From: Lama guanicoe
Lineage: Eukaryota
NCBI GenBank assembly: GCA_013239625.1
Contig: MU057352.1
Location: forward strand, 29,581,277 to 29,645,276
Reading direction: 5' to 3'
Length of the DNA: 64,000 bases
Position 1 is the first letter of the stretch. Each line of letters begins with the position of its first letter. Below, one piece after another: positions 1 to 64,000 of this stretch. The position numbers and the translations under genes were made by a program. Under the pieces are notes generated by a model that had not been told where the DNA came from, searched no databases, and saw only the letters and a list, made by a program, of their open reading frames with translations.

Positions 1-2130
1 GAAACCTCAGCAAATTTTTAAAAAATGAAATCATACAGAATGTGCCCTCTAACCGCAAAGGAATCAAACTAGAAGCCAACAGGCAAATAACAGGAAATCT
101 GAAAAAACTGAAAACAAAACAGTAAATTCTTGAATAGTGAATGGGCCAAAAAGAATGTCTCAGGAAAATAGTGTTTAAAATACACTGAACTGAATGCAAA
201 TGAAAGTACAAAATAGCAAACGTTTGTGGGACACAGGAAAACAGTGTGAAGGGGGAAATTTAGAGCAGTAAATGCTTACATTAGAAAATAGGTGAAATCT
301 GAAATTCATTGTCTAAACTCACACATCAAAATCCTAGTAAAAGGAAAACCACATGAACACAAAACCAATACAAAAAGGACATACTAAAAATAAGAGCCTG
401 GTTCAATGAAATTAGAAACAGAAAAACGATGAAATCAATTAAATAAAAGCTGGGTCTTTGAAAAGAGGAAGGAAATTGATAAACTTGTATCGAACTTACA
501 GACGGACGTAGCAAAAGAGAGAGAAGGCGCAGGTTACCAAAATCAGGTATGAAACAGGATCGATCATTACAGATTCTGCAAACATCAAAAAAGTGAGAGG
601 ACACTACAGATAACTGTACGCATAAACATTTGAAAACTCACCAGTATAGAAAAGTTCTGGGAAAAGCACAAATTATCACACTTGCCCAATGTGAAATACA
701 AAATTTAAACAGCCCAATAATTAGCAAGATTATTCAATGCATAATTTAAAAATTTCTAAGAAGGAAATCCCAAGGATCAGATGTTTTCACTGGAGAATTC
801 TACCAAATGTTTAGTGAAGGATTATCACCAATTCTACAAAAACTTTTCCAGAGAATAGAAAACAAGAGTATTGCTTAATGTAGTTTGTGAAGCTCTATTA
901 CCCTGATATCAAAACCAAATAAAGAAAGAAAAATTACAGATCAATAATGCTTATGAATATAGATGCAAAAAAATCCTTAACAAAGTATTAGGACATGGAA
1001 TCAACATGTAAAAAGAATTCTACAACGTGGGCAATGGGGTTGAGTCCACGAAGCAAGACTAATTTAATATCTGAAAATCAATAGAAGCATCACAAGATCA
1101 CATCGGTCGATGCAGAGAAAGCATCTGGCAAGATTCAACACCCATTCTCAGTAACTCTCGAAAAGTAGGAGGACTGGGAAAATTTCCTTCACTTGAGAAA
1201 GAACATGTACAGAAAGCCTCCGGATCGCACGGCACTTGAAATGAAATGGGAGTGTTAATGCTTTCCCTCCGGGAGTACAATCAAGGCAGAGATGTTTGCT
1301 CTCTCTGCCCTTATTCAGCATAATACCAGATCTAACCAGTATAATGAGCTAAGACAGGCAAATCAAAGCCAAACGGATGAGAAAGCAAGCAGTAGAACTG
1401 TTCCTGTTTGCAGATGGCATGATTATGTGCTTAGAAAATACCAAACCACGTAGACAACGACTCCCAGAGGTAAAAAGCGAATTCAGTAAGATGACAGAAT
1501 GCAGAATGGACATGCAAAAGTCAGTGTGTTTGTGCACACCAGCAGGGAACGCCTGGGCACCAAAACTAAAGAAGCAATACCATTTAAAATCATTAAGAAA
1601 TAAAATACTTTGGTGTAAACCTAAGAACGCATATTTAGGACTTGTACGGTGAAAACAGCACAGCGCTGATGAAAGAGACCAATGACGACATAAAGGAAGG
1701 GAGAAAATGTAATGTCAATGGGCTATATTATAAAAATGTAATGGAAGACACAACAGAGTACATGGTGCAATTTTCCTTAAATTAATGTATGGGTTTAACA
1801 CAAAGCCTACTGAAACTCAAGCAAAGCTGTCTGCAGATAGAGACTAGATTATTCTAAAATTGATATGGGAAGACAAATTAACCAGAATAGGATGACAGTT
1901 TTGAAAAAGGAAAACACGGTGGTGGGAACAGTCCACCAGGTTTCAAGATGTGTTCCACAGCTAGGAACCAAAGCTGTGTGGTGCTGGCGGGAGACAGACA
2001 CAGACATCAATGGCAGAGAAAAGAGAACCCAGAAACACACTCGGACAAGTATGTATAACTGGTTTTTTCAAGAGTGTAAAAAGCAACTCACATAGGGAAG
2101 AATAGTCTTTTTACCAAATGCAGAAATTGG
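1..2130 (+). mobile_element. Ancient LINE-1 (L1M-type) ORF2 fragment, decayed; runs off the left edge of the window
   Basis: A-rich sense strand with recognisable ORF2 peptides in broken frames: endonuclease C-terminus near 30-80, GFTGEFYQ-like near 780-810, and the RT catalytic motif degenerated to LFADGM..LEN in ORF 1377..1652. Many stops and frameshifts. Confidence 0.95.
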
Positions 2131-2321
2131 GACAGATACTGTGTGATCACAGCGTCTTACAGGATACGTTGCAAGAAGCCAGAACCACAGATAGACTCCC
2201 AGCTTTGGGATGACATGAAGGGGCCAAGAAAGTGCCAGCTGTAGTCAAGCCTCAGGCTAACGTTCAAAGGCAGGGCTTTGGAAGCAGGGGTGAGGTGGAG
2301 GCTCCATCAAAGAACTGCTCC

Positions 2322-2476
2322 TTTTTAAAAAAAGTTTTATTGAAGGATAGTCAGTTACCATGTGTCAGTTTCTGGTGCGCAGCACAATGTCCTAGTCAGG
2401 CATATACATACATATATTTGTTCTCATATTCTTTTTCATTAAAGGTTATTACAAGATATTGAATTACAAGATATTG
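2322..2476 (-). mobile_element. Short lineage-specific L1 3' end (camelid/cetartiodactyl type), 5'-truncated
   Basis: T-rich tail followed by gtgtcagtttctggtg..cagcacaatgtc..agtca..catatacatacatat..tattacaagatattg. Near-identical to the copies at 34535-34895 and 38030-38280. Confidence 0.9.
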
Positions 2477-4389
2477 GACGTCCTCATGACGTTTTCAGTC
2501 TAGTTGAGATGAAGACTATTGAACAAACATTGGTCTGGTACAAACACCTAGTATTCAGTTTAATCAGGTAGATGATGTGTATTTAATGTGTGACAGGCAC
2601 ATAACCAGATCCTGAACCTGAGGCCAGACCACCACGGCCCCTCAGATCTCCCCTGAGAAGGAAAATCTGAAGGGATCTCAGTAGCATTGCTCACACAAGT
2701 GAGTGTCAGTGACCTTAACAATGAGAAGCAGAGGACAGGTAAGAGCAGGACCCTGGGAAGATGGTGTCATGCCCTTTCCAGCGTGACTCTTCCTCTTCTA
2801 GTCACGTTTCTCACCTTTATCCACATTTAGAATTGCAAATTGATGCTAGAATTCACATTGACTTGAAGATTCAGTGGGGTCAAGGGTTGGGACGGGAACC
2901 TAATCTCGAGGCTCTAGGTAGCCTAACCATTTTATAGAAGTTTGGAAATAAATAATCTGACATAAAGGAGTATTTGGCATTTATATCCAGTTGAGATTTG
3001 TATTTTCTGGTGAGTCCAGGTGGAAAATTGTGTAAAATCTTAGACTTCATTGAGCAGCCAGATGCTGCATCCAAACTGAGATTTTGTGAGTCAATAAATA
3101 ATCCAGACTCATAAAGTATCTGGTGGTAATGGGAAGTACTGTCATTTCTTTAAACGGATAAGAAAACAGCTGGCCAGTTTTTCCTTTAAGAAAAAAAATG
3201 CTTTTGTATTTTTTTTTCTGAAAAAGTCAAATATCAACATATCAGCACAGCTGGTAATACCAAGCATATTACTCTTATCAGTCAAACGTCAAAACCACAG
3301 AGCTTTGCCTTTCCAGATCATTGATCTAATGGGGGTTCAGAGTGAGAGCTGGTTTCTCAGAGGGGCATTTTGAATCTTTGCAGGGTCCATCTGTCTACTG
3401 GGAACGTGGGGTTAATGTGAGTGCCTTTGAGAGGAGTCGCCATCAGAATCTCAGATGGGTGGAAGCAGTTTAACTAATCTTTTTCTTGTTTTATATTGGA
3501 TTCAGTTCTGCCTTCTTTTTCTTGAGCTCCCACTTCAGTGTCCCCAGTTCTCCCCCACGACCGTTCAGTTTATAAACACCGTCTGGGTGTGTCGCCTATA
3601 TTTTGAGTTCATGTTGGAATGGGGTTATTGTGGGTGGAAGGGCAAATAAGCTCAGTAGTAGTGTAATCATAAGAAAGTAAATAGTAAGACATTGAGATAA
3701 CAGCGGTAGGAGGAGAAGGAGGAGGAGCAGCAGCTATAACAAAACGGGAGAATGGCTATTGTACAGACGGAGCTCAGACCAAAACCCAGTATCTCTCATT
3801 TCTAGCCCCTGACTGCCCACGCTCTTCTGTGTCGTCTGGTACAAACCCCATCCCCACTTCTCTCTCCTTAGTGTCAGCACCTTCCACTGTGGAGATAGCC
3901 AGGGATTTTCACTAAATATAATGATACGTAAGTGGTATAGCAGGAATGTCTGGTCCAATCCACACTCTGCTGACCACCCTTGAGCTCACCTGCACTCTGC
4001 TGGATAATTACCAGCAAGAGGACAACGTGTCCCTCCCTGACTCGTTGGAGGGTTTGCTCTGGAAACAGAAGCTTTCCCTGCCTTGCAAGTTCAGGAAGCT
4101 GATACCGCCAGAATCATTCTCATCAAAAAGGGGGTGGGAGTCAGTGATGAATGACCTCAGTCTCTCCAGATTTTGGTAGGAAAATGCTAATGTTACTCAG
4201 AGAGACCCCTGTGGGTTTGAGTTCCAGTTGCTCAGAGTGCTAAACCTATTCACTGATGCACTCTTTTCTTTTCTTTTCTTTTTAACGTATCACATTTATG
4301 TGGGAATGTTGAATCAAGAACAAGAAAAATGCAAGTGATGAGAAGTTTTCCTAATTTTTTTCTCCCTATCTTTTTTTTTCCTCTGCCAC

Positions 4390-4552
4390 AGTCAAACTCA
4401 GGACTATTTCATACTCACGCACACTTCATTGGTTTTTCTCTTACCCTTTTCCATTTCTGCACTCCTTCCCTTGCACTTCTGGAATCACCTCCCAAACAAA
4501 CTACCTGCTTCCAAGTCCTTGTCTCAGGGTCTGCTTTAAGACAGATTAGACA
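4390..4552 (+). mobile_element. ERVL LTR 3' fragment (LTR16/LTR33-like)
   Basis: Ends in ctggaatcacctcccaaacaaactacctgcttccaagtccttgtctcagggtctgcttt, the typical LTR16/33 terminus. Confidence 0.75.
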
Positions 4553-6429
4553 GACTGATAGACAGTCGGATAATTGGCTGTAGAGAGGGGATAAGTGACA
4601 GCTTTCCATAACAGTCCCCATAAATAAAGTGTAACAGGCAGTGTTTAAATACACTGTTTGCAAGCTTGCTAGGAAATGCAATTTTTCATGAAGCTTATGG
4701 GCTCAAAACGTCGAACATAAAGACAGGTAATTACACACACTTAACTCAAGATGCTGAGATCCATGAGGACAGATCTGAGTACTGCCAGTTTATAGGCCTG
4801 GTACAGGGTCTGCCTCAGGGTGAATACGTCATTATAATGATATGGACGCATGAATGAGAGAATGAACAATAGAGTTAGATTGTTTTTTTGCTCAGAACAA
4901 ATGTGTTACTGATGTTCTCTTTCCTGGATGGAGAGTATGTGACATCGCCCATTAGGATTGAAAAATAATCGGTTCTAATAAATGGCATGCATATATATAT
5001 ATAGACGTGCACTTACCTTTCCCAGAAAACCAGGCTACCTCCAGTAATAAATTAAATGAAGAGACGTTAAAAGTCAAGAGATGACAAAAGGCAGATGTTC
5101 CAAACTCTTGGGACCGAAAAGAGTAAGAACTTCCTGGATCAACGTTGCAATAAATGAGACCTACATGCTGCCACACCAAGGGAGCCATTAAGCACCTGCT
5201 ACATCTGTTGAATAACAAAGCTATTGGTCATGAAAGAGTTGCCTAGAGGGAATTCAACTAGGAAAGATCCTCTCTGATGAACAGAAGTGTCTGTAGGCAT
5301 GACAATTCTAGCGGGATTGAAATACAGTATAAATCTCTCAGGCATGTAACACCCTGTGATGACAAAAATGTAGTTATTTATAGACGCTCATTTCCATGAA
5401 CACATGCATCTTTCACAGCCTTTGCTAGATTCCTTACACATCCTGAATGCAACTAATTATGGGATTCTGGGGTTTAAAAGTATACAGAGATAGCAAAAAA
5501 CGAAAGTATAAGGTATATGGATATGTGACAACCTTAAGAAAAGTGTAACACTGGTGACTTCGTTGGTACATCAAAACAAAAAGAAAACAAGCACCATCAC
5601 TGTTGACATATACACATGGCTTCTTCCCTCAACTTTGTCTCCTAAAGGAGAGAAGACTTTAATTTCCTGAAAGCTGTGTCCTGCTGTTGTTTCATCTGCT
5701 TATCAAGCATCTGTCTATCGGCAGGGGTACCGCTTTCTCTCCACCTGGGCTCACAGAGAGGTGTAGATGCAGGACTTTACCAGGACAACAATCATTCTGA
5801 GAAAATTACAAACTGGACCAAAAGTAAAGAGACTGACACCCAGTGATTACACACAGCCTACTGATAGGATCGCCTGACATTTCATCCCAAATGATGGATT
5901 TAAATAATGGATCAGCCAACAATCCAATGAGAAGTGACTGCTCAGATGCCATCTTTTACGTTCTAGGACATGAACCCTGTTTATAAGATGCATTATAATC
6001 GGATACAATGATGACAGTCGTGACTTGAGGCAGGAAATCCAGAGAGCCAGACCTGAAAGGTATAGAGGCAGAGAAGGAGAAATTGCGGGAAGAATTTGTG
6101 GTGAATAGAGAAAGAAATATTTTCCCTTCTGTTTTATATAAACCAGAATTCCCAGTTGCACCAGTGAATCACTGTAATTCTTGACTTTTAAAGGACTTAC
6201 TTAAGAGAAAAACACCCTACTAGGTGAGAACACTGCTTCCTTACTTCTGTGTGTGCACTACAATTTGATTTGACACAGGTAATTTTAACAGAGGGTTGTT
6301 TAGCTTTGTTAAGGAAAAACTGGGGCAGACAAAGTAACATCACTCACATGTTTAAAGGGACTGAACTTAAGTAATTCTACATAGTGTCTCTGTTTTCAGA
6401 CAGTAAGGATAATAGGAAGATAGATGCTA

Positions 6430-7265
6430 ATAAGATTTTAGAAAAATATTTCTCAGAATATTTTTGGTATAGAGATAATACCTGCCTTATAATATAAATT
6501 AAAGAATGTCTTTTTTTCTTTTTTCAAATTTATTTTTATGTCATTGAATGTTTAATACAACTTACTGTAAAATAATCTGCTGTGTTAAAATTTTCATCTT
6601 TGTATTTTATTTAAGTGAACAATTTACCTAATAACATTAATTATTTTAATTATAGTAGTATAATTTATATTTTGTACTTCTTTAGAATTCTGGTACACTA
6701 CTTAATTAGCTCTAATTTCTAATTGTTAAGTTCATTGAAATTTTCAAATTTATTGGCAGAAAGAAGAAATATTATTTCTAATATTTCTCTTTCTTTTCTA
6801 TTTCTGCTGATCTGCACTACTGCCAGGTTTTATGTTTTCTATTATGTTTATTTGTGCTCAATTATTTTTCCCTGATCAGTCTTAACAGATCTATTTCTTT
6901 AGTTTTTTAAAAAATACAACTTTTCGGGGGAGGGAAATAAAAATGTTAAAAATACAACTTTTGACTTTGTTTTCTCTTTCACATCCTGGACTTATATGAC
7001 ATTAATGTCTGCTCTTAGCTTTATTATTTTTTCCTATTTTATGTTTTATTTTGAATTTTTTCCTCCTTAAATTTTTAAATTTGAATGGCTACTCATTAAT
7101 AAAACTTAACTTCCTCTTTGCTAATACAGGTATTTAGTGTCATACATTTGGCTGCTATTTTCAGTTCGGCGACATCCTGCATGTTGTCATAGGCAAACTT
7201 TCCTCACTATTTACTTAGACACATTTTATAAACGGTTAGTATTTCTGTTTCACCCATAATTTATT
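6430..7265 (-). mobile_element. Very old L1 (L1ME-like) internal fragment
   Basis: Strongly T-rich tract with antisense ORF2-like motifs (e.g. ctgatcagtcttaacaga, tctgctcttagctttattattt). Confidence 0.65.
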
Positions 7266-7269
7266 TAGA

Positions 7270-7459
7270 TCCTTAACAGGTATATTGATATACAATACGT
7301 TGTAAATGTTTAAAAGATACAGTGTGGTGATTTGATGTGTGTACACATGCCACAATAAGACAATGAACACACACATCACACCCTAAAGCTTCTCTGTGGC
7401 CCATGATAACCCCTCTGCCTGGATAGCCACCCGTCCGTGGCAGCTATGGATGGATGACC
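7270..7459 (-). mobile_element. L1MA/L1MB-type 3' end, cut by an assembly gap
   Basis: ggtatattgatatacaata...gatttgatgtgtgtacac...ccacaataagacaatgaacacacacatcacacc matches the antisense L1MB 3' terminus pattern. Confidence 0.75.
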
Positions 7460-7592
7460 NNNNNNNNNNNNNNNNNNNNNNNNNNNNNNNNNNNNNNNNN
7501 NNNNNNNNNNNNNNNNNNNNNNNNNNNNNNNNNNNNNNNNNNNNNNNNNNNNNNNNNNNNNNNNNNNNNNNNNNNNNNNNNNNNNNNNNNNN
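7460..7592. other. Assembly gap (133 N)
   Basis: Run of N. Confidence 1.
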
Positions 7593-8600
7593 AAGCAATA
7601 TGTCTAATCTTCTGTTAATCCCATCCAGTGTAGATTTCAACCTAAATATTGTATTTTTCATCTTTGGTAGATCTGATTTAGGCATTTAATATATTTTCCA
7701 CATCTGTACTTAACATGCTCAGAATTCCTTGTACCATGGGATGTGTCAAATACAGTTATAATGACTGTTTCAGTGTCCTGATCTAATTCTATCATGTGTC
7801 ATTTCTGGGTTGGTTTCAATTGATTGATGCATCCACTCACTAAGCCTCCTCTTTTCCAGCTTTTTTCATAAGTGATAATTTTTTATTGGATGCCAGACAT
7901 TGTGAATTTTACCTTGTTGTGTGTGGGCTATTTTTTTGTACATCTACAGATATTCTTGAACTTTGTTCTGGATCTCAGCTAATTTATAACAAATATTTTT
8001 GCTATTTGCTGTTTAGCTTCATGAAGTAGGACAAAACTCCACTGAGTCTAGGGCTAATCTTGTGCCATTACTAAGACAAACTGCTTCGAAGTCCTCTCCT
8101 TGATAACCCAGGAACTAAGAGTTTTTCCAGTCTAACTGGTGGGAATAGTAAGTCTCCCCAGGATTGTCTGAGCCTGAGATTTGTTCCCTCCAATCCTTCA
8201 GCTGTTTCTTTCACTGCCCTCTGATAATTAACTCACCCACATGTTACCAGTTGAAGTCTTGAAGGAGGTCTTCTGCAGGTATCCAGAATTCTCTGTTCAG
8301 TTCTCTCCTCTCTGATACTCAGCCCTCTCTCAAACATGAAGACTGCCAGGCTCTTTGGGGTCCTCCCTCCCTCTTCTGTGGTCTGGAAACTCTCCAGGCA
8401 ACAAGCTGGGGCAGTCACAGAGCTTTATTTTCTTCCCATACTCCCATCCTTAAGTAATAACTGTCCTTCATTATCTGATGTTCAATGTTTTGAAAGTCAC
8501 AGCTCGATATATTTTCCATTTTTCAGTATACATATACCTACACATTGAGGCAGTCAGGTAAATGGATTTCCTGTTGCATCATCTTGGAGGGAAGAAGAAA
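7593..8600 (-). mobile_element. Old L1 5' region (5' UTR and ORF1 start)
   Basis: Minus-strand peptide MKNTIFRLKSTLDGINRRLDI resembles the L1 ORF1p coiled coil. The right end (ggtaaatggatttcctgttgcatcatcttggagggaag) resembles an antisense L1M 5' terminus. Confidence 0.8.
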
Positions 8601-11600
8601 TCGCAAGTTTTTCTTAGAGATCAAATCGACATGCTCCCCTGACATGGCAGACCCAGACAGCCGCAGGGTGATGGCAGAAACAGCATGACTGACAGGTTGC
8701 CTGGATCCCTGATGACGCAGCACAAGCCATTCCAGAGCCCAGCTGCGGCCGCGACGACAGAAAGTGGTGCTTCGTGATGCTTTATGTCACCCCCTCCGTG
8801 CCCGGTATTACAACACTTAGCGTTCTTTACCGACATCGATGTGTTCTCAGCTTAACATAAAATTCTCCAAAATTATTAAAATATGCAGCATTTTTATTTA
8901 CCCCTAACTGGTAATACTGGTAAAGATACCTGCTTCTTCAAACACAGTTTTGGTGCACCCATAACCCCAACTCCACTGCTCACACAACAGTGTGGCCTTT
9001 TACCCCGTCTGTGTAGAGAATCTGGAAGCCACTACTGTACTGCCTCTGGTACCCGTAGACTTTGTCAGACTTCACTGGGATTAACTCAGGAGCTGGGCAA
9101 GGCCGAAACCTCCGAGGGCATCACCACGGTGAGGGCAGCCGAACTGGGCTTGCGAAGGCAGCAACCAGCATCCAACATGGCGGGAGGACAGGTTCACCTT
9201 CCCTTCAGTACAGAGGGGCAAGCTTGCGTGGCTCCTTATCAGTGAAATAGAACTGTCCGATTTATTCTGCTGTCATTTCAGAGGAAAGGCCCCTGGCGTT
9301 GAGAATGTGAAAACCTGAAAGAGCATGCTGAATATTTTACAAAAGTTTAAAGGCGTATTTCTTTACTGGATTTACATAAAAGAAAAGGACACAGAGATCA
9401 GTCAGCACCCAAGTCTCAGCCGCTGCTGGAGAGCGGACCCCCAGCAACAGTGACTCTTCACTGACAAACACAGGTCTTATTTTTATCATTGAATTTTGCA
9501 GCCTAAAGTATGCATCCCTTCCCAGCCAGCATCACGCTTCAAAAGACAGATTTTCATGGCTGTCAGGAAAACATGCAAAGAGAAGCCAAATTTGAAATAA
9601 TTGCCACTTGCTGTCACTTTGTAAGCAGGACAAAGGAAATGACAGATTGAGGAACTGATGGGAGGAATGGACTCTGGTATTTATTTAACCATTAAGGAAA
9701 GAAAAAACAAAGCTTACATGGAAGAGAGGAAATGTTAGACTTGGCTTCCAATTGGAAAGATTAAAAATTCATCAGCTTATCATGTGCTAGGGCCATCTAA
9801 CGTTGATTGCTTCTGTAAACTATGGAGAACTCTGAACATGTATTTCCTCTATACTGTATGATCTGAGATGGGTCAAAATTATATGTTATATCAGAAAAAA
9901 AGTTCAGGTTTGTCCAAAGATTAAATTGCCTCCTCTGATTGGAAGCAAGTTCCTTATCCTTAGACATGTGAAAGTAGAGTCTGGATTATCATTTACTCCA
10001 CAAAGCAGGAGGATAAAGGCTTTAAATATCCACATCGTGATGAAAAGAAGAGATGCGAGAAAGTCCTTAAACTTATCTTCACTTACGCTTATTCTACTGT
10101 CAGAGCGAGAGGAGGAGGAGGAGAAGCAGAAAGAGAAAGAAAAAAGACAATTCAGGAAACAGTATCTTTTGGGAAGAGCAGACAACCACACGACCTGTCA
10201 ATGATCAAACTGGACACAGCCACAGACGTTGACAATAAGGCTAAAATCTGGGACACTTAGAAAAACGTTCAAACATCTGTAAACTTTAATTTTGTAGGAT
10301 GGCCTTTTGCAATCGCAACATCAAAAGCAATGAGCAGCCTTTACTCATTTAAAAAGCCACCTGAAGTATTTTGAAATGTCTATATAATAGATGATAGGAA
10401 GTGTGCCCAATAAGAATAATTGCATTTAAAGTGTGAATTTGTATTTTATCGACTTTTAATTAAAATTACTCCAAAACGATAGAGAGTGGAGAGCAATTAT
10501 TGAATGGAGGAGAAAGGAGGAGAGAAGAATGCATACGAAAGCCAGGTGCACAGAAGGAGAAAACGTCCTGATACGAAGTGCCTTCCCGAGTCTACCGCCC
10601 ACTTTGCACACACCTCGCACGTCTTCTCTGTGACGGCCGAACCGTCCGCACGCTCGCTGAGGTACGTAATTCTGCCCGAGGGTTTGCCTTCTGACACGCC
10701 TAAGAAAATGAACTAGCCTGCGATACATTGCGAGGTCATCTCATTGCAAATGGGGAAAGCTTATTTTTTTTTTTTTTTGAGAAAATGTTTATTCTTAGTG
10801 GCATCCCAGGACCTCAGGACTGAAACATCTGATCCAGTCGGGGAACAACTATCGCGCTGAAAAGCAAGGCAAAGTCTTTCTGAGCATGGCCATCGGAAAG
10901 GTAGTCGGGTGGAATTCACCCCAGTCACGTCTGAATTGCAGCCATCACCACCACCCCAGCTGTGCCCGTACATCTCAGGAAGCACCCAATTCTCCTTGAG
11001 AAAAAACTCCATTATCATCCCAAGTCAGGACACTTGGGCGGCATAAATTCAAACAATATTGAAAACATTTAGTTCAGGCTACACGATCTTGGGGAAAATC
11101 TGAACAAAATGAAACAGAACATGTACATTGGAAGAACATACTCATCACAATGTTTTCCATCACATCTTATGACTTATTTATAAACAAGGCATATTTCCTG
11201 ATGAACGTGGATGTTCGTCAGGATCAGAAATCTAGTTCTGTCAAGACTTACTACCTTCTACCACCTCAGCCCTGACTGATGCCAATACTGATCATTTTTG
11301 AGAAGCACAGAAGACTCACACAAGCAGTTAAGACTTGGGATTTATTTGAAGCACTACATTTTATTCTTGAATTTTTATGTTAGTGTCCTTTTTTTTTCTT
11401 TGACTGTACCTTGGAAGTTTCCATTTCAAGAGACACTCAAAACAGCAACTCAGCAGATGATCTAAAAATGAGATTTGACTCATCTGATATAAAATGCAGT
11501 TAATACAGACACACTTTGAGAAGCCTCCATAAAATAAGATTTTCTTTTACTCTCATTGGCTCCTTCCCACTCTGTCTTTGACATCAGGGAAGTCAGTTCT

Positions 11601-12369
11601 GCTATCATGTTTTATTACTCCAAATTTTTCAGCCTGCCACGTTTTATAGTGTTAATTATAATTCAGCTAGAGATTTATACAGTATACATGTCTCTCCCTG
11701 AAAGGCATTTCCTATCATTGTACAAATATGCATGTTGGTAAAATTGACATGGTTACTGGCAAATTAATTCTTCACTCTGCTATGGTTCGGTTTACCCTTC
11801 ATGCCTTATTAAACTATTTCCCAACTTTATAAGGAGAAGAGAAAGAGTTTGATTTGAATATGTTGGTGCCTATTATTTTAATTGAAATTTTGATTGAAAT
11901 ACAAAAGGTGAAAATCATTGTTACTATTTAAGTTGGTTACATTTTAAATTCAGAAGCAGTTTCCACACGAGAAATAAAGCAATTTTTCTAGACCTTGATT
12001 TAAAATATTCTGATATCCTAAGTATAAATGTAAATATGTACAATAAATTACAGACCAGGTGCTGCACGGACACTGACAGCATGAAAGGGGTGCGTTTCTC
12101 TTGTTCCTGTGCCGTCCCGGAGTTATTCACAAGGTGACCTGGTACAGCATGAAGGACACTGGACCTGGCACAGGACACTCCAGCTGCTGATCTCAAACGA
12201 GCCACCTGCTCTCAGCATCACTCAGAGAATTACCCTTACCTATTGTGAATCTCAGATTCCAGGAATGAAATGATGATAATGACATTTCTTCTTGATGTCT
12301 CAGAATGGCTTTGAGGAGGAGAGAAATGATTTAATGCAATATAAATACTTTCTGCAAATCAAAGCTATC

Positions 12370-12420
12370 CATGCATGCATATGTGTGTGTATGTGTGCGT
12401 GTGTGTGCGTGTGTGTGTGT
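12370..12420. repeat. Imperfect (TG)n microsatellite
   Basis: 51 bp of uninterrupted purine/pyrimidine alternation. Confidence 0.95.
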
Positions 12421-13004
12421 TTATCCCTGGATACTCACAGGAAACCGTCTGTACTTAACTGAGACAGTCAGTAAGAAGGAAAGAAAACCACGGTGGGGAC
12501 TTCATTATCTATTGAATATGTGTTTATAATACCAGACCCTCTTTATCTTCTGAGCAGAATTAAGAGAAAGAAAGAGAATGAGAAAATGGAAGGAAGGGAG
12601 GAAGGAAGGAAGGCGAAGAGGGAGGGGGAAGGAAGAAAGTGAAAACACTGAAAACTGAGAGGCTGCTTGTGGACAGACAAAACACACACGGAGGCTGCTG
12701 GGGCGAGGCCTTTCTTGAGGCAAGGACCGCAGTCTAAGCAGGAATCTGTGGGGAGGGACAGCGCAGGAGGTGCTGCAACCCGCAGTCGGGCTGTAGAAAC
12801 GTGAGCTATTTTGGAGCAGTTCAGGGCAGCCCTTTCAGAAGCAGGGCTCCGAGTGTGCAGTTTGGATGCACAAGCTGCGTTAGACGGTGACGCCAGTCAA
12901 GGACCGTAACTCCGCGGGTAGCCACCTCACAGATGCATTCATCGTGTTAGTGGTCCGCCCTCCCTTCCTGGTATCTGTGCTCCCAGCGCCCAGATCTAAG
13001 AGAC

Positions 13005-13215
13005 GAGTTAGCACAGCAGTTGGTCACTGGCGACGTACTGCTTGCGTTCGCATCCAAGCTCTGCCGCTTAGTAATTCTGCGCCCTTCCCGAGCGTCTAGT
13101 GTCTCCGTGCCTTCACGTACGCGTCTGTAAAATGGGAATAGTGCATACTTGTAACATAAGGTTCCTAAGAGAATTAAATGGAACAAGTCTGGTAAACCGG
13201 GCAGAGCAGAGAGTC
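13005..13215 (+). mobile_element. MIR SINE
   Basis: Core tctgtaaaatgggaatagt..ctt..cataaggtt...gagaattaaatg, preceded by gttcgcatccaagctctgccgcttagt. Confidence 0.8.
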
Positions 13216-14104
13216 CCCGTGAGTTGAACAGTGTGGTTTGCTCTGATCAGGCAGCTGAGAGCAGACTGTGCAAGGCTCGCCCGTCCGGGCTCACGCTTCC
13301 CCCACTCGCCCTCCTGCTCTGTGCCTCTCCTACTCACTTGTAAGTGGTAATAAAAACACTCCCCTCACGGGAGTTCTTGCCCGGATTAAACCAGACCACA
13401 GACAGAGCCAGGCGGGCGCGCAGAGAACATCCACTGGATGGGGAAGGTCACGGCCGCTCTCCCAGGGCGGCGCAGCAGACCGCTCCAAGGTCAAGACGCG
13501 CGGGTTCTCACCTCAGGCCTTCCCTTCCCAGCGTGTGACCCGAAGCGGGACACTTAGTTTCCCTTTGTGTCCCTGAGTGTTAGTTGTTGTTTTCAACCGG
13601 ACTAGAACAGTAAATACCTTAAAGGGCGCTGTGGGGTGGAGCCATCCCATCAGAACCCGACACAAAGTGAACATTTGAAAAACGCTAGCTCTTGTTACCA
13701 CGTGTTGTGACGATGAGGTTGAGGATGACATAGAGGAAAGTAGCAGCATGCGACTGTGTCCCGTCCCCCCTAGGGAACACCCCCCCCCCAATGACATTCC
13801 AGGACGGTTACAAGCTCACCAGCCACTTAGTGAGTGGAGTGGGGATGCACTCACCCCTGCACTGTGAAACCAGCCTGGGGCGGAGCAGAGGGGCCCATCA
13901 CACAGCAAAGAAAGTTACCAAGAATTGCAATCAGAATCCCTCATCCATCTCTCTAGTGGATTTTTAAGTTACTAAACTCTTCCTGTCTTCAGTGTTGAGC
14001 TATACGGAAAACACCTACTAAACGGTAGATAAATATTTGACCATTGAAAAGCACCATATTTGGACTTCAGCCACTACACAAGACCAGCACTACGTCTCTC
14101 TTTT

Positions 14105-14200
14105 CCAATATTTATTTGTCGAGGGTCTCCTAAGTGCCTGGCTCTGCTAGACTCTGGAGAAATAGTGATAAATAATTTAGACACAGTCTTTGCTACCAGG
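14105..14200 (-). mobile_element. L2 3' end fragment
   Basis: aatatttatttgtcgagggtctcctaagtgcctggctctgctagactctggaga. Confidence 0.7.
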
Positions 14201-15689
14201 AATTTAAAAATTTCGTGGAGGTAAAGAAAAAGTACACAGAAAATCACCATTTTCATAACACAACTCTGTGTCTGTCTGTCTGTCCGCAAATATTTTTTTC
14301 AGGGCACAAGTGTAGAATTAAGGTATCTATAAAAAGAAATAAACACTTGTCAAATAAAAAGTTTAGTCTTTATGGTAAAAGTTAAGGGATTTTTTTGACA
14401 TTACATGGGCAGGATACAATTTGACTCAGTGTTGACATTTTAAGTAAATATTATTTTAATTAACATCATGACTATCTCGTTACATGTTCCTGCCTCCCAA
14501 TCTTGAAGTGCCTCAGAGAATATGTAGTCCAGGCAATTCCGTTTAGAGATGAGAGACCTGGGCCCCAGGAACATTAAATGTGCTTCCAAGGTTAAGTGGA
14601 AAATTGTTACTGCGGGATGTGAATTCAGTCTACAGGTAGAGTCCTGAATTTGCTTCATGCACATGTAATTTCTATTTCTGTTGGAAAGTGAGGATTCTTT
14701 CTGCATCAGTTGATTAAAACTTCTTGGCCTAATTGTCTTTGGTCAATTTATTTAAAATAATAGTATGTGTTTTTGTACATCCTTTATGTCTTCAGTAAAA
14801 ATCTTTGCATTATGAAAGTTACATCCCTGCCATTAATTTTCATTAACAAATATTTGATTAAGCCACAACCTTAGAGAAACTTTCTCTTGGAACCTGTCAC
14901 CTAGAGGCTTCATGTTCTCCTGACAAAGCAAAGAGCTAACAGAACAATTCTCACTATTAAAAAAAATACAAACCTTCAAAACACATGCTGTTTCAGTTTA
15001 ATGGTTGCGAATAGTAGTTTGTTATGGAACGTTAGTGGTTCGATTACAACAGCCGTTTCTAAAATGAATCACAGTTATTACCATCTAAGGTACGGCATAA
15101 ATTGTAGACTGTAATTGCTCACAGGCTTTTCTAAAACAATCGTAAGTCTACGTCGTAGCTGGAGCACGCGGTTGACATAATAAACCGGAGGAAGGTTTAC
15201 CACAAACCTAAATCCAAAGATGGAATGGAAGAGAAAGACTGCTGTAAACTGAAATTAAAATGAAGGAGCAAGAAAGTAATGTTCACCTGCAGACTCATTA
15301 TCTTGACTGTCTCTTTTCTTGGGTCTATGACGATTTTAGTGCAGGAAAGATGGTGAAGACCGCGTAGGCTAATGGAGTTTAAATACGGAGCTCTCACTCA
15401 CCCAGAACCACAGCCTCAGTATAAAAATGTATCAAAAGTGGGCTTTTATTTGGTTGAGTCTTGAGTGAAGTTTTCAGGACTTTTGTCCTTCAACTCAATC
15501 TCCCTTTCCCCGTCTCCTCAATTTGTTGAGCCCAAGACACCATGGAACTGCAGAGTAAAATGCACAGCTCTGTCCTAGTCATTCAGTGACACGGTTGAAA
15601 ATATTGAAACCAGAAAATGAGTATGGATTCACCAATATCTCAGACCTGATTAGTGGGAACCTGGGGACAGGAAGACAGCTCTCCTGCAC

Positions 15690-16030
15690 CCTCTCTCCTT
15701 CTGCACCCCTGTCTCTTAGCACTTCATTCTCCCCTTGTCGGTTGTCTCCCAAAGAGGTCCTCTCTGACCACTCCAACTAAAATAGCTTTCTCTGCTTTTT
15801 TTTCTAATTTAGCATTCTACTGTTTTCCTTTGCTTGCGACACCTCTTGAGGTTTATAATCATTTAATGTATTTTCTTGCTAGCTTATTCATTGCCTTATC
15901 CTCTGAAAAAAAAATGCAAAACCTCATGAGGACTGGAACCACCTTGTCTGCTTGCTTGTTATTTTGCCCACAGGGTGTAGAGGACTAGACTGAGTAAGCA
16001 GCAGGTAACGTGTAAGGGTGCTCTGACTGA
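15690..16030 (+). mobile_element. L2 3' fragment
   Basis: gaggtcctctctgaccactccaactaaaatagc...aatgcaaaacctcatgaggactgg...ttgtctgcttg. Confidence 0.65.
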
Positions 16031-17229
16031 GTGGATGCTCCCCAAACCACTTCTTATTCCCTTTTCTGAAACCTCCGGTGTTTCAGCAACTGGTTCTGAT
16101 GTAACTTACGAGTTACCACTCCTTTTTCCTGCCTGGGCTATTACCACCCCCTGGGGCTCCTTTGAGTGGCTCCGAAACCCTGGGGTGAATGCCCAGTGTC
16201 CTTGTGCGTCTTCTCTTGGTCTGAGCACAAAGCTCCAATTCTGAAAGCCGACACACTGTTTAAAATGCAATTACCGTCCACCTACAGATTCTCTCTCCCT
16301 AGCCTGGTCAAGCTCCGTTGGTTCTTTATAGCTTCCTCTGTTTCCATGGAGACAGATGGATTTTTTTTTTTTTTTTGCTATTACTGTCTAGGGCCAAGGA
16401 ATATGCAAACAGAAGAGGTGGGAATTAACTTGGACACTCTTTGGGCAATTAGCATCTAATGAATCCATCCTCAAAATAGATTGGCTACAACCCCATTAGT
16501 CCAGAGTCATCGCTGCTCAGGCTTCACGTAATAAGATGTCGAATGATAACGCGCAGCAGGGACCCTAAACAGGGCTTCTGGGGAGACAATGTTTACTGAA
16601 CAAACAGTGTGGTCACCAGGGAGAGAGCGGCACATTTGCATTTCCTGTTTCAATGTGTGAAAATGTTTTTCTTCTTGAAAGGGGCTGCATTAAGGAGCTT
16701 GGAGGCATCTTGCCAAACTCATTTGTACAGTGGATTAGGATCTGAATAAGATTATAGAATTTCATGTCCAGTGTGGAGGGGAGCAGGGGTGGGGCGTGCA
16801 GTTTCTCTTCGCATTCATGACCATGTTACAAGACTTCATTTTTTTTTAACTCCAGTAGGGCAGAGTCTATCCAATTCTTCCCTTTCACAAAAGAGGCTCA
16901 GGGAGGACAAGGGCGTAGCCCAAGGTCCCTAAGTCAGCAGGTGGCTGAATGAGCCGAAGTCATGGGTGTCCTCATTCCGGACACTTAGCTCCCCCTCTCT
17001 CACACCTCGCAGCCCCTCCCACGTGGAGAATCACACATCTTGATAGAATATCCACCCTCGTCACCGAAGAGGAAAGGAAAAGTACAGGACCCTCCAGCAG
17101 AAAGTGGAAGTTATAACAAAGCCATGGCCAGAGAATAACATTAAATCAGATCACTCTATTCTCATTAAATGGAAAAAAAAATTCTTCCCAAATCTTCCCA
17201 GTTTCCATGATTTCTCTGATCTTTCCCCC

Positions 17230-17813
17230 AAATTGTGATGCAAGCTTAAGATGTTGACCCACAAGGTGGTGCTTATTTCATTAAATCATACTGCTTTGAC
17301 CAGAACTTGCGTAGCCCTGGTGGGGCATGGCAGGAATCTTACGTAGCCCATCAGTCTCTTGGCCTTCTTCTCTGGTCCAGTCACTGTGGTACCAGCCAGA
17401 TGTGCGTGAACGTGGTCTGGTGATCCTGGTTTCTGATGCGCCGTGCCTACTCGCCCTGGCCGGTGGCCCCTCTGCTTCAGGAGTGTGCAGCTGGATTGAC
17501 TGTGAGGGGGTTAATACCCCTGGAGCATCAGGGACAAATGAGGCATGGGAATCAGCAGGCAAACGCCTCCTCCACCAAGCCTCGCATGTATATTCTGGGG
17601 CATATTCTGAATGACTTCGCATGGAGTCCCAGTACATTAGCATTAGTTGCTTTAAACAATAACCAGCTCAACTATCCACACTTGCCTTGGTTTTTCTTGA
17701 AATCATTCATTCTTCCCAGGACATCCACTTTCATTCTATGAAATAAGTTTCCCAAATAATCTACCTGAATGCATATGCACACACTCTGTTCATAAAGAAC
17801 CCAAGCTAAGACA
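17230..17813 (+). mobile_element. ERVL solo LTR (LTR16-like)
   Basis: gagggggttaatacccctggagca...aaatgaggcatgggaatcagcagg internal motif, and terminus cccaaataatctacctg...gaacccaagctaagaca. Confidence 0.8.
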
Positions 17814-17840
17814 TAGGGCTGTTTCCTTGTATTTAGTGGA

Positions 17841-18345
17841 TGTATTAGGCAGGGTTCCTGAGAGATACAGAATCAGTAGGGGGTAGACAGATGGACAGAC
17901 AGATACACAGATACAGCAAGAGATATAGATCATCTATAACTTAACTATATCTATCTCTACATTTTTTTTTACCACTTGAGATTTAAATTAATTTCTAATT
18001 CACTTGCAGGGCTCCACATCTACTGTTGTGGATGCTCCAGCTCAGGCAACATCCAGACCTGTGTGGGAGCTGTCTTATCTGCTCTATTTTCCGTGAGTGT
18101 CAGAAATCCTGTAGTTTCTGAAGGCCTCTCGTTATTTTGTCTCATGACATCTAAATGACATGACCCCTCCCCTAAGTGTTCTCGCTACCTGCCTATCTAC
18201 CTCGAGGTTTATTGTAAGAAATTGGCTCCTGTGGTTGTGGAGGTTGGGAAGTCCCGCGATCTGTACCTAGGATGCGAAGACCCAGGAAAGCACGTGGTGC
18301 AGTTCCAGCGCGAGGCTGAAGGTCTGAGAAGCAGGAAAGCCAACC
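17841..18345 (-). mobile_element. MLT2-type ERVL LTR (partial, internally disrupted)
   Basis: Starts tgtattaggcagggttcctgagagatacagaatcagtagg, then an AGAT-like tract. Resumes near 18205 with tttattgtaagaaattggctc...aagtcccgcgatctg...gacccaggaaagc...gaaggtctgagaagcagg. Confidence 0.8.
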
Positions 18346-19394
18346 TTTCATTTACACTGTTTCACTTTCCTACCCTATGTCTGTCTCTGTATCTCCATCT
18401 CCATCCTCGCTCTGACCCATACCATACCAACACTCTGGTTACTTTGAATAAAAATGTAGGAAAAATGACTGGCAAATCCCCTCTCTATTTCCACTTTGCT
18501 CATCTTTTCTGTGTCTACATAATAGTGAACAGAGCTGATACTTGGACGTGCACCGTGGAAAAAATTATCTCCATCTTTAATATCACCCCAAACTCCAGGC
18601 CCAAGTACACAGCTTCCTAAGACATACTCACCCAGCTGTTTCTTATACTGAAATTAAGTATGTCCCAAACTGCCAAAGCACACTCCGGGGTGACGGTCCC
18701 AGTCTCTGTCTGTAACTGCACTACTTACTCAAACACGCAGGCGAAGCACTCAAACCTGCTTAGCTTCCTTCCCCAACTTTATTCTCCCTCTAAAATGTCA
18801 TTCTTACTCCGTGACTTTGTAGTGTGTTATCTCTCTGGACTATAAGAGAGTGACTTGCAAGTACCTCCCGCTTCTAACACAGGCTCAGACAGAGAGAAGG
18901 TGCACTCAGATGTCTGCTAAGTAAATGAGCGTGTGGTTTTCACAGCTCGGTGTCGGAGTTAGGTGTAGATTAACCACAATAGAAATAAACTAGGGTTTGT
19001 CACTAGCCTCCAAAAAGAAAAAGACAGACAGAGAGAGATATGTTTGGAACAGAAGGGGATAAAGAAACCATTTATTTCACTCAAGGGTGATGTTTACAGC
19101 AGAAATCATAAAATAGGCAAGTTTCCCTTGCATCTCCAGTGCGTGACCTGAACAGCGCTAACTGCAGAGACAGCGTGTTTTTCCTCCCAATAGGGCTTAC
19201 ATAGAGATTCTAATGAATTCTTTGATTCCAATAATTCAGTCTTAAAGCAGATCTAGTCACTTTTCCCTGAGCAGCACAATTAGTGCCCAGGAAGTGTATT
19301 CCCTGGAAGTAACTAGCATTTTTAATGTGCTAAAACTGGAGAACACAATTGAGCCATTTGGAATGCTCTCGTAATTCCAAAGAACTTCGTAGCA

Positions 19395-19808
19395 AATTCT
19401 TCCAGGATGTATAAAGATATTTTTAAATGTTCTCGCTTCTATTTTTTTGGACGAGTTTAGAAGAATTGGTATTAATTTTTCAGAAAATGCTGCGTAGAAT
19501 TCACCTGTGACACCATCTGATTCTGAGATATTCTCTGCTGAAAGATGTTTATTACAGATTCAGTCTCCTTGTTGGTTATTGGTCTGTTCAGGCTGTCTAT
19601 TCCTTCTTGATTCAGAATTGGTAGGTTGTGTATTTCTAGGCATTTATCCATCTCATCTAAGTTGTTCGATTTGCTGACATATAATGTTTATAATGTTTAC
19701 GGTATGTGTATATAGTTAATTTCTGTGGCATTAATTGTAATGTCTCCTCTTTCATTTTGATTTATTTATTTGAGTTTCCTCTTTTTTCCCCTTGGTTAGT
19801 CTGGTTAA
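19395..19808 (-). mobile_element. L1 ORF2 fragment (pre-RT region), antisense
   Basis: agaagaattggtattaatt...tagaattcacctgtgacaccatctg...gattcagaattggtaggttgtgtatttctagg is the antisense of the ORF2 LPRLNQEE...GEFYQ segment. Confidence 0.9.
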
Positions 19809-19809
19809 A

Positions 19810-20155
19810 TATCTCAAAGAAACACCCATACTTCCAAGTTCATTGAAGCCTTATTCACAACAGCCAAAACATGAAAACAATCTAAATGTCCATCAAAGAA
19901 TGAAAGGATAAAAAAAAGTGTACATACAACAGAATATTATTCAGTCTTGAAAAAAGAAGGAAATCCTACCGCTTGTGACAACGTGGGTGAACCTGGAGCA
20001 CATTATGCTAAATGAAATTAGCCACATATAGAAGGACAAATACCACGTGATACCATGTATATGAGGAGCTTACAATAGTCAGACTCACAGAAGCAGGGAG
20101 TAGAATGAAGGATAAAAACCGCAAGAGCATCTCAAAGATGCAAAAACAGCATTTG
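19810..20155 (+). mobile_element. L1MB-like ORF2 C-terminus/3' UTR fragment, followed by a short ORF2 RT-region piece
   Basis: ttattcacaacagccaaaacatg...aaggaaatcctacc...gaacctggagcacattatgctaaatgaaattagcca, then aaggataaaaaccgcaagagcatctcaaagatgcaaaaacagcatttg (KDKNHMIISIDAEKAF-like). Confidence 0.85.
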
Positions 20156-20649
20156 GGTACATTTTAGACATACCAGTCTCAGAAGTGTCTTTTACTGAGA
20201 TTCCGCGGTGAATACAGAGAACATAAATTAGCTTCCATTGACCTGGTCTCCATGGCTGGGTTCTAGTACCTGTAGTTTCAGTCTTCTCCAGAATTTCTCA
20301 ATTTATGAAAAGGGCATAATATTGTAGGATTGTAAATTAGGTGTGATTGTAAGAGATTATCCATCCGTCCGTCCAACTCTTTATTACCTGTAGAGACTGT
20401 GTGTTGTAACAGACAGCATTCTGAGCCCTGGGAGTGCACGGATAAATTAAACAAATTCTCTCCATAAATAAACAGGCAGCCAAAATGATGTCACAGCATG
20501 GTACAGACACTGATGTTCCAGAAGAGGTCACATTGAACTGTAAGAGCACAGATCAAGAGCATGAGATTCAGACGTGGAACAATAGGGATATGGGGGGAAA
20601 CTGAAAAATAAGCAGGTACTTGTACGTCATTAGGATCTGGTTCATACCC

Positions 20650-21440
20650 ACCTTTTCCCAGGGCTCAGCAATTCTCAGCGCCTCTATTTCCTTGGACTCT
20701 TTTCTTTGATGACCTCATTCTTTTTCATGTTTCTAAACAGATGGCTTGTGTTCATGATCCCCTCATTTATCTATCCTACCTAAACCTCTCACTGACTTTC
20801 AAACTATGATTTCCAAGTGTCCACAGGTGTCACTGCCTGGATCCATCTCGCCAGAATCTTACCCTTAACCAGCCCCAAACTGATCTCTTAATCATGGCTT
20901 CAAACCTCATCTTCACTTTATACCTGCCCTTCCTGTCTTATATCCACTCTAACTCATGTGATCAAGCTATAAAACTGGAAATCGTTCTTAACCCCCACCT
21001 TTTTTGTAACCTACATGCAATTTTGACTTCAATCTGCTGATTCTATTTCCAAAATCCACCTTACATCTGTCCACCCTGCTGTGCTGTCACCTCCCCTACT
21101 CCGAGCCATCACCATCTCTGACATGTACTGCTGAAATACTCCGCCTGCTTCTCCCTGCACACCCGCTTTAACTCCCTTACAATCAGTTCTGTGTGTAGCG
21201 GCCTAAAGTGCAGTTTTAAATGCAGATCCTTTCACACCGGTCCCCCCTTAAATCCCTCCAGGGGGTAAATAAACGTGTTTGCACTTGAACTAAATTCCAA
21301 AATCCTTTCAGTGCCCAGCTGGCCCACACAGCCCATACCTGGCTGACTATTCCGAACCCCCGGTATCCAGCTTTCCCACAGGATTCAGTAACAGGGCTCC
21401 CCTCACCACGGATCTCTCTACCACCTTGTGCCTGCTGGTG
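20650..21440 (+). mobile_element. L2 LINE fragment
   Basis: Pyrimidine-rich L2 body motifs (gatgacctcattc...ctcatttatctatcc...ctctcactgactttcaaact...tctgctgattctatttccaaaat...caatcagttctg). Confidence 0.8.
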
Positions 21441-22289
21441 TTCCAGAATAACTAGTTTGTCTTCTGTTTACACTTCCCTTTTGTTCTGCAAAACACAGAG
21501 TGAATGAGGAGAACAGCCCCGTTTTTATGATCCCATCTTTGATCTGGATAATTTACTGGCTGACAATTACATGGGTCCCCAGATGCAGTCTCCCATGCGC
21601 AGTGATTTCTGGTAATAATTTCAGATAATATCCTACAATATAAAGTCCTGACATCCGAGGGGGCCGTGGACAAGTGATTATTTTTTAGTCTTTCTGGCAA
21701 GGGCAATGATCTCTGAACACGATGATGATAATTAAGATTTCCCTGCTTAACAGAGTCGGAGCAAAGGGGAGCAGTAAAAAGTTACCACAGAAGGGGAGGC
21801 AATGAAAGAGCCCACGGACACAGCGCTCAGAGCTCAGAGAGTGACCTCAGCCAAAGAGGGGCGTGCAGTGTATTAAGGAGCCCTTGGTAACAGAATGAAA
21901 GTGATAGAATTAATGCTGTGCTATGACAGAGGGTTTTGCTATTAAGAGAACTGGGGGACGTGCACTCAGCCCTTGCAATGTCCCTTCAAATGCGTGAGGG
22001 GCCGGGCTTTAGGGAGCGGAAGGCCCCGTGCTCTGAGACTGTGATGCCTGAGTGAGGGCATGAGTGAGGGGTCAGGGAGGTGCGGTGGACCAGCTTTTCC
22101 TCAGGGCCTCCTCATGTCTCAGAATGCCCTGGAGCGAGGTCAGCCCAGTGGTGGGCGCAGGGGCCGGGCCTCCCGAGCATGGGAGGCCAGAAGGACTGCG
22201 ACCCTCAAGAACGCGCACTCTGCGTTCACTTGTGTTCTGTTTTCATCCGAGAACTCCGGGGCCTGAGCAGATTACCCTGCCAAGGCAAG

Positions 22290-22566
22290 CAGGGTCTTGG
22301 CTGTGAGATGAAATATCAAACCCCAGAAGAACTGGAATTGTAGATAATCAGCATTTTTAAAATATCCCAAATGTTTCATGGTGCATAATTGCACTTAAAA
22401 AAAATCTCCATACTCATGTGTATGCATACACAATATACATGTATGTGCACACTGTGTGTGGTGTGTATACATATACACGTACGTACATAGTGTGCGTATC
22501 CGTACTCATCTGAAACTCCAGTTTTGGAAGCATCCTGGATTTGCATTTGCTGACTCTGGCAACCCT
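22290..22566. mobile_element. MER53-like non-autonomous DNA transposon with an internal TA/TG-rich expansion
   Basis: Ends atctgaaactccagttttggaagcatcctggattt...tctggcaacccta; the 5' half contains gaattgtagataa...tcccaaatgtttcatgg. Confidence 0.6.
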
Positions 22567-23799
22567 AAACTACAAGACACAGAGGGTAAGAATTGGGCCA
22601 AGTCCCCAGGGAAGCCTTCTTCAAGCTAGAAGAGCCAAGGCTCGGTGTCAGCACACATTTCCTCATGAGGATCTTAGAACCAAGCACTAGGAGGCACCTT
22701 CCTGACTTACACGCAGGCCCACGCGGGCCACCGGAAGCGCCTCCGTCTGCGCGGGTCATAGGCGCTGCTCAGGAACGGCATGTTCTCCCAGCTCGGGCCC
22801 GGCTCTGTGAGCTTATGTTACTCGCCAGGACACGCCAGGCACGGCGGTAGCCCCTTCCAGCCTGAAAACAGCACAAAGTCCCTGATGGTCAGAGACAGAA
22901 ATAAAAAGCAAAGAAGTTTAGAAGAAGGAATCGTTTTATGGGGTGGTGTACAGTTTGTAGTTTCTTAAAGAGAATAAAAGTTTCCCTTTCAAATTAAAAA
23001 CACCACCTCTACTCCACTCTCTTGGTAGCTCTAATTACAGTGTTTGTGACCCAGTGGAGCCCCACATGCATCTGTGAAAGGTAACTCGTCGCAGACGCTG
23101 TGGGACTTCACAGCCGCCTTCGGGCTAAGACCCGGCCCCTTCCATAGACAGAGTCAACCACAGAATTTCTCTGGGAGCTGAATTGCAGTGATGCAGGTTT
23201 TAAACCCACAAAACATTTGCTGGTGGAAATTAACCCAAGGGGCTTACAGCATATCCATTTCTTGATAGATCACTAGTATTCCTTTTTAAAAATTTCCTAT
23301 TAGAATTTTAAAATAGGCCCTTTTTGATTTTTCACATGATCTCATTTTAGCCACTCTCCCCACAGTGTGGTTTCCTCACAACAAAGTTATTGGATGAGAC
23401 CCAGGGGCAATTGGATTGAGCGACAGGACTCCTGGGTGTTTGAACAGAGAGACAGCAGTAGAACTGAAGAGGAAAGGGGAGGGGGAGTGAGTGGTTCTTG
23501 GGGTGCAGAAGTGCTGTAGGGCACCGCCACCCTTTGCCTCTGCTGCTCGTGAGACTGACCGCTGGGAGGACGGCCCAAAGCGGGATTGGAGGCTTACAAG
23601 CACAGGGCTTCTCACGCAGTTAGTTGTGGTCAGACTGCACATAGCAACAGGACAAGCGAAGATTGCTAGCAATTTGAGTTCATTTAGATATGGTCTAAAA
23701 ATGTGTCTATAGACAGCATATAAAATGTACAGCAGAATCCAGCTGTATTTCTCCATACTGATGGATACGCACATTTTGGCAGCTGCTCTTAATGACTGA

Positions 23800-24178
23800 T
23801 GTCATCCCCTTCAGCAAATGTCACCCCCTTCCCTCTGATGATGCCCTGGTGTAGACATCTATCACCTTCCACGGAGGGTTTCTCTCACCCTGTGCCGGGC
23901 AATCTGGAATTTCTGGAGAAGACAGCTCCTGGGACAGTCCCCGTCCCATAAAACATGGGGTGATTTTGACGCATCTCTTACACCGTCTCTCGAAGCTTCC
24001 CCAGGCCTGGCGCCAGCCCACACCAGAGGCCTTATTATTCCAGCCCCTCTGCTGACTTTCCCTCCACCTGGTGTCACTTCCCCACTCCCCTGTCTGTGTT
24101 TGTAGGATTGCCTTCCAAATAAATCACTTGTTTCAAATCCCTGACTCAGGAATTGCTTTTGAGAACTCAAACAAAGCC
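23800..24178 (+). mobile_element. ERVL LTR (LTR33/LTR16-like)
   Basis: Terminus ccttccaaataaatcacttgtttcaaatccctgactcaggaattgcttttgagaactcaaacaaagcca. Confidence 0.7.
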
Positions 24179-24362
24179 AGAAAAAACAGTTTCTCTCTCT
24201 CTCTCTCCCCTAGATATCTGAATAGTGGCCAAAGCTTTACATGTTAATGTACCTTAAGGTATATTTCCCTCATTTCATAGGAAAAAAAAATTACTTAATG
24301 CTTAACAGTTCTTTGGAGCCCAAATGCACAATATCTAATACTTTTGAGGACTGCCACTGAGA

Positions 24363-24473
24363 TTAAGGTTACCAGATTAACCAAATAAAAAATAGAATAT
24401 AGACAGAAGGACAGATAAGTAGATCTGAAATTCAAATATTTCACACCGGGTACCTGTTTTTATCTGACAACCT
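24363..24473. mobile_element. MER53-like MITE, internally deleted
   Basis: Imperfect terminal inverted repeats ggttaccagat / atctgacaacc, with internal atctgaaattcaaat. Confidence 0.7.
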
Positions 24474-25559
24474 GGGATGGCTGAGGTGACCATTAGAAAC
24501 CCCAGACTCAGGAGCTTCAAAAATGATTTTTTGTCACCTAAATATTCATTCAGTCTCTTGACTTGTTAATTATGTCACCATCAACTCAGTCTCCCATTCT
24601 GGAACTGCTGACGGCATCTACCTTATTCAGTCACAGCCCCCACGTAAAGGAGTCATATCCCCCATCAGCTGTCTCCCCGACCCAGGCTCCCGGATTTTAC
24701 ACACAGAGGGCAAATTCAGCACGACCCGCTGCAGTACTGGCTTGGGTTTGGGCCCCACCTCAGTAGCACCCCGCCCCTCTGAGCTAGACTGAAGCACACG
24801 TTAGTCCATCCAGCGAGCGTAAGGCTAGCGACCTCATTGGCAAGCCTCCTTCTCCTAGGACTTGCCCTACTTCGTGCTTGGTGCTTAACAAGTAAGGCAG
24901 ACATTGCCTCTTCCCAAGCCAGAGTCCCAGGTCCTCCTGACTGCCCCCTGCACGACGGAAGAGAGAAAAAGCAACTTCACTCAGAAAAGAGAACTCCCGT
25001 GCAAGGGAGCCCTATGGAAAACTAACTTCAAAATATTTTTCTTCCTCTTGAAACCTCTCTCAGAGTGGATAACCCCGAAACTCGATTTTGATGGCAGACA
25101 AGATTTCTACTCTTTGATCATGGAAGGAAGTGGCTGAGGGAAAGTGAAGCCATTGGTTTTCTTTCTCAGAGGTCAAAGTGGTAATGCCACTTTTTCTAAC
25201 CCTTTATTCTCTCAGCCAAAGACCCAACACCTTATTCTCATGTGTAAAGGCAGTAAGGTTTCTGCATCGCTCCATCACATGGGGCAGCTAGCAGAGAAAA
25301 AGGGGATGGATGCATACATGCTCACCTGATGGACTGCTCAGTTCTGGCTGCCATGCTTTAGAGGAGCCACTGGCCATCTCGACCATGTCCAGAGGAGATC
25401 AGCCAGCCTACTGGACAATCCAGAAACAGCGGCAGAAGACAGACTCGGGGATATTTAGCTTGGAAAAGTAGAAGGCACAGGGAAGACATACAAGCTGCCC
25501 ACAGATACTTCTGTAAGAAGTATACACACACACACATATGTATATTTCTTTCTTTCTAC

Positions 25560-25720
25560 AAATCATTTAATCTTTGCAGTGATCCAAGAGGGTTGGCACG
25601 TCATTACCCCCACTTGAAGCTGCAGAAGCTGAGTTAGAGGGCAGTTAACTGACGTGCACATTCACATCCCTGAAAGGGAAGAGCTGGGAGCTGGGCCTGG
25701 CTGGCATCTGTGTTCTTAGT
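25560..25720 (-). mobile_element. MIR SINE
   Basis: tcatttaatctttgcag...cattaccccacttg...gaagctgagttagagggcagttaactgac. Confidence 0.65.
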
Positions 25721-26019
25721 GACATTTGCTCGGCCTCTCTGTGCAGGGACGTCCTGTCAGGGGAGTGTAAGACAGTGGGCTCCAGACTTCTTGTAATCCA
25801 TCCATAGAGATGCTGAGCTGAAACAAGAGGTGTCTGTGGCCCAGCCTCTCCCCAGCATCTGAAACAGCTCACCAAGACTTAGTCCACTTAAAGCAGTGCT
25901 CTCATAGGATAAGGCAGAGTCCAGCAGCGTCCTCTGACCTGGTCAATGCCTTTCATCCAATTCTGGGAAGTAGGGATACTGCTCAAAGCCTCCAGATGCT
26001 TTTCTGTTTGTTTGTTTTG

Positions 26020-26200
26020 GAGTCAGCCCTGTCTGCTCTGGGAAGATATCTTGGCTTTGCCACTTATTGGCCTCAAACCTTCAGGCAAATTGCTTCTCTT
26101 TGTTTCTCTCTGAGTCTTTCGTGCTTTTATCGAGTTGAGAGGATTTGTGAGTTCATATTCCGAAAGCACTTGGAGTGGCACCTGGTACACAGGTGTTCTG
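26020..26200 (+). mobile_element. MIR SINE
   Basis: ggctttgccacttatt...accttcaggcaaattgctt...gttgagaggatttgtgag...aaagcacttggagtggcacctggtacacag. Confidence 0.7.
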
Positions 26201-27799
26201 TTTCACGCTCTCATCTGGAGCTGAACTGTACGCGCATCTTCCCTGCAACTCACCTCTCCCTGGAGACGCCAGTTCTCTTCCGGAAACAATCGTGGGGAGC
26301 TGCTCCTGGGAGAGGTCATGGGACTTGCCCAGGGAGTCCTGCTGCTTTACACCCAGTTAAGACAAGTAGGGCTGGAGGAGTCACCTGACTTCCCTGAGGC
26401 GGGGTTCCGCTCATCAATTTCAGAGTCAGGGCAAGACCTGGAGCCTCGAGTTTCCCCACCCAGATTCCTCTCACTGAACTACGAATCATGCACTACAAAA
26501 ATATTTTCTTAACCTCTAGCATGCATGGTTGACATGGGGGCACCTGATCTCCTTAGATACAATTCATGCAGGACTTTGCCAGTTAAAGCGATTACAGAGA
26601 AAAGGGGGCCTCAGAGCAAGGAATTATGCGCCCCAGAGCCCTGGGAGTAAAGCATTTCCACTCGCAGCTGCATCCAGGAAGAGGGAAGAGGTATGGGTTA
26701 CTGGTAATTTTTTCTCCCCTTCTGACATCTGTCTCATCTTTCAGGGAAACGCTCTGCAGAGCCTGCCACCTGGGTTTTCAGCTGGGATGTGCCGTGACTC
26801 AGGTGGTATGGTTCCGAGGGGAAAAATAAATAAATGAAGCAGTAAACAAGCCACAACCTGTCCATCTTTTCTCCAAGAACCCCATCACCACGGGCTGCTA
26901 TTTGTAGGATTCTCGCCAATAATTGTGTTTCACGCTGTGGCATTCTCCTACCACGTGGTGATGTGAAATAGTTAAATAAACTGACAGGAACATCTCATTT
27001 ATATCCCTTACTGGTGTTATGGCTGGTTTTCTTAATATGTTAGGGAAATTGCCCATACTACACCTGTCACAGGTGAAAAATCTGCATAGACATGCATAAT
27101 TCATGAATCTCCAATCCCAAAGAAAGAATTGGAAAGACTTGTTATTGCTCAAACGCCAGTTTTAACAGCGAAATCTCAGATATAATTGAAGACTCTGGGA
27201 AAGGCAGCTGTCGGAAGAAGCTTTTCCATTTGCTCAATATCCACGCCTGCTTGCCGTTGGCCATGGTAACTGATGCTTCTGGGTTTCATCCTCCCTGCCC
27301 CCAGCATTTCAGCAGAGCAAGTGCATCCCTGATGTAAGTAGACTGGATGCGAGGCAACCTGGATTTATGGTAAAAGCTGATGTGGGTGGAAGTTTGATGG
27401 GAACTCATCGATACCATATGAGTAATTTATAGACACAAAGAGATAATTTTCAAATTTCTGTATTTTTCATTGTCCTTCATTGCTTCTCTTGAGGAGCACT
27501 TGGTTAAGCACATAAGCACATTTGACCCTTCACTCGGGACGTTCTCACTGTCTGAGATGTTCTCTTACTGCTCTCTGCACATCATGAACTATGACTCCCT
27601 TTTCCATATTGACTATTTTAATTTCATTAGCTAAAAAAGCAAATGTGGCATGTAAGAATTTCCCACACCCTGGATTTTTTTGAATGTGACCTTATGATTA
27701 TATTCAGTTCAGTATTTTTGACAGTAGTATCATATGGATAGTTTGTCTCAATGCATCAAACCCAGAAGTTTGTGATATCCATCGGTGACATTTTTTCAC

Positions 27800-28030
27800 A
27801 ATAGTCTCAGAAGCAGATCAGTGATTGCAGGGGGAAAGGGGCTGGGCAAGAGCCGGGAAAGAAGAATTATAGAAGGGCATGGGGAAAATTTGAGGGGTGA
27901 CAGGCATGTTCCCTATCTTAATTGTGGTGATGGCCTCGTAGCTGTATACAAATAATAAAACTTACTGAATTACACAATTTAAATATGTGCTGTTTTTGTT
28001 CATTAACATCAAAAAATGGCTCTAAAAGTG
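27800..28030 (+). mobile_element. L1MC/L1MD-type 3' end
   Basis: agcagatcagtgattgc...aagggcatggggaaaatttgaggggtgacaggcatgttccctatcttaattgtggtgatgg...tttaaatatgtgc. Confidence 0.85.
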
Positions 28031-28444
28031 TGTGAGAGAATCACAATTTGTTGATCAAAGACATTTTTCTAAATAATTAACAAAATTAAGTTTCAGTTTC
28101 AGTCCTGCCTGGTAGGACTTCTCCTAGATTAATTTAGATTACATGGGTTGCCATTCCCCTAAGTCTTTCCTAAGTCTAGCAGACAGCAGAACTCTTTATT
28201 CCTTAAGAACTGATCACCTTTCCCAGAATGCAAATTTCCCGGTACATCATTTATGCTGCCCTCTGAGCACACTTACTTACTGGACACAGAGTCAAAACCC
28301 GGGGTTTCACCTGAAATAAGCCTAATCCTTGCCTCGACACCCCCGTTTCTGACGCATATACATATAATCAGTCAACAGTGAACATGACAAAATTGATCAC
28401 ATTTCAGTTATATCAATAAAGCACTTCTTTTAAGAAGCAACTCA

Positions 28445-28900
28445 GTCATCTGTTGTTATGTAACTAACCACCTCAAGAATTGGTGGCTTAAAACACCAAC
28501 ATCTATTTAGGGTGCCTGCAATTCAGGCAGGTTTTGGTGGGACAAACTCATCTTGCTCCACAAAGCATCAATTCCAGCATTGCTGGAGGATGAAGGCTCC
28601 ATTTTCAAGATGGCGCACGCACAACTGAGCAAACCGGTGCTGGCCATTTCCTGGGCGCCCAGCTGAGAATGTGGCTTGAGGCATTGTTTCCCCTCCAAGC
28701 AGACCCTCAAAGGGCTTCTTACAGCATGGAGGCTGGGTTTTAAGACAACAGTCCTAAACGTACGGACAAATAAGTGGCATATTTCGACCTAGCTTTGGAT
28801 GTTCTGTAAGGTCCCTTTTGACATACTGTTTTGGCCAAATTAATCCCAAGTGTCCACCCAGGTTTAAAAGTAGGGGATACAGCCGTAACATATGGATGAA
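28445..28900 (-). mobile_element. MaLR LTR (MLT1G/H-like)
   Basis: tgtaactaaccacctcaagaattggtggcttaaaacacc...tccattttcaagatggcgcacgcac...gggcttcttacagcatggaggctgggtt. Confidence 0.85.
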
Positions 28901-29479
28901 CAGTGATAATTTTGTAAAAGAACCTGTAGGAGAGACATTTTCCAGAGTGTTCTCTGGAAAAGTCAACCTGCTACAATAGGGTTCATTTATTTAAGATTCA
29001 TTTAGTATTTTAAACTTAGCACTGTTAAATTGCTATCATGTCTCCTCACAATGCTTGCATCATGTCTTCACAGTTGCTTACAGTAGCAACTTAGCACGCT
29101 GTTCAGAACTCCAACAGGTTCAATTTTATACATCGCTCCTCTTAAAGAAACAAGAAGCATAAAACCTTCCAAAGCTCCCTGTAAAGCCCAGACTTTAATA
29201 TGAGTTCCGAACAATTAAAAAGAGAATAAGAAAAAACACCCACACAAAACTGTAAATTAAAAAGCAAAGCATTTTGCAACTAAAAGTCATTAAGTGAATT
29301 TTCGAGAAAACCATTTTAGTGTGTTAAAATCCATTCAATTGGTTTTCACTTGATAGATTCTCCATTTGATCCTGGAGATGGATACAAGCTGAACTGAGCA
29401 TAATTTGTTTTCATTTTTAGTTTGTAATTCTTTAGTAAGATGTTTTACCCATATTTTACTAATACTAATGGAGGCTCTG

Positions 29480-29540
29480 GTGTGTGTGTGTGCACGCGTG
29501 CACGTGTGTGTGCGTGTGCAGAGAGAGAGACAGAGAGAGG
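29480..29540. repeat. Compound (TG/CG/CA)n-(GA)n microsatellite
   Basis: 41 bp of alternating purine/pyrimidine, directly followed by a GA-rich tract. Confidence 0.95.
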
Positions 29541-29589
29541 CATTTTGTCAATGATGTCATATATAGAACAGATAAACACAACCAAGAGG

Positions 29590-29815
29590 TCCAGTGTGGT
29601 GGGGGAAAGAATAGGTTTGGAGCTATTTATAAATTATTTAAATTCTGTTCACACACCTATGAGTTGTGACATTTCCAGGCAGGTTGTTTAATCTTGCTAA
29701 GCATCAGCTTTTTTCATCTGTAAAATGGAAATAACAAAGACCCACTGGACCGAATGATTACATGAAATGAATGAAATAATTTTTTAATTTCCTGGTGCAG
29801 AGTAGATGCTCAATT
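29590..29815 (+). mobile_element. MIR SINE
   Basis: gttgtgacatttccaggcaggttgtttaatctt...catcagcttttttcatctgtaaaatggaaataaca...cctggtgcagagtagatgctcaat. Confidence 0.8.
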
Positions 29816-32134
29816 AGTTTTTGGATTATTTTTCTTCCCTCTTACACCAGTCTGTTAACAGTTTTCTATTGACCTTTATACCTCTGACTTTTAAAATATT
29901 TAACACACTATTCCTATGTTTCCTATCTGAGATCTTCTCTGTCATCATATTCATCTTTGGAACTGCACCATTGCAGATGCAAGGGGCCTGCTGGGTGATC
30001 AATAATAAATGTTTGGACAATTAAGTCACTAATATTGATAACTTTTCCATTCTTAAGCAGCTTTTAAATATTTATAAAACACTTGCTACTATTTTATTTC
30101 CTTATTACAACACAGATCCATCAGCTTTTAATGAAGAAGGTGTGATCAAGAAGAGTTGAATCTGGCTTAGAGCATGCAAGGAATAAGAAATAATTTAATT
30201 TACAACTCAGTTTCTACGCCAGTGTTTACATGCTTGTTCAGATTTCAGGTTAATTTCAAAACAGGTAATTGCCAGAAGAAAATTACTATCCAAAATGAAG
30301 CCATTCCATTTGACTAATTTAGCCCAGTTATTTCAGAAGGTGGGGAGTCATCTTCGCCGGAGACTTGCAGAAAGGAAAACCATTGCCATTAACGAGTTAA
30401 CCTCCACAGACAGCACTGAGAGCACGCCGGTCTCATGGAAGGAGCTGCACCTTGGAAGGGCGCAGCTTGGGAAGACAGAACTGCAGAGAAAGCTTGGTTT
30501 GATACTGTCGGAAAACTCATAAATGTTTCATAAGGGCTCCTCAGAAGAAGAGGAAGATAAAACCTCACCAAATGACCTCTTTTGATTTTCTCATAATGGG
30601 AAGATTATAAACCCTGATGGAGCATCAGGCTGGAGTGAAGACCTGCCTTTTGAAAACCTGAAAATGCCTTGTCAGGACCCATTTTCTCCTATCTGATGCT
30701 GCGTGTCCCTGCTCCTCTGCACTTGAAGAGGGAGAAGGTTATCAGATTGTCACAGCAAGGGCAGCTGTGAAGTCACCCAGGGAGGGAAACCTACCCCACC
30801 CCTCACTGATTGGCTGGGCCGGCAGATCTGGCCGCTGTTCACTGGGAAGGACTGGCGGGGGCAGGACCAGATTCCTCTGCAGGCGCTGGGTACAGAGTTG
30901 TCTTTTCAGCCCCGTTCCCACCCACTCTGTGCCCCCAGGAGCTCGCCAACACCGCAGCAAGGCTGACTCACTCCGCTCTCGGACACATGGTGTGGATGTT
31001 GTACATGGTAAATGAATGAGCGGGTCCTGAAACTCTTTGTGAGTTGCGTGACATCATACAACATATTTCTTGCAAAAACATCTTCCCCTATTCATTCCGT
31101 CAAGAACAACTTTCATTGTAGGAAGATTAAAAAATATATAAACACGCCGAAAGAAACAGCATGATCATTTACTCCAGGAGCAGACGTGACCTCCTGTGTC
31201 ACAAGGGAGACTCTTCCCCAAGTAAGAAACTTCAGGGGACAGCTTGGTTTTCCTCCAAAACCCTTTTCTCTAGCAGTTTCAGTCCTCTTAATTCTACCAG
31301 GATGAGTAGGACCCCCTTACCATACCTATATCAACATCTAAGGATATGAATATATAGATTTCCATATATTCACATATATACAATTTCAGTGGAAAATAGT
31401 TTCATGCATAAAATATATTTAAGTCATATCTATTATACATTTTATGTACATTATACATTGTTTTAATATATACATACATCTGCATATATGTGTAAATTAT
31501 AAAGGATAAAGATATGATTATATACAAACACACACACACAACTTGTACTGTGTATGGTGGCCAGTGTGCTTACCCCGCCCTGTTATACTCAGAACATGTC
31601 TGAGACCTAAGTGGGCACAGAAATCTTGCTCATCGGTCACTGGGCTGTCATGACCTAGCGTACCTCTTCTCCTAGACACGCTCTCTGTTGGGTCTGAGTC
31701 ATGACAAGATCCCTGGAGTGCCGTGTGCATGCCTGCACCCACGGGTCACTGCGGGTACCACGGCCTCCCCTCCCCTCTATAAATAGACCCCACTCTATCC
31801 TTTGAGATCAGTCCTGAATTCCATCTCCTCCATAAAGCTGCTCTGAATTTTCTGGACCACGGTGAGTGTTCCATTTCTTTGGACTCTTGGGGCCACACAC
31901 TTTGTAGATGTCATCCTGTGTTTCCTTCTGAAATGCTTGCACAAGAGACTTCCCATCTGTTGAATGCCTTTTCTCTTTCATAGTTACTGGCCTTTGTTCT
32001 CAGGATAAGACTAATTCCTTTTCCATCAATTAACTTCCCCTTAATTCAGCTTCTTCATCTTTAAGTGGTGGTGATAATGTGCTAATTCTTTTGGATCACC
32101 AGAAAGATTAAATGAGTTTTAAATTTAAAAAGAA

Positions 32135-32207
<73 letters not shown>
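32135..32207. repeat. Compound (AT)11(AG)~25 microsatellite
   Basis: Read directly; one AAAG interruption in the AG tract. Confidence 0.98.
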
Positions 32208-34534
32208 CTCCAGAACTTAGTATTCGCCTATTAAATATTTGTTGAACCATGTTAACATGTGAATACACCACTGAGTCACTATTATTATTTTTTATTATGA
32301 TTACTTTTACCTTTGTTGCTACTTTCAGTTCTACTGTGACTCCTCCTTCATTAGCCCCACGGCATATTCCAACACTGGATTCTGATAAAGAGGCTTTCTC
32401 CCTTTGGATTGTGTCTCATTTTTACCCGGGTTCCCTATATCCAAATTTCTCCATGAAGTATATTAAACTTTGCGAACCCCTGTACCCTTTTCTTGTGCTC
32501 AAGGGCACCTGTATGCATGCGTTCCTTTCTAGTTTAACTTGTTTTTACAACTTCCACCAAACGCTTTCCATAGGAAATGTTAACCTTACTGAATTTCTGT
32601 TAAGATTTTTCATTGTGGTTGTTTTTCAAGGTTTCTTTTCCTGTGTTATGTAAATATGTGCCTGTAGTTCTAAAATATTTTTCATAAAGGGGGAAAAATG
32701 GAAAATTGATTAAAGTAGAACACAGAAAATATAAAATAACCAACGTTACGCTTTCAAAAGACTATTTTTTCACTGAATGCATTTTGGGACAAATTATATT
32801 AGCTCTCACTGGAATCATCAAATGTTCCAGGTCGTCCCCATGTGGATGAGTTTACAACTAAATACCGCGATTAGAATTGGTTACATTGCGGCTGGGTAAG
32901 CATGTGGACAGATCACTCGGCTCCTTTCCGTGAATGAATAATTCTTAGGGACCACTGGCCCCCCATTCAACCTCTTCCTTTGCTGTGACAACCACAGAAA
33001 GAGCAGCCCTTTGCCACGTCAAGAACACTTTCTTATTGTTACTCCTTCTTATTCCTTGGCTCCTAAACCTGGCATTGGTCAGAGGAGGTATTTTTTTAGA
33101 CGGTGAAATTGAATTGGCAAAGAATTCTTCCACTTTCCTCTTTTCTTCTGTAAAGAAAGATAAATTTGATTTTTCCTTTCAGATCTTTGCTTGGCTCCAC
33201 CCTTCTCCATACCCAAGTTCCGGCTCAACGTCACCTCCTCAAAAGGAAACTTTCACGACCAACTGACTTTGGTGCCCTTGTGGGTGTATCTCTGGTTCTC
33301 TCACTAGAATAGATGAACATGATAACAATTAATTCACGTGTTTACTGCCAAGTGTCTACTGTCTATAATAGTGACAGACAGGTGACAGCCACTCAGAAAA
33401 ACGTGTGTGGACGTAAGGAAGAGGGACAGAAGGAAGACACAGAGGGAGGGAGGGGGTGGGGAAGAACACAGAAGGAAAGGATACTTAACTAACAAAACTT
33501 TAGCCCGAGAATGACCTAGGAAGGTCGGAGAACTAGGACACCATCTAAAGATGCTGGGAAATGTGCTCGGGGTGGGGTGGGGTAGGATCTCCTAAGGTTC
33601 ATTTCTGTTGGAGCTCATAGAGAGATGTCCAACGGAACTTTTAAGTTCTCCGTAGAGTCCTGGTCACCAAACAAGAAAGAGGAACTTCAGAGAGGACTTA
33701 GTTCCTAGAACACAACGTAGATATTTGGCTGGAAGCGTTCTGTGCTGCCTCTGAAATCCAGGTGTGACTCCCCTGGCAGCACGGCATATAAAACACTGGT
33801 GGACAGGATGCCAGCAGCCAGTGACATTCCTTTGTAAGAAAGAGAACTGAAGAGGGTCTGGGAGAAAGGAAAGGGAGGCCATTTACTGGGGGCTCAGTGT
33901 CTCTCAGTTTTTAAAGGAAAGGCCTTACTTGGTCATCATAGAGGTCATCATGCTCTGCGTGGAGTCCACCAACTCACGAGCATAAAAAGAAATTCAGTGC
34001 AAAATCCCAGAATGTTAAGTATCACGATGCACGTACAACTGGGTCAAAAGAAACCAAAAAAAAAAAAAAAAAAAAAGAAAGAAAAATTTAAAAATGTGAA
34101 GTGTGCTCTAAAAACATAATTTAAATCGCAGTATTCAAATCTATATACAGCTCCCTGCTAATTCCCCACCTAAGGTGCTTCCAGGGCGCCTCCCTTCCTT
34201 TGAAGTCATTCTCTTACTCAGAAGTTATTCTCCCTGCTGCTGGCAACCAGATCCATTTCCTGAAGGATCCTGCCACTTCAAATACCTGGTTGCATAAGAA
34301 CAGTTTCTAAACATTATAATCCTACTTAGCAACTCCCTCTGGGGAAAACAGACAAGCTCTGGGAATCCCGAGAGGGTATCTCATCTGTGCTCAGTGTATT
34401 TTCGACCTCGCAAACCAGCTACGTGCATTCCTCTCTCCTGCTCACGTCTGAAGCCCCTGCTATTCCGCTGGTTTCTGCTAGACAGGCCCCGTGTCGGCCC
34501 GCAGCCTTCCCTTAACAGTGCAGGGGGGCCAGTG

Positions 34535-34895
34535 CTTTTGTTTTTCTCATTGCAGTGTGGTCAGCTACAATGTGTCAGTTTCTGGTGTGCAGCACAGTGT
34601 CCCAGTCATGCATACGGGTACATGTATTCGTTTTCATATTCTTTTTCATTAACGGTTATTACAAGATATTGAATATGGTTCCCTGTGCTGTACAGAAGAA
34701 ATCTGTCTTTTATCTACTTTTATGTATAGTGGTTAACATTTGCAAATCTCAAACTCCCAAATTTAGCCCTTCCCACCCTCCTTCCCCAGTAACCATAAGA
34801 TTGTTTGCTGTGTCTGCGAGACTGTTTCTATTGTAGATGAGTTCATAAGTAACCTCTTTTTTCTTTTCTTTCTTTTCTTTTCTTTTTTTTTTTTG
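34535..34895 (-). mobile_element. Lineage-specific (camelid-type) L1 3' end
   Basis: tgtgtcagtttctggtgtgcagcacagtgtcccagtcatgcat...ttattacaagatattgaatatggttccctgtgctgtacag...tttgcaaatctcaaactcccaaattta. Reverse complement of 38030-38280. Confidence 0.92.
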
Positions 34896-34946
34896 AAGTT
34901 CCTGATGTCTGAAGGCCAACCTCCAGTTGTTGCAAAGGTGTCATGT

Positions 34947-35330
34947 GAGTCAGGAGAGGCTGCTGGGTAGCATTAACAACACATAACACCAAATCCTGAT
35001 GGACCGAAACAACAAAAACCTATTTCTCGTGTCCCCAATATCTGCTGCAGGTCCAGTCAACTCACAGACGAGTTTTCTGCAGGTGGTGACTCTGCAAGAG
35101 AGGCTGCTTCCGTCCCAAGGATACTTCTGTGATTGCTGGGGCAAGAGAAAGGAGCATGGAAAAGCAAGCACCAGCCCTTACGTGTTTCAGCTGGACATGC
35201 ACCATCACTTTTTGATGCAACCAAGTGCCAGGAACTAGTCACATGGAACCACTGTGATGACAGAGAGTGGGAAGATAGTCTTCCACGCAGATGAGAAGTA
35301 TTAGAGGCATTAAGAATGTCTACCACAGAT
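34947..35330 (-). mobile_element. MaLR LTR (MLT1I/J/K-like)
   Basis: gagtcaggagaggct...aacaacaaaaacctatttctc...ccaggaactagtcacatgg...gtctaccaca. Confidence 0.7.
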
Positions 35331-35449
35331 TGCTGGGGTGACTTTTCGTTCTTCTTTCATTTTTCCAGCTGTTTTTTGTTCCTTGAAATTCAAAATTGCT
35401 GTCTGAGCTACAGTTCTCTGTAACTGTACTCATCATATAGGGACTGCAA

Positions 35450-36350
35450 TAGGACCTCAAGCCCTCAAACTCAGTGTGATGAAACCGTATCTGCCTGCTT
35501 TCTCCCAGCCTCTCATTTGTCTCAAGTTCCTCGTCTCAGTAAATGGTACCACCTCAACCATGTGTTGCTTCCATCCCATGGTAGCAAATTTCTAATGCCA
35601 GAAACCCAGAGGTCATCTTTACCGACCTACCCTTCCCTTTGCCTTTGTATTATGTTAATAACCAAGACCTGCTGAGTCTTACTTACTCTTCAAATCGAAC
35701 TTAGGTGTTTCCAAGGAAACTGCTTTGCTAAGGTCTCACCTGACCACCTGTGTTCATTTCTCCCTTCTCACTCCGACTCCCTTCCCCCAACACAGTACAT
35801 TTCCCAAACTGCAGTCTCCAATACCACGAAGGCAAAGGCCTTTCCAAAAATCTGCCAGTGGATTTCCCATTATTTTGGAGCAAAATTTGAAATATTGGGT
35901 TATCCCCTGGAATTCCCTGGCCTTGCCCTTTTCTGTATCTCCAGGCTATTTTCATGCTGCCTTCCTCATCTTGCTCCCCACACTGTGGACACACACACAC
36001 ACACACAGAGTTTGATGCCTTCTGTTTTCAACTCCTCTGTTGGATCCTCTGTTTGGGGGCCCTTCACACCTCATGAAATTTGAAATCGTCCTCGAGGAAA
36101 CAGACTCCTAGACACCTTCCAGATCTAAGTTTAAATATAATTTCCAGGTTGTTTGGGTTAGTTTAATACTCCACTGGCAACCTGTATTGCTAACTGCTAG
36201 TACTTAACCACGATTTTAGCTAATTAACCATTTCAATAAGTCTTTGCTTAATAGCTGTCCCCTACTATACTCAAGGTTTTATGAGAACAGAATCTTGACC
36301 AATACTGTCTGCAATATTTTATATAACAGATATTTAGTAAATATTGAATA
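35450..36350 (+). mobile_element. L2 LINE fragment(s)
   Basis: cctcaaactcagtgtg...tcctcgtctcagtaaatggtaccacc...ccagaaacccagaggtcatc...ccagtggatttcccatt; ends gatatttagtaaatattgaatag. Confidence 0.75.
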
Positions 36351-36404
36351 GGTGAATTATACAGTCACATAAAGCAGCATGCCAAAATATGGTCTCCAGT
36401 AGAG

Positions 36405-36490
36405 TTACATTTGTACATTTGTATGTATATTTACATGTGTGTATACATGCATGTGCACACGTGTATTTATATGTATATGTGCACATGCAG
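36405..36490. repeat. Degenerate TATG/TG low-complexity tract
   Basis: Mostly alternating purine/pyrimidine (gtatgtatatttacatgtgtgtatacatgcatgtgcacacgtg...). Confidence 0.85.
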
Positions 36491-38029
36491 AGATGTGTTC
36501 CTGTTTGTTTATAGGCATTTGCATCAATATGCTTGTGTGTGCGTATTCATCTCGGAGAAATGTGAAGGAGAGTTCCAGGAAAAGTCTATGTTTGAAGAAA
36601 CACTTAAACTATAAAGAGCCGAAAAGATGGAAAGTATTTTGGAGATGAGTGACAGGGGACTGAAAGCGATGGTGGTTGGAGGTGGAAAATGGAGACATGA
36701 AAACAGAAAGAGGGAGGAAAGGTAAATCATGGCATCAGAAAAAAAAGCAAAGTTTGGAAAGTTTCGCCGGCGAATTTGAGAAATAAGAACACCGACAGGT
36801 AAAAGATATAAAGCACTCATGCAATTTGTTCTCATGATGTGAGCGTGGTGAACGCCAGGGAGTCTGCCATGAACTTCACATCAGTGGACACGATTCTCAA
36901 CACATTCCTGCAGCTCATCTCCCAGGGCCATAGCGTCAGAGCACAGAGGGGCTGACTGGAGATCTCTGTGTGGCCTCGAACCACCTTCTTTTCCTAAGAC
37001 ACACTGTGAAGCAGCGAGGGCCTCATTTAATACTTGCCAGCTGAGCTGCAGGGAGGTGAATACACGTAAAGAAAGCCTTGGGGGAGTGGAGGGAGAAAGT
37101 TCTGAAGTCTGAGAGGTGTGGGTGGCTGCTGGAAAGCATTTCTTGAGATGTTTCAGTGTCAATGAGAAATAATTATCTTCCTTTCCTGAAGACCCTCGAA
37201 CGCTTATGGTGAAAAGCAAGCAGCCCCAACAAACGCGGGCGGGGCTCCCTGAGGCATGCCCGCGACTTCAGCAAATGTGGTTTCCTCTTTAATTTTTATG
37301 GCCTGAAATGTTAAGCACTTTATTAGCATTTTATCTAATTGCTCACTCTGGGAAAAAGGAGTGAAGAGCAAGTATGAACATTTCTGAAAACAGAACACCA
37401 TCTCCAGGCTACTCACTACTCCATCTTCTGGGAAATGACCAAAGGGACACGGAGAGATCTTTGTTGACGTGTAACCACCTGCGATCTTTTTCCGTCACCA
37501 GGTGATATCCAATATTGCCTATTTAAAAACTATGCTGACCTTGAATTGATCTTAATTCTCTCCACATTGCCTCAGGAAGAAATAAATTTAACTGTCAAAG
37601 TGTTCACCGTAGGATCACAATGGGAGACAATGAACACTAATCTTGATGCCAGGCTGTGTTGCTGGGTCTGTAAGAAGACACAGACAGTGGCTACCAGTCT
37701 TTAATTCACGACCTTACTCCAGTCTTTGTCCACGGCTTCACCAGTGTCGTCACATTTACTCCTCATTGGATTAAGCATCACAACTGGATGAGATAGTTAG
37801 GTGCTTCCCCGGCTTGCAAATAAGGAACCTAAGACGCGGCAGAAGTTTGGCTGATTTTTGCTAATGCTTGGTAAGTGCTTAGGATGGAGCAGACTCTGTA
37901 CCACCTGCTTCCTGAGTTTAACAGCTCAATCCTCTCCCCCGTCGCACTCAGACAGTCGCTGGGGAAGATGTGCTCTGACTGGTGACAAAAGAATCTGATC
38001 TCCTTCCATCCAGTACCATTGCCATCTTG

Positions 38030-38280
38030 AGAAGGAAAGGGGGGAAGGGATAAATCTGGGAGTTTGAGATTTGCAAATGTTAGCCACTACATATAAAAAT
38101 AGATTTAAAAAACTAGAATTCTTTGGTACAGCACAGGGGACTATATTCAATATCTTCTAATAACCTTTAATGGAAAAGAATATGAAAATGAATACATGTA
38201 TGTATATGCATGACTGGGACATTGTGCTGCACACCAGAAACTGACACATTGTAACTGACTGCACTTCAATAAAAAAAAAT
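38030..38280 (+). mobile_element. Lineage-specific (camelid-type) L1 3' end with A-tail
   Basis: gggaagggataaatctgggagtttgagatttgcaaat...actatattcaatatctt...catgactgggacattgtgctgcacaccagaaactgacacattgtaactgactgcacttcaataaaaaaaaa. Confidence 0.92.
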
Positions 38281-38784
38281 TTTTTAGGAGTGTGTGTTTC
38301 CAGCACCACAAGGCATAGGGGAGCGAATGTGAGAGTTAGCAGGCATGTTGTAAGGATGCAGCCTGGGAGTGGAGGACACTATTTCTGCATCCACTGGACA
38401 TAAATCAGACCCACTTTCCAGTCTCACTGCCTTGCTGGGGAATGTCAGGTTCACACATCTAGCCGGAAAGAGAAACATTCTCTGTGGATCATGAGCTAAA
38501 AACAAGGGCTCAGATGTCAACTGTCGGGAGAAACACCAGCGTGTCTTTTTCTCTCCTGATCCAGCACATGAGTCCTGATGGATGTTATGTTCCCCCTTTT
38601 AAGTGAGGGAACACTTGATTGTATAAGTGGGGGTGGGGGATGCAGTCAAAACTTGGACTTTTGAAGTCATGCAAACTATGGGTTCTAAATCAGTCTCTGT
38701 CATTTATAAATTCTGTGACAGGTAGCATGTTGTGTGACCGTACTGAATCTATTTCTTTAGCTGTAAAATCGTATGTTGCTTTTA

Positions 38785-39000
38785 GCAATTGTTTGTTCTT
38801 AAAACCAACATTATTAGGTGCTTAGGAATCAAAGATGAACAAAGACAGATATCCCCTGCTCTCATGAAAGCTATACAGTAGCAAAGAAGGCAGTCAGTAA
38901 TAAGATCATCAATAATCATAAACAGAAATGGAAAGTTACGTTAGTTATGAATGTTAATAAGCATGTGTGCGTGATAATTGGAAAGCCTAACAGGGCATTT
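38785..39000 (-). mobile_element. L2 3' fragment
   Basis: taggtgcttaggaatcaaagatgaacaaagacagatatcccctgctctcatgaaagctatacagtag. Confidence 0.75.
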
Positions 39001-41399
39001 TTCATAAGAAATTAGCGAAGAATTTTCTGACATGATTCTGATTGCTTTTATCTCTGAAGGAACAGAACAATGGGGACTGGGCGGGGTCGAAGGAACGTGG
39101 GGGCTATTTCCAAAGGGATAAGATGAGATAAGACACTGGACTGAGGGGGTAGAGGTGAATCTCTGTTCTTCCTACACCGAGAGATGCAGTGAAGAAAATG
39201 AAAGTGACGAATTCTTTTTCTAACGCCGTGTACAAAGTAAAGCTACTACTTCGCAATCCACCTGCCACCTAGAAGACAGAAACGAAAACAAAATCTCTCT
39301 TCCCTAAAAGGCAGTAAGCATGGCTTCAGTAAACAATCCTGGCTTGGGGATGACTGTTAACTTAGTCTGCCTGCGTTTTTAAGCATAGGTAACTGCAGGA
39401 CATCTACACCAGGTGCAGACTCAGGCCTAAGAAACCTGCGCTTTCTGAGCTTCCTACTTATGTGCTCTTTTCAACCAGCCTGTCCTTTGTCCCTGAGGCA
39501 TGGCTCGCCCCACAGCTGCTCTTGGCACCAGCGTGGTGGCACAGTGCCTGGCGTGCAGTCGGTGCACAACAGCTGTTAGTTCTCGCCCTGGAACGTCACA
39601 AGCCTGGAGACTGAGACAGGAGAGGAGCTGCTTCGCCGTGTAACCCAGGCTGCATCAACCAAATGCAGATTTCCACTGGGATCTCTCCAGTATGGTTCCG
39701 GGAAGCTAGGGGTCACATCTCCCTTGATGACAGCTCTGTGTGAGTTTCAGGACAGCATGTCTCATCGAGCTAAACTGGCATAATCATGGATGTCTGGTCA
39801 TCGTCTGAAATCTGCTGAACCTCGGCTTGGAGAACCGATGTGCCCCAAATCTGAAAAACTTCAGGCCTGTGTAGTATCCGATGTGGTTCCTAAGAATCAT
39901 GCAAACTGGGAAAGTATATTAATTTAAGCAGGAAAGAGGCATATCTAGTACTCAATATAATTTTATCTTCTCTTAATATTTTTTTCAAATTCCAGGTGAG
40001 AATTTAAATGAAAGTTGAATATGCCTTTCCACATTAGCTAAATTTGTGTTCCATAAAATAGTTGACAATGCAAGTTTTGGGGTGAGATGATACCTCATTC
40101 TTGCTACTCTTCAGAAAAGGACATTGGTTCCTTGAGCAATGGGCATGCTCATCAGTTTCTTTGATTGTTAACGACACGGTGTATATAAAGCACGCGTACA
40201 ATAGCAATCGTGTAACAGGCCAGAGGTAGGTAGCGGACACATTTTGACGTGTACCCTAACTCCATTCTTTTATTGGTCATGGTCTTACCTGAAGGGTTAT
40301 ATATAAAACTTGGAAGCTGCATCTGAGCTCAGCAGAGAAATGCCATGATGAATTAGTGATGTCTGCCAGGGACATGGAGAAGGGACGTGATGAAGGGGGC
40401 ACGTGGCAGCCCAAGATTTACTTATTTGTCATCCCTGTAAGAAGCAATTCATGTGATTTCCCACATAATGTCTTTGGCATCAGTGAGCCCATCAGTCTAA
40501 TGGGTATAGTCATACTTACCATATGTGCATCCTGGGGTGACAGGAGCTTCAGCTGAGTTGATGCTTGTGAAAACTCTTATAAAGGTAAGTAATTGGGGAA
40601 AAATCAAAATAAATAATTTATATCATTATTTAATTATTCACTGATGATAGTTGGAGTGGCTTATAGAAACATAATTGCGTTGCATCACAAAACCTCGGGT
40701 TAGTAATGCAAACTGAGAAAAAGACATTCTCTTGGGAATTAAATAAGTGTACTGGGACTACATTGCCCTTCTCCCAGGACCCAGACTCCTAATCGTGGCA
40801 GAAACTCCTGGCATCGCCTGCCACCAGGCTTCACCGCTGAACACTTCTTCCACAACTCTGCCTTTGTGTTGTCAAATTTATGTTTGCAAACATGGTAGCT
40901 TTCTAAACATAGAAATCTGATGTGTTCTTGGCAGTGTCCCTTGGGGCTCCCAGAGCCTGGCACGTAGTAAGCCAGCAGGGAGACCTTTGTATAATCCATT
41001 CCGGGGTGAGCCCTGCAGGTGTGCAGCTGCCGGGGACGTAAGGCTTTGCTGTCACGGGGAACAAGGTTCTATTTGACAACAAGGTACGTGCTGGAGGGTG
41101 GAGAGTGGTGATGGAGAGTGGTGACGGGGAGTTCCAGGCAGGGCATGTGGCTAGAGGATTAGGGCGGCTCTCTGCTGTCCTCTGGTCCATCAGTGTTTGC
41201 AAAGAAAGACTCCTTCCCATGGCTGGAGATGGGGGGCTGGCCCAGCCTCCTGAATCAGGGAACCCGGACATTGAGTTCATAGGTTAAGACCCTAAGGGGA
41301 GGGTATATCAAAGCGGAGGTGCAATCCCGGAGGGATGCTGACTGCCTGACGTGGCAAGTAGGCAGGTTCTCAGAGCGGGTGGAAAGATAGACGCCCTGA

Positions 41400-42040
41400 C
41401 CTCACTCTGACCTCCTTCCTGACTCCTCTCCGTTCACCGCATGGCAAACTTGGATGCTGCTTTCAAATACAAAATGGCTGAAGGCATTTTTCTGTGTTTG
41501 TTTTTTCCTAAAGTTCTTCAATGGCTTCCTGTTGCATAAAGAATAAAACACAGGGGGCTTCCGTGCTTAGACTCCAGCAGATAATTCACCATCTGACGCG
41601 GAGGCCTGGTTTTCCAGCGCCAGCCCCCTCGGGCCACCCGCAGCCCCCAGCGCTGTCTTCAGGCTGCGGGGGCCCCCCCACCGCGCGCTGGCGTGGCGCT
41701 TTCTCCCTGGGGTGCCTTCCTCTTCCTCTTCGCATGTCTGGCCCCTTTCATCTTCTTTCCTCTTTTAACTATCATTCGCTCCACCCATCCTGTATAAATA
41801 GGCATCTTACACTCTTCCCTATTGTGACCCGTTGTTTGTGTCCTTCCTGTCACAACAGTTCACTATGATCTCTTCGCTGCTTTGCTCATGTTTCATTAGC
41901 CATCACCCCTCCCAGGCTGCAGACTGAGTAAAATCAAAGCTTATGAGTTCGAACCTCCTTTAGGTACAAGTATCGACCACAGAACCTTGCCTGAGTCAAC
42001 ACCAAATGCACATAATAGGGCTTCATAAAATATGCCACAA
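41400..42040 (+). mobile_element. Degraded L2 fragment(s)
   Basis: cctaaagttcttcaatggcttcctgttgcataaagaataaaa...; 3' end agaaccttgcctgagtcaacaccaaatgcacataatagggcttcataaaatatg. Confidence 0.6.
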
Positions 42041-42591
42041 GGAAGGACAGGAGCTAGAAAGAAAGGAAGAAACGAAGGTAAGAAGGAAGAAAAGGGAGGG
42101 AGGGACGAAGAGGTGGACAAGCTCATGACGTCAGCGGGATGTGACCCCCGGGCATGCAGGAGCCACCTTCACCAATGCCCCTTCCACCCTTCGGCGTCAA
42201 GGTCAAGTGACACCTCTGCACAGACGTGCTTGATGCCCCCTTCTCTCTACTCCCGTCACATCCCTTACGTATCTTTGGAAAGAGTGAGCGAAACAAGAGC
42301 TATACTCTTATGCGATGCCCTTCCACCGTGAAAACCCTGGCGGCAGAGAGGATGTGTGAGCTGGAGCGCGGCCGCCGGGCACTGAAGTCAGCTGCGGGGG
42401 TTGTTGATAGTGGTAGTTTTAGTGGTAGCGTCATAAACTTCGTTTTTGTAAAATAAATTACAAGTCTGTGTCTGCTGGTGACCTGGCTTATGACTCAAGA
42501 CACGAGCCTGTGAGGCTGAGGCACCAATTGCTTTTTCTGTCCCTTCGCACTAACAGCATCAGCGCAGGCTGTGCGTCTTGCCTGTGCTTTA

Positions 42592-42757
42592 TGGCAGCTC
42601 TTCTGACATTTAATATACAGACAAAACACCGGGGATCTTTTTGGACGGCAGACTCCGATTCAGCATGTCTGGGGTGGGGCCCAAGCGTCTGCAACTCCAA
42701 CAAGCTCTCAGGGAATGTTGATGCTTCACATATGCAAGCCACACCGAGGAGCAAAGC
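42592..42757. mobile_element. MER5A-like hAT-Charlie MITE
   Basis: caccggggatctt...gcagactccgattcagcatgtctggggtggggcccaag...ctccaacaagctctcagggaatgttgatgct...ccacac. Confidence 0.85.
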
Positions 42758-42959
42758 TCTAAAACACCCTTCAATCCAGAGAATCAACAATAAAGCGATC
42801 TATCAGCCTCTGGAGGAATTTTGTTTTCTGTTGACAGAAGCCCCCCAGTCAGCCTAGAGCCATAATTCAGTGTCAAAACTAATTTCAGGTAAAGTGAATG
42901 TTAATGGCAACCACGTGAACCAGTGGCTATTGATCGGCTGTGCCTAACACATGCTATGC

Positions 42960-43140
42960 CTTTTGCTATTTATGGGGCCCTGACAAGTTATACGGCCCCC
43001 CTGAACCCCTGGTTTCCTTATCTGTAAACCAGACATCGTAAAAACCCCATCCACGGGATTCCGCGCGGGGAGTAAGATACAGCACGCCCTGCCCTTCGCA
43101 CAATTCCAGCAACAAACAAGCACCCGATAAATGTTATCTG
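42960..43140 (+). mobile_element. MIR SINE
   Basis: gacaagttata...ctgaacccctggtttccttatctgtaaa...aagcacccgataaatgtta. Confidence 0.65.
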
Positions 43141-44126
43141 TTTTTCATAGGTGCTGTTTCACTTTCAGGGAAACCATTCCAAATTCTTACCAGGGAGAAT
43201 TACTCACTCTTAACCCCATGTTGCCGAAAGAAAAGAGCGATGGCTGTTCATGATCTGTTCCGGTTCTTTGCATCACTGCCTGTCACACATCCTCATCCCA
43301 GCAAGCTACAGTCTCGCTGGGGGACGCGCGGTCTCGCTGGGGGACGAGTGGGCTTGTATAACTGCTGGAGGAGGTGACGGAGAGCGAGTGACTGCTAGCC
43401 GGGCTGGTCCCAGGCTCCTCATCTGCTCCCCTGACCTCAGGACGGATGCTCTGCCCTGACTCCTGGCTCCCACAGAGCAAGCAATTCCAAGGACACGGTC
43501 TTGAGAGCAATGTGTTGTTAAGAGCCTTTGGACAGTGCACTTGACTGAACCCTGGTAAGGCCTCTCTATAAACTTCGAGGGTGCTGGCGGGTGGGCGGTG
43601 GGCGGTGGGGAGAACTATTCGTCATTTGGTCCAAGACAAGCCCCGTATGTAAGTTATTTGCTTATTCGACCTGCCACCTACCGTCTGGAGCGTCTGCCTC
43701 TCTCTTCCCTCTCTCGCTGCTCCCCGTGGGCAGCCCCCGACCAGCACACCAGCCGGATCCCCGGTGGGTCAGCGCACTCGCTTTCATTACTTGACTTTGA
43801 GGATAATTCAAAGTGGCTTCTTCACCCGGATCCTAGACATCAGACATTTTCAAAGGGCTCCTACCTGCCAACATATGTCTCTGTAGTCTTTCTATCCCCA
43901 CTGCCAAGGTCCCGCAGCACGGGCTTCTGCAGGGGAGCCATGCCCATCCCCCCGCAAAGTCCTCTCCCCCTGCTGTCAGCATCAGTGGAAATAAATCTGT
44001 GTGAATCCTTTCATGGCACAGTTGAGGCAATTCGCTTGCAAGACAAGTTTCCATGTCACATGTGTATCTATTTTTTTTCTTTGATTCTAATGTGAAACTG
44101 GTTAACATTATATATATATATATATA

Positions 44127-44616
44127 TTTAATCTAGAATGAGAGAGGGAAGTCCCTCTCTCTATTGATGGGACAGCAAGTAAATTCCACTTTAGGGTTTA
44201 GACTCCAGGCGTCACCTTGCCCTGCAGCAGAGCTAATAAGTATCTTGGAGAGAGTTGAAATCATGCTGGATAAGAAAGAGAAGAATGGACTGGCGAGTGG
44301 GAGGTCACACTGGTGCAATAACTGAACACTTCCCTGTGAAAGAACAGGCATGTTTCTCATAATGCCCCGAAGAAAATTCTGTGCTGCAATAAAGCATGGC
44401 ACAGGTCGTGAAATATATTTCAGTGATCCCAGTTGTGCAAAGAGTAGGGTGGACTGACGTGGCGATACCAGGTTCTCCCGCACTTGAGAAGTCCAATCTG
44501 AGGTTGGAAATCTATTCAATGCGGCTGTTGGGCGTGCCAGCTGCGCTAGCACTCGATGAAGAGTTGGCACTGGACATCTTTCGATGTTAGCTCCAATATA
44601 GTTAATCTGATTCTGT
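44127..44616 (-). ncRNA. Candidate terminal exon of an unannotated minus-strand transcript (lncRNA or small/de novo ORF)
   Basis: Acceptor ctttttgtggctttcag|ACAG at 44617/44616; non-repetitive sequence; ATTAAA at 44132-44127. Pairs with the donor at 45301. Motif evidence only. Confidence 0.4.
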
Positions 44617-45199
44617 CTGAAAGCCACAAAAAGGTGGAAACCATGTCCTCTGGCCTCAGGGCAGGGCCCAGCACATACTGGACGCTCAGTAAGGACATAG
44701 ACAGTGAGTAACTAGACCCCCGTTTCATCCCAGATCACAGGAGACTAACTGGTAGGTGCCCTAAACTTAGCTATTGACTGAAAAACACAGGAACAAAATT
44801 TTAGGAGCCTTCTGGGTAGTGTATTAGCTTTAAGCAGCCGGGAAAGCTTGAACTAAGGACAATCCCTTAGCCTGAATTCCCCGTTCCAATTGCGAAGGCA
44901 CAAGCCAGTAAATGTAATCACCTTGTATTCACATTCACGTCACAGCGATTCCTTACCCGGTGCCTGTAACTGTCTCAATTATCTGAAGTGGTTTAACACC
45001 ACAGCCAAAAGCAGACTAGAGTTGGCAATAACAATAAAACTGAAAAGGGTCCTGGCTACTTTACGGCTCCGTGGGACCATTATGCTCCTCAGTATTCAAG
45101 TGAGGCAGATAACAAGAGGGCATTAAAATTTTAGCACCCTCAGACAACAGTATGGTTATTGCTTATTAACTATACCAAAGGAGCACAATTAGTTCAATA

Positions 45200-45400
45200 G
45201 GTAGCGTCATGCGTGCCAGCGACAGAGCGGAGGGAGGCAGCGGCCACGTGCAGGCCTGAGAGGCAGCCCCGGCGCCGCCCGGGACCCGCTCCTCAGCTCA
45301 CCGCACGCAGACGGAAGTGACACACGCGGCTGGAAGAGACCTTCATCCGGCGCCCTTTCGTTTCAAGTGTGGATTACAACTTGCGCACCGCAACAGTCAT
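45200..45400. promoter_or_regulatory. Small CpG-rich promoter-like island
   Basis: About 20 CpG in about 190 bp; ETS motif CGGAAGTG (45312-45319); E-box CACGTG (45245-45250); TGCGCA near 45382. Minus-strand Inr-like TCACTTC followed by splice donor GCG|GTGAG at 45302/45301. Confidence 0.65.
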
Positions 45401-46158
45401 TTTCATGGGGTTACTTTTTTCCCCTTGAAAGAAAATGAGAAACATTTCAAGCCTTTTCTTTTTTTCTTGGCTGTCTTCTCCCAATGAGAGTGAGGGGAGA
45501 GGACGTGAAGGGAGAGAGAGAGATGTCCGAATGTTTGTCAGCTGTAGCTGTTATGAAAAGGAATTCATGAATCAAAAGGCAAGCACACTTGGAATTCAAA
45601 AAATGCTGCCACGTTGTTTTCGAGAAGCACTTCTGAAGTTTGTCTTAGCATCTTCACGTGTTGCTGAACATTGTTCCCCACCAAAGGGTGATTGCTTTAA
45701 TTTTTTTTTCATGTATTTTTTAAATCCCTCATCTGATGGATTAAAAATGGCATCTGATCGTTGTTTTAGTTTATATGTCCTTGATTTCTAGTGCATTTTT
45801 CATTATGCCAAATGTTTGCCGTTTATTTTTTTGAAAACCAAATTTCCTAGTTTAACTGCTTGTCTGTTGTCCACATGGTTTTTTTTTTAATGCATCACAT
45901 AATGGAAGGAAAAGCCAGTATGCAACCAATTTGGCAATATATATTGTAAAATTTTGACCAATACAAAATGACAATGACCATATACGAACCTGGACAAATT
46001 TGTCCAGGCTCTTCGATTACATTTATTACGGTGAGACGCTCACTTCCTGGCGAGATGGCCGAGCCAGGGAGTGGGCAGCTTCAGATATCGGAAAGTTCAG
46101 TGTTACATTGACCTAACGACTGCTGTCAATAGTGTCTTTCATGCTTCCTTTTCTACAG

Positions 46159-46258
46159 GAAACAATATGAATGCATCTCAAAATTATCCCTCATGACAGA
46201 AACCAAACATTAAAGAACACGTGGCATGTGATTTCGCTTACATGGAATTACCGAAAAG
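46159..46258 (+). ncRNA. Candidate 100-nt non-coding exon, apparently exonised from an old L1 3' fragment
   Basis: Strong acceptor tgcttccttttctacag|G and consensus donor AAG|GTAAGT. Stops in all three frames. The body resembles L1MC/ME 3' sequence (atgaatgcatctcaaaattat...agaaaccaaac...tgtgatttc). Confidence 0.55.
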
Positions 46259-46344
46259 GTAAGTCAAGTCCGACCAACAGGAACCAGCAAATCAGTCTGA
46301 AGTCTCAAAATTAACAAGAAAATATTCATTTTACAAATCAACTT

Positions 46345-46540
46345 GTGTACATGCGGCGCATTTCGCTTTATAAATCACAAAGTATCTATTTTGATCCTCA
46401 CCTGAAACTGAGAAACATACAATACTAGTATCTCCAATGTACAGAGATCCAGACAGATCATGTGGCTTTCTCAAGGTCACCTGTTAGAATAAAGACAAAG
46501 CTATGACTTGAACACTTTTTTTCTAACTTCTAGTTAAATA
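46345..46540 (-). mobile_element. MIR SINE
   Basis: tctattttgatcctcac...tagtatctccaatgtacagaga...tttctcaaggtcac...atgacttgaac. Confidence 0.7.
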
Positions 46541-48790
46541 TTTTCTCTACTTCTCTATGGAAGTCCTGCCAATATTTGAAAGTAATTAACATTCCAGTCG
46601 TCTTCTCTGTTCCAAACTAAAATCCCCGGGGTGATGTTTGAAGGTAATCTGACTAATGTAAGCAGTGTCCCAAGCGGAGGGCTGTTCTTTATCCCCCTTC
46701 CTCCTTCTGTCACGTTCTGCCTCAGGTCTGGAACTACTTGCTAAGTGTCAGTCTAAGGAGAGTGATGACCGCGGCGAGGACTGTGGAAACTGCCCTGAGA
46801 GGAGCGATGCAAAGCTCTGCAGGTGTTTCATCTGTAGGAGAGGACATGGAATTCGCCTCCAAGCAGCAGGACAATCTTAGACAAGTCCATACACTTTGCA
46901 TAGCTCTGGATAGCTAACTTAGGATAACAAATGTATGCTAGATGGAAACTAATTTCAGTCCCTTCTACCTTCTCTAGATCAAGCTAATGTTTCAATGCAT
47001 CCTGAATCCTTTCAATGAGTGAACAGATGAGTCAATGAGGAAGATCTTTCAAGAGTCACAACTTTTCAAATAGAAAAATAGGCTGTTTCACAAGCATGAT
47101 CTTAATACCTACCTTTCAAACCCTTACATCAAGCAGGTTTTCAGAACCACATGTTCATCGGTTCCTCTGCACCCCTGATGCCTTGTTTCTATTTCGAACT
47201 CCCGTTATGTCCCTAGTAGGTCTTTGAAGTAAACCAGCTAGGAATGCTGTTCACTGCAGACCAGCAGAATACTAGACTGAAAGTGCATCTTGTGAAATTT
47301 TGGAGTTCAATCAGAAAGTCAATGCCACAAAATTTAAAGTCAGAAATGCCAATGGTGTAACATAACAGCTTGACGTCACTCAAAGGAACTGAGTTACTGG
47401 ACTCCAACAGCAATGACAGAGGGGCTTCTCACCGTGAGTGGGCGATTGCTCCACGTCAGCATTTCTTGAAATGTGATCTGATGACCATCTGTATCACTTT
47501 GGCACATTGTCTGCAATCCATGAAATTATCTATCATGATTAGATTGTAAAAAAGACTGAATGGACAGATGAATGGACAGCTGGAGAACAAAAGCAGAAGC
47601 AGGGAGGCTGGTTACAAATGTTTTCCACTGGTACAGGTGAGAGACATTGGTTCACAAAAAGCACACACATCAGCACACCATCAGATGGCCATCTCCGCCC
47701 TAGCATATTGGACTCTACAGGAAAGTCATCCAACATAATTCAGCATCACTCCACCTTCAGAGATAATTTTTCTTACCTATTTTTATGGGTGTTGGGAAGA
47801 TAAACCATCAGTGCAGTTCATTAAATAGACAGAGTATATTTCGTATTTATTTTTTTCAAACGTACTCCCCCACTCCATGAGTGACAGCAGCCCACTAGGA
47901 GTCGGTACACCACTTCCTAGACTGTCACCAGCAACCTAATACCACAGTCACCTGCCATAAATTTTAGAAACAGGTCAGCCATTGGGTGAATCTTCATTAG
48001 GTGCACTGTAATTTAATCCTATTGGTGAACGTGGAGGCCAATCACTTGGAATAGATTTCTATTGATTTGTGTCCAACTGAATTTAATTAAGCCCCAGTGA
48101 TTTGCATTGAAAAAATTATATTGCACAGGCTAATTGGGTTGAAGGCATTTGCACTAAGGTGGAAAGCATTCATGGCATGATCCCACTGCGATGTGGCTTT
48201 AATATAGGCTCCTAGGGTGACAGTTATTGGAAAATTGTTAGGACTCAACAAATGCTTCAGTTACGAAGAGCGCACGTCACAGGAGGATGAGCTGCATAGG
48301 TCGTGTCATTATGCTGAGCTCTGGCTCTGTAACCTGTAAACAGCTCGAGATTGTACTGTTCTTCTAATGTGATTTGACTTTAATTATAAGAAACGAGAGA
48401 TGTCTGCAGAGAACAGAGGAGGTAGAGAAGGGAGCCAGCATTTATTTAGCCCTGGGTGATTCTTTTGTATCTTTGTTTTTGAGTATTAATGGCCAGAATA
48501 AATGTACAAAGAGGTGCTTTCGTTGAATACACCTTATGGAACATTTCAGATCCTTTCAGCCTTGCTTGCCCCTTATTCCAGCCACCACTGCACAGCAAGA
48601 CACATCCTGCCAGCACCCCCGCCCTGCAGCCTCAGATCCTCGACAGTCTTACTTATCTTTTGGGGCTTCTCTGTTCATTTTACCACAAGGAACATTACAG
48701 GAATCTACTGGCAGACTATCCACAAGCAAATTGGAAATGCAGGATGGTTAACGTCCCAAGGAGAGAAACTTTGAGTGAGGATGAATGGGA

Positions 48791-49120
48791 GCTATCATGG
48801 ACTGAACATCTGTGTTCCCCCGAAGTTCACTTGTTAAAGTCCCACCACCCAATGTGGTGGCATCTGGGGGTGAGACCTCTAGAGGAAATTAGGTTCAGAC
48901 AAGGCAATAAGGATGGGGCTCTCATGATGATATTAGTGCCCCTATGGAAGGAGACAAAAGATGCATCTCTCTCTCTCTACCATGGGAGGGCACTGCAAGA
49001 CGAAAGCCATCTGCAAGATGGGAGGAGGGGCCTTCTGAGAACCAAGTCAGTTGGCACCTTGACCTTAGACTCCCCAGCCTCCATGAGTGTGGGAAATAAA
49101 TTCTGTTTTCCTTTCTCTTA
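48791..49120 (+). mobile_element. MaLR LTR (MLT1A/B-like)
   Basis: atggactgaacatctgtgttcccc...cccaatgtggtggcatctggggg...ggcaccttgaccttagactccccagcctcca...aaataaattctgttt. Confidence 0.92.
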
Positions 49121-52100
49121 ACACTTAGCACACTACAATCTGTTACTGTCCCTCTTCCATCGCAGACTGTAAGCTCCTGGAGGATGGAACTGCTGTGTTA
49201 TCAGCCTTCAATACCCCATCTGAAGTTAATAACTGCAAGACTTCCTAGAGAACGTTACCTGAGGTAGCATCACTTCCTTAAGGGTGATGGTGATTTCCTT
49301 TCACTTTTTTCCCTGCTCATTTTTACCCTTCCATCCCTGAAAACAGACGAGCACAGGAATCGAAGGACAGACAAAGCGAAGTATTTTGAAAAGCTTTTAA
49401 GAAATTGCGATCCAAACAGTTTGCCTAATGGAGACCTGGGCATCTGTGAAATCCTGGGTGATGAGCTCATTCTGCCTGGTAACTAAGGAGGCAGCTCCTC
49501 TGCCAGCAGGTCAGAAATTCATCCATATGTTCACCTTCTTCAGTAGCATCTGGGCATTTCTACTTTGAATCCTAGAACATCAGAATCAGAAAGGAGCTTG
49601 GAGAGCATCCGTTTCAGAACCACATTTCATGTTCTGGAAATCTGGATCCAGTAAGGACTTGAGGACGTGCCCAGGACCAGAGAGTGCGTCTGAGCTGGGA
49701 CCAGAAGCCATCGTCCTATGGTTAACAGTCTCTTTCTGCCTAGTTTTAAAGTTCCCAGACTTTATCACTATCCCATTCTCCTCCTCTTGCTAAAAGGAAC
49801 AACATGAAGTAACTAAAAGAAGTGAAAGAGGCCCAATGTTCCTACCTGGGTGTAGGACTTAAATGAGTCCACGATGGTGTTCCTTAAACGGGGTTGTTCT
49901 TTGATGTAAGGAAGGAAACTTCGGTTAAGAAGTTTCCCTCTGCTATTCCTGTCACCTCCCTTCCTTTATTATTTTGGCATCAGAAAATGGGAAAAGGGTG
50001 TTTCAAACAAAAGCTAGAGTTTAACTAGTCATGCGGAGACCTGGGATCCTGGTAACATAGGAGCAAATACAGCTTGCAATAGTGAGAGAGGAAACAAGAA
50101 TTATTAGTGGGCGTTAGCTTGGATAATTATATTTTCAAGATTTAAAACCATCAAAAGTAATCTAACCTTTTCTGTTTTCAATTAGAAATATATTATAATG
50201 GAATACTTTTAATGGAACCCAAATTGTATTCTCAGTGTTGTGGATTAATTTTCTCAGGTTACCTCCATCACTCTATTACTTTTTTTCTGGAGGAGAGGAG
50301 GGTGTTGAAAATAAATTGGTGATTTCAAAAGTCAGCTCTATCTTGATACTTTTTCAGAATTATTTTGCAGATGCTTTGCACCCTGAACAAGACTGGGGAA
50401 GTAGGAGGTGCTGAGTGACACTTCAACGTCTCTCTTCCCTGGCGGTGTTAGCAGCTGGCTGTAAACAATAGCAAAGTCGTTTCAATAAGTAGCCAGATTT
50501 AAAGTACAATTGATTGTTTTTCTTTATTTCTCCCCTCCCCTTTTTCTTCTTTAAAGTTTGCTTTTTTGTCATTGGTACAATCTTTTCTCTTCTTGCTTCT
50601 CTTCCTTCTCCCCTTCTTGCCGGCCTGCCTTGTTCCCTCCTTGTTCACAAATGCATTCCTTTTTAGTTCCCTTGCATTTTAAGCATCTTGCTTTATTACC
50701 TTTCCTTTTCAGTGTTAAGGTTTGTAGGATTATGTTTATAATTCTTAACTTATACTTCTTTATCCTCTTCTCTCTCATTGTCTTCCCCCACAGGGAGCCC
50801 CTATAACTCTGGTCTTTCCCTATGCCTTGAGGTAAAAGACTCAATCAGAAGGTAAAACTTTTTACCTAAGAGAAAAAAGCCCTTCCCACATCCCATTCCA
50901 CATTATTTTTCTCTTTTCTCTCCCGTCCTCTTCCTCCTCTTCCTTCTTCCAATCTCCCTCCTCCTTTTCCTCTTTCCACGGACACACAGGCACACAGACG
51001 CATTTCATACGGGATGAAAGGGTGATGGCTTGGCCATTTTTTCAGAGAATTATTCCAATATATTGTGAACTTCAACGGACTTCCTCTGAGTCATTTTAAT
51101 TCTGAAATAGCTCTCTTCTTCCCTCCAGCTCTTCACCTTCCTTAGCATTTCTTAATTTCATGGCTAGGTCTTGCCCTTGATTGAAAATGACAGTTTTGGA
51201 AAGTTAGAGATGAGAACCGTGGCTGTGTTTGCAATGATTGAATCTATATTAAAAAAAAAAAAACTGCACATGGGCTGGAGGCCCAGCTCTGCCCAGAGAT
51301 GGAGTCATAGAACCATTTTCCTTGCAGAGTTATCTTTTGTGCATCGAGTTCATGTCTAATTTTCTGGAGTGCTGAGTCTCAGGATTGAAAAGAATGCTTG
51401 TGTCTCCCTGACCAAATACATTAGAGCTGCAGAATGCAAGACTTCAGACACCGCGGATGCTGAGACTAACATTCGAAGATGAGGAGGGACAAAGTAATAC
51501 TAATAGGGAGTAACAGCCAAGGGACACTTGCTCCACAGAACTGTGAGACGTTTCAGCGACAAAACCAAAGACCACAGGGCAACACCCAGACGCTGGGCTT
51601 GTGCTTGGAGATCCTTTTTCTCCCGCAAGAGACAAAAGATGAAAAAATAATTGAAGACAGCGTAACTCACTTTAAACTCTTTTTGACTCATTTTGTAAGA
51701 CATTTATGAAGCCACGAGAAACACAGCCGTGTGTGGGTGACAGGGACCTGTAAGGAGCCGCATTTCCCGTTCTCGCTGCTCTCTCCACGTGGCCGGGGAG
51801 CGTGGCCGGTGCAGATTTACCAACAGTCCCCTGAAGTCCATGCTGTGAGAGTGGAAGGTTCTCCAGAAATAGTAGGGGAGAGAGGAGGCAGTCTGAACTC
51901 GAAGTGGGAAAACCAGGAAGAATTTCTCAGAAGCGATAATCCTGCCTTCCAAGCATCTCCCAGTCCCCACCCTCCCTTCCCCTCCTCACTGCATTTGGTT
52001 ACTTTAAATACGCAGTTTTCAGCCCTTACCTCTGCAGGAGCTGGTCTCCCTGATAAGGAACCTCTCCCCTTGCAGTCTGTTATTCAAACGTGCAGAGGCA

Positions 52101-52254
52101 TGATCTTACTAAAAAGAGAAAATCTGGTTATCCAGCTCCTGGTTTAAAAACCCTTCAGCATGTAGCTTCGTGAAGGCTTTCTTCCACACCCCTCAAGGCT
52201 GCGGTGGTCATGCTGCTGTCCTTGGAAACATGTGACATCCTGCTTCATTGGTGA

Positions 52255-52330
52255 GCTTTTACTGTGTAACAAATAACACCCAAAACTAGTTCTTAAAAGA
52301 GGATTTTTTAAATTTAGCTCAAGATACTGT
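52255..52330 (-). mobile_element. MLT1 LTR terminal fragment
   Basis: actgtgtaacaaataacacccaaaactagttcttaaaa...tttagctcaagatactgtg. Confidence 0.6.
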
Positions 52331-52332
52331 GT

Positions 52333-52443
52333 GTTGTTTAGGCTGTTTCCTTGTCTTGGCTATTGTAAATACCGCTGCTATGAACACTGGGGTGCATGTA
52401 TCTTTTCAAATTAAAGTGCCCTCTGGATACACGCCCAGGAGTG
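52333..52443 (-). mobile_element. L1 ORF2 C-terminal fragment, antisense
   Basis: ttaggctgtttccttgtcttggctattgtaaata..gctgctatgaacactggggtgcatgtatcttttcaaatt...cccaggagtg. Confidence 0.9.
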
Positions 52444-52607
52444 CCCCAGGAACTATAGGCAATACCTTGTAGTGATCTGCAATGAAAAAGAATATGAAAA
52501 TGAATATATGCATGCATACATAGGACTGAGCTATTAAGCTGTACACCAGAAACTGACGCAACATTGTAAACTGACTATACTTCAGTAAAACATCAAATTT
52601 TTAAAAA
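52444..52607 (+). mobile_element. Lineage-specific L1 3' end, abutting the antisense fragment
   Basis: caggaactata...aatgaaaaagaatatgaaaatgaatatatg...gctgtacaccagaaactgac..aacattgtaaactgactatacttca. Confidence 0.9.
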
Positions 52608-53409
52608 TGCACTTGCAAAAAGAATCTTTAAGAGGCGGGCAGCTTAGAATATTTAACTGAAGAGTGACTGCCTGCACACATAGGACGTGAAACAGGGCTA
52701 ACCCATCCTTTCTATGAGGGAACAGTGTGGACGCTTGAGAATACAGGTTCTGTGCATTTTTAGGCTTTCTAACGTAATTTAATGTAATTTAATTTTTATT
52801 GAAGTACAGTCAGTCACAATGTGTGATGTAAGTGTGCACCCTTGACTCCCAGTCCCCAGATACCAAAGCACTAATGGGGAGAACGGGTCCTGTCCGGGGA
52901 GAATGGTAATCTGAGCCCTGTTTCTGCGTGGCCTTTCCTGCTGCCTGAAACAGCTCTCATTATTTATGCAGCTGCGTGCTGTCTGTTGCCCTGCTAGGAC
53001 TTCAGCTCCACAGAGGAAGTGCCTTGTCTGCCTTGCTCATCACCAGCAGCCAGCCCAGTGCATAAGTATACAATTAATACACACTGGATTGATTTTAAAA
53101 AGTGATTCTTTTAAGCTGCTGCAGTCACAGCCCTGCAACCTTCTGCCCCCCCAGACGCCCCCCACACTTTCCTTAATCGTCCAGGTCCTCCCCATGCCTT
53201 GCTCTTCCCAGCTAAGGTGCTGTTTTCTTCGTGGAACTTTCCCTAATTGTCCAAGGAAAGGAAAAAGTAACAGCCCTCCCCTTTTGCTCCCGCAGCTTTA
53301 GTCTGTTTGAATGTTCGCCCGTCTCTTTCTTTTTCCATTATCTGAATCAGTGAGGGTGCTTCGCCCACAGTCTATTTCTTTGAGTGAGAGGAGGGAGTGG
53401 AGTAATACT

Positions 53410-53610
53410 TACTAATGTTGGCTAGGAGCCCATCATTTTAGACCTACATCACCTGCTTTAAATTCAGGACTTCAGAGGTCGTTTTTTCCCATTTCACAGA
53501 TGAAGACATTCAAGTTCAGTGAGATTAAGTAAATGTCTTAGGCTCACATACATCATAGGCGGCAAAGTCGGGAATAAATCAAGGTCTGACGTCAAAGCAA
53601 AAGTCTCCTC
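53410..53610 (-). mobile_element. MIR SINE
   Basis: cccatttcacagatgaagaca...agtgagattaagtaaatgtcttaggctcaca...aggtctgac. Confidence 0.75.
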
Positions 53611-54772
53611 TTGCTGTATTCTTCTTTGTTTCTTGTTGCCGGGTCTACTCCAGAATGACATATTTAATTGAAGGGAAGGGATGGGACAGGACGGGCTGGG
53701 CTGGAAGACAAGGCTGTTCGGAAGACCGCGTCTATTTCTCAGTGTGATCTGGGAGCCCTCTGGCGTGTCCTTATTCACTGTGTCTGATTCCCTTCCTGAG
53801 ACTCTTACGTCCTCACAGAGTGAAGAAAGGAGCCCCAGGTGCTGGGGAGCAGCGCCCCCTTCTGATCAGAACGATGATCTCGCATATCCCTGAACTGGGA
53901 AGCTCACTGTTCTTCGGCATTTGGTTTAATGGTCAGAGCAAATGGAATGTGACTGTTGGATGATACTGAAAATTAGGTTTATTTGGAGATGAGCTCATCT
54001 CAAATTGCTAAAACTGTCATCTCAGGTTGCAAATATTCCATTCATGCTTGAAAAGAAAAGAAAAATGCAGCCTCTTCCCGCCCCCAGTGATCTATAACAG
54101 AAAACTTGAAAACCCACTAAATTAGAATCACATTGTTCTCGCTGGCACTTAGCCAGAGCCTCACAATATTCAAGGCAATCATTGCATTTCAACAGCTCAG
54201 GGAAAATATGGTTTGTTTGGTTTTTTTTTAGTTTAAAAAAGTTGGATTAGAACTTCACATTTGAAATAATTCCAGGACTAGCCAAATTCAATAAACCAGG
54301 TTGTTGGAAGGTGCCTCCCGTGGACGCACTGAAGCATGCTTCCACGTGACGTCCCTTCTACCCTTTGGACAACAAATGGTAATAGCATCAGGACCCTTTG
54401 TCCTGGTCCCCACTCTGGCATGGGTTTAATGACAGCCGCTGGGGAAGTTGCTTAATTTCTCTTAGACTCCCATTTCCTGCACTGTAGAAGTCAGGACTCG
54501 TTACATATTTCAGAAAAATGAGAAATATTATGGTGGCTGAAAATGGATAAAGGCATTACTAAGGAAGACCCAGTCATTCTTCTGAGGGAGTTTGTACAAG
54601 CTTAATGCCCTGGATCTCAATTTCTTCACTGGTAAAATGAGAAGAATAAGGCTTTTGTCACAGGGATGTTTGTGGGAAGTAAATGGGATAATACATATGA
54701 AATTACCAAGAACCTGGCTAAAGAGTCATCAAGATGCGCAGCTGCGGGGTTGATAACAGTGGGTCAGAATTT

Positions 54773-54980
54773 AGGGGTCAGCAAACCACAGTCTGCTGAT
54801 CGGACCTGTTTTGGTAAATACATTTCATTGGATTGAATTCATGTCCATGTATTTGCACAGTGTCTATTGCAAAGGCAGAGCTGTGTAGGTAGTTGCTTTA
54901 GAAACCACACAATCGTTAAAACAAACAAACAAAAAAATTGCTGTCTGGCCCTTTAGAGAAAAATTTGCCAGTTTGGACTC
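54773..54980 (+). mobile_element. MER58A-like hAT-Charlie MITE
   Basis: ggggtcagcaaaccacag...cctgttttggtaaata...gcagagctg...tctggccctttagagaaaaatttgcc. Confidence 0.85.
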
Positions 54981-55079
54981 GATAATCACAAAGGACCTTC
55001 CCAGCTCTGCCTTTAGTGAGAATTCTCCCCTCTGGTTTCTTTCTTTCTGTCTTTGTGAGACTTTTCTCCTCCCTCCTGC

Positions 55080-55250
55080 NNNNNNNNNNNNNNNNNNNNN
55101 NNNNNNNNNNNNNNNNNNNNNNNNNNNNNNNNNNNNNNNNNNNNNNNNNNNNNNNNNNNNNNNNNNNNNNNNNNNNNNNNNNNNNNNNNNNNNNNNNNNN
55201 NNNNNNNNNNNNNNNNNNNNNNNNNNNNNNNNNNNNNNNNNNNNNNNNNN
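55080..55250. other. Assembly gap (171 N)
   Basis: Run of N. Confidence 1.
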
Positions 55251-56792
55251 CCTCTGTAATGAGGAGAAGGCTGCGGAAATGCACTGAGCCTTTGTGGAGA
55301 GGAACGGTGTGGCCCTTCCTCCTGGTAGGTGGGCCAGCACCCACAGCTTGAGTCAGCGGCTGGGACTGGAGAGCATCCTGTCGCCGTCTGGGCATGAGAC
55401 AGCCCGCACGTGGTTGTGAGAGGCAGGCGTCTCTTCGGCGCTGCGGAGGATTTGTACTCGGGGTCACGCTTCTCCCACTTTTTAAACACGTTTTGTTCGC
55501 ATCGTTCTTTTACACTAGACTAAGGGCTTCCCGAGGGCAGGGGCTGGCTGCTTTGTTCTTGGGATCATGTATGTGGCCATAGTGCCTGGCATTTTGGCTC
55601 AGTAAATGTTTATCGAACTGAGTATTTTTCTTCAGAATTGTGTGTTTCCTGTTACTTCCACACCACGTCATTCTGGTGGATTCCGTGGTGGGACTTAGTC
55701 TTTGTGTGCCTAGAGGAAGACAGTTCATACAAAATGGGAGCTGACCCTTTTAGTCCATAGAGCCCATACAGTGATGAATGAAGAAAGAGCAGCTAACGAC
55801 ATGCCTTTTACAGTTTGGATGATTTGAGGGGCTTTTGCTTTTAAATTAGGAAAACAGTGCACACCCCTCCCTCCAGGCCCCCTGCTTGAGGCCGTGGTCA
55901 GTGAGGAAGACGCTTGGTCACAGCTGGGCCATAAACTAACCTCCACCCTTTACCCAAGTGCGACCAAGTCCACCTGAGAGACACAAGATACATTTCCATG
56001 ACTCGCTCATCAGTTCAAAGTGGGTCCAATTAAAGCCTCATTTGCAGGAAACTCTGATTAGTTTCCTGCAAATTGGAGGAAATGCTATTCCAATCAAATG
56101 CATGATTTCTCTTCCCTTACACGCCAAGTTTCCTGGTGTTATGTGACATTTAGCAGTTGGCATAACCCTGAAAATTATACTTTTGGGGAAGAAATGTTTG
56201 CATTAGGAGGGAAATTCTAGTGAGTGCTGGCTCTGATAGACCTTACTTTTTTCCGTCCAGCCTCTCTCAACCTTAACGTCATTACACTTGCAAATTTTGA
56301 TGTCAAATCAACCATTTTCTGTCTAATGATTGTATGATATGAATGTGGGCAACACTGGGTTCCATTTAGAATACGTAGCTGACATATATTTTCCAAAGGG
56401 CTTTACCAAAATTATGCCATTTAACCCTCGAAATAACTCCGAGGGGTATATGACGTTGCCATAGTTTACAATTTAAAATAACAGGAACAGCAGCAACAAA
56501 GTGGAAGTGTAAACTGATCCTTTAAATCGTTCAAAGCGGCATCGTGATTCAGTAGGGAAGCTCAGATTCGTAAAACGGTCCGTGGTGGTAGTTACTAAGC
56601 AGCGTGGGTTTTCAGGACAGTCGGGGTGAAGCAGCGGGGCAGGGCGGCGGGCAGTCGGGGCACCAGTGCTGGCATCACTACAGCGACCCAGCGCTCGTAG
56701 GCTGGGTGTTGGGGCAAATGCAGAAATTGGAGAGGACTGGTCAGCTGACCTTGTCTTCTTAGCCATTCCAAATCTGAGAGATCCTTTAGGGA

Positions 56793-57060
56793 AGGAGTTG
56801 GCAAACTATGTTTACTAACTTTGTAAGGGGTTGGGGAAAAAAAGTCAAAAGAGTATATTTTGTAGTATATGACAATTATACGGAATTTAAATTTTGCTGC
56901 CCATAAACAAAATTGTATTGGAGCACAGCAACACGGTAATTCTGGCATCTGTGGCCATATTTGCATTACAACAGCAGAGCTGAGCAGTTACAACAGAGAT
57001 CAGAGGGGTAGCAAAAGCTAGAATATTTACTATCTGTCCTTGCAGTTCCTCGTCCCCAGT
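56793..57060 (+). mobile_element. MER58-like MITE
   Basis: ggagttggcaaacta at the start; tattggagcacagc...tacaacagcagagctgagcagttacaacagaga...aatatttactatctgtcctt. Confidence 0.8.
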
Positions 57061-57231
57061 TCTGGGGCACAGCCCAGTTGTCATCTCTGCAGGGAGCCTT
57101 GCCTGGTTTTTCTGCTCTGACATGAGAATGAAGAGCATGAGCAATGTCTACTCTGCAGTGTGTAATTTCACACTCCCTGTTAGTGTATTTAATTCCAAGT
57201 AGCCCAGTTTGATGCCCGAAGCCCTCTGTAA

Positions 57232-57385
57232 CAGTCCTACCCAACAGAACTTCCTGTGACAATGGCATTTGTTTTATACCTGTGCTGTCAAATACATGAC
57301 CAGATGTGGCTACTGAATCACTGAAACGTGGCAGGTGCAACTGAGGAACTTAATTTTGAAATTCAGATTAATTTAACTGTGAACG
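57232..57385. mobile_element. MER3-like hAT-Charlie MITE
   Basis: ccaacagaacttcctgtgacaatgg...tgtgctgtcaaatac...atgtggctactgaatcactgaaacgtggcaggtgcaactgaggaacttaatttt. Confidence 0.85.
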
Positions 57386-59156
57386 TGAGCTCTCACGCTG
57401 GAAAGTGAAGCCCTAGAGATTCTCTGCTGAGTCTTCACGCAGCCTCACCTTGAGTGGTTCAGGGCCGGGGAACCCAAGCCCTCCCGAGCCTTCCATTTCG
57501 CCTCTGGGCAGCTCATGCTGTCTGGGAGCTCTTTCATGGAGAAAGGTTTCCCAATAACATTCACATCCTGTTTTCACGTCTGTCACTTGCGAGGGGTGGG
57601 CTAATTTCCCTGACACTGTCAATCCTTCAAATCCCTGAAGTCAGCGAGAGGACGTACCAACCCCTTTAAGCACACTCTGGGAGGCATCTGTATCCTCCAA
57701 GTCTGGGCTGGAAGCGAAGAAGATGTGAGTGTACCCGGCAGACCGCAGACTATTCCAGCATCACCTCCTGGGTGTTTCCTGTCCGGCATGGAAACTCCTT
57801 TCTAAGTAGGCGTTTGCGTTGTAGTGGGTAGTAGGGACCGCACCATGGAAGACCACATCTTCCTTCTCCCCGCCTGCTTGAAACAAAGGCTCAGACATGG
57901 CTAAGCTTCTGTCAATTAACTGCCCCCACCCTCTACTTTTAATTTGGAAAGAAAGAGACAAGTGAAATAAAGAATAAGAGCTGATTCATGGCAGAGTGGC
58001 ACCGTCCAAGGACAGCAATGTGCTAATCACACGGCCCCTGGGTTTGAACCTCCCCCTTGCTATGCTCTTGGTCTCCCCAACACATAGCTGTGGCCCGCTG
58101 TGCAAGCCTGCTTCTCCAGGCGTGCCTTTGCTTCTCTACAATGTACTTCCAGAAACGTCTCTTCTCTTTAAGCTAGCCAAGTGGGTTTTTGTCCTTTACA
58201 GTGAAAACCCCAGGTTGGTGTGGCTAGAGAAGCCATTTCTGTGGAATGACAGCTGGTTTTGAGGTTACTAGCCGACGTCCAGTGAACAGGAGGGACCTGG
58301 GGGGAGGGGGCTGGTCTGGGTTGAGCTCAGTCATGGGCAGTGAAGCAGCAGTCGGGACCGACCCTGGGACGGGGTGCAGCCATGTTTGCAGAGGCCTCAG
58401 CTGGCCCAGCAAGGAGAAGCATGACATGGGAACGCAGGCGCACGATGGTCGTTTCCGTCACAGCGTTGAGGCCTGGTGCTGGCGGGGGGGAGAGGAAGGG
58501 ATGGGACCGCAGTAACGCCTAACAGTGAGACTTGCAGAGAAAGCCGTTTTCTCTTTTCTGTCTTGGCTTTCAGAAATTCCAGAATTAAATTTAAAGCTCT
58601 GAAAGACAGAAACTATCTAAAACTACATAACAGGGGATTTGACTTACTTATTCCCAGTCTCTTGATATTGTTTCAGACCTTATATTTAGGTTGTAAGGGA
58701 TTTCGTACGTCTTTCTGAATTTCAGTTGTCGCTAATACTTGTTTTGAATGTGGACGAGGTACAAATCTAAAAGAAATGTTTCATCTATATTCAAAAGGAC
58801 AGTCCTTTCTGAACACGCACGATAGTCAGGTGTGGGGAGCAGAGATGTGGCCTCCTTCCAGGAGAAGCACACACTGCAGTTCAGGGAGTGATCCGTGTAA
58901 ACAGCTCACCTCCAAAGGCTTTGGGGTTCAAGGCCAATGGTCCAGGCTACTGAGACAGGGAGCAGAGAGCAGCAAGGATGGACGTGAGGGGGATCAGGGC
59001 CTGGTTGGCAGAGATTGCTTTGCATTTGGAGAGTCCGGGTTGGGGCTGGTTGCCCTGGAGACGATCACGGTTTGCATAAGGATGCCAAAGGGCTTCTGTG
59101 GGAGCCAAACAAGAAAGTTCATCATGAGACTGGAGAAAGCGTTTCAGGAGAGATAG

Positions 59157-59307
59157 CAAGAACTATATTCAATATCTTGTAATAACCTCTATTGAGAAGT
59201 ATTATGAAAAGGAATATATATATGTGTATGTATAGCTGAATCACTGTGCTGTACACAGGAAACTAACACAACATTGTAAATCAACTATACTTCAATTTAA
59301 AAAAAAC
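59157..59307 (+). mobile_element. Cetartiodactyl-type L1 3' end with A-tail
   Basis: aactatattcaatatcttgtaataacc...ctgaatcactgtgctgtacacaggaaactaacacaacattgtaaatcaactatacttcaat. Confidence 0.9.
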
Positions 59308-59699
59308 AAGTGACCACATTAGTTTGAGTAGTGTAAACTGACTATACTTTAGGAAAAAAAAATGCAGAAAGTTAAAAAAAAAAGTTCTCATAGAGCAGGT
59401 GTCGGAAGACAACGGCTGAGTTTCACAACTAAGGAAGACATTCAGAGAACGTGCTGGGTTTCCCGTGCAGATGTTGGTCCTGGCCCGAGGCCCTGCCCTG
59501 GAGGGCTCTGAGATTATTGATAAGTAACAGAAGCTGAAAGCATGCAGAGAATAATCCCCTCTCCAAGCCACAGTTAAGTCAAGTGCTGGCCGGACACTTA
59601 GAATCATAGATTGAGTCAGTAGATATTAAAAACCCAGTAAGAATTGGCCAGAATAAGGCTACCTCTTAACTGAGAAGTCGGGTTCCTCCGGCTGGGGTG

Positions 59700-59925
59700 C
59701 ACATTGCTTGGATTCTGGAGTCAGACAGATCCTAGTTCAAGGGCATGTTCTGTGTGACCTTGGGCTAGTCTCTGAACCTCTTTAGAACCTCGGTTTTACC
59801 GTGTCATTTCTAACACTTAAGGTAATGATACTTACCATGTGGAATTGTACTGTGGGTGCTAAATGAGACAGACAGTGAACTTAAAATCCCTGGCATGTCG
59901 AAGGCTCTCAACAAATGACAGTGGC
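59700..59925 (+). mobile_element. MIR SINE
   Basis: tctggagtcagacagatcctagttcaa...tgtgtgaccttgggctagtctctgaacctct...taaatgaga...cctggcatg. Confidence 0.85.
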
Positions 59926-60883
59926 AGTTCACCTCCCAGGGCCCCTGTGCCTCCAGGCATGATTCCTTTGCTCATGTTTCTGCTGCTTGGAACACACATC
60001 CATCCAACAAGCTCCGCAAATCCAGGTCCCATCCATTAAGCCCAAAGTCACATGTCTGCAGTTCCATGTGTCCCTCCTGAACTTTCTCATCGGAGTGACA
60101 ATCCATGACTGCTGTCTTACCATTTGGGGGACTTAGCTGCCTGCCTCTTCCCCAGGATTTTGATCCCCTTATGTGTTCTCTCACTTTGTGGCAGAGGCTG
60201 GTATTTGATGCCTTCTAAAACCATTAGTGACTTACTCTTCAGGTGGGAAAAAGGGAGGATGGGGAGGAGGGGGACGTGAGGGAGAACCAGGAGGCAGCTT
60301 TGGGGAATGCAGCAGGCCATCCAGTATTCCAAGGAGGGAGGGGGAAGGCACGTGCTCTCAAAATAGGAGGAAGTTCGGGGTAATTAGAGGAGAAAAAATA
60401 GAATAAAGTCGCTGTTGACATTTGGCTATTTTGAGAAATATAAAGCTAATTTATGGTGATTGCTTCCAGAAGGATGCGGAGGCCTTGATTGTTTCAATAA
60501 CAGATCTACAAACATCATGAGCATGAGCCGTGGGCAGGATACATGGCTGGGCCGGACAGAATGGTGAGAAAGGAAACGGGAGTTGAGCGCCTTCCGTGTA
60601 CCAAGCACATGATCACTTTTAAGCCTCAGAAAATCTTGTAGGGGAGATACAACTGTCAGTGCTCGGCAGGGATACAAAGATGTTCAAGAGGAAATGAGTG
60701 CAACAAAATATACAGCTGTGAAGGCTGACTCTGCAGAGATCAAATAGACACATTCGGGGGGCAGCTGCCCTTCAGGCAGGGGGTCTGTGTGTGGGCTGGG
60801 GGGAGACATGTCGAGAGCAGCAGGTAGGCGCTAGCTGGCATGGGGGTCTATGAATCGTGCCATCAGTCATCTGGCCTTAAACT

Positions 60884-61112
60884 GCAGACAGAGGCAGAGG
60901 TTGGAGTGAGGCTGTCACAAGCCAAGGGGCGCCAGGAGCCACCGGCAGCTGGGAGAGGTGTGGAAAGAGGATCCCCAAGAGCTCTGGCGGGAGCGTGGTC
61001 ATACCAACACCTTAGTTTCAGACTTCTGGCCTCTAGCCCTGTGGCAGAATGAATTCCTGTAGTCTCAGACCACCAAGTGTGTAGTGATTTTTTTCTGGCA
61101 GGAAACGAATAC
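60884..61112 (+). mobile_element. MaLR LTR 3' half (MLT1C/D-like)
   Basis: gacagaggcagaggttggagtgaggctgtcacaagccaagg...caacaccttagtttcagacttctggcctc...ccaccaagtgtgtagtgattt...ggaaacgaatac. Confidence 0.9.
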
Positions 61113-62189
61113 CTCCCCTTTTTAAGGAGTCAGTTCTGGACTTCTACTGAGCAGTTTTATATTCTGAAGCTCTGTTTTGAGGACATGGGACAGAAAGCCT
61201 CATGCTTCTTGAGAATATAGGAGGTGATTAAAAACACATCTCATGGCTGCCTCTCAGGGGAGACGGAGGAGAACGGGAGAAAGCTCTGCAGCAGCTCCTC
61301 ACAAGCCTTCCACCCCCTCCTGTCCCAGGAGGACCACAGGACAGTCTCTCCCAAGATTCAGAGTAGCTGCAGGTCAAGCCGCATGGCCTCCGTGGTTGTG
61401 TGCAAGGCGGCCAGGTGCCACGGCTGGGCCATTCCCCTGGCAGGGCCATTCCCTGGTACCGGAGTCCCCGGAGAGGCATGGCCAGGTATTCAGTTACAGA
61501 GAAGAGCCTGCCCTCCCCTCTGAGATGGTCATGACTAGCAAATTCCCAGACCTAAAATCACACTCACATTCCCTGATGCTGAGAAAGGCTGAGCCCCAGC
61601 TTCTGGGTCACACAGCTGCCCGCGTGGGTCTCCCTTGCTGACAAGGCCCCAGTTCACGTGCGGGGATGACACTCGAACACAGCCGAGGCTCCCTCTCAGT
61701 CTGGGTTTGCCCCTGACTCCCTGCCAACACGGCCTGACCCAACGCCTTGCTAGCTGCGTCCTTGAGAAGTCACACCCCCTCGGTGACTGGGGTCACACAC
61801 CCCCCCTCCCCATGGGGGCTCTGACTCCTCTGCTCTTGACATAACCAGTGAGAGCTACTCTCAAAATGGGCAGATTCTTCCAATGTCTGGTGATGTTGGA
61901 TATGCTTTAATTTTATGGCTTTATTGTGGACGCTCCTCAATTCTCTCACTGCTCTGTTCCCCCAGAGGATAAAATTTCACAGAGCTGATGACTTCCTGAA
62001 CTCTGCTGGCAATGACTACCTTTGGCTCATGTTTTAGCCTGGCCAGGTGCCTTTACCACCTCGACCTCAGTGATAGTCTCCTATAAGCTCCCCTCATTCT
62101 AAACCCACTGGCCTAGCCTATCCTGGCTCTGCCAGCATGCCCACGCACACATTTGGTGACGTTTGCCCCACAAGGGAAGAGTTAATCAA

Positions 62190-62380
62190 ATGAACTTTGA
62201 GACCAGACTACCTCGGTTTAGTTCCAGTGTCTGCTGTTCACCTGCTCTGTCTTCTTGGACCAATTACTGACCGTCTCTGGATCTTGGTTTCCATGCAGGA
62301 GTATCATCAGGATGAAATGGGTTAGTATAAATCGCCTGGAGCGCTGTCTGACGTGGAGTGGAGGATCGGGACTCAGTGAG
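62190..62380 (+). mobile_element. MIR SINE
   Basis: actttgagaccagactacctcggtttagttccag...cttggaccaattactgaccgtctctg...aggatgaaatgggttagta. Confidence 0.75.
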
Positions 62381-62953
62381 TATCCGTGATGAGGGTGATG
62401 GAGCTGACGGCCTTGGTGTTGCTAACTTTGGCCAAGTTCATTGTGCTCTACATGTCTCCCCCTTATGCAAATATTGCATTATTCTCTGCAAAGGCACTTA
62501 GCACTTTGTGTGTTAGAACTGTCCATTTTCCTGCACCTTTACGTTAAATTGTAAATCCCTTGAGGGCTGCCGTCTTGTGTTGTGCATTTATGTCCCTGGT
62601 ACAAGGGAGAGTGTCTGGCCTACAGGGCCTCAGAAAATGACTGTCCTCACCCCCTCTTCACTTTATTAATTCTTTAATAGGATGTGCACAGAGGCCAGAT
62701 CAGCTTGAAATAAAAAAATGATGCTTCGACAATCTGAGTAATTATGTAGCATATGAATAAAATATTTTTAAAGCTGAGCTCTGAGCTACATATCGGACAG
62801 CAATTACATAAACAATGTGATGATCTGAAGCCTATGTTGTACATTTTCCTGTTGGCAGAAGGGCACTGAGCTGAACTGCACAGTATTTTTCCCCCTTTTT
62901 AGAGGTGGTTTAACTCTATCAATCTTACTTCCAGTTCAATTATAAAACAACAT

Positions 62954-63103
62954 NNNNNNNNNNNNNNNNNNNNNNNNNNNNNNNNNNNNNNNNNNNNNNN
63001 NNNNNNNNNNNNNNNNNNNNNNNNNNNNNNNNNNNNNNNNNNNNNNNNNNNNNNNNNNNNNNNNNNNNNNNNNNNNNNNNNNNNNNNNNNNNNNNNNNNN
63101 NNN
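62954..63103. other. Assembly gap (150 N)
   Basis: Run of N. Confidence 1.
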
Positions 63104-64000
63104 ATTACAATTTATACAAATGAAGGCATAATTAAACAGTCTGCCATTAAATTACAATCTGCATCTCGTGTAAGCAAACATATTAAAATTGAAAATGCTT
63201 GTCATGAATATAAAACCGGCTTCCCTGAATAAGAATGACTCCAAATGCATGATGCACATTTAAGCAACTGTTTTGTTTGTTTTCCAGAAAGGATTTTGCT
63301 TCTTTTGACACGACCAGATTTATAGGTCGCGTTACCTTTAAGAAGTACAGTTGGTAATACCATTTCTCCTGCTAACCATAGCTGATACTGTGGTAATCCC
63401 TGGTAAGCGCCTAACGCGCGTCAACTCATTTAAAAACTTCATGCATGAGATGGGCATCCGTATTATTCATTCCACAGACTGCCATTTTTTTTTAAGGCTT
63501 GTTTCTTTGATTGACTATACTGTTTTGTTCTAGGGAGGGAGAAAGTCATTAAAAACAGCCATGGAGAGGAAGGAGGCTCGCACACTCGCTTGCAGCCTGG
63601 ATGTGTGCAGAATGGGGAAGAAGGAGGCAGCACCCACGTGAGATGCTGCGACAGAGAGCCCAACCCAGAGAGAGCCGGGCTACAGTTAGATCACAGAAGG
63701 TAAAGGGAAGGTTCAGGACAAGACGGGTCCTGGGGATCGCTTGGTGGAAGGTACATTCTCAGTTAAAGCGCTGGTCCAGAATACACAGATAGAATCAAGT
63801 AAGATTGTTTTAAATAATTTAGGATGACAGCATTTCCTTATATTAGCCTGATGATCATTAACAGGTTACTTCAGCTCCCTGACCCTTCACTGGCTCGTTT
63901 ACCCAGGGGAGGCAGCAGCACAAATAATCCTTCCCAAACCCCCAGGGTGAACTTCACGTGATAACAGATGGTGGCTGGTATCTACTAGATGCTCAAAAGG

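Follow-up and report, generated by a model that had tools for sequence, protein, structure and literature searches.

A candidate orphan promoter and a long, probably fortuitous open frame between KHDRBS- and FAM135-family genes of Lama guanicoe

Does a small CpG-rich patch in the genome of Lama guanicoe drive a spliced minus-strand gene, and does the choice between tandem acceptors decide whether this gene yields a short peptide or a long protein? An earlier note proposed both for a two-exon candidate in the window, by which we mean the whole stretch of 64,000 nucleotides analysed, located in a 32.7-Mb contig of a 2.05-Gb genome. When the sequence was re-read, all letters and coordinates of that note were reproduced. 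Exon 1, counted from the ATG at 45346, has 15 codons up to the donor GCG/GTGAGC. Joined to an exon from 44616, it encodes 19 residues (MKVSSSRVCHFRLRATESD, then a stop). Joined to an exon from 44612, it enters an open frame of 159 codons (192 from stop to stop; 44133..44612, minus strand) and encodes 174 residues, ending with the TAG at 44135-44133. A third AG (exon from 44606) is in frame with 44612 and gives 172 residues. A separate ORF of 21 residues, with A at -3, lies at 44512..44577 on the minus strand.

The CpG-dense patch (45205..45404) contains 21 CpG in 200 bp and is promoter- or enhancer-like. Our local background consisted of the window plus 200 kb fetched per side (464 kb, about 1/4,400 of the genome), and within it the CpG density of the patch falls in the top 0.1% of 200-bp windows. 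On the minus strand, a GC-box-like hexamer followed by an ETS-type core, CCGGATG, occupies 45344..45355, and a match to the TCT start motif (YC+1TYTYY, +1 at 45338) occupies 45333..45339. An Inr match (BBCA+1BW, +1 at 45318) at 45311..45321 overlaps a GABP-like site, which has eight of the nine letters of CCGGAAGTG, reversed. The TCT and Inr consensus motifs were taken from passages of PMC5580651, and the GABP consensus from passages of PMC2077898. Six CACTTCCG sites occur in the 464 kb, and the sole CpG-rich one, which is this GABP-like site, is in the candidate patch (19-20 vs 3-7 CpG per 200 bp). The GABP-like site, the TCT match, the Inr match and the donor lie within 40 nt, ordered as in a first exon. 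Judging from these letters, the patch is quite probably a real transcribed promoter.

The CpG/ETS island described earlier is promoter-like in its letters, with its CpG density, GABP-like site and donor, but the patch is small (only about 250 bp) and has company. Nineteen patches in the 464 kb, the candidate among them, reach at least 17 CpG per 200 bp, and several also have ETS cores and donors. Such shortness and such company would suit another reading, in which an enhancer, or a CpG-rich remnant that is silent, accounts for the patch, no splicing takes place, and the acceptor cluster represents a cryptic site next to an old repeat. We consider this possible yet rather unlikely, and the first-exon order of four motifs within 40 nt speaks against it. 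On the minus strand, two donors fall in the first 400 nt and the first poly(A) hexamer is 1.2 kb away; on the plus strand, a poly(A) hexamer at 45740 precedes any donor. These are small numbers. A plus-strand consensus donor (AAG/GTAAGT near 46259-46254, 8.3 bits) is found about 900 nt away divergently, beyond two poly(A) hexamers. Elsewhere on the contig, at L036 1351-1900 (G000:C55226 ~29,522,800), a CpG patch is at least as promoter-like as the candidate, having six ETS-type cores and, on the plus strand, a donor of 6.8 bits; it may be a short tandem repeat.

Where transcription would start matters for the coding idea. The proposed ATG at 45346 forms the last three letters of the ETS-type core and has a weak context (-3 C, +4 A). 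The suspicion that the true start lies downstream of this ATG stands in part: the ATG is upstream of two of the three start-motif matches (45338 and 45318), but a second Inr match, with its +1 at 45370, lies upstream and would keep the ATG in the RNA. From the placement of these motifs, the ATG at 45346 may be absent from the transcript altogether. If transcription began at 45338 or 45318, the RNA would have the ATG of the 21-residue ORF as its first one, whichever acceptor is used, and there would therefore be no coding switch.

The splice sites, which were scored with a rough matrix built from approximate frequencies, allow several transcript models. Donor 1 (45302/45301; 45296..45304, minus strand) scores 3.9 bits, which places it in the top 1.6% of GT. 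Such a moderate donor, of a strength found 1.1 times per kb per strand, would not be out of place in an enhancer or silent patch. Donor 2 (CGG/GTAAGG, 44957/44956; 44951..44959, minus strand) reaches 5.7 bits (top 0.4%) and was absent from the earlier two-exon model. An internal exon at 45039-44957 was tried and rejected, as the nearest acceptor upstream of donor 2 (exon from 45039) scores only 0.2 bits; the models give 22 residues. In the tandem acceptor cluster (44604..44636, minus strand), the exon starts at 44616, 44612 and 44606 score 4.6, 0.4 and -4.9 bits, respectively, and the first AG to follow a 30-nt pyrimidine tract free of AG is that of 44616. An alternative acceptor of 5.0 bits (44774..44797, minus strand; exon from 44777) would be met before 44616, and homologous letters are implied by P0008, one of the gene calls considered below. 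When it is joined to the exon with the ATG at 45346, 25 residues result. Acceptors further down score 7.2 (44333), 7.4 (44265) and 6.0 bits (44132). Among eight single acceptors joined to exon 1, only 44612 and 44606 give more than 115 residues. The coordinates of the two-exon model hold, but the model is one among several, given the stronger and earlier acceptor at 44777, the stronger donor at 44957/44956, and a poly(A) hexamer that is lineage-specific.

The acceptor cluster has a repeat as its neighbor. Directly upstream of it, at 44642..44708 on the minus strand, lies what is left of an old dispersed repeat, of which the flanks contain 45 copies (9.9 bits vs at most 6.4 in 300 shuffles). 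We take it to be of the L2 type. The repeat grew from a motif-seeded search; a single-seed search did not grow. This adjacency is in line with a cryptic acceptor beside an enhancer or silent patch. A further decayed stretch, A-rich on the plus strand and presumably LINE-1-like, covers positions 1-2150 of the window. The kinds of repeat present point to a camelid.

How unusual is a switch of this kind? In the 464 kb there are 1,412 acceptors of at least 4.6 bits. In 86 of them another AG follows 4 nt further down, and 498 have an AG no more than 10 nt away that shifts the frame. Twelve directly precede a frame of at least 159 codons, and one, presumably the candidate, shows the full flip between a short and a long product. 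Stop-free frames of at least 192 codons number 21 in the same 464 kb; the candidate is among them, as are two or more coding frames of FAM135. The parts of the pattern are common; their combination is locally rare, but was chosen after the fact.

Tandem alternative splice sites (TASS), both NAGNAG and with 4-nt shifts, are the closest known system in splicing (passages of PMC1449888 and PMC8055015), and as is usual in the catalogues, the strongest of the three AGs within 10 nt is the upstream one. The candidate differs in that the shift would connect exon 1 to a long frame with no other link to it, in that another lineage lacks the second AG, and in that the sites are predicted. In passages of the same two papers, small acceptor shifts are mostly treated as sequence-driven noise, with upstream sites used more. 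Regulated frame-shifting sites do exist, because almost half of the tissue-specific coding minor sites break the frame, according to the part of PMC8055015 that bears on this.

Other lineages were informative. An exhaustive protein search among 1.84 billion representatives returned three hits: P0002 (E 8e-27), P0004 (E 5.5e-5) and P0003, a repeat protein that was dropped as a chance match. No named relative was found among these representatives. Both P0002 (lineage 1; cluster of four members) and P0004 (lineage 2; cluster of two) are gene calls without a name, made on assemblies of sequencing runs. Orthology was read from the protein sequences, and differences at the DNA level come from back-translation. 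When aligned to the frames of the window, the orthologous calls are colinear with it from 44796 to 43992, with a changing frame. P0007 (lineage 1) matches frame 1 over 44608-44567 and then, from 44531 on, frame 3; P0004 matches frame 1 over 44731-44558 but frame 3 over 44438-44238, so that in both lineages the frame changes at most about 90 nt from the acceptor. Because both lineages change frame, the first 27 exon-2 residues of the 174-residue protein are without a continuous in-frame counterpart. The frame and start expected of a conserved coding gene are kept in neither lineage. What a de novo gene would lead one to expect, orthologous non-coding DNA in outgroups, is present, colinear and with frame changes. 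Metagenome scans for orthologous DNA confirmed none of 227 stretches, and two pattern matches were GC-rich chance hits.

The same calls bear on the individual signals. In lineage 1, P0007 has F-R-P where this genome has F-R-Q, which by back-translation implies that the second AG is absent. In lineage 2, ten residues of P0004 are identical across the acceptor cluster and, as far as amino acids can tell, compatible with both AGs; for the second AG, the comparison of these two lineages thus gives one probable absence and one compatible case. The earlier proposal had the coding output flip with the choice of tandem acceptor. This is disfavored by the weak second AG (0.4 vs 4.6 bits) and its absence in lineage 1, by the frame behind the acceptor, which is not kept, and by a core that looks neutral (see below); we put such a coding switch as very improbable. 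The ten residues around 44616 also touch the enhancer or silent reading: their full identity in lineage 2, vs 38-51% in two aligned blocks, is a weak hint of constraint on the acceptor and thus goes against that reading; P0004 and P0008, which continue without splicing across the presumed end of the intron, favor it.

The end of the long frame fared similarly. An ATTAAA directly after the TAG was confirmed at 44132-44127, but it is lineage-specific and runs into a (TA)n microsatellite (together 44108..44132, minus strand). Both are absent in lineage 1, where P0005 has D-F-F-N-Q in their place, as inferred by back-translation. The TAG position is read past in another frame in lineage 1, and the stop is not kept. 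After the TAG, 99 further codons are open in the long frame (44132-43833, minus strand), and P0005 aligns there in the same frame.

A microprotein gene, with the 19- or the 21-residue ORF as its product, would draw on the A at -3 of the latter and on its ATG being the first one, given a start at 45338 or 45318. We deem it highly unlikely. P0007 has K-A-V vs K-D-V here, and the ATG of the 21-residue ORF would accordingly be absent in lineage 1 by back-translation. The sequence of this ORF is low-complexity and Ser-rich. It is followed by one TAG and then by 68 more open codons in frame (44577-44305, minus strand). No relative of the 90-residue read-through, with the stop read as X, was confirmed among five candidates of a word-index search of limited sensitivity.

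Selection on the long frame was judged at the protein level in two lineages, against a neutral simulation alone. For the simulation, window DNA was mutated with transition bias and CpG decay, frames were kept open, and identity was matched, in about 200 runs each. The mean BLOSUM62 score of the observed mismatches was -1.02, -0.98 and -1.12 vs -0.67, -0.69 and -0.70 in the simulations, and 94-96% of the neutral simulations score at least as well as the observed mismatches. Identity is 67/118 inside the core and 18/30 beyond the stop. In these compared residues there is no sign of protein-level selection on the long frame. Coding under selection finds no backing here, as the replacements are not conservative relative to the neutral simulation and the frame breaks in both lineages.

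In favor of coding, this genome and lineage 1 share an open core of 118 codons, with a single in-frame indel of 4 residues between them. The open part spans 44531-44178 in lineage 1 and 44438-44238 in lineage 2. In a simulation with assumed indel ratios, this core stays open along a neutral branch in 0.1-3.7% of cases per lineage. As a frame has to be open to be called as a protein, one or two open cores may be within reach of chance if some tens of lineages were sampled. The shared open core is a mild point for the coding idea. The long frame looks like chance because its counterparts in two lineages change frame without protein-level selection.

Other properties of the frame agree with this. 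It has no Pfam family and no third-position GC skew (0.51/0.47/0.43). The predicted fold of the 159-residue exon-2 part, from a 7-sequence alignment, has a mean pLDDT of 39.1, and such a model is uninformative to weakly negative for a folded protein. A word-index protein search with the exon-2 frame confirmed none of 14 candidates. With an alignment, one of 2,668 was confirmed, and this search missed P0002 though it was present in both collection and query, so negatives of the word index are weak. An exact look-up of four frames gave no match, in which a GTG start read as M would escape.

A young de novo gene could still make a 174-residue protein from a minor 44612 isoform, or 75 residues from an internal ATG at 44360. 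Exon 1 has exactly 15 codons in frame with the long frame, ATTAAA follows directly after the stop, the core is open in another lineage, and translated long ORFs in enhancer RNAs are reported in PMC12667400. Set against these are the weak AG and ATG context, the frame changes beside the acceptor in both lineages, the neutral replacement pattern, the lack of a confident fold, and no named relative among the 1.84 billion representatives; we find this reading very unlikely. The candidate resembles de novo genes and the translated enhancer-RNA ORFs of PMC12667400 in that its long ORF lies in DNA that was ancestrally non-genic and the frame is broken in other lineages, and differs in being read from sequence alone, without a sign of selection. 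In the most elaborate version, a lineage-specific de novo gene is emerging: an ancestral non-coding RNA gained the second AG, the upstream ATG and a microsatellite-made ATTAAA, and splicing wobble toggles between the 19- or 21-residue peptides and a 174-residue protein on a frame open in more than one mammalian lineage. This we hold to be extremely doubtful.

The locus is single-copy, with one match only in four DNA searches of the genome. No paralogue or parent locus was found elsewhere in the genome, apart from two weak, stop-containing protein hits (E 0.12 and 1.5) in searches of limited sensitivity. A retrocopy or a duplicate of the 5' end of a known gene was rejected, as neither DNA nor protein searches of the genome gave a parent locus. 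The locus lies between KHDRBS-family and FAM135-family genes. Exons of the latter, on the minus strand 140-210 kb above, comprise a DUF676 exon (E 3.9e-13), an exon of 685 codons and a DUF3657 exon; the former is marked by a pair of plus-strand Qua1 exons, about 1.3 Mb below. These are the nearest coding exons found, about 140 kb and 1.3 Mb away. The earlier note had warned that a match to the 5' end of a known gene would remove the novelty. It was looked for, and because the neighbors are these distant exons, there is no recognisable 5' end of a coding gene here. No protein-coding gene overlapping the candidate was found in a Pfam scan of 26 of the long frames in the 400 kb of flanks plus L015, a scan that short exons could escape.

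We take the interval to be the KHDRBS3-FAM135B gene desert of human 8q24.23. The KHDRBS-FAM135 gap is about 1.4 Mb here (G000:C55226 28.31-29.76 Mb), and that between human KHDRBS3 and FAM135B is, we assume, about 2.5 Mb. The human lncRNA LOC401478/FLJ45872 of 8q24.23 shares this interval, the neighbors being matched here by family and the gene names being assumed. It presumably starts much closer to FAM135B than the candidate patch lies. A CpG patch with donors on both strands, at L011 5501-5950 (G000:C55226 ~29,740,800), is situated some 20-25 kb below the last exons assigned to the FAM135 family; from human coordinates, we take it as a candidate orthologue of the LOC401478 promoter.

The patch might also be an internal or alternative promoter of a far longer, desert-crossing minus-strand lncRNA, the LOC401478/FLJ45872 orthologue, in which exon 2 is not terminal. 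The strand and span of FLJ45872 are, by our assumption, suited to this. The lineage-specific ATTAAA fits, as do more donors further down (43864 and 43681), an exon-like unit at 43364-43191, and the placement of human FLJ45872 distal to KHDRBS3 in a passage of PMC2702821. We think this improbable, since the exon from 44616 has no donor of at least 3.5 bits before 43864, which is too far for a usual internal exon. The unit at 43364-43191 on the minus strand lies in a CpG-richer patch, with a NAGNAG acceptor of 5.1 bits and the donor CTG/GTAAGA, also 5.1 bits, and could be a further exon of the same putative RNA. LOC401478 is listed among differentially methylated entries in the part of PMC13639308 concerned. 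Literature on FAM135B together with KHDRBS3, lncRNA or alpaca gave no description of the locus; supplements could hold transcript coordinates of the human region.

A snoRNA host gene of the 5'TOP (SNHG) type would share the TCT match, the ETS site, the very short first exon and the GTGAG donor, but differs in that no snoRNA was found in the window. At gathering score, Rfam had no match in the window, snoRNAs included, and two sub-range scans by E-value gave chance-level hits only, none a credible snoRNA (about 70 intronic bases were covered by the gathering-score scan only). A hairpin in intron 1 folds no better than shuffles (z -1.43). With no intronic C/D or H/ACA snoRNA in the Rfam scans, this option was rejected.

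We therefore lean, with little more than even confidence, toward a CpG patch that is the orphan promoter of a minor minus-strand lncRNA, and a 174-codon frame that is a chance open frame in neutral DNA. If the longer-lncRNA variant is counted in, an orphan-promoter lncRNA becomes probable. The locus shares with known orphan CpG-island/ETS (GABP) lncRNA promoters a short CpG patch far from coding genes, a GABP-like site, a short donor-bearing first exon and no conserved ORF; it differs in that its patch is only about 250 bp long and known from sequence alone. An ETS/GABP-type factor would open the patch, and RNA polymerase II would start at or near the TCT (45338) or the Inr (45318), downstream of the proposed ATG. 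Early donors would favor elongation on the minus strand, and a low-level spliced non-coding RNA would be made in the KHDRBS-FAM135 gap. The spliceosome would mostly take the first AG (44777 or 44616), and use of the AG shifted by 4 nt would be minor noise. What is observed are the motifs with their scores, the single copy, the neighbors, and the frame changes and neutral replacements of the orthologous calls; from these letters we infer promoter activity, start site, splicing, 3' end and the non-coding status of the RNA. Between a lncRNA, a microprotein gene and a young de novo gene, as offered earlier, the lncRNA fits the sequence, and the coding options are disfavored by the frame changes, the neutral replacements and the missing 21-residue ATG in lineage 1.

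As best explained, the locus is one more candidate orphan promoter with its lncRNA in a gene desert, and matters little. It also serves as a caution, since chance is enough to bring together a long ORF, a nearby AG and an ATTAAA. Were the 44612 isoform translated, the locus would provide a clean natural example of splice noise that supplies a ready-made open frame with a start codon. De novo genes have been proposed to arise in this way, among others, and if the example held true, its age could be estimated from close relatives.
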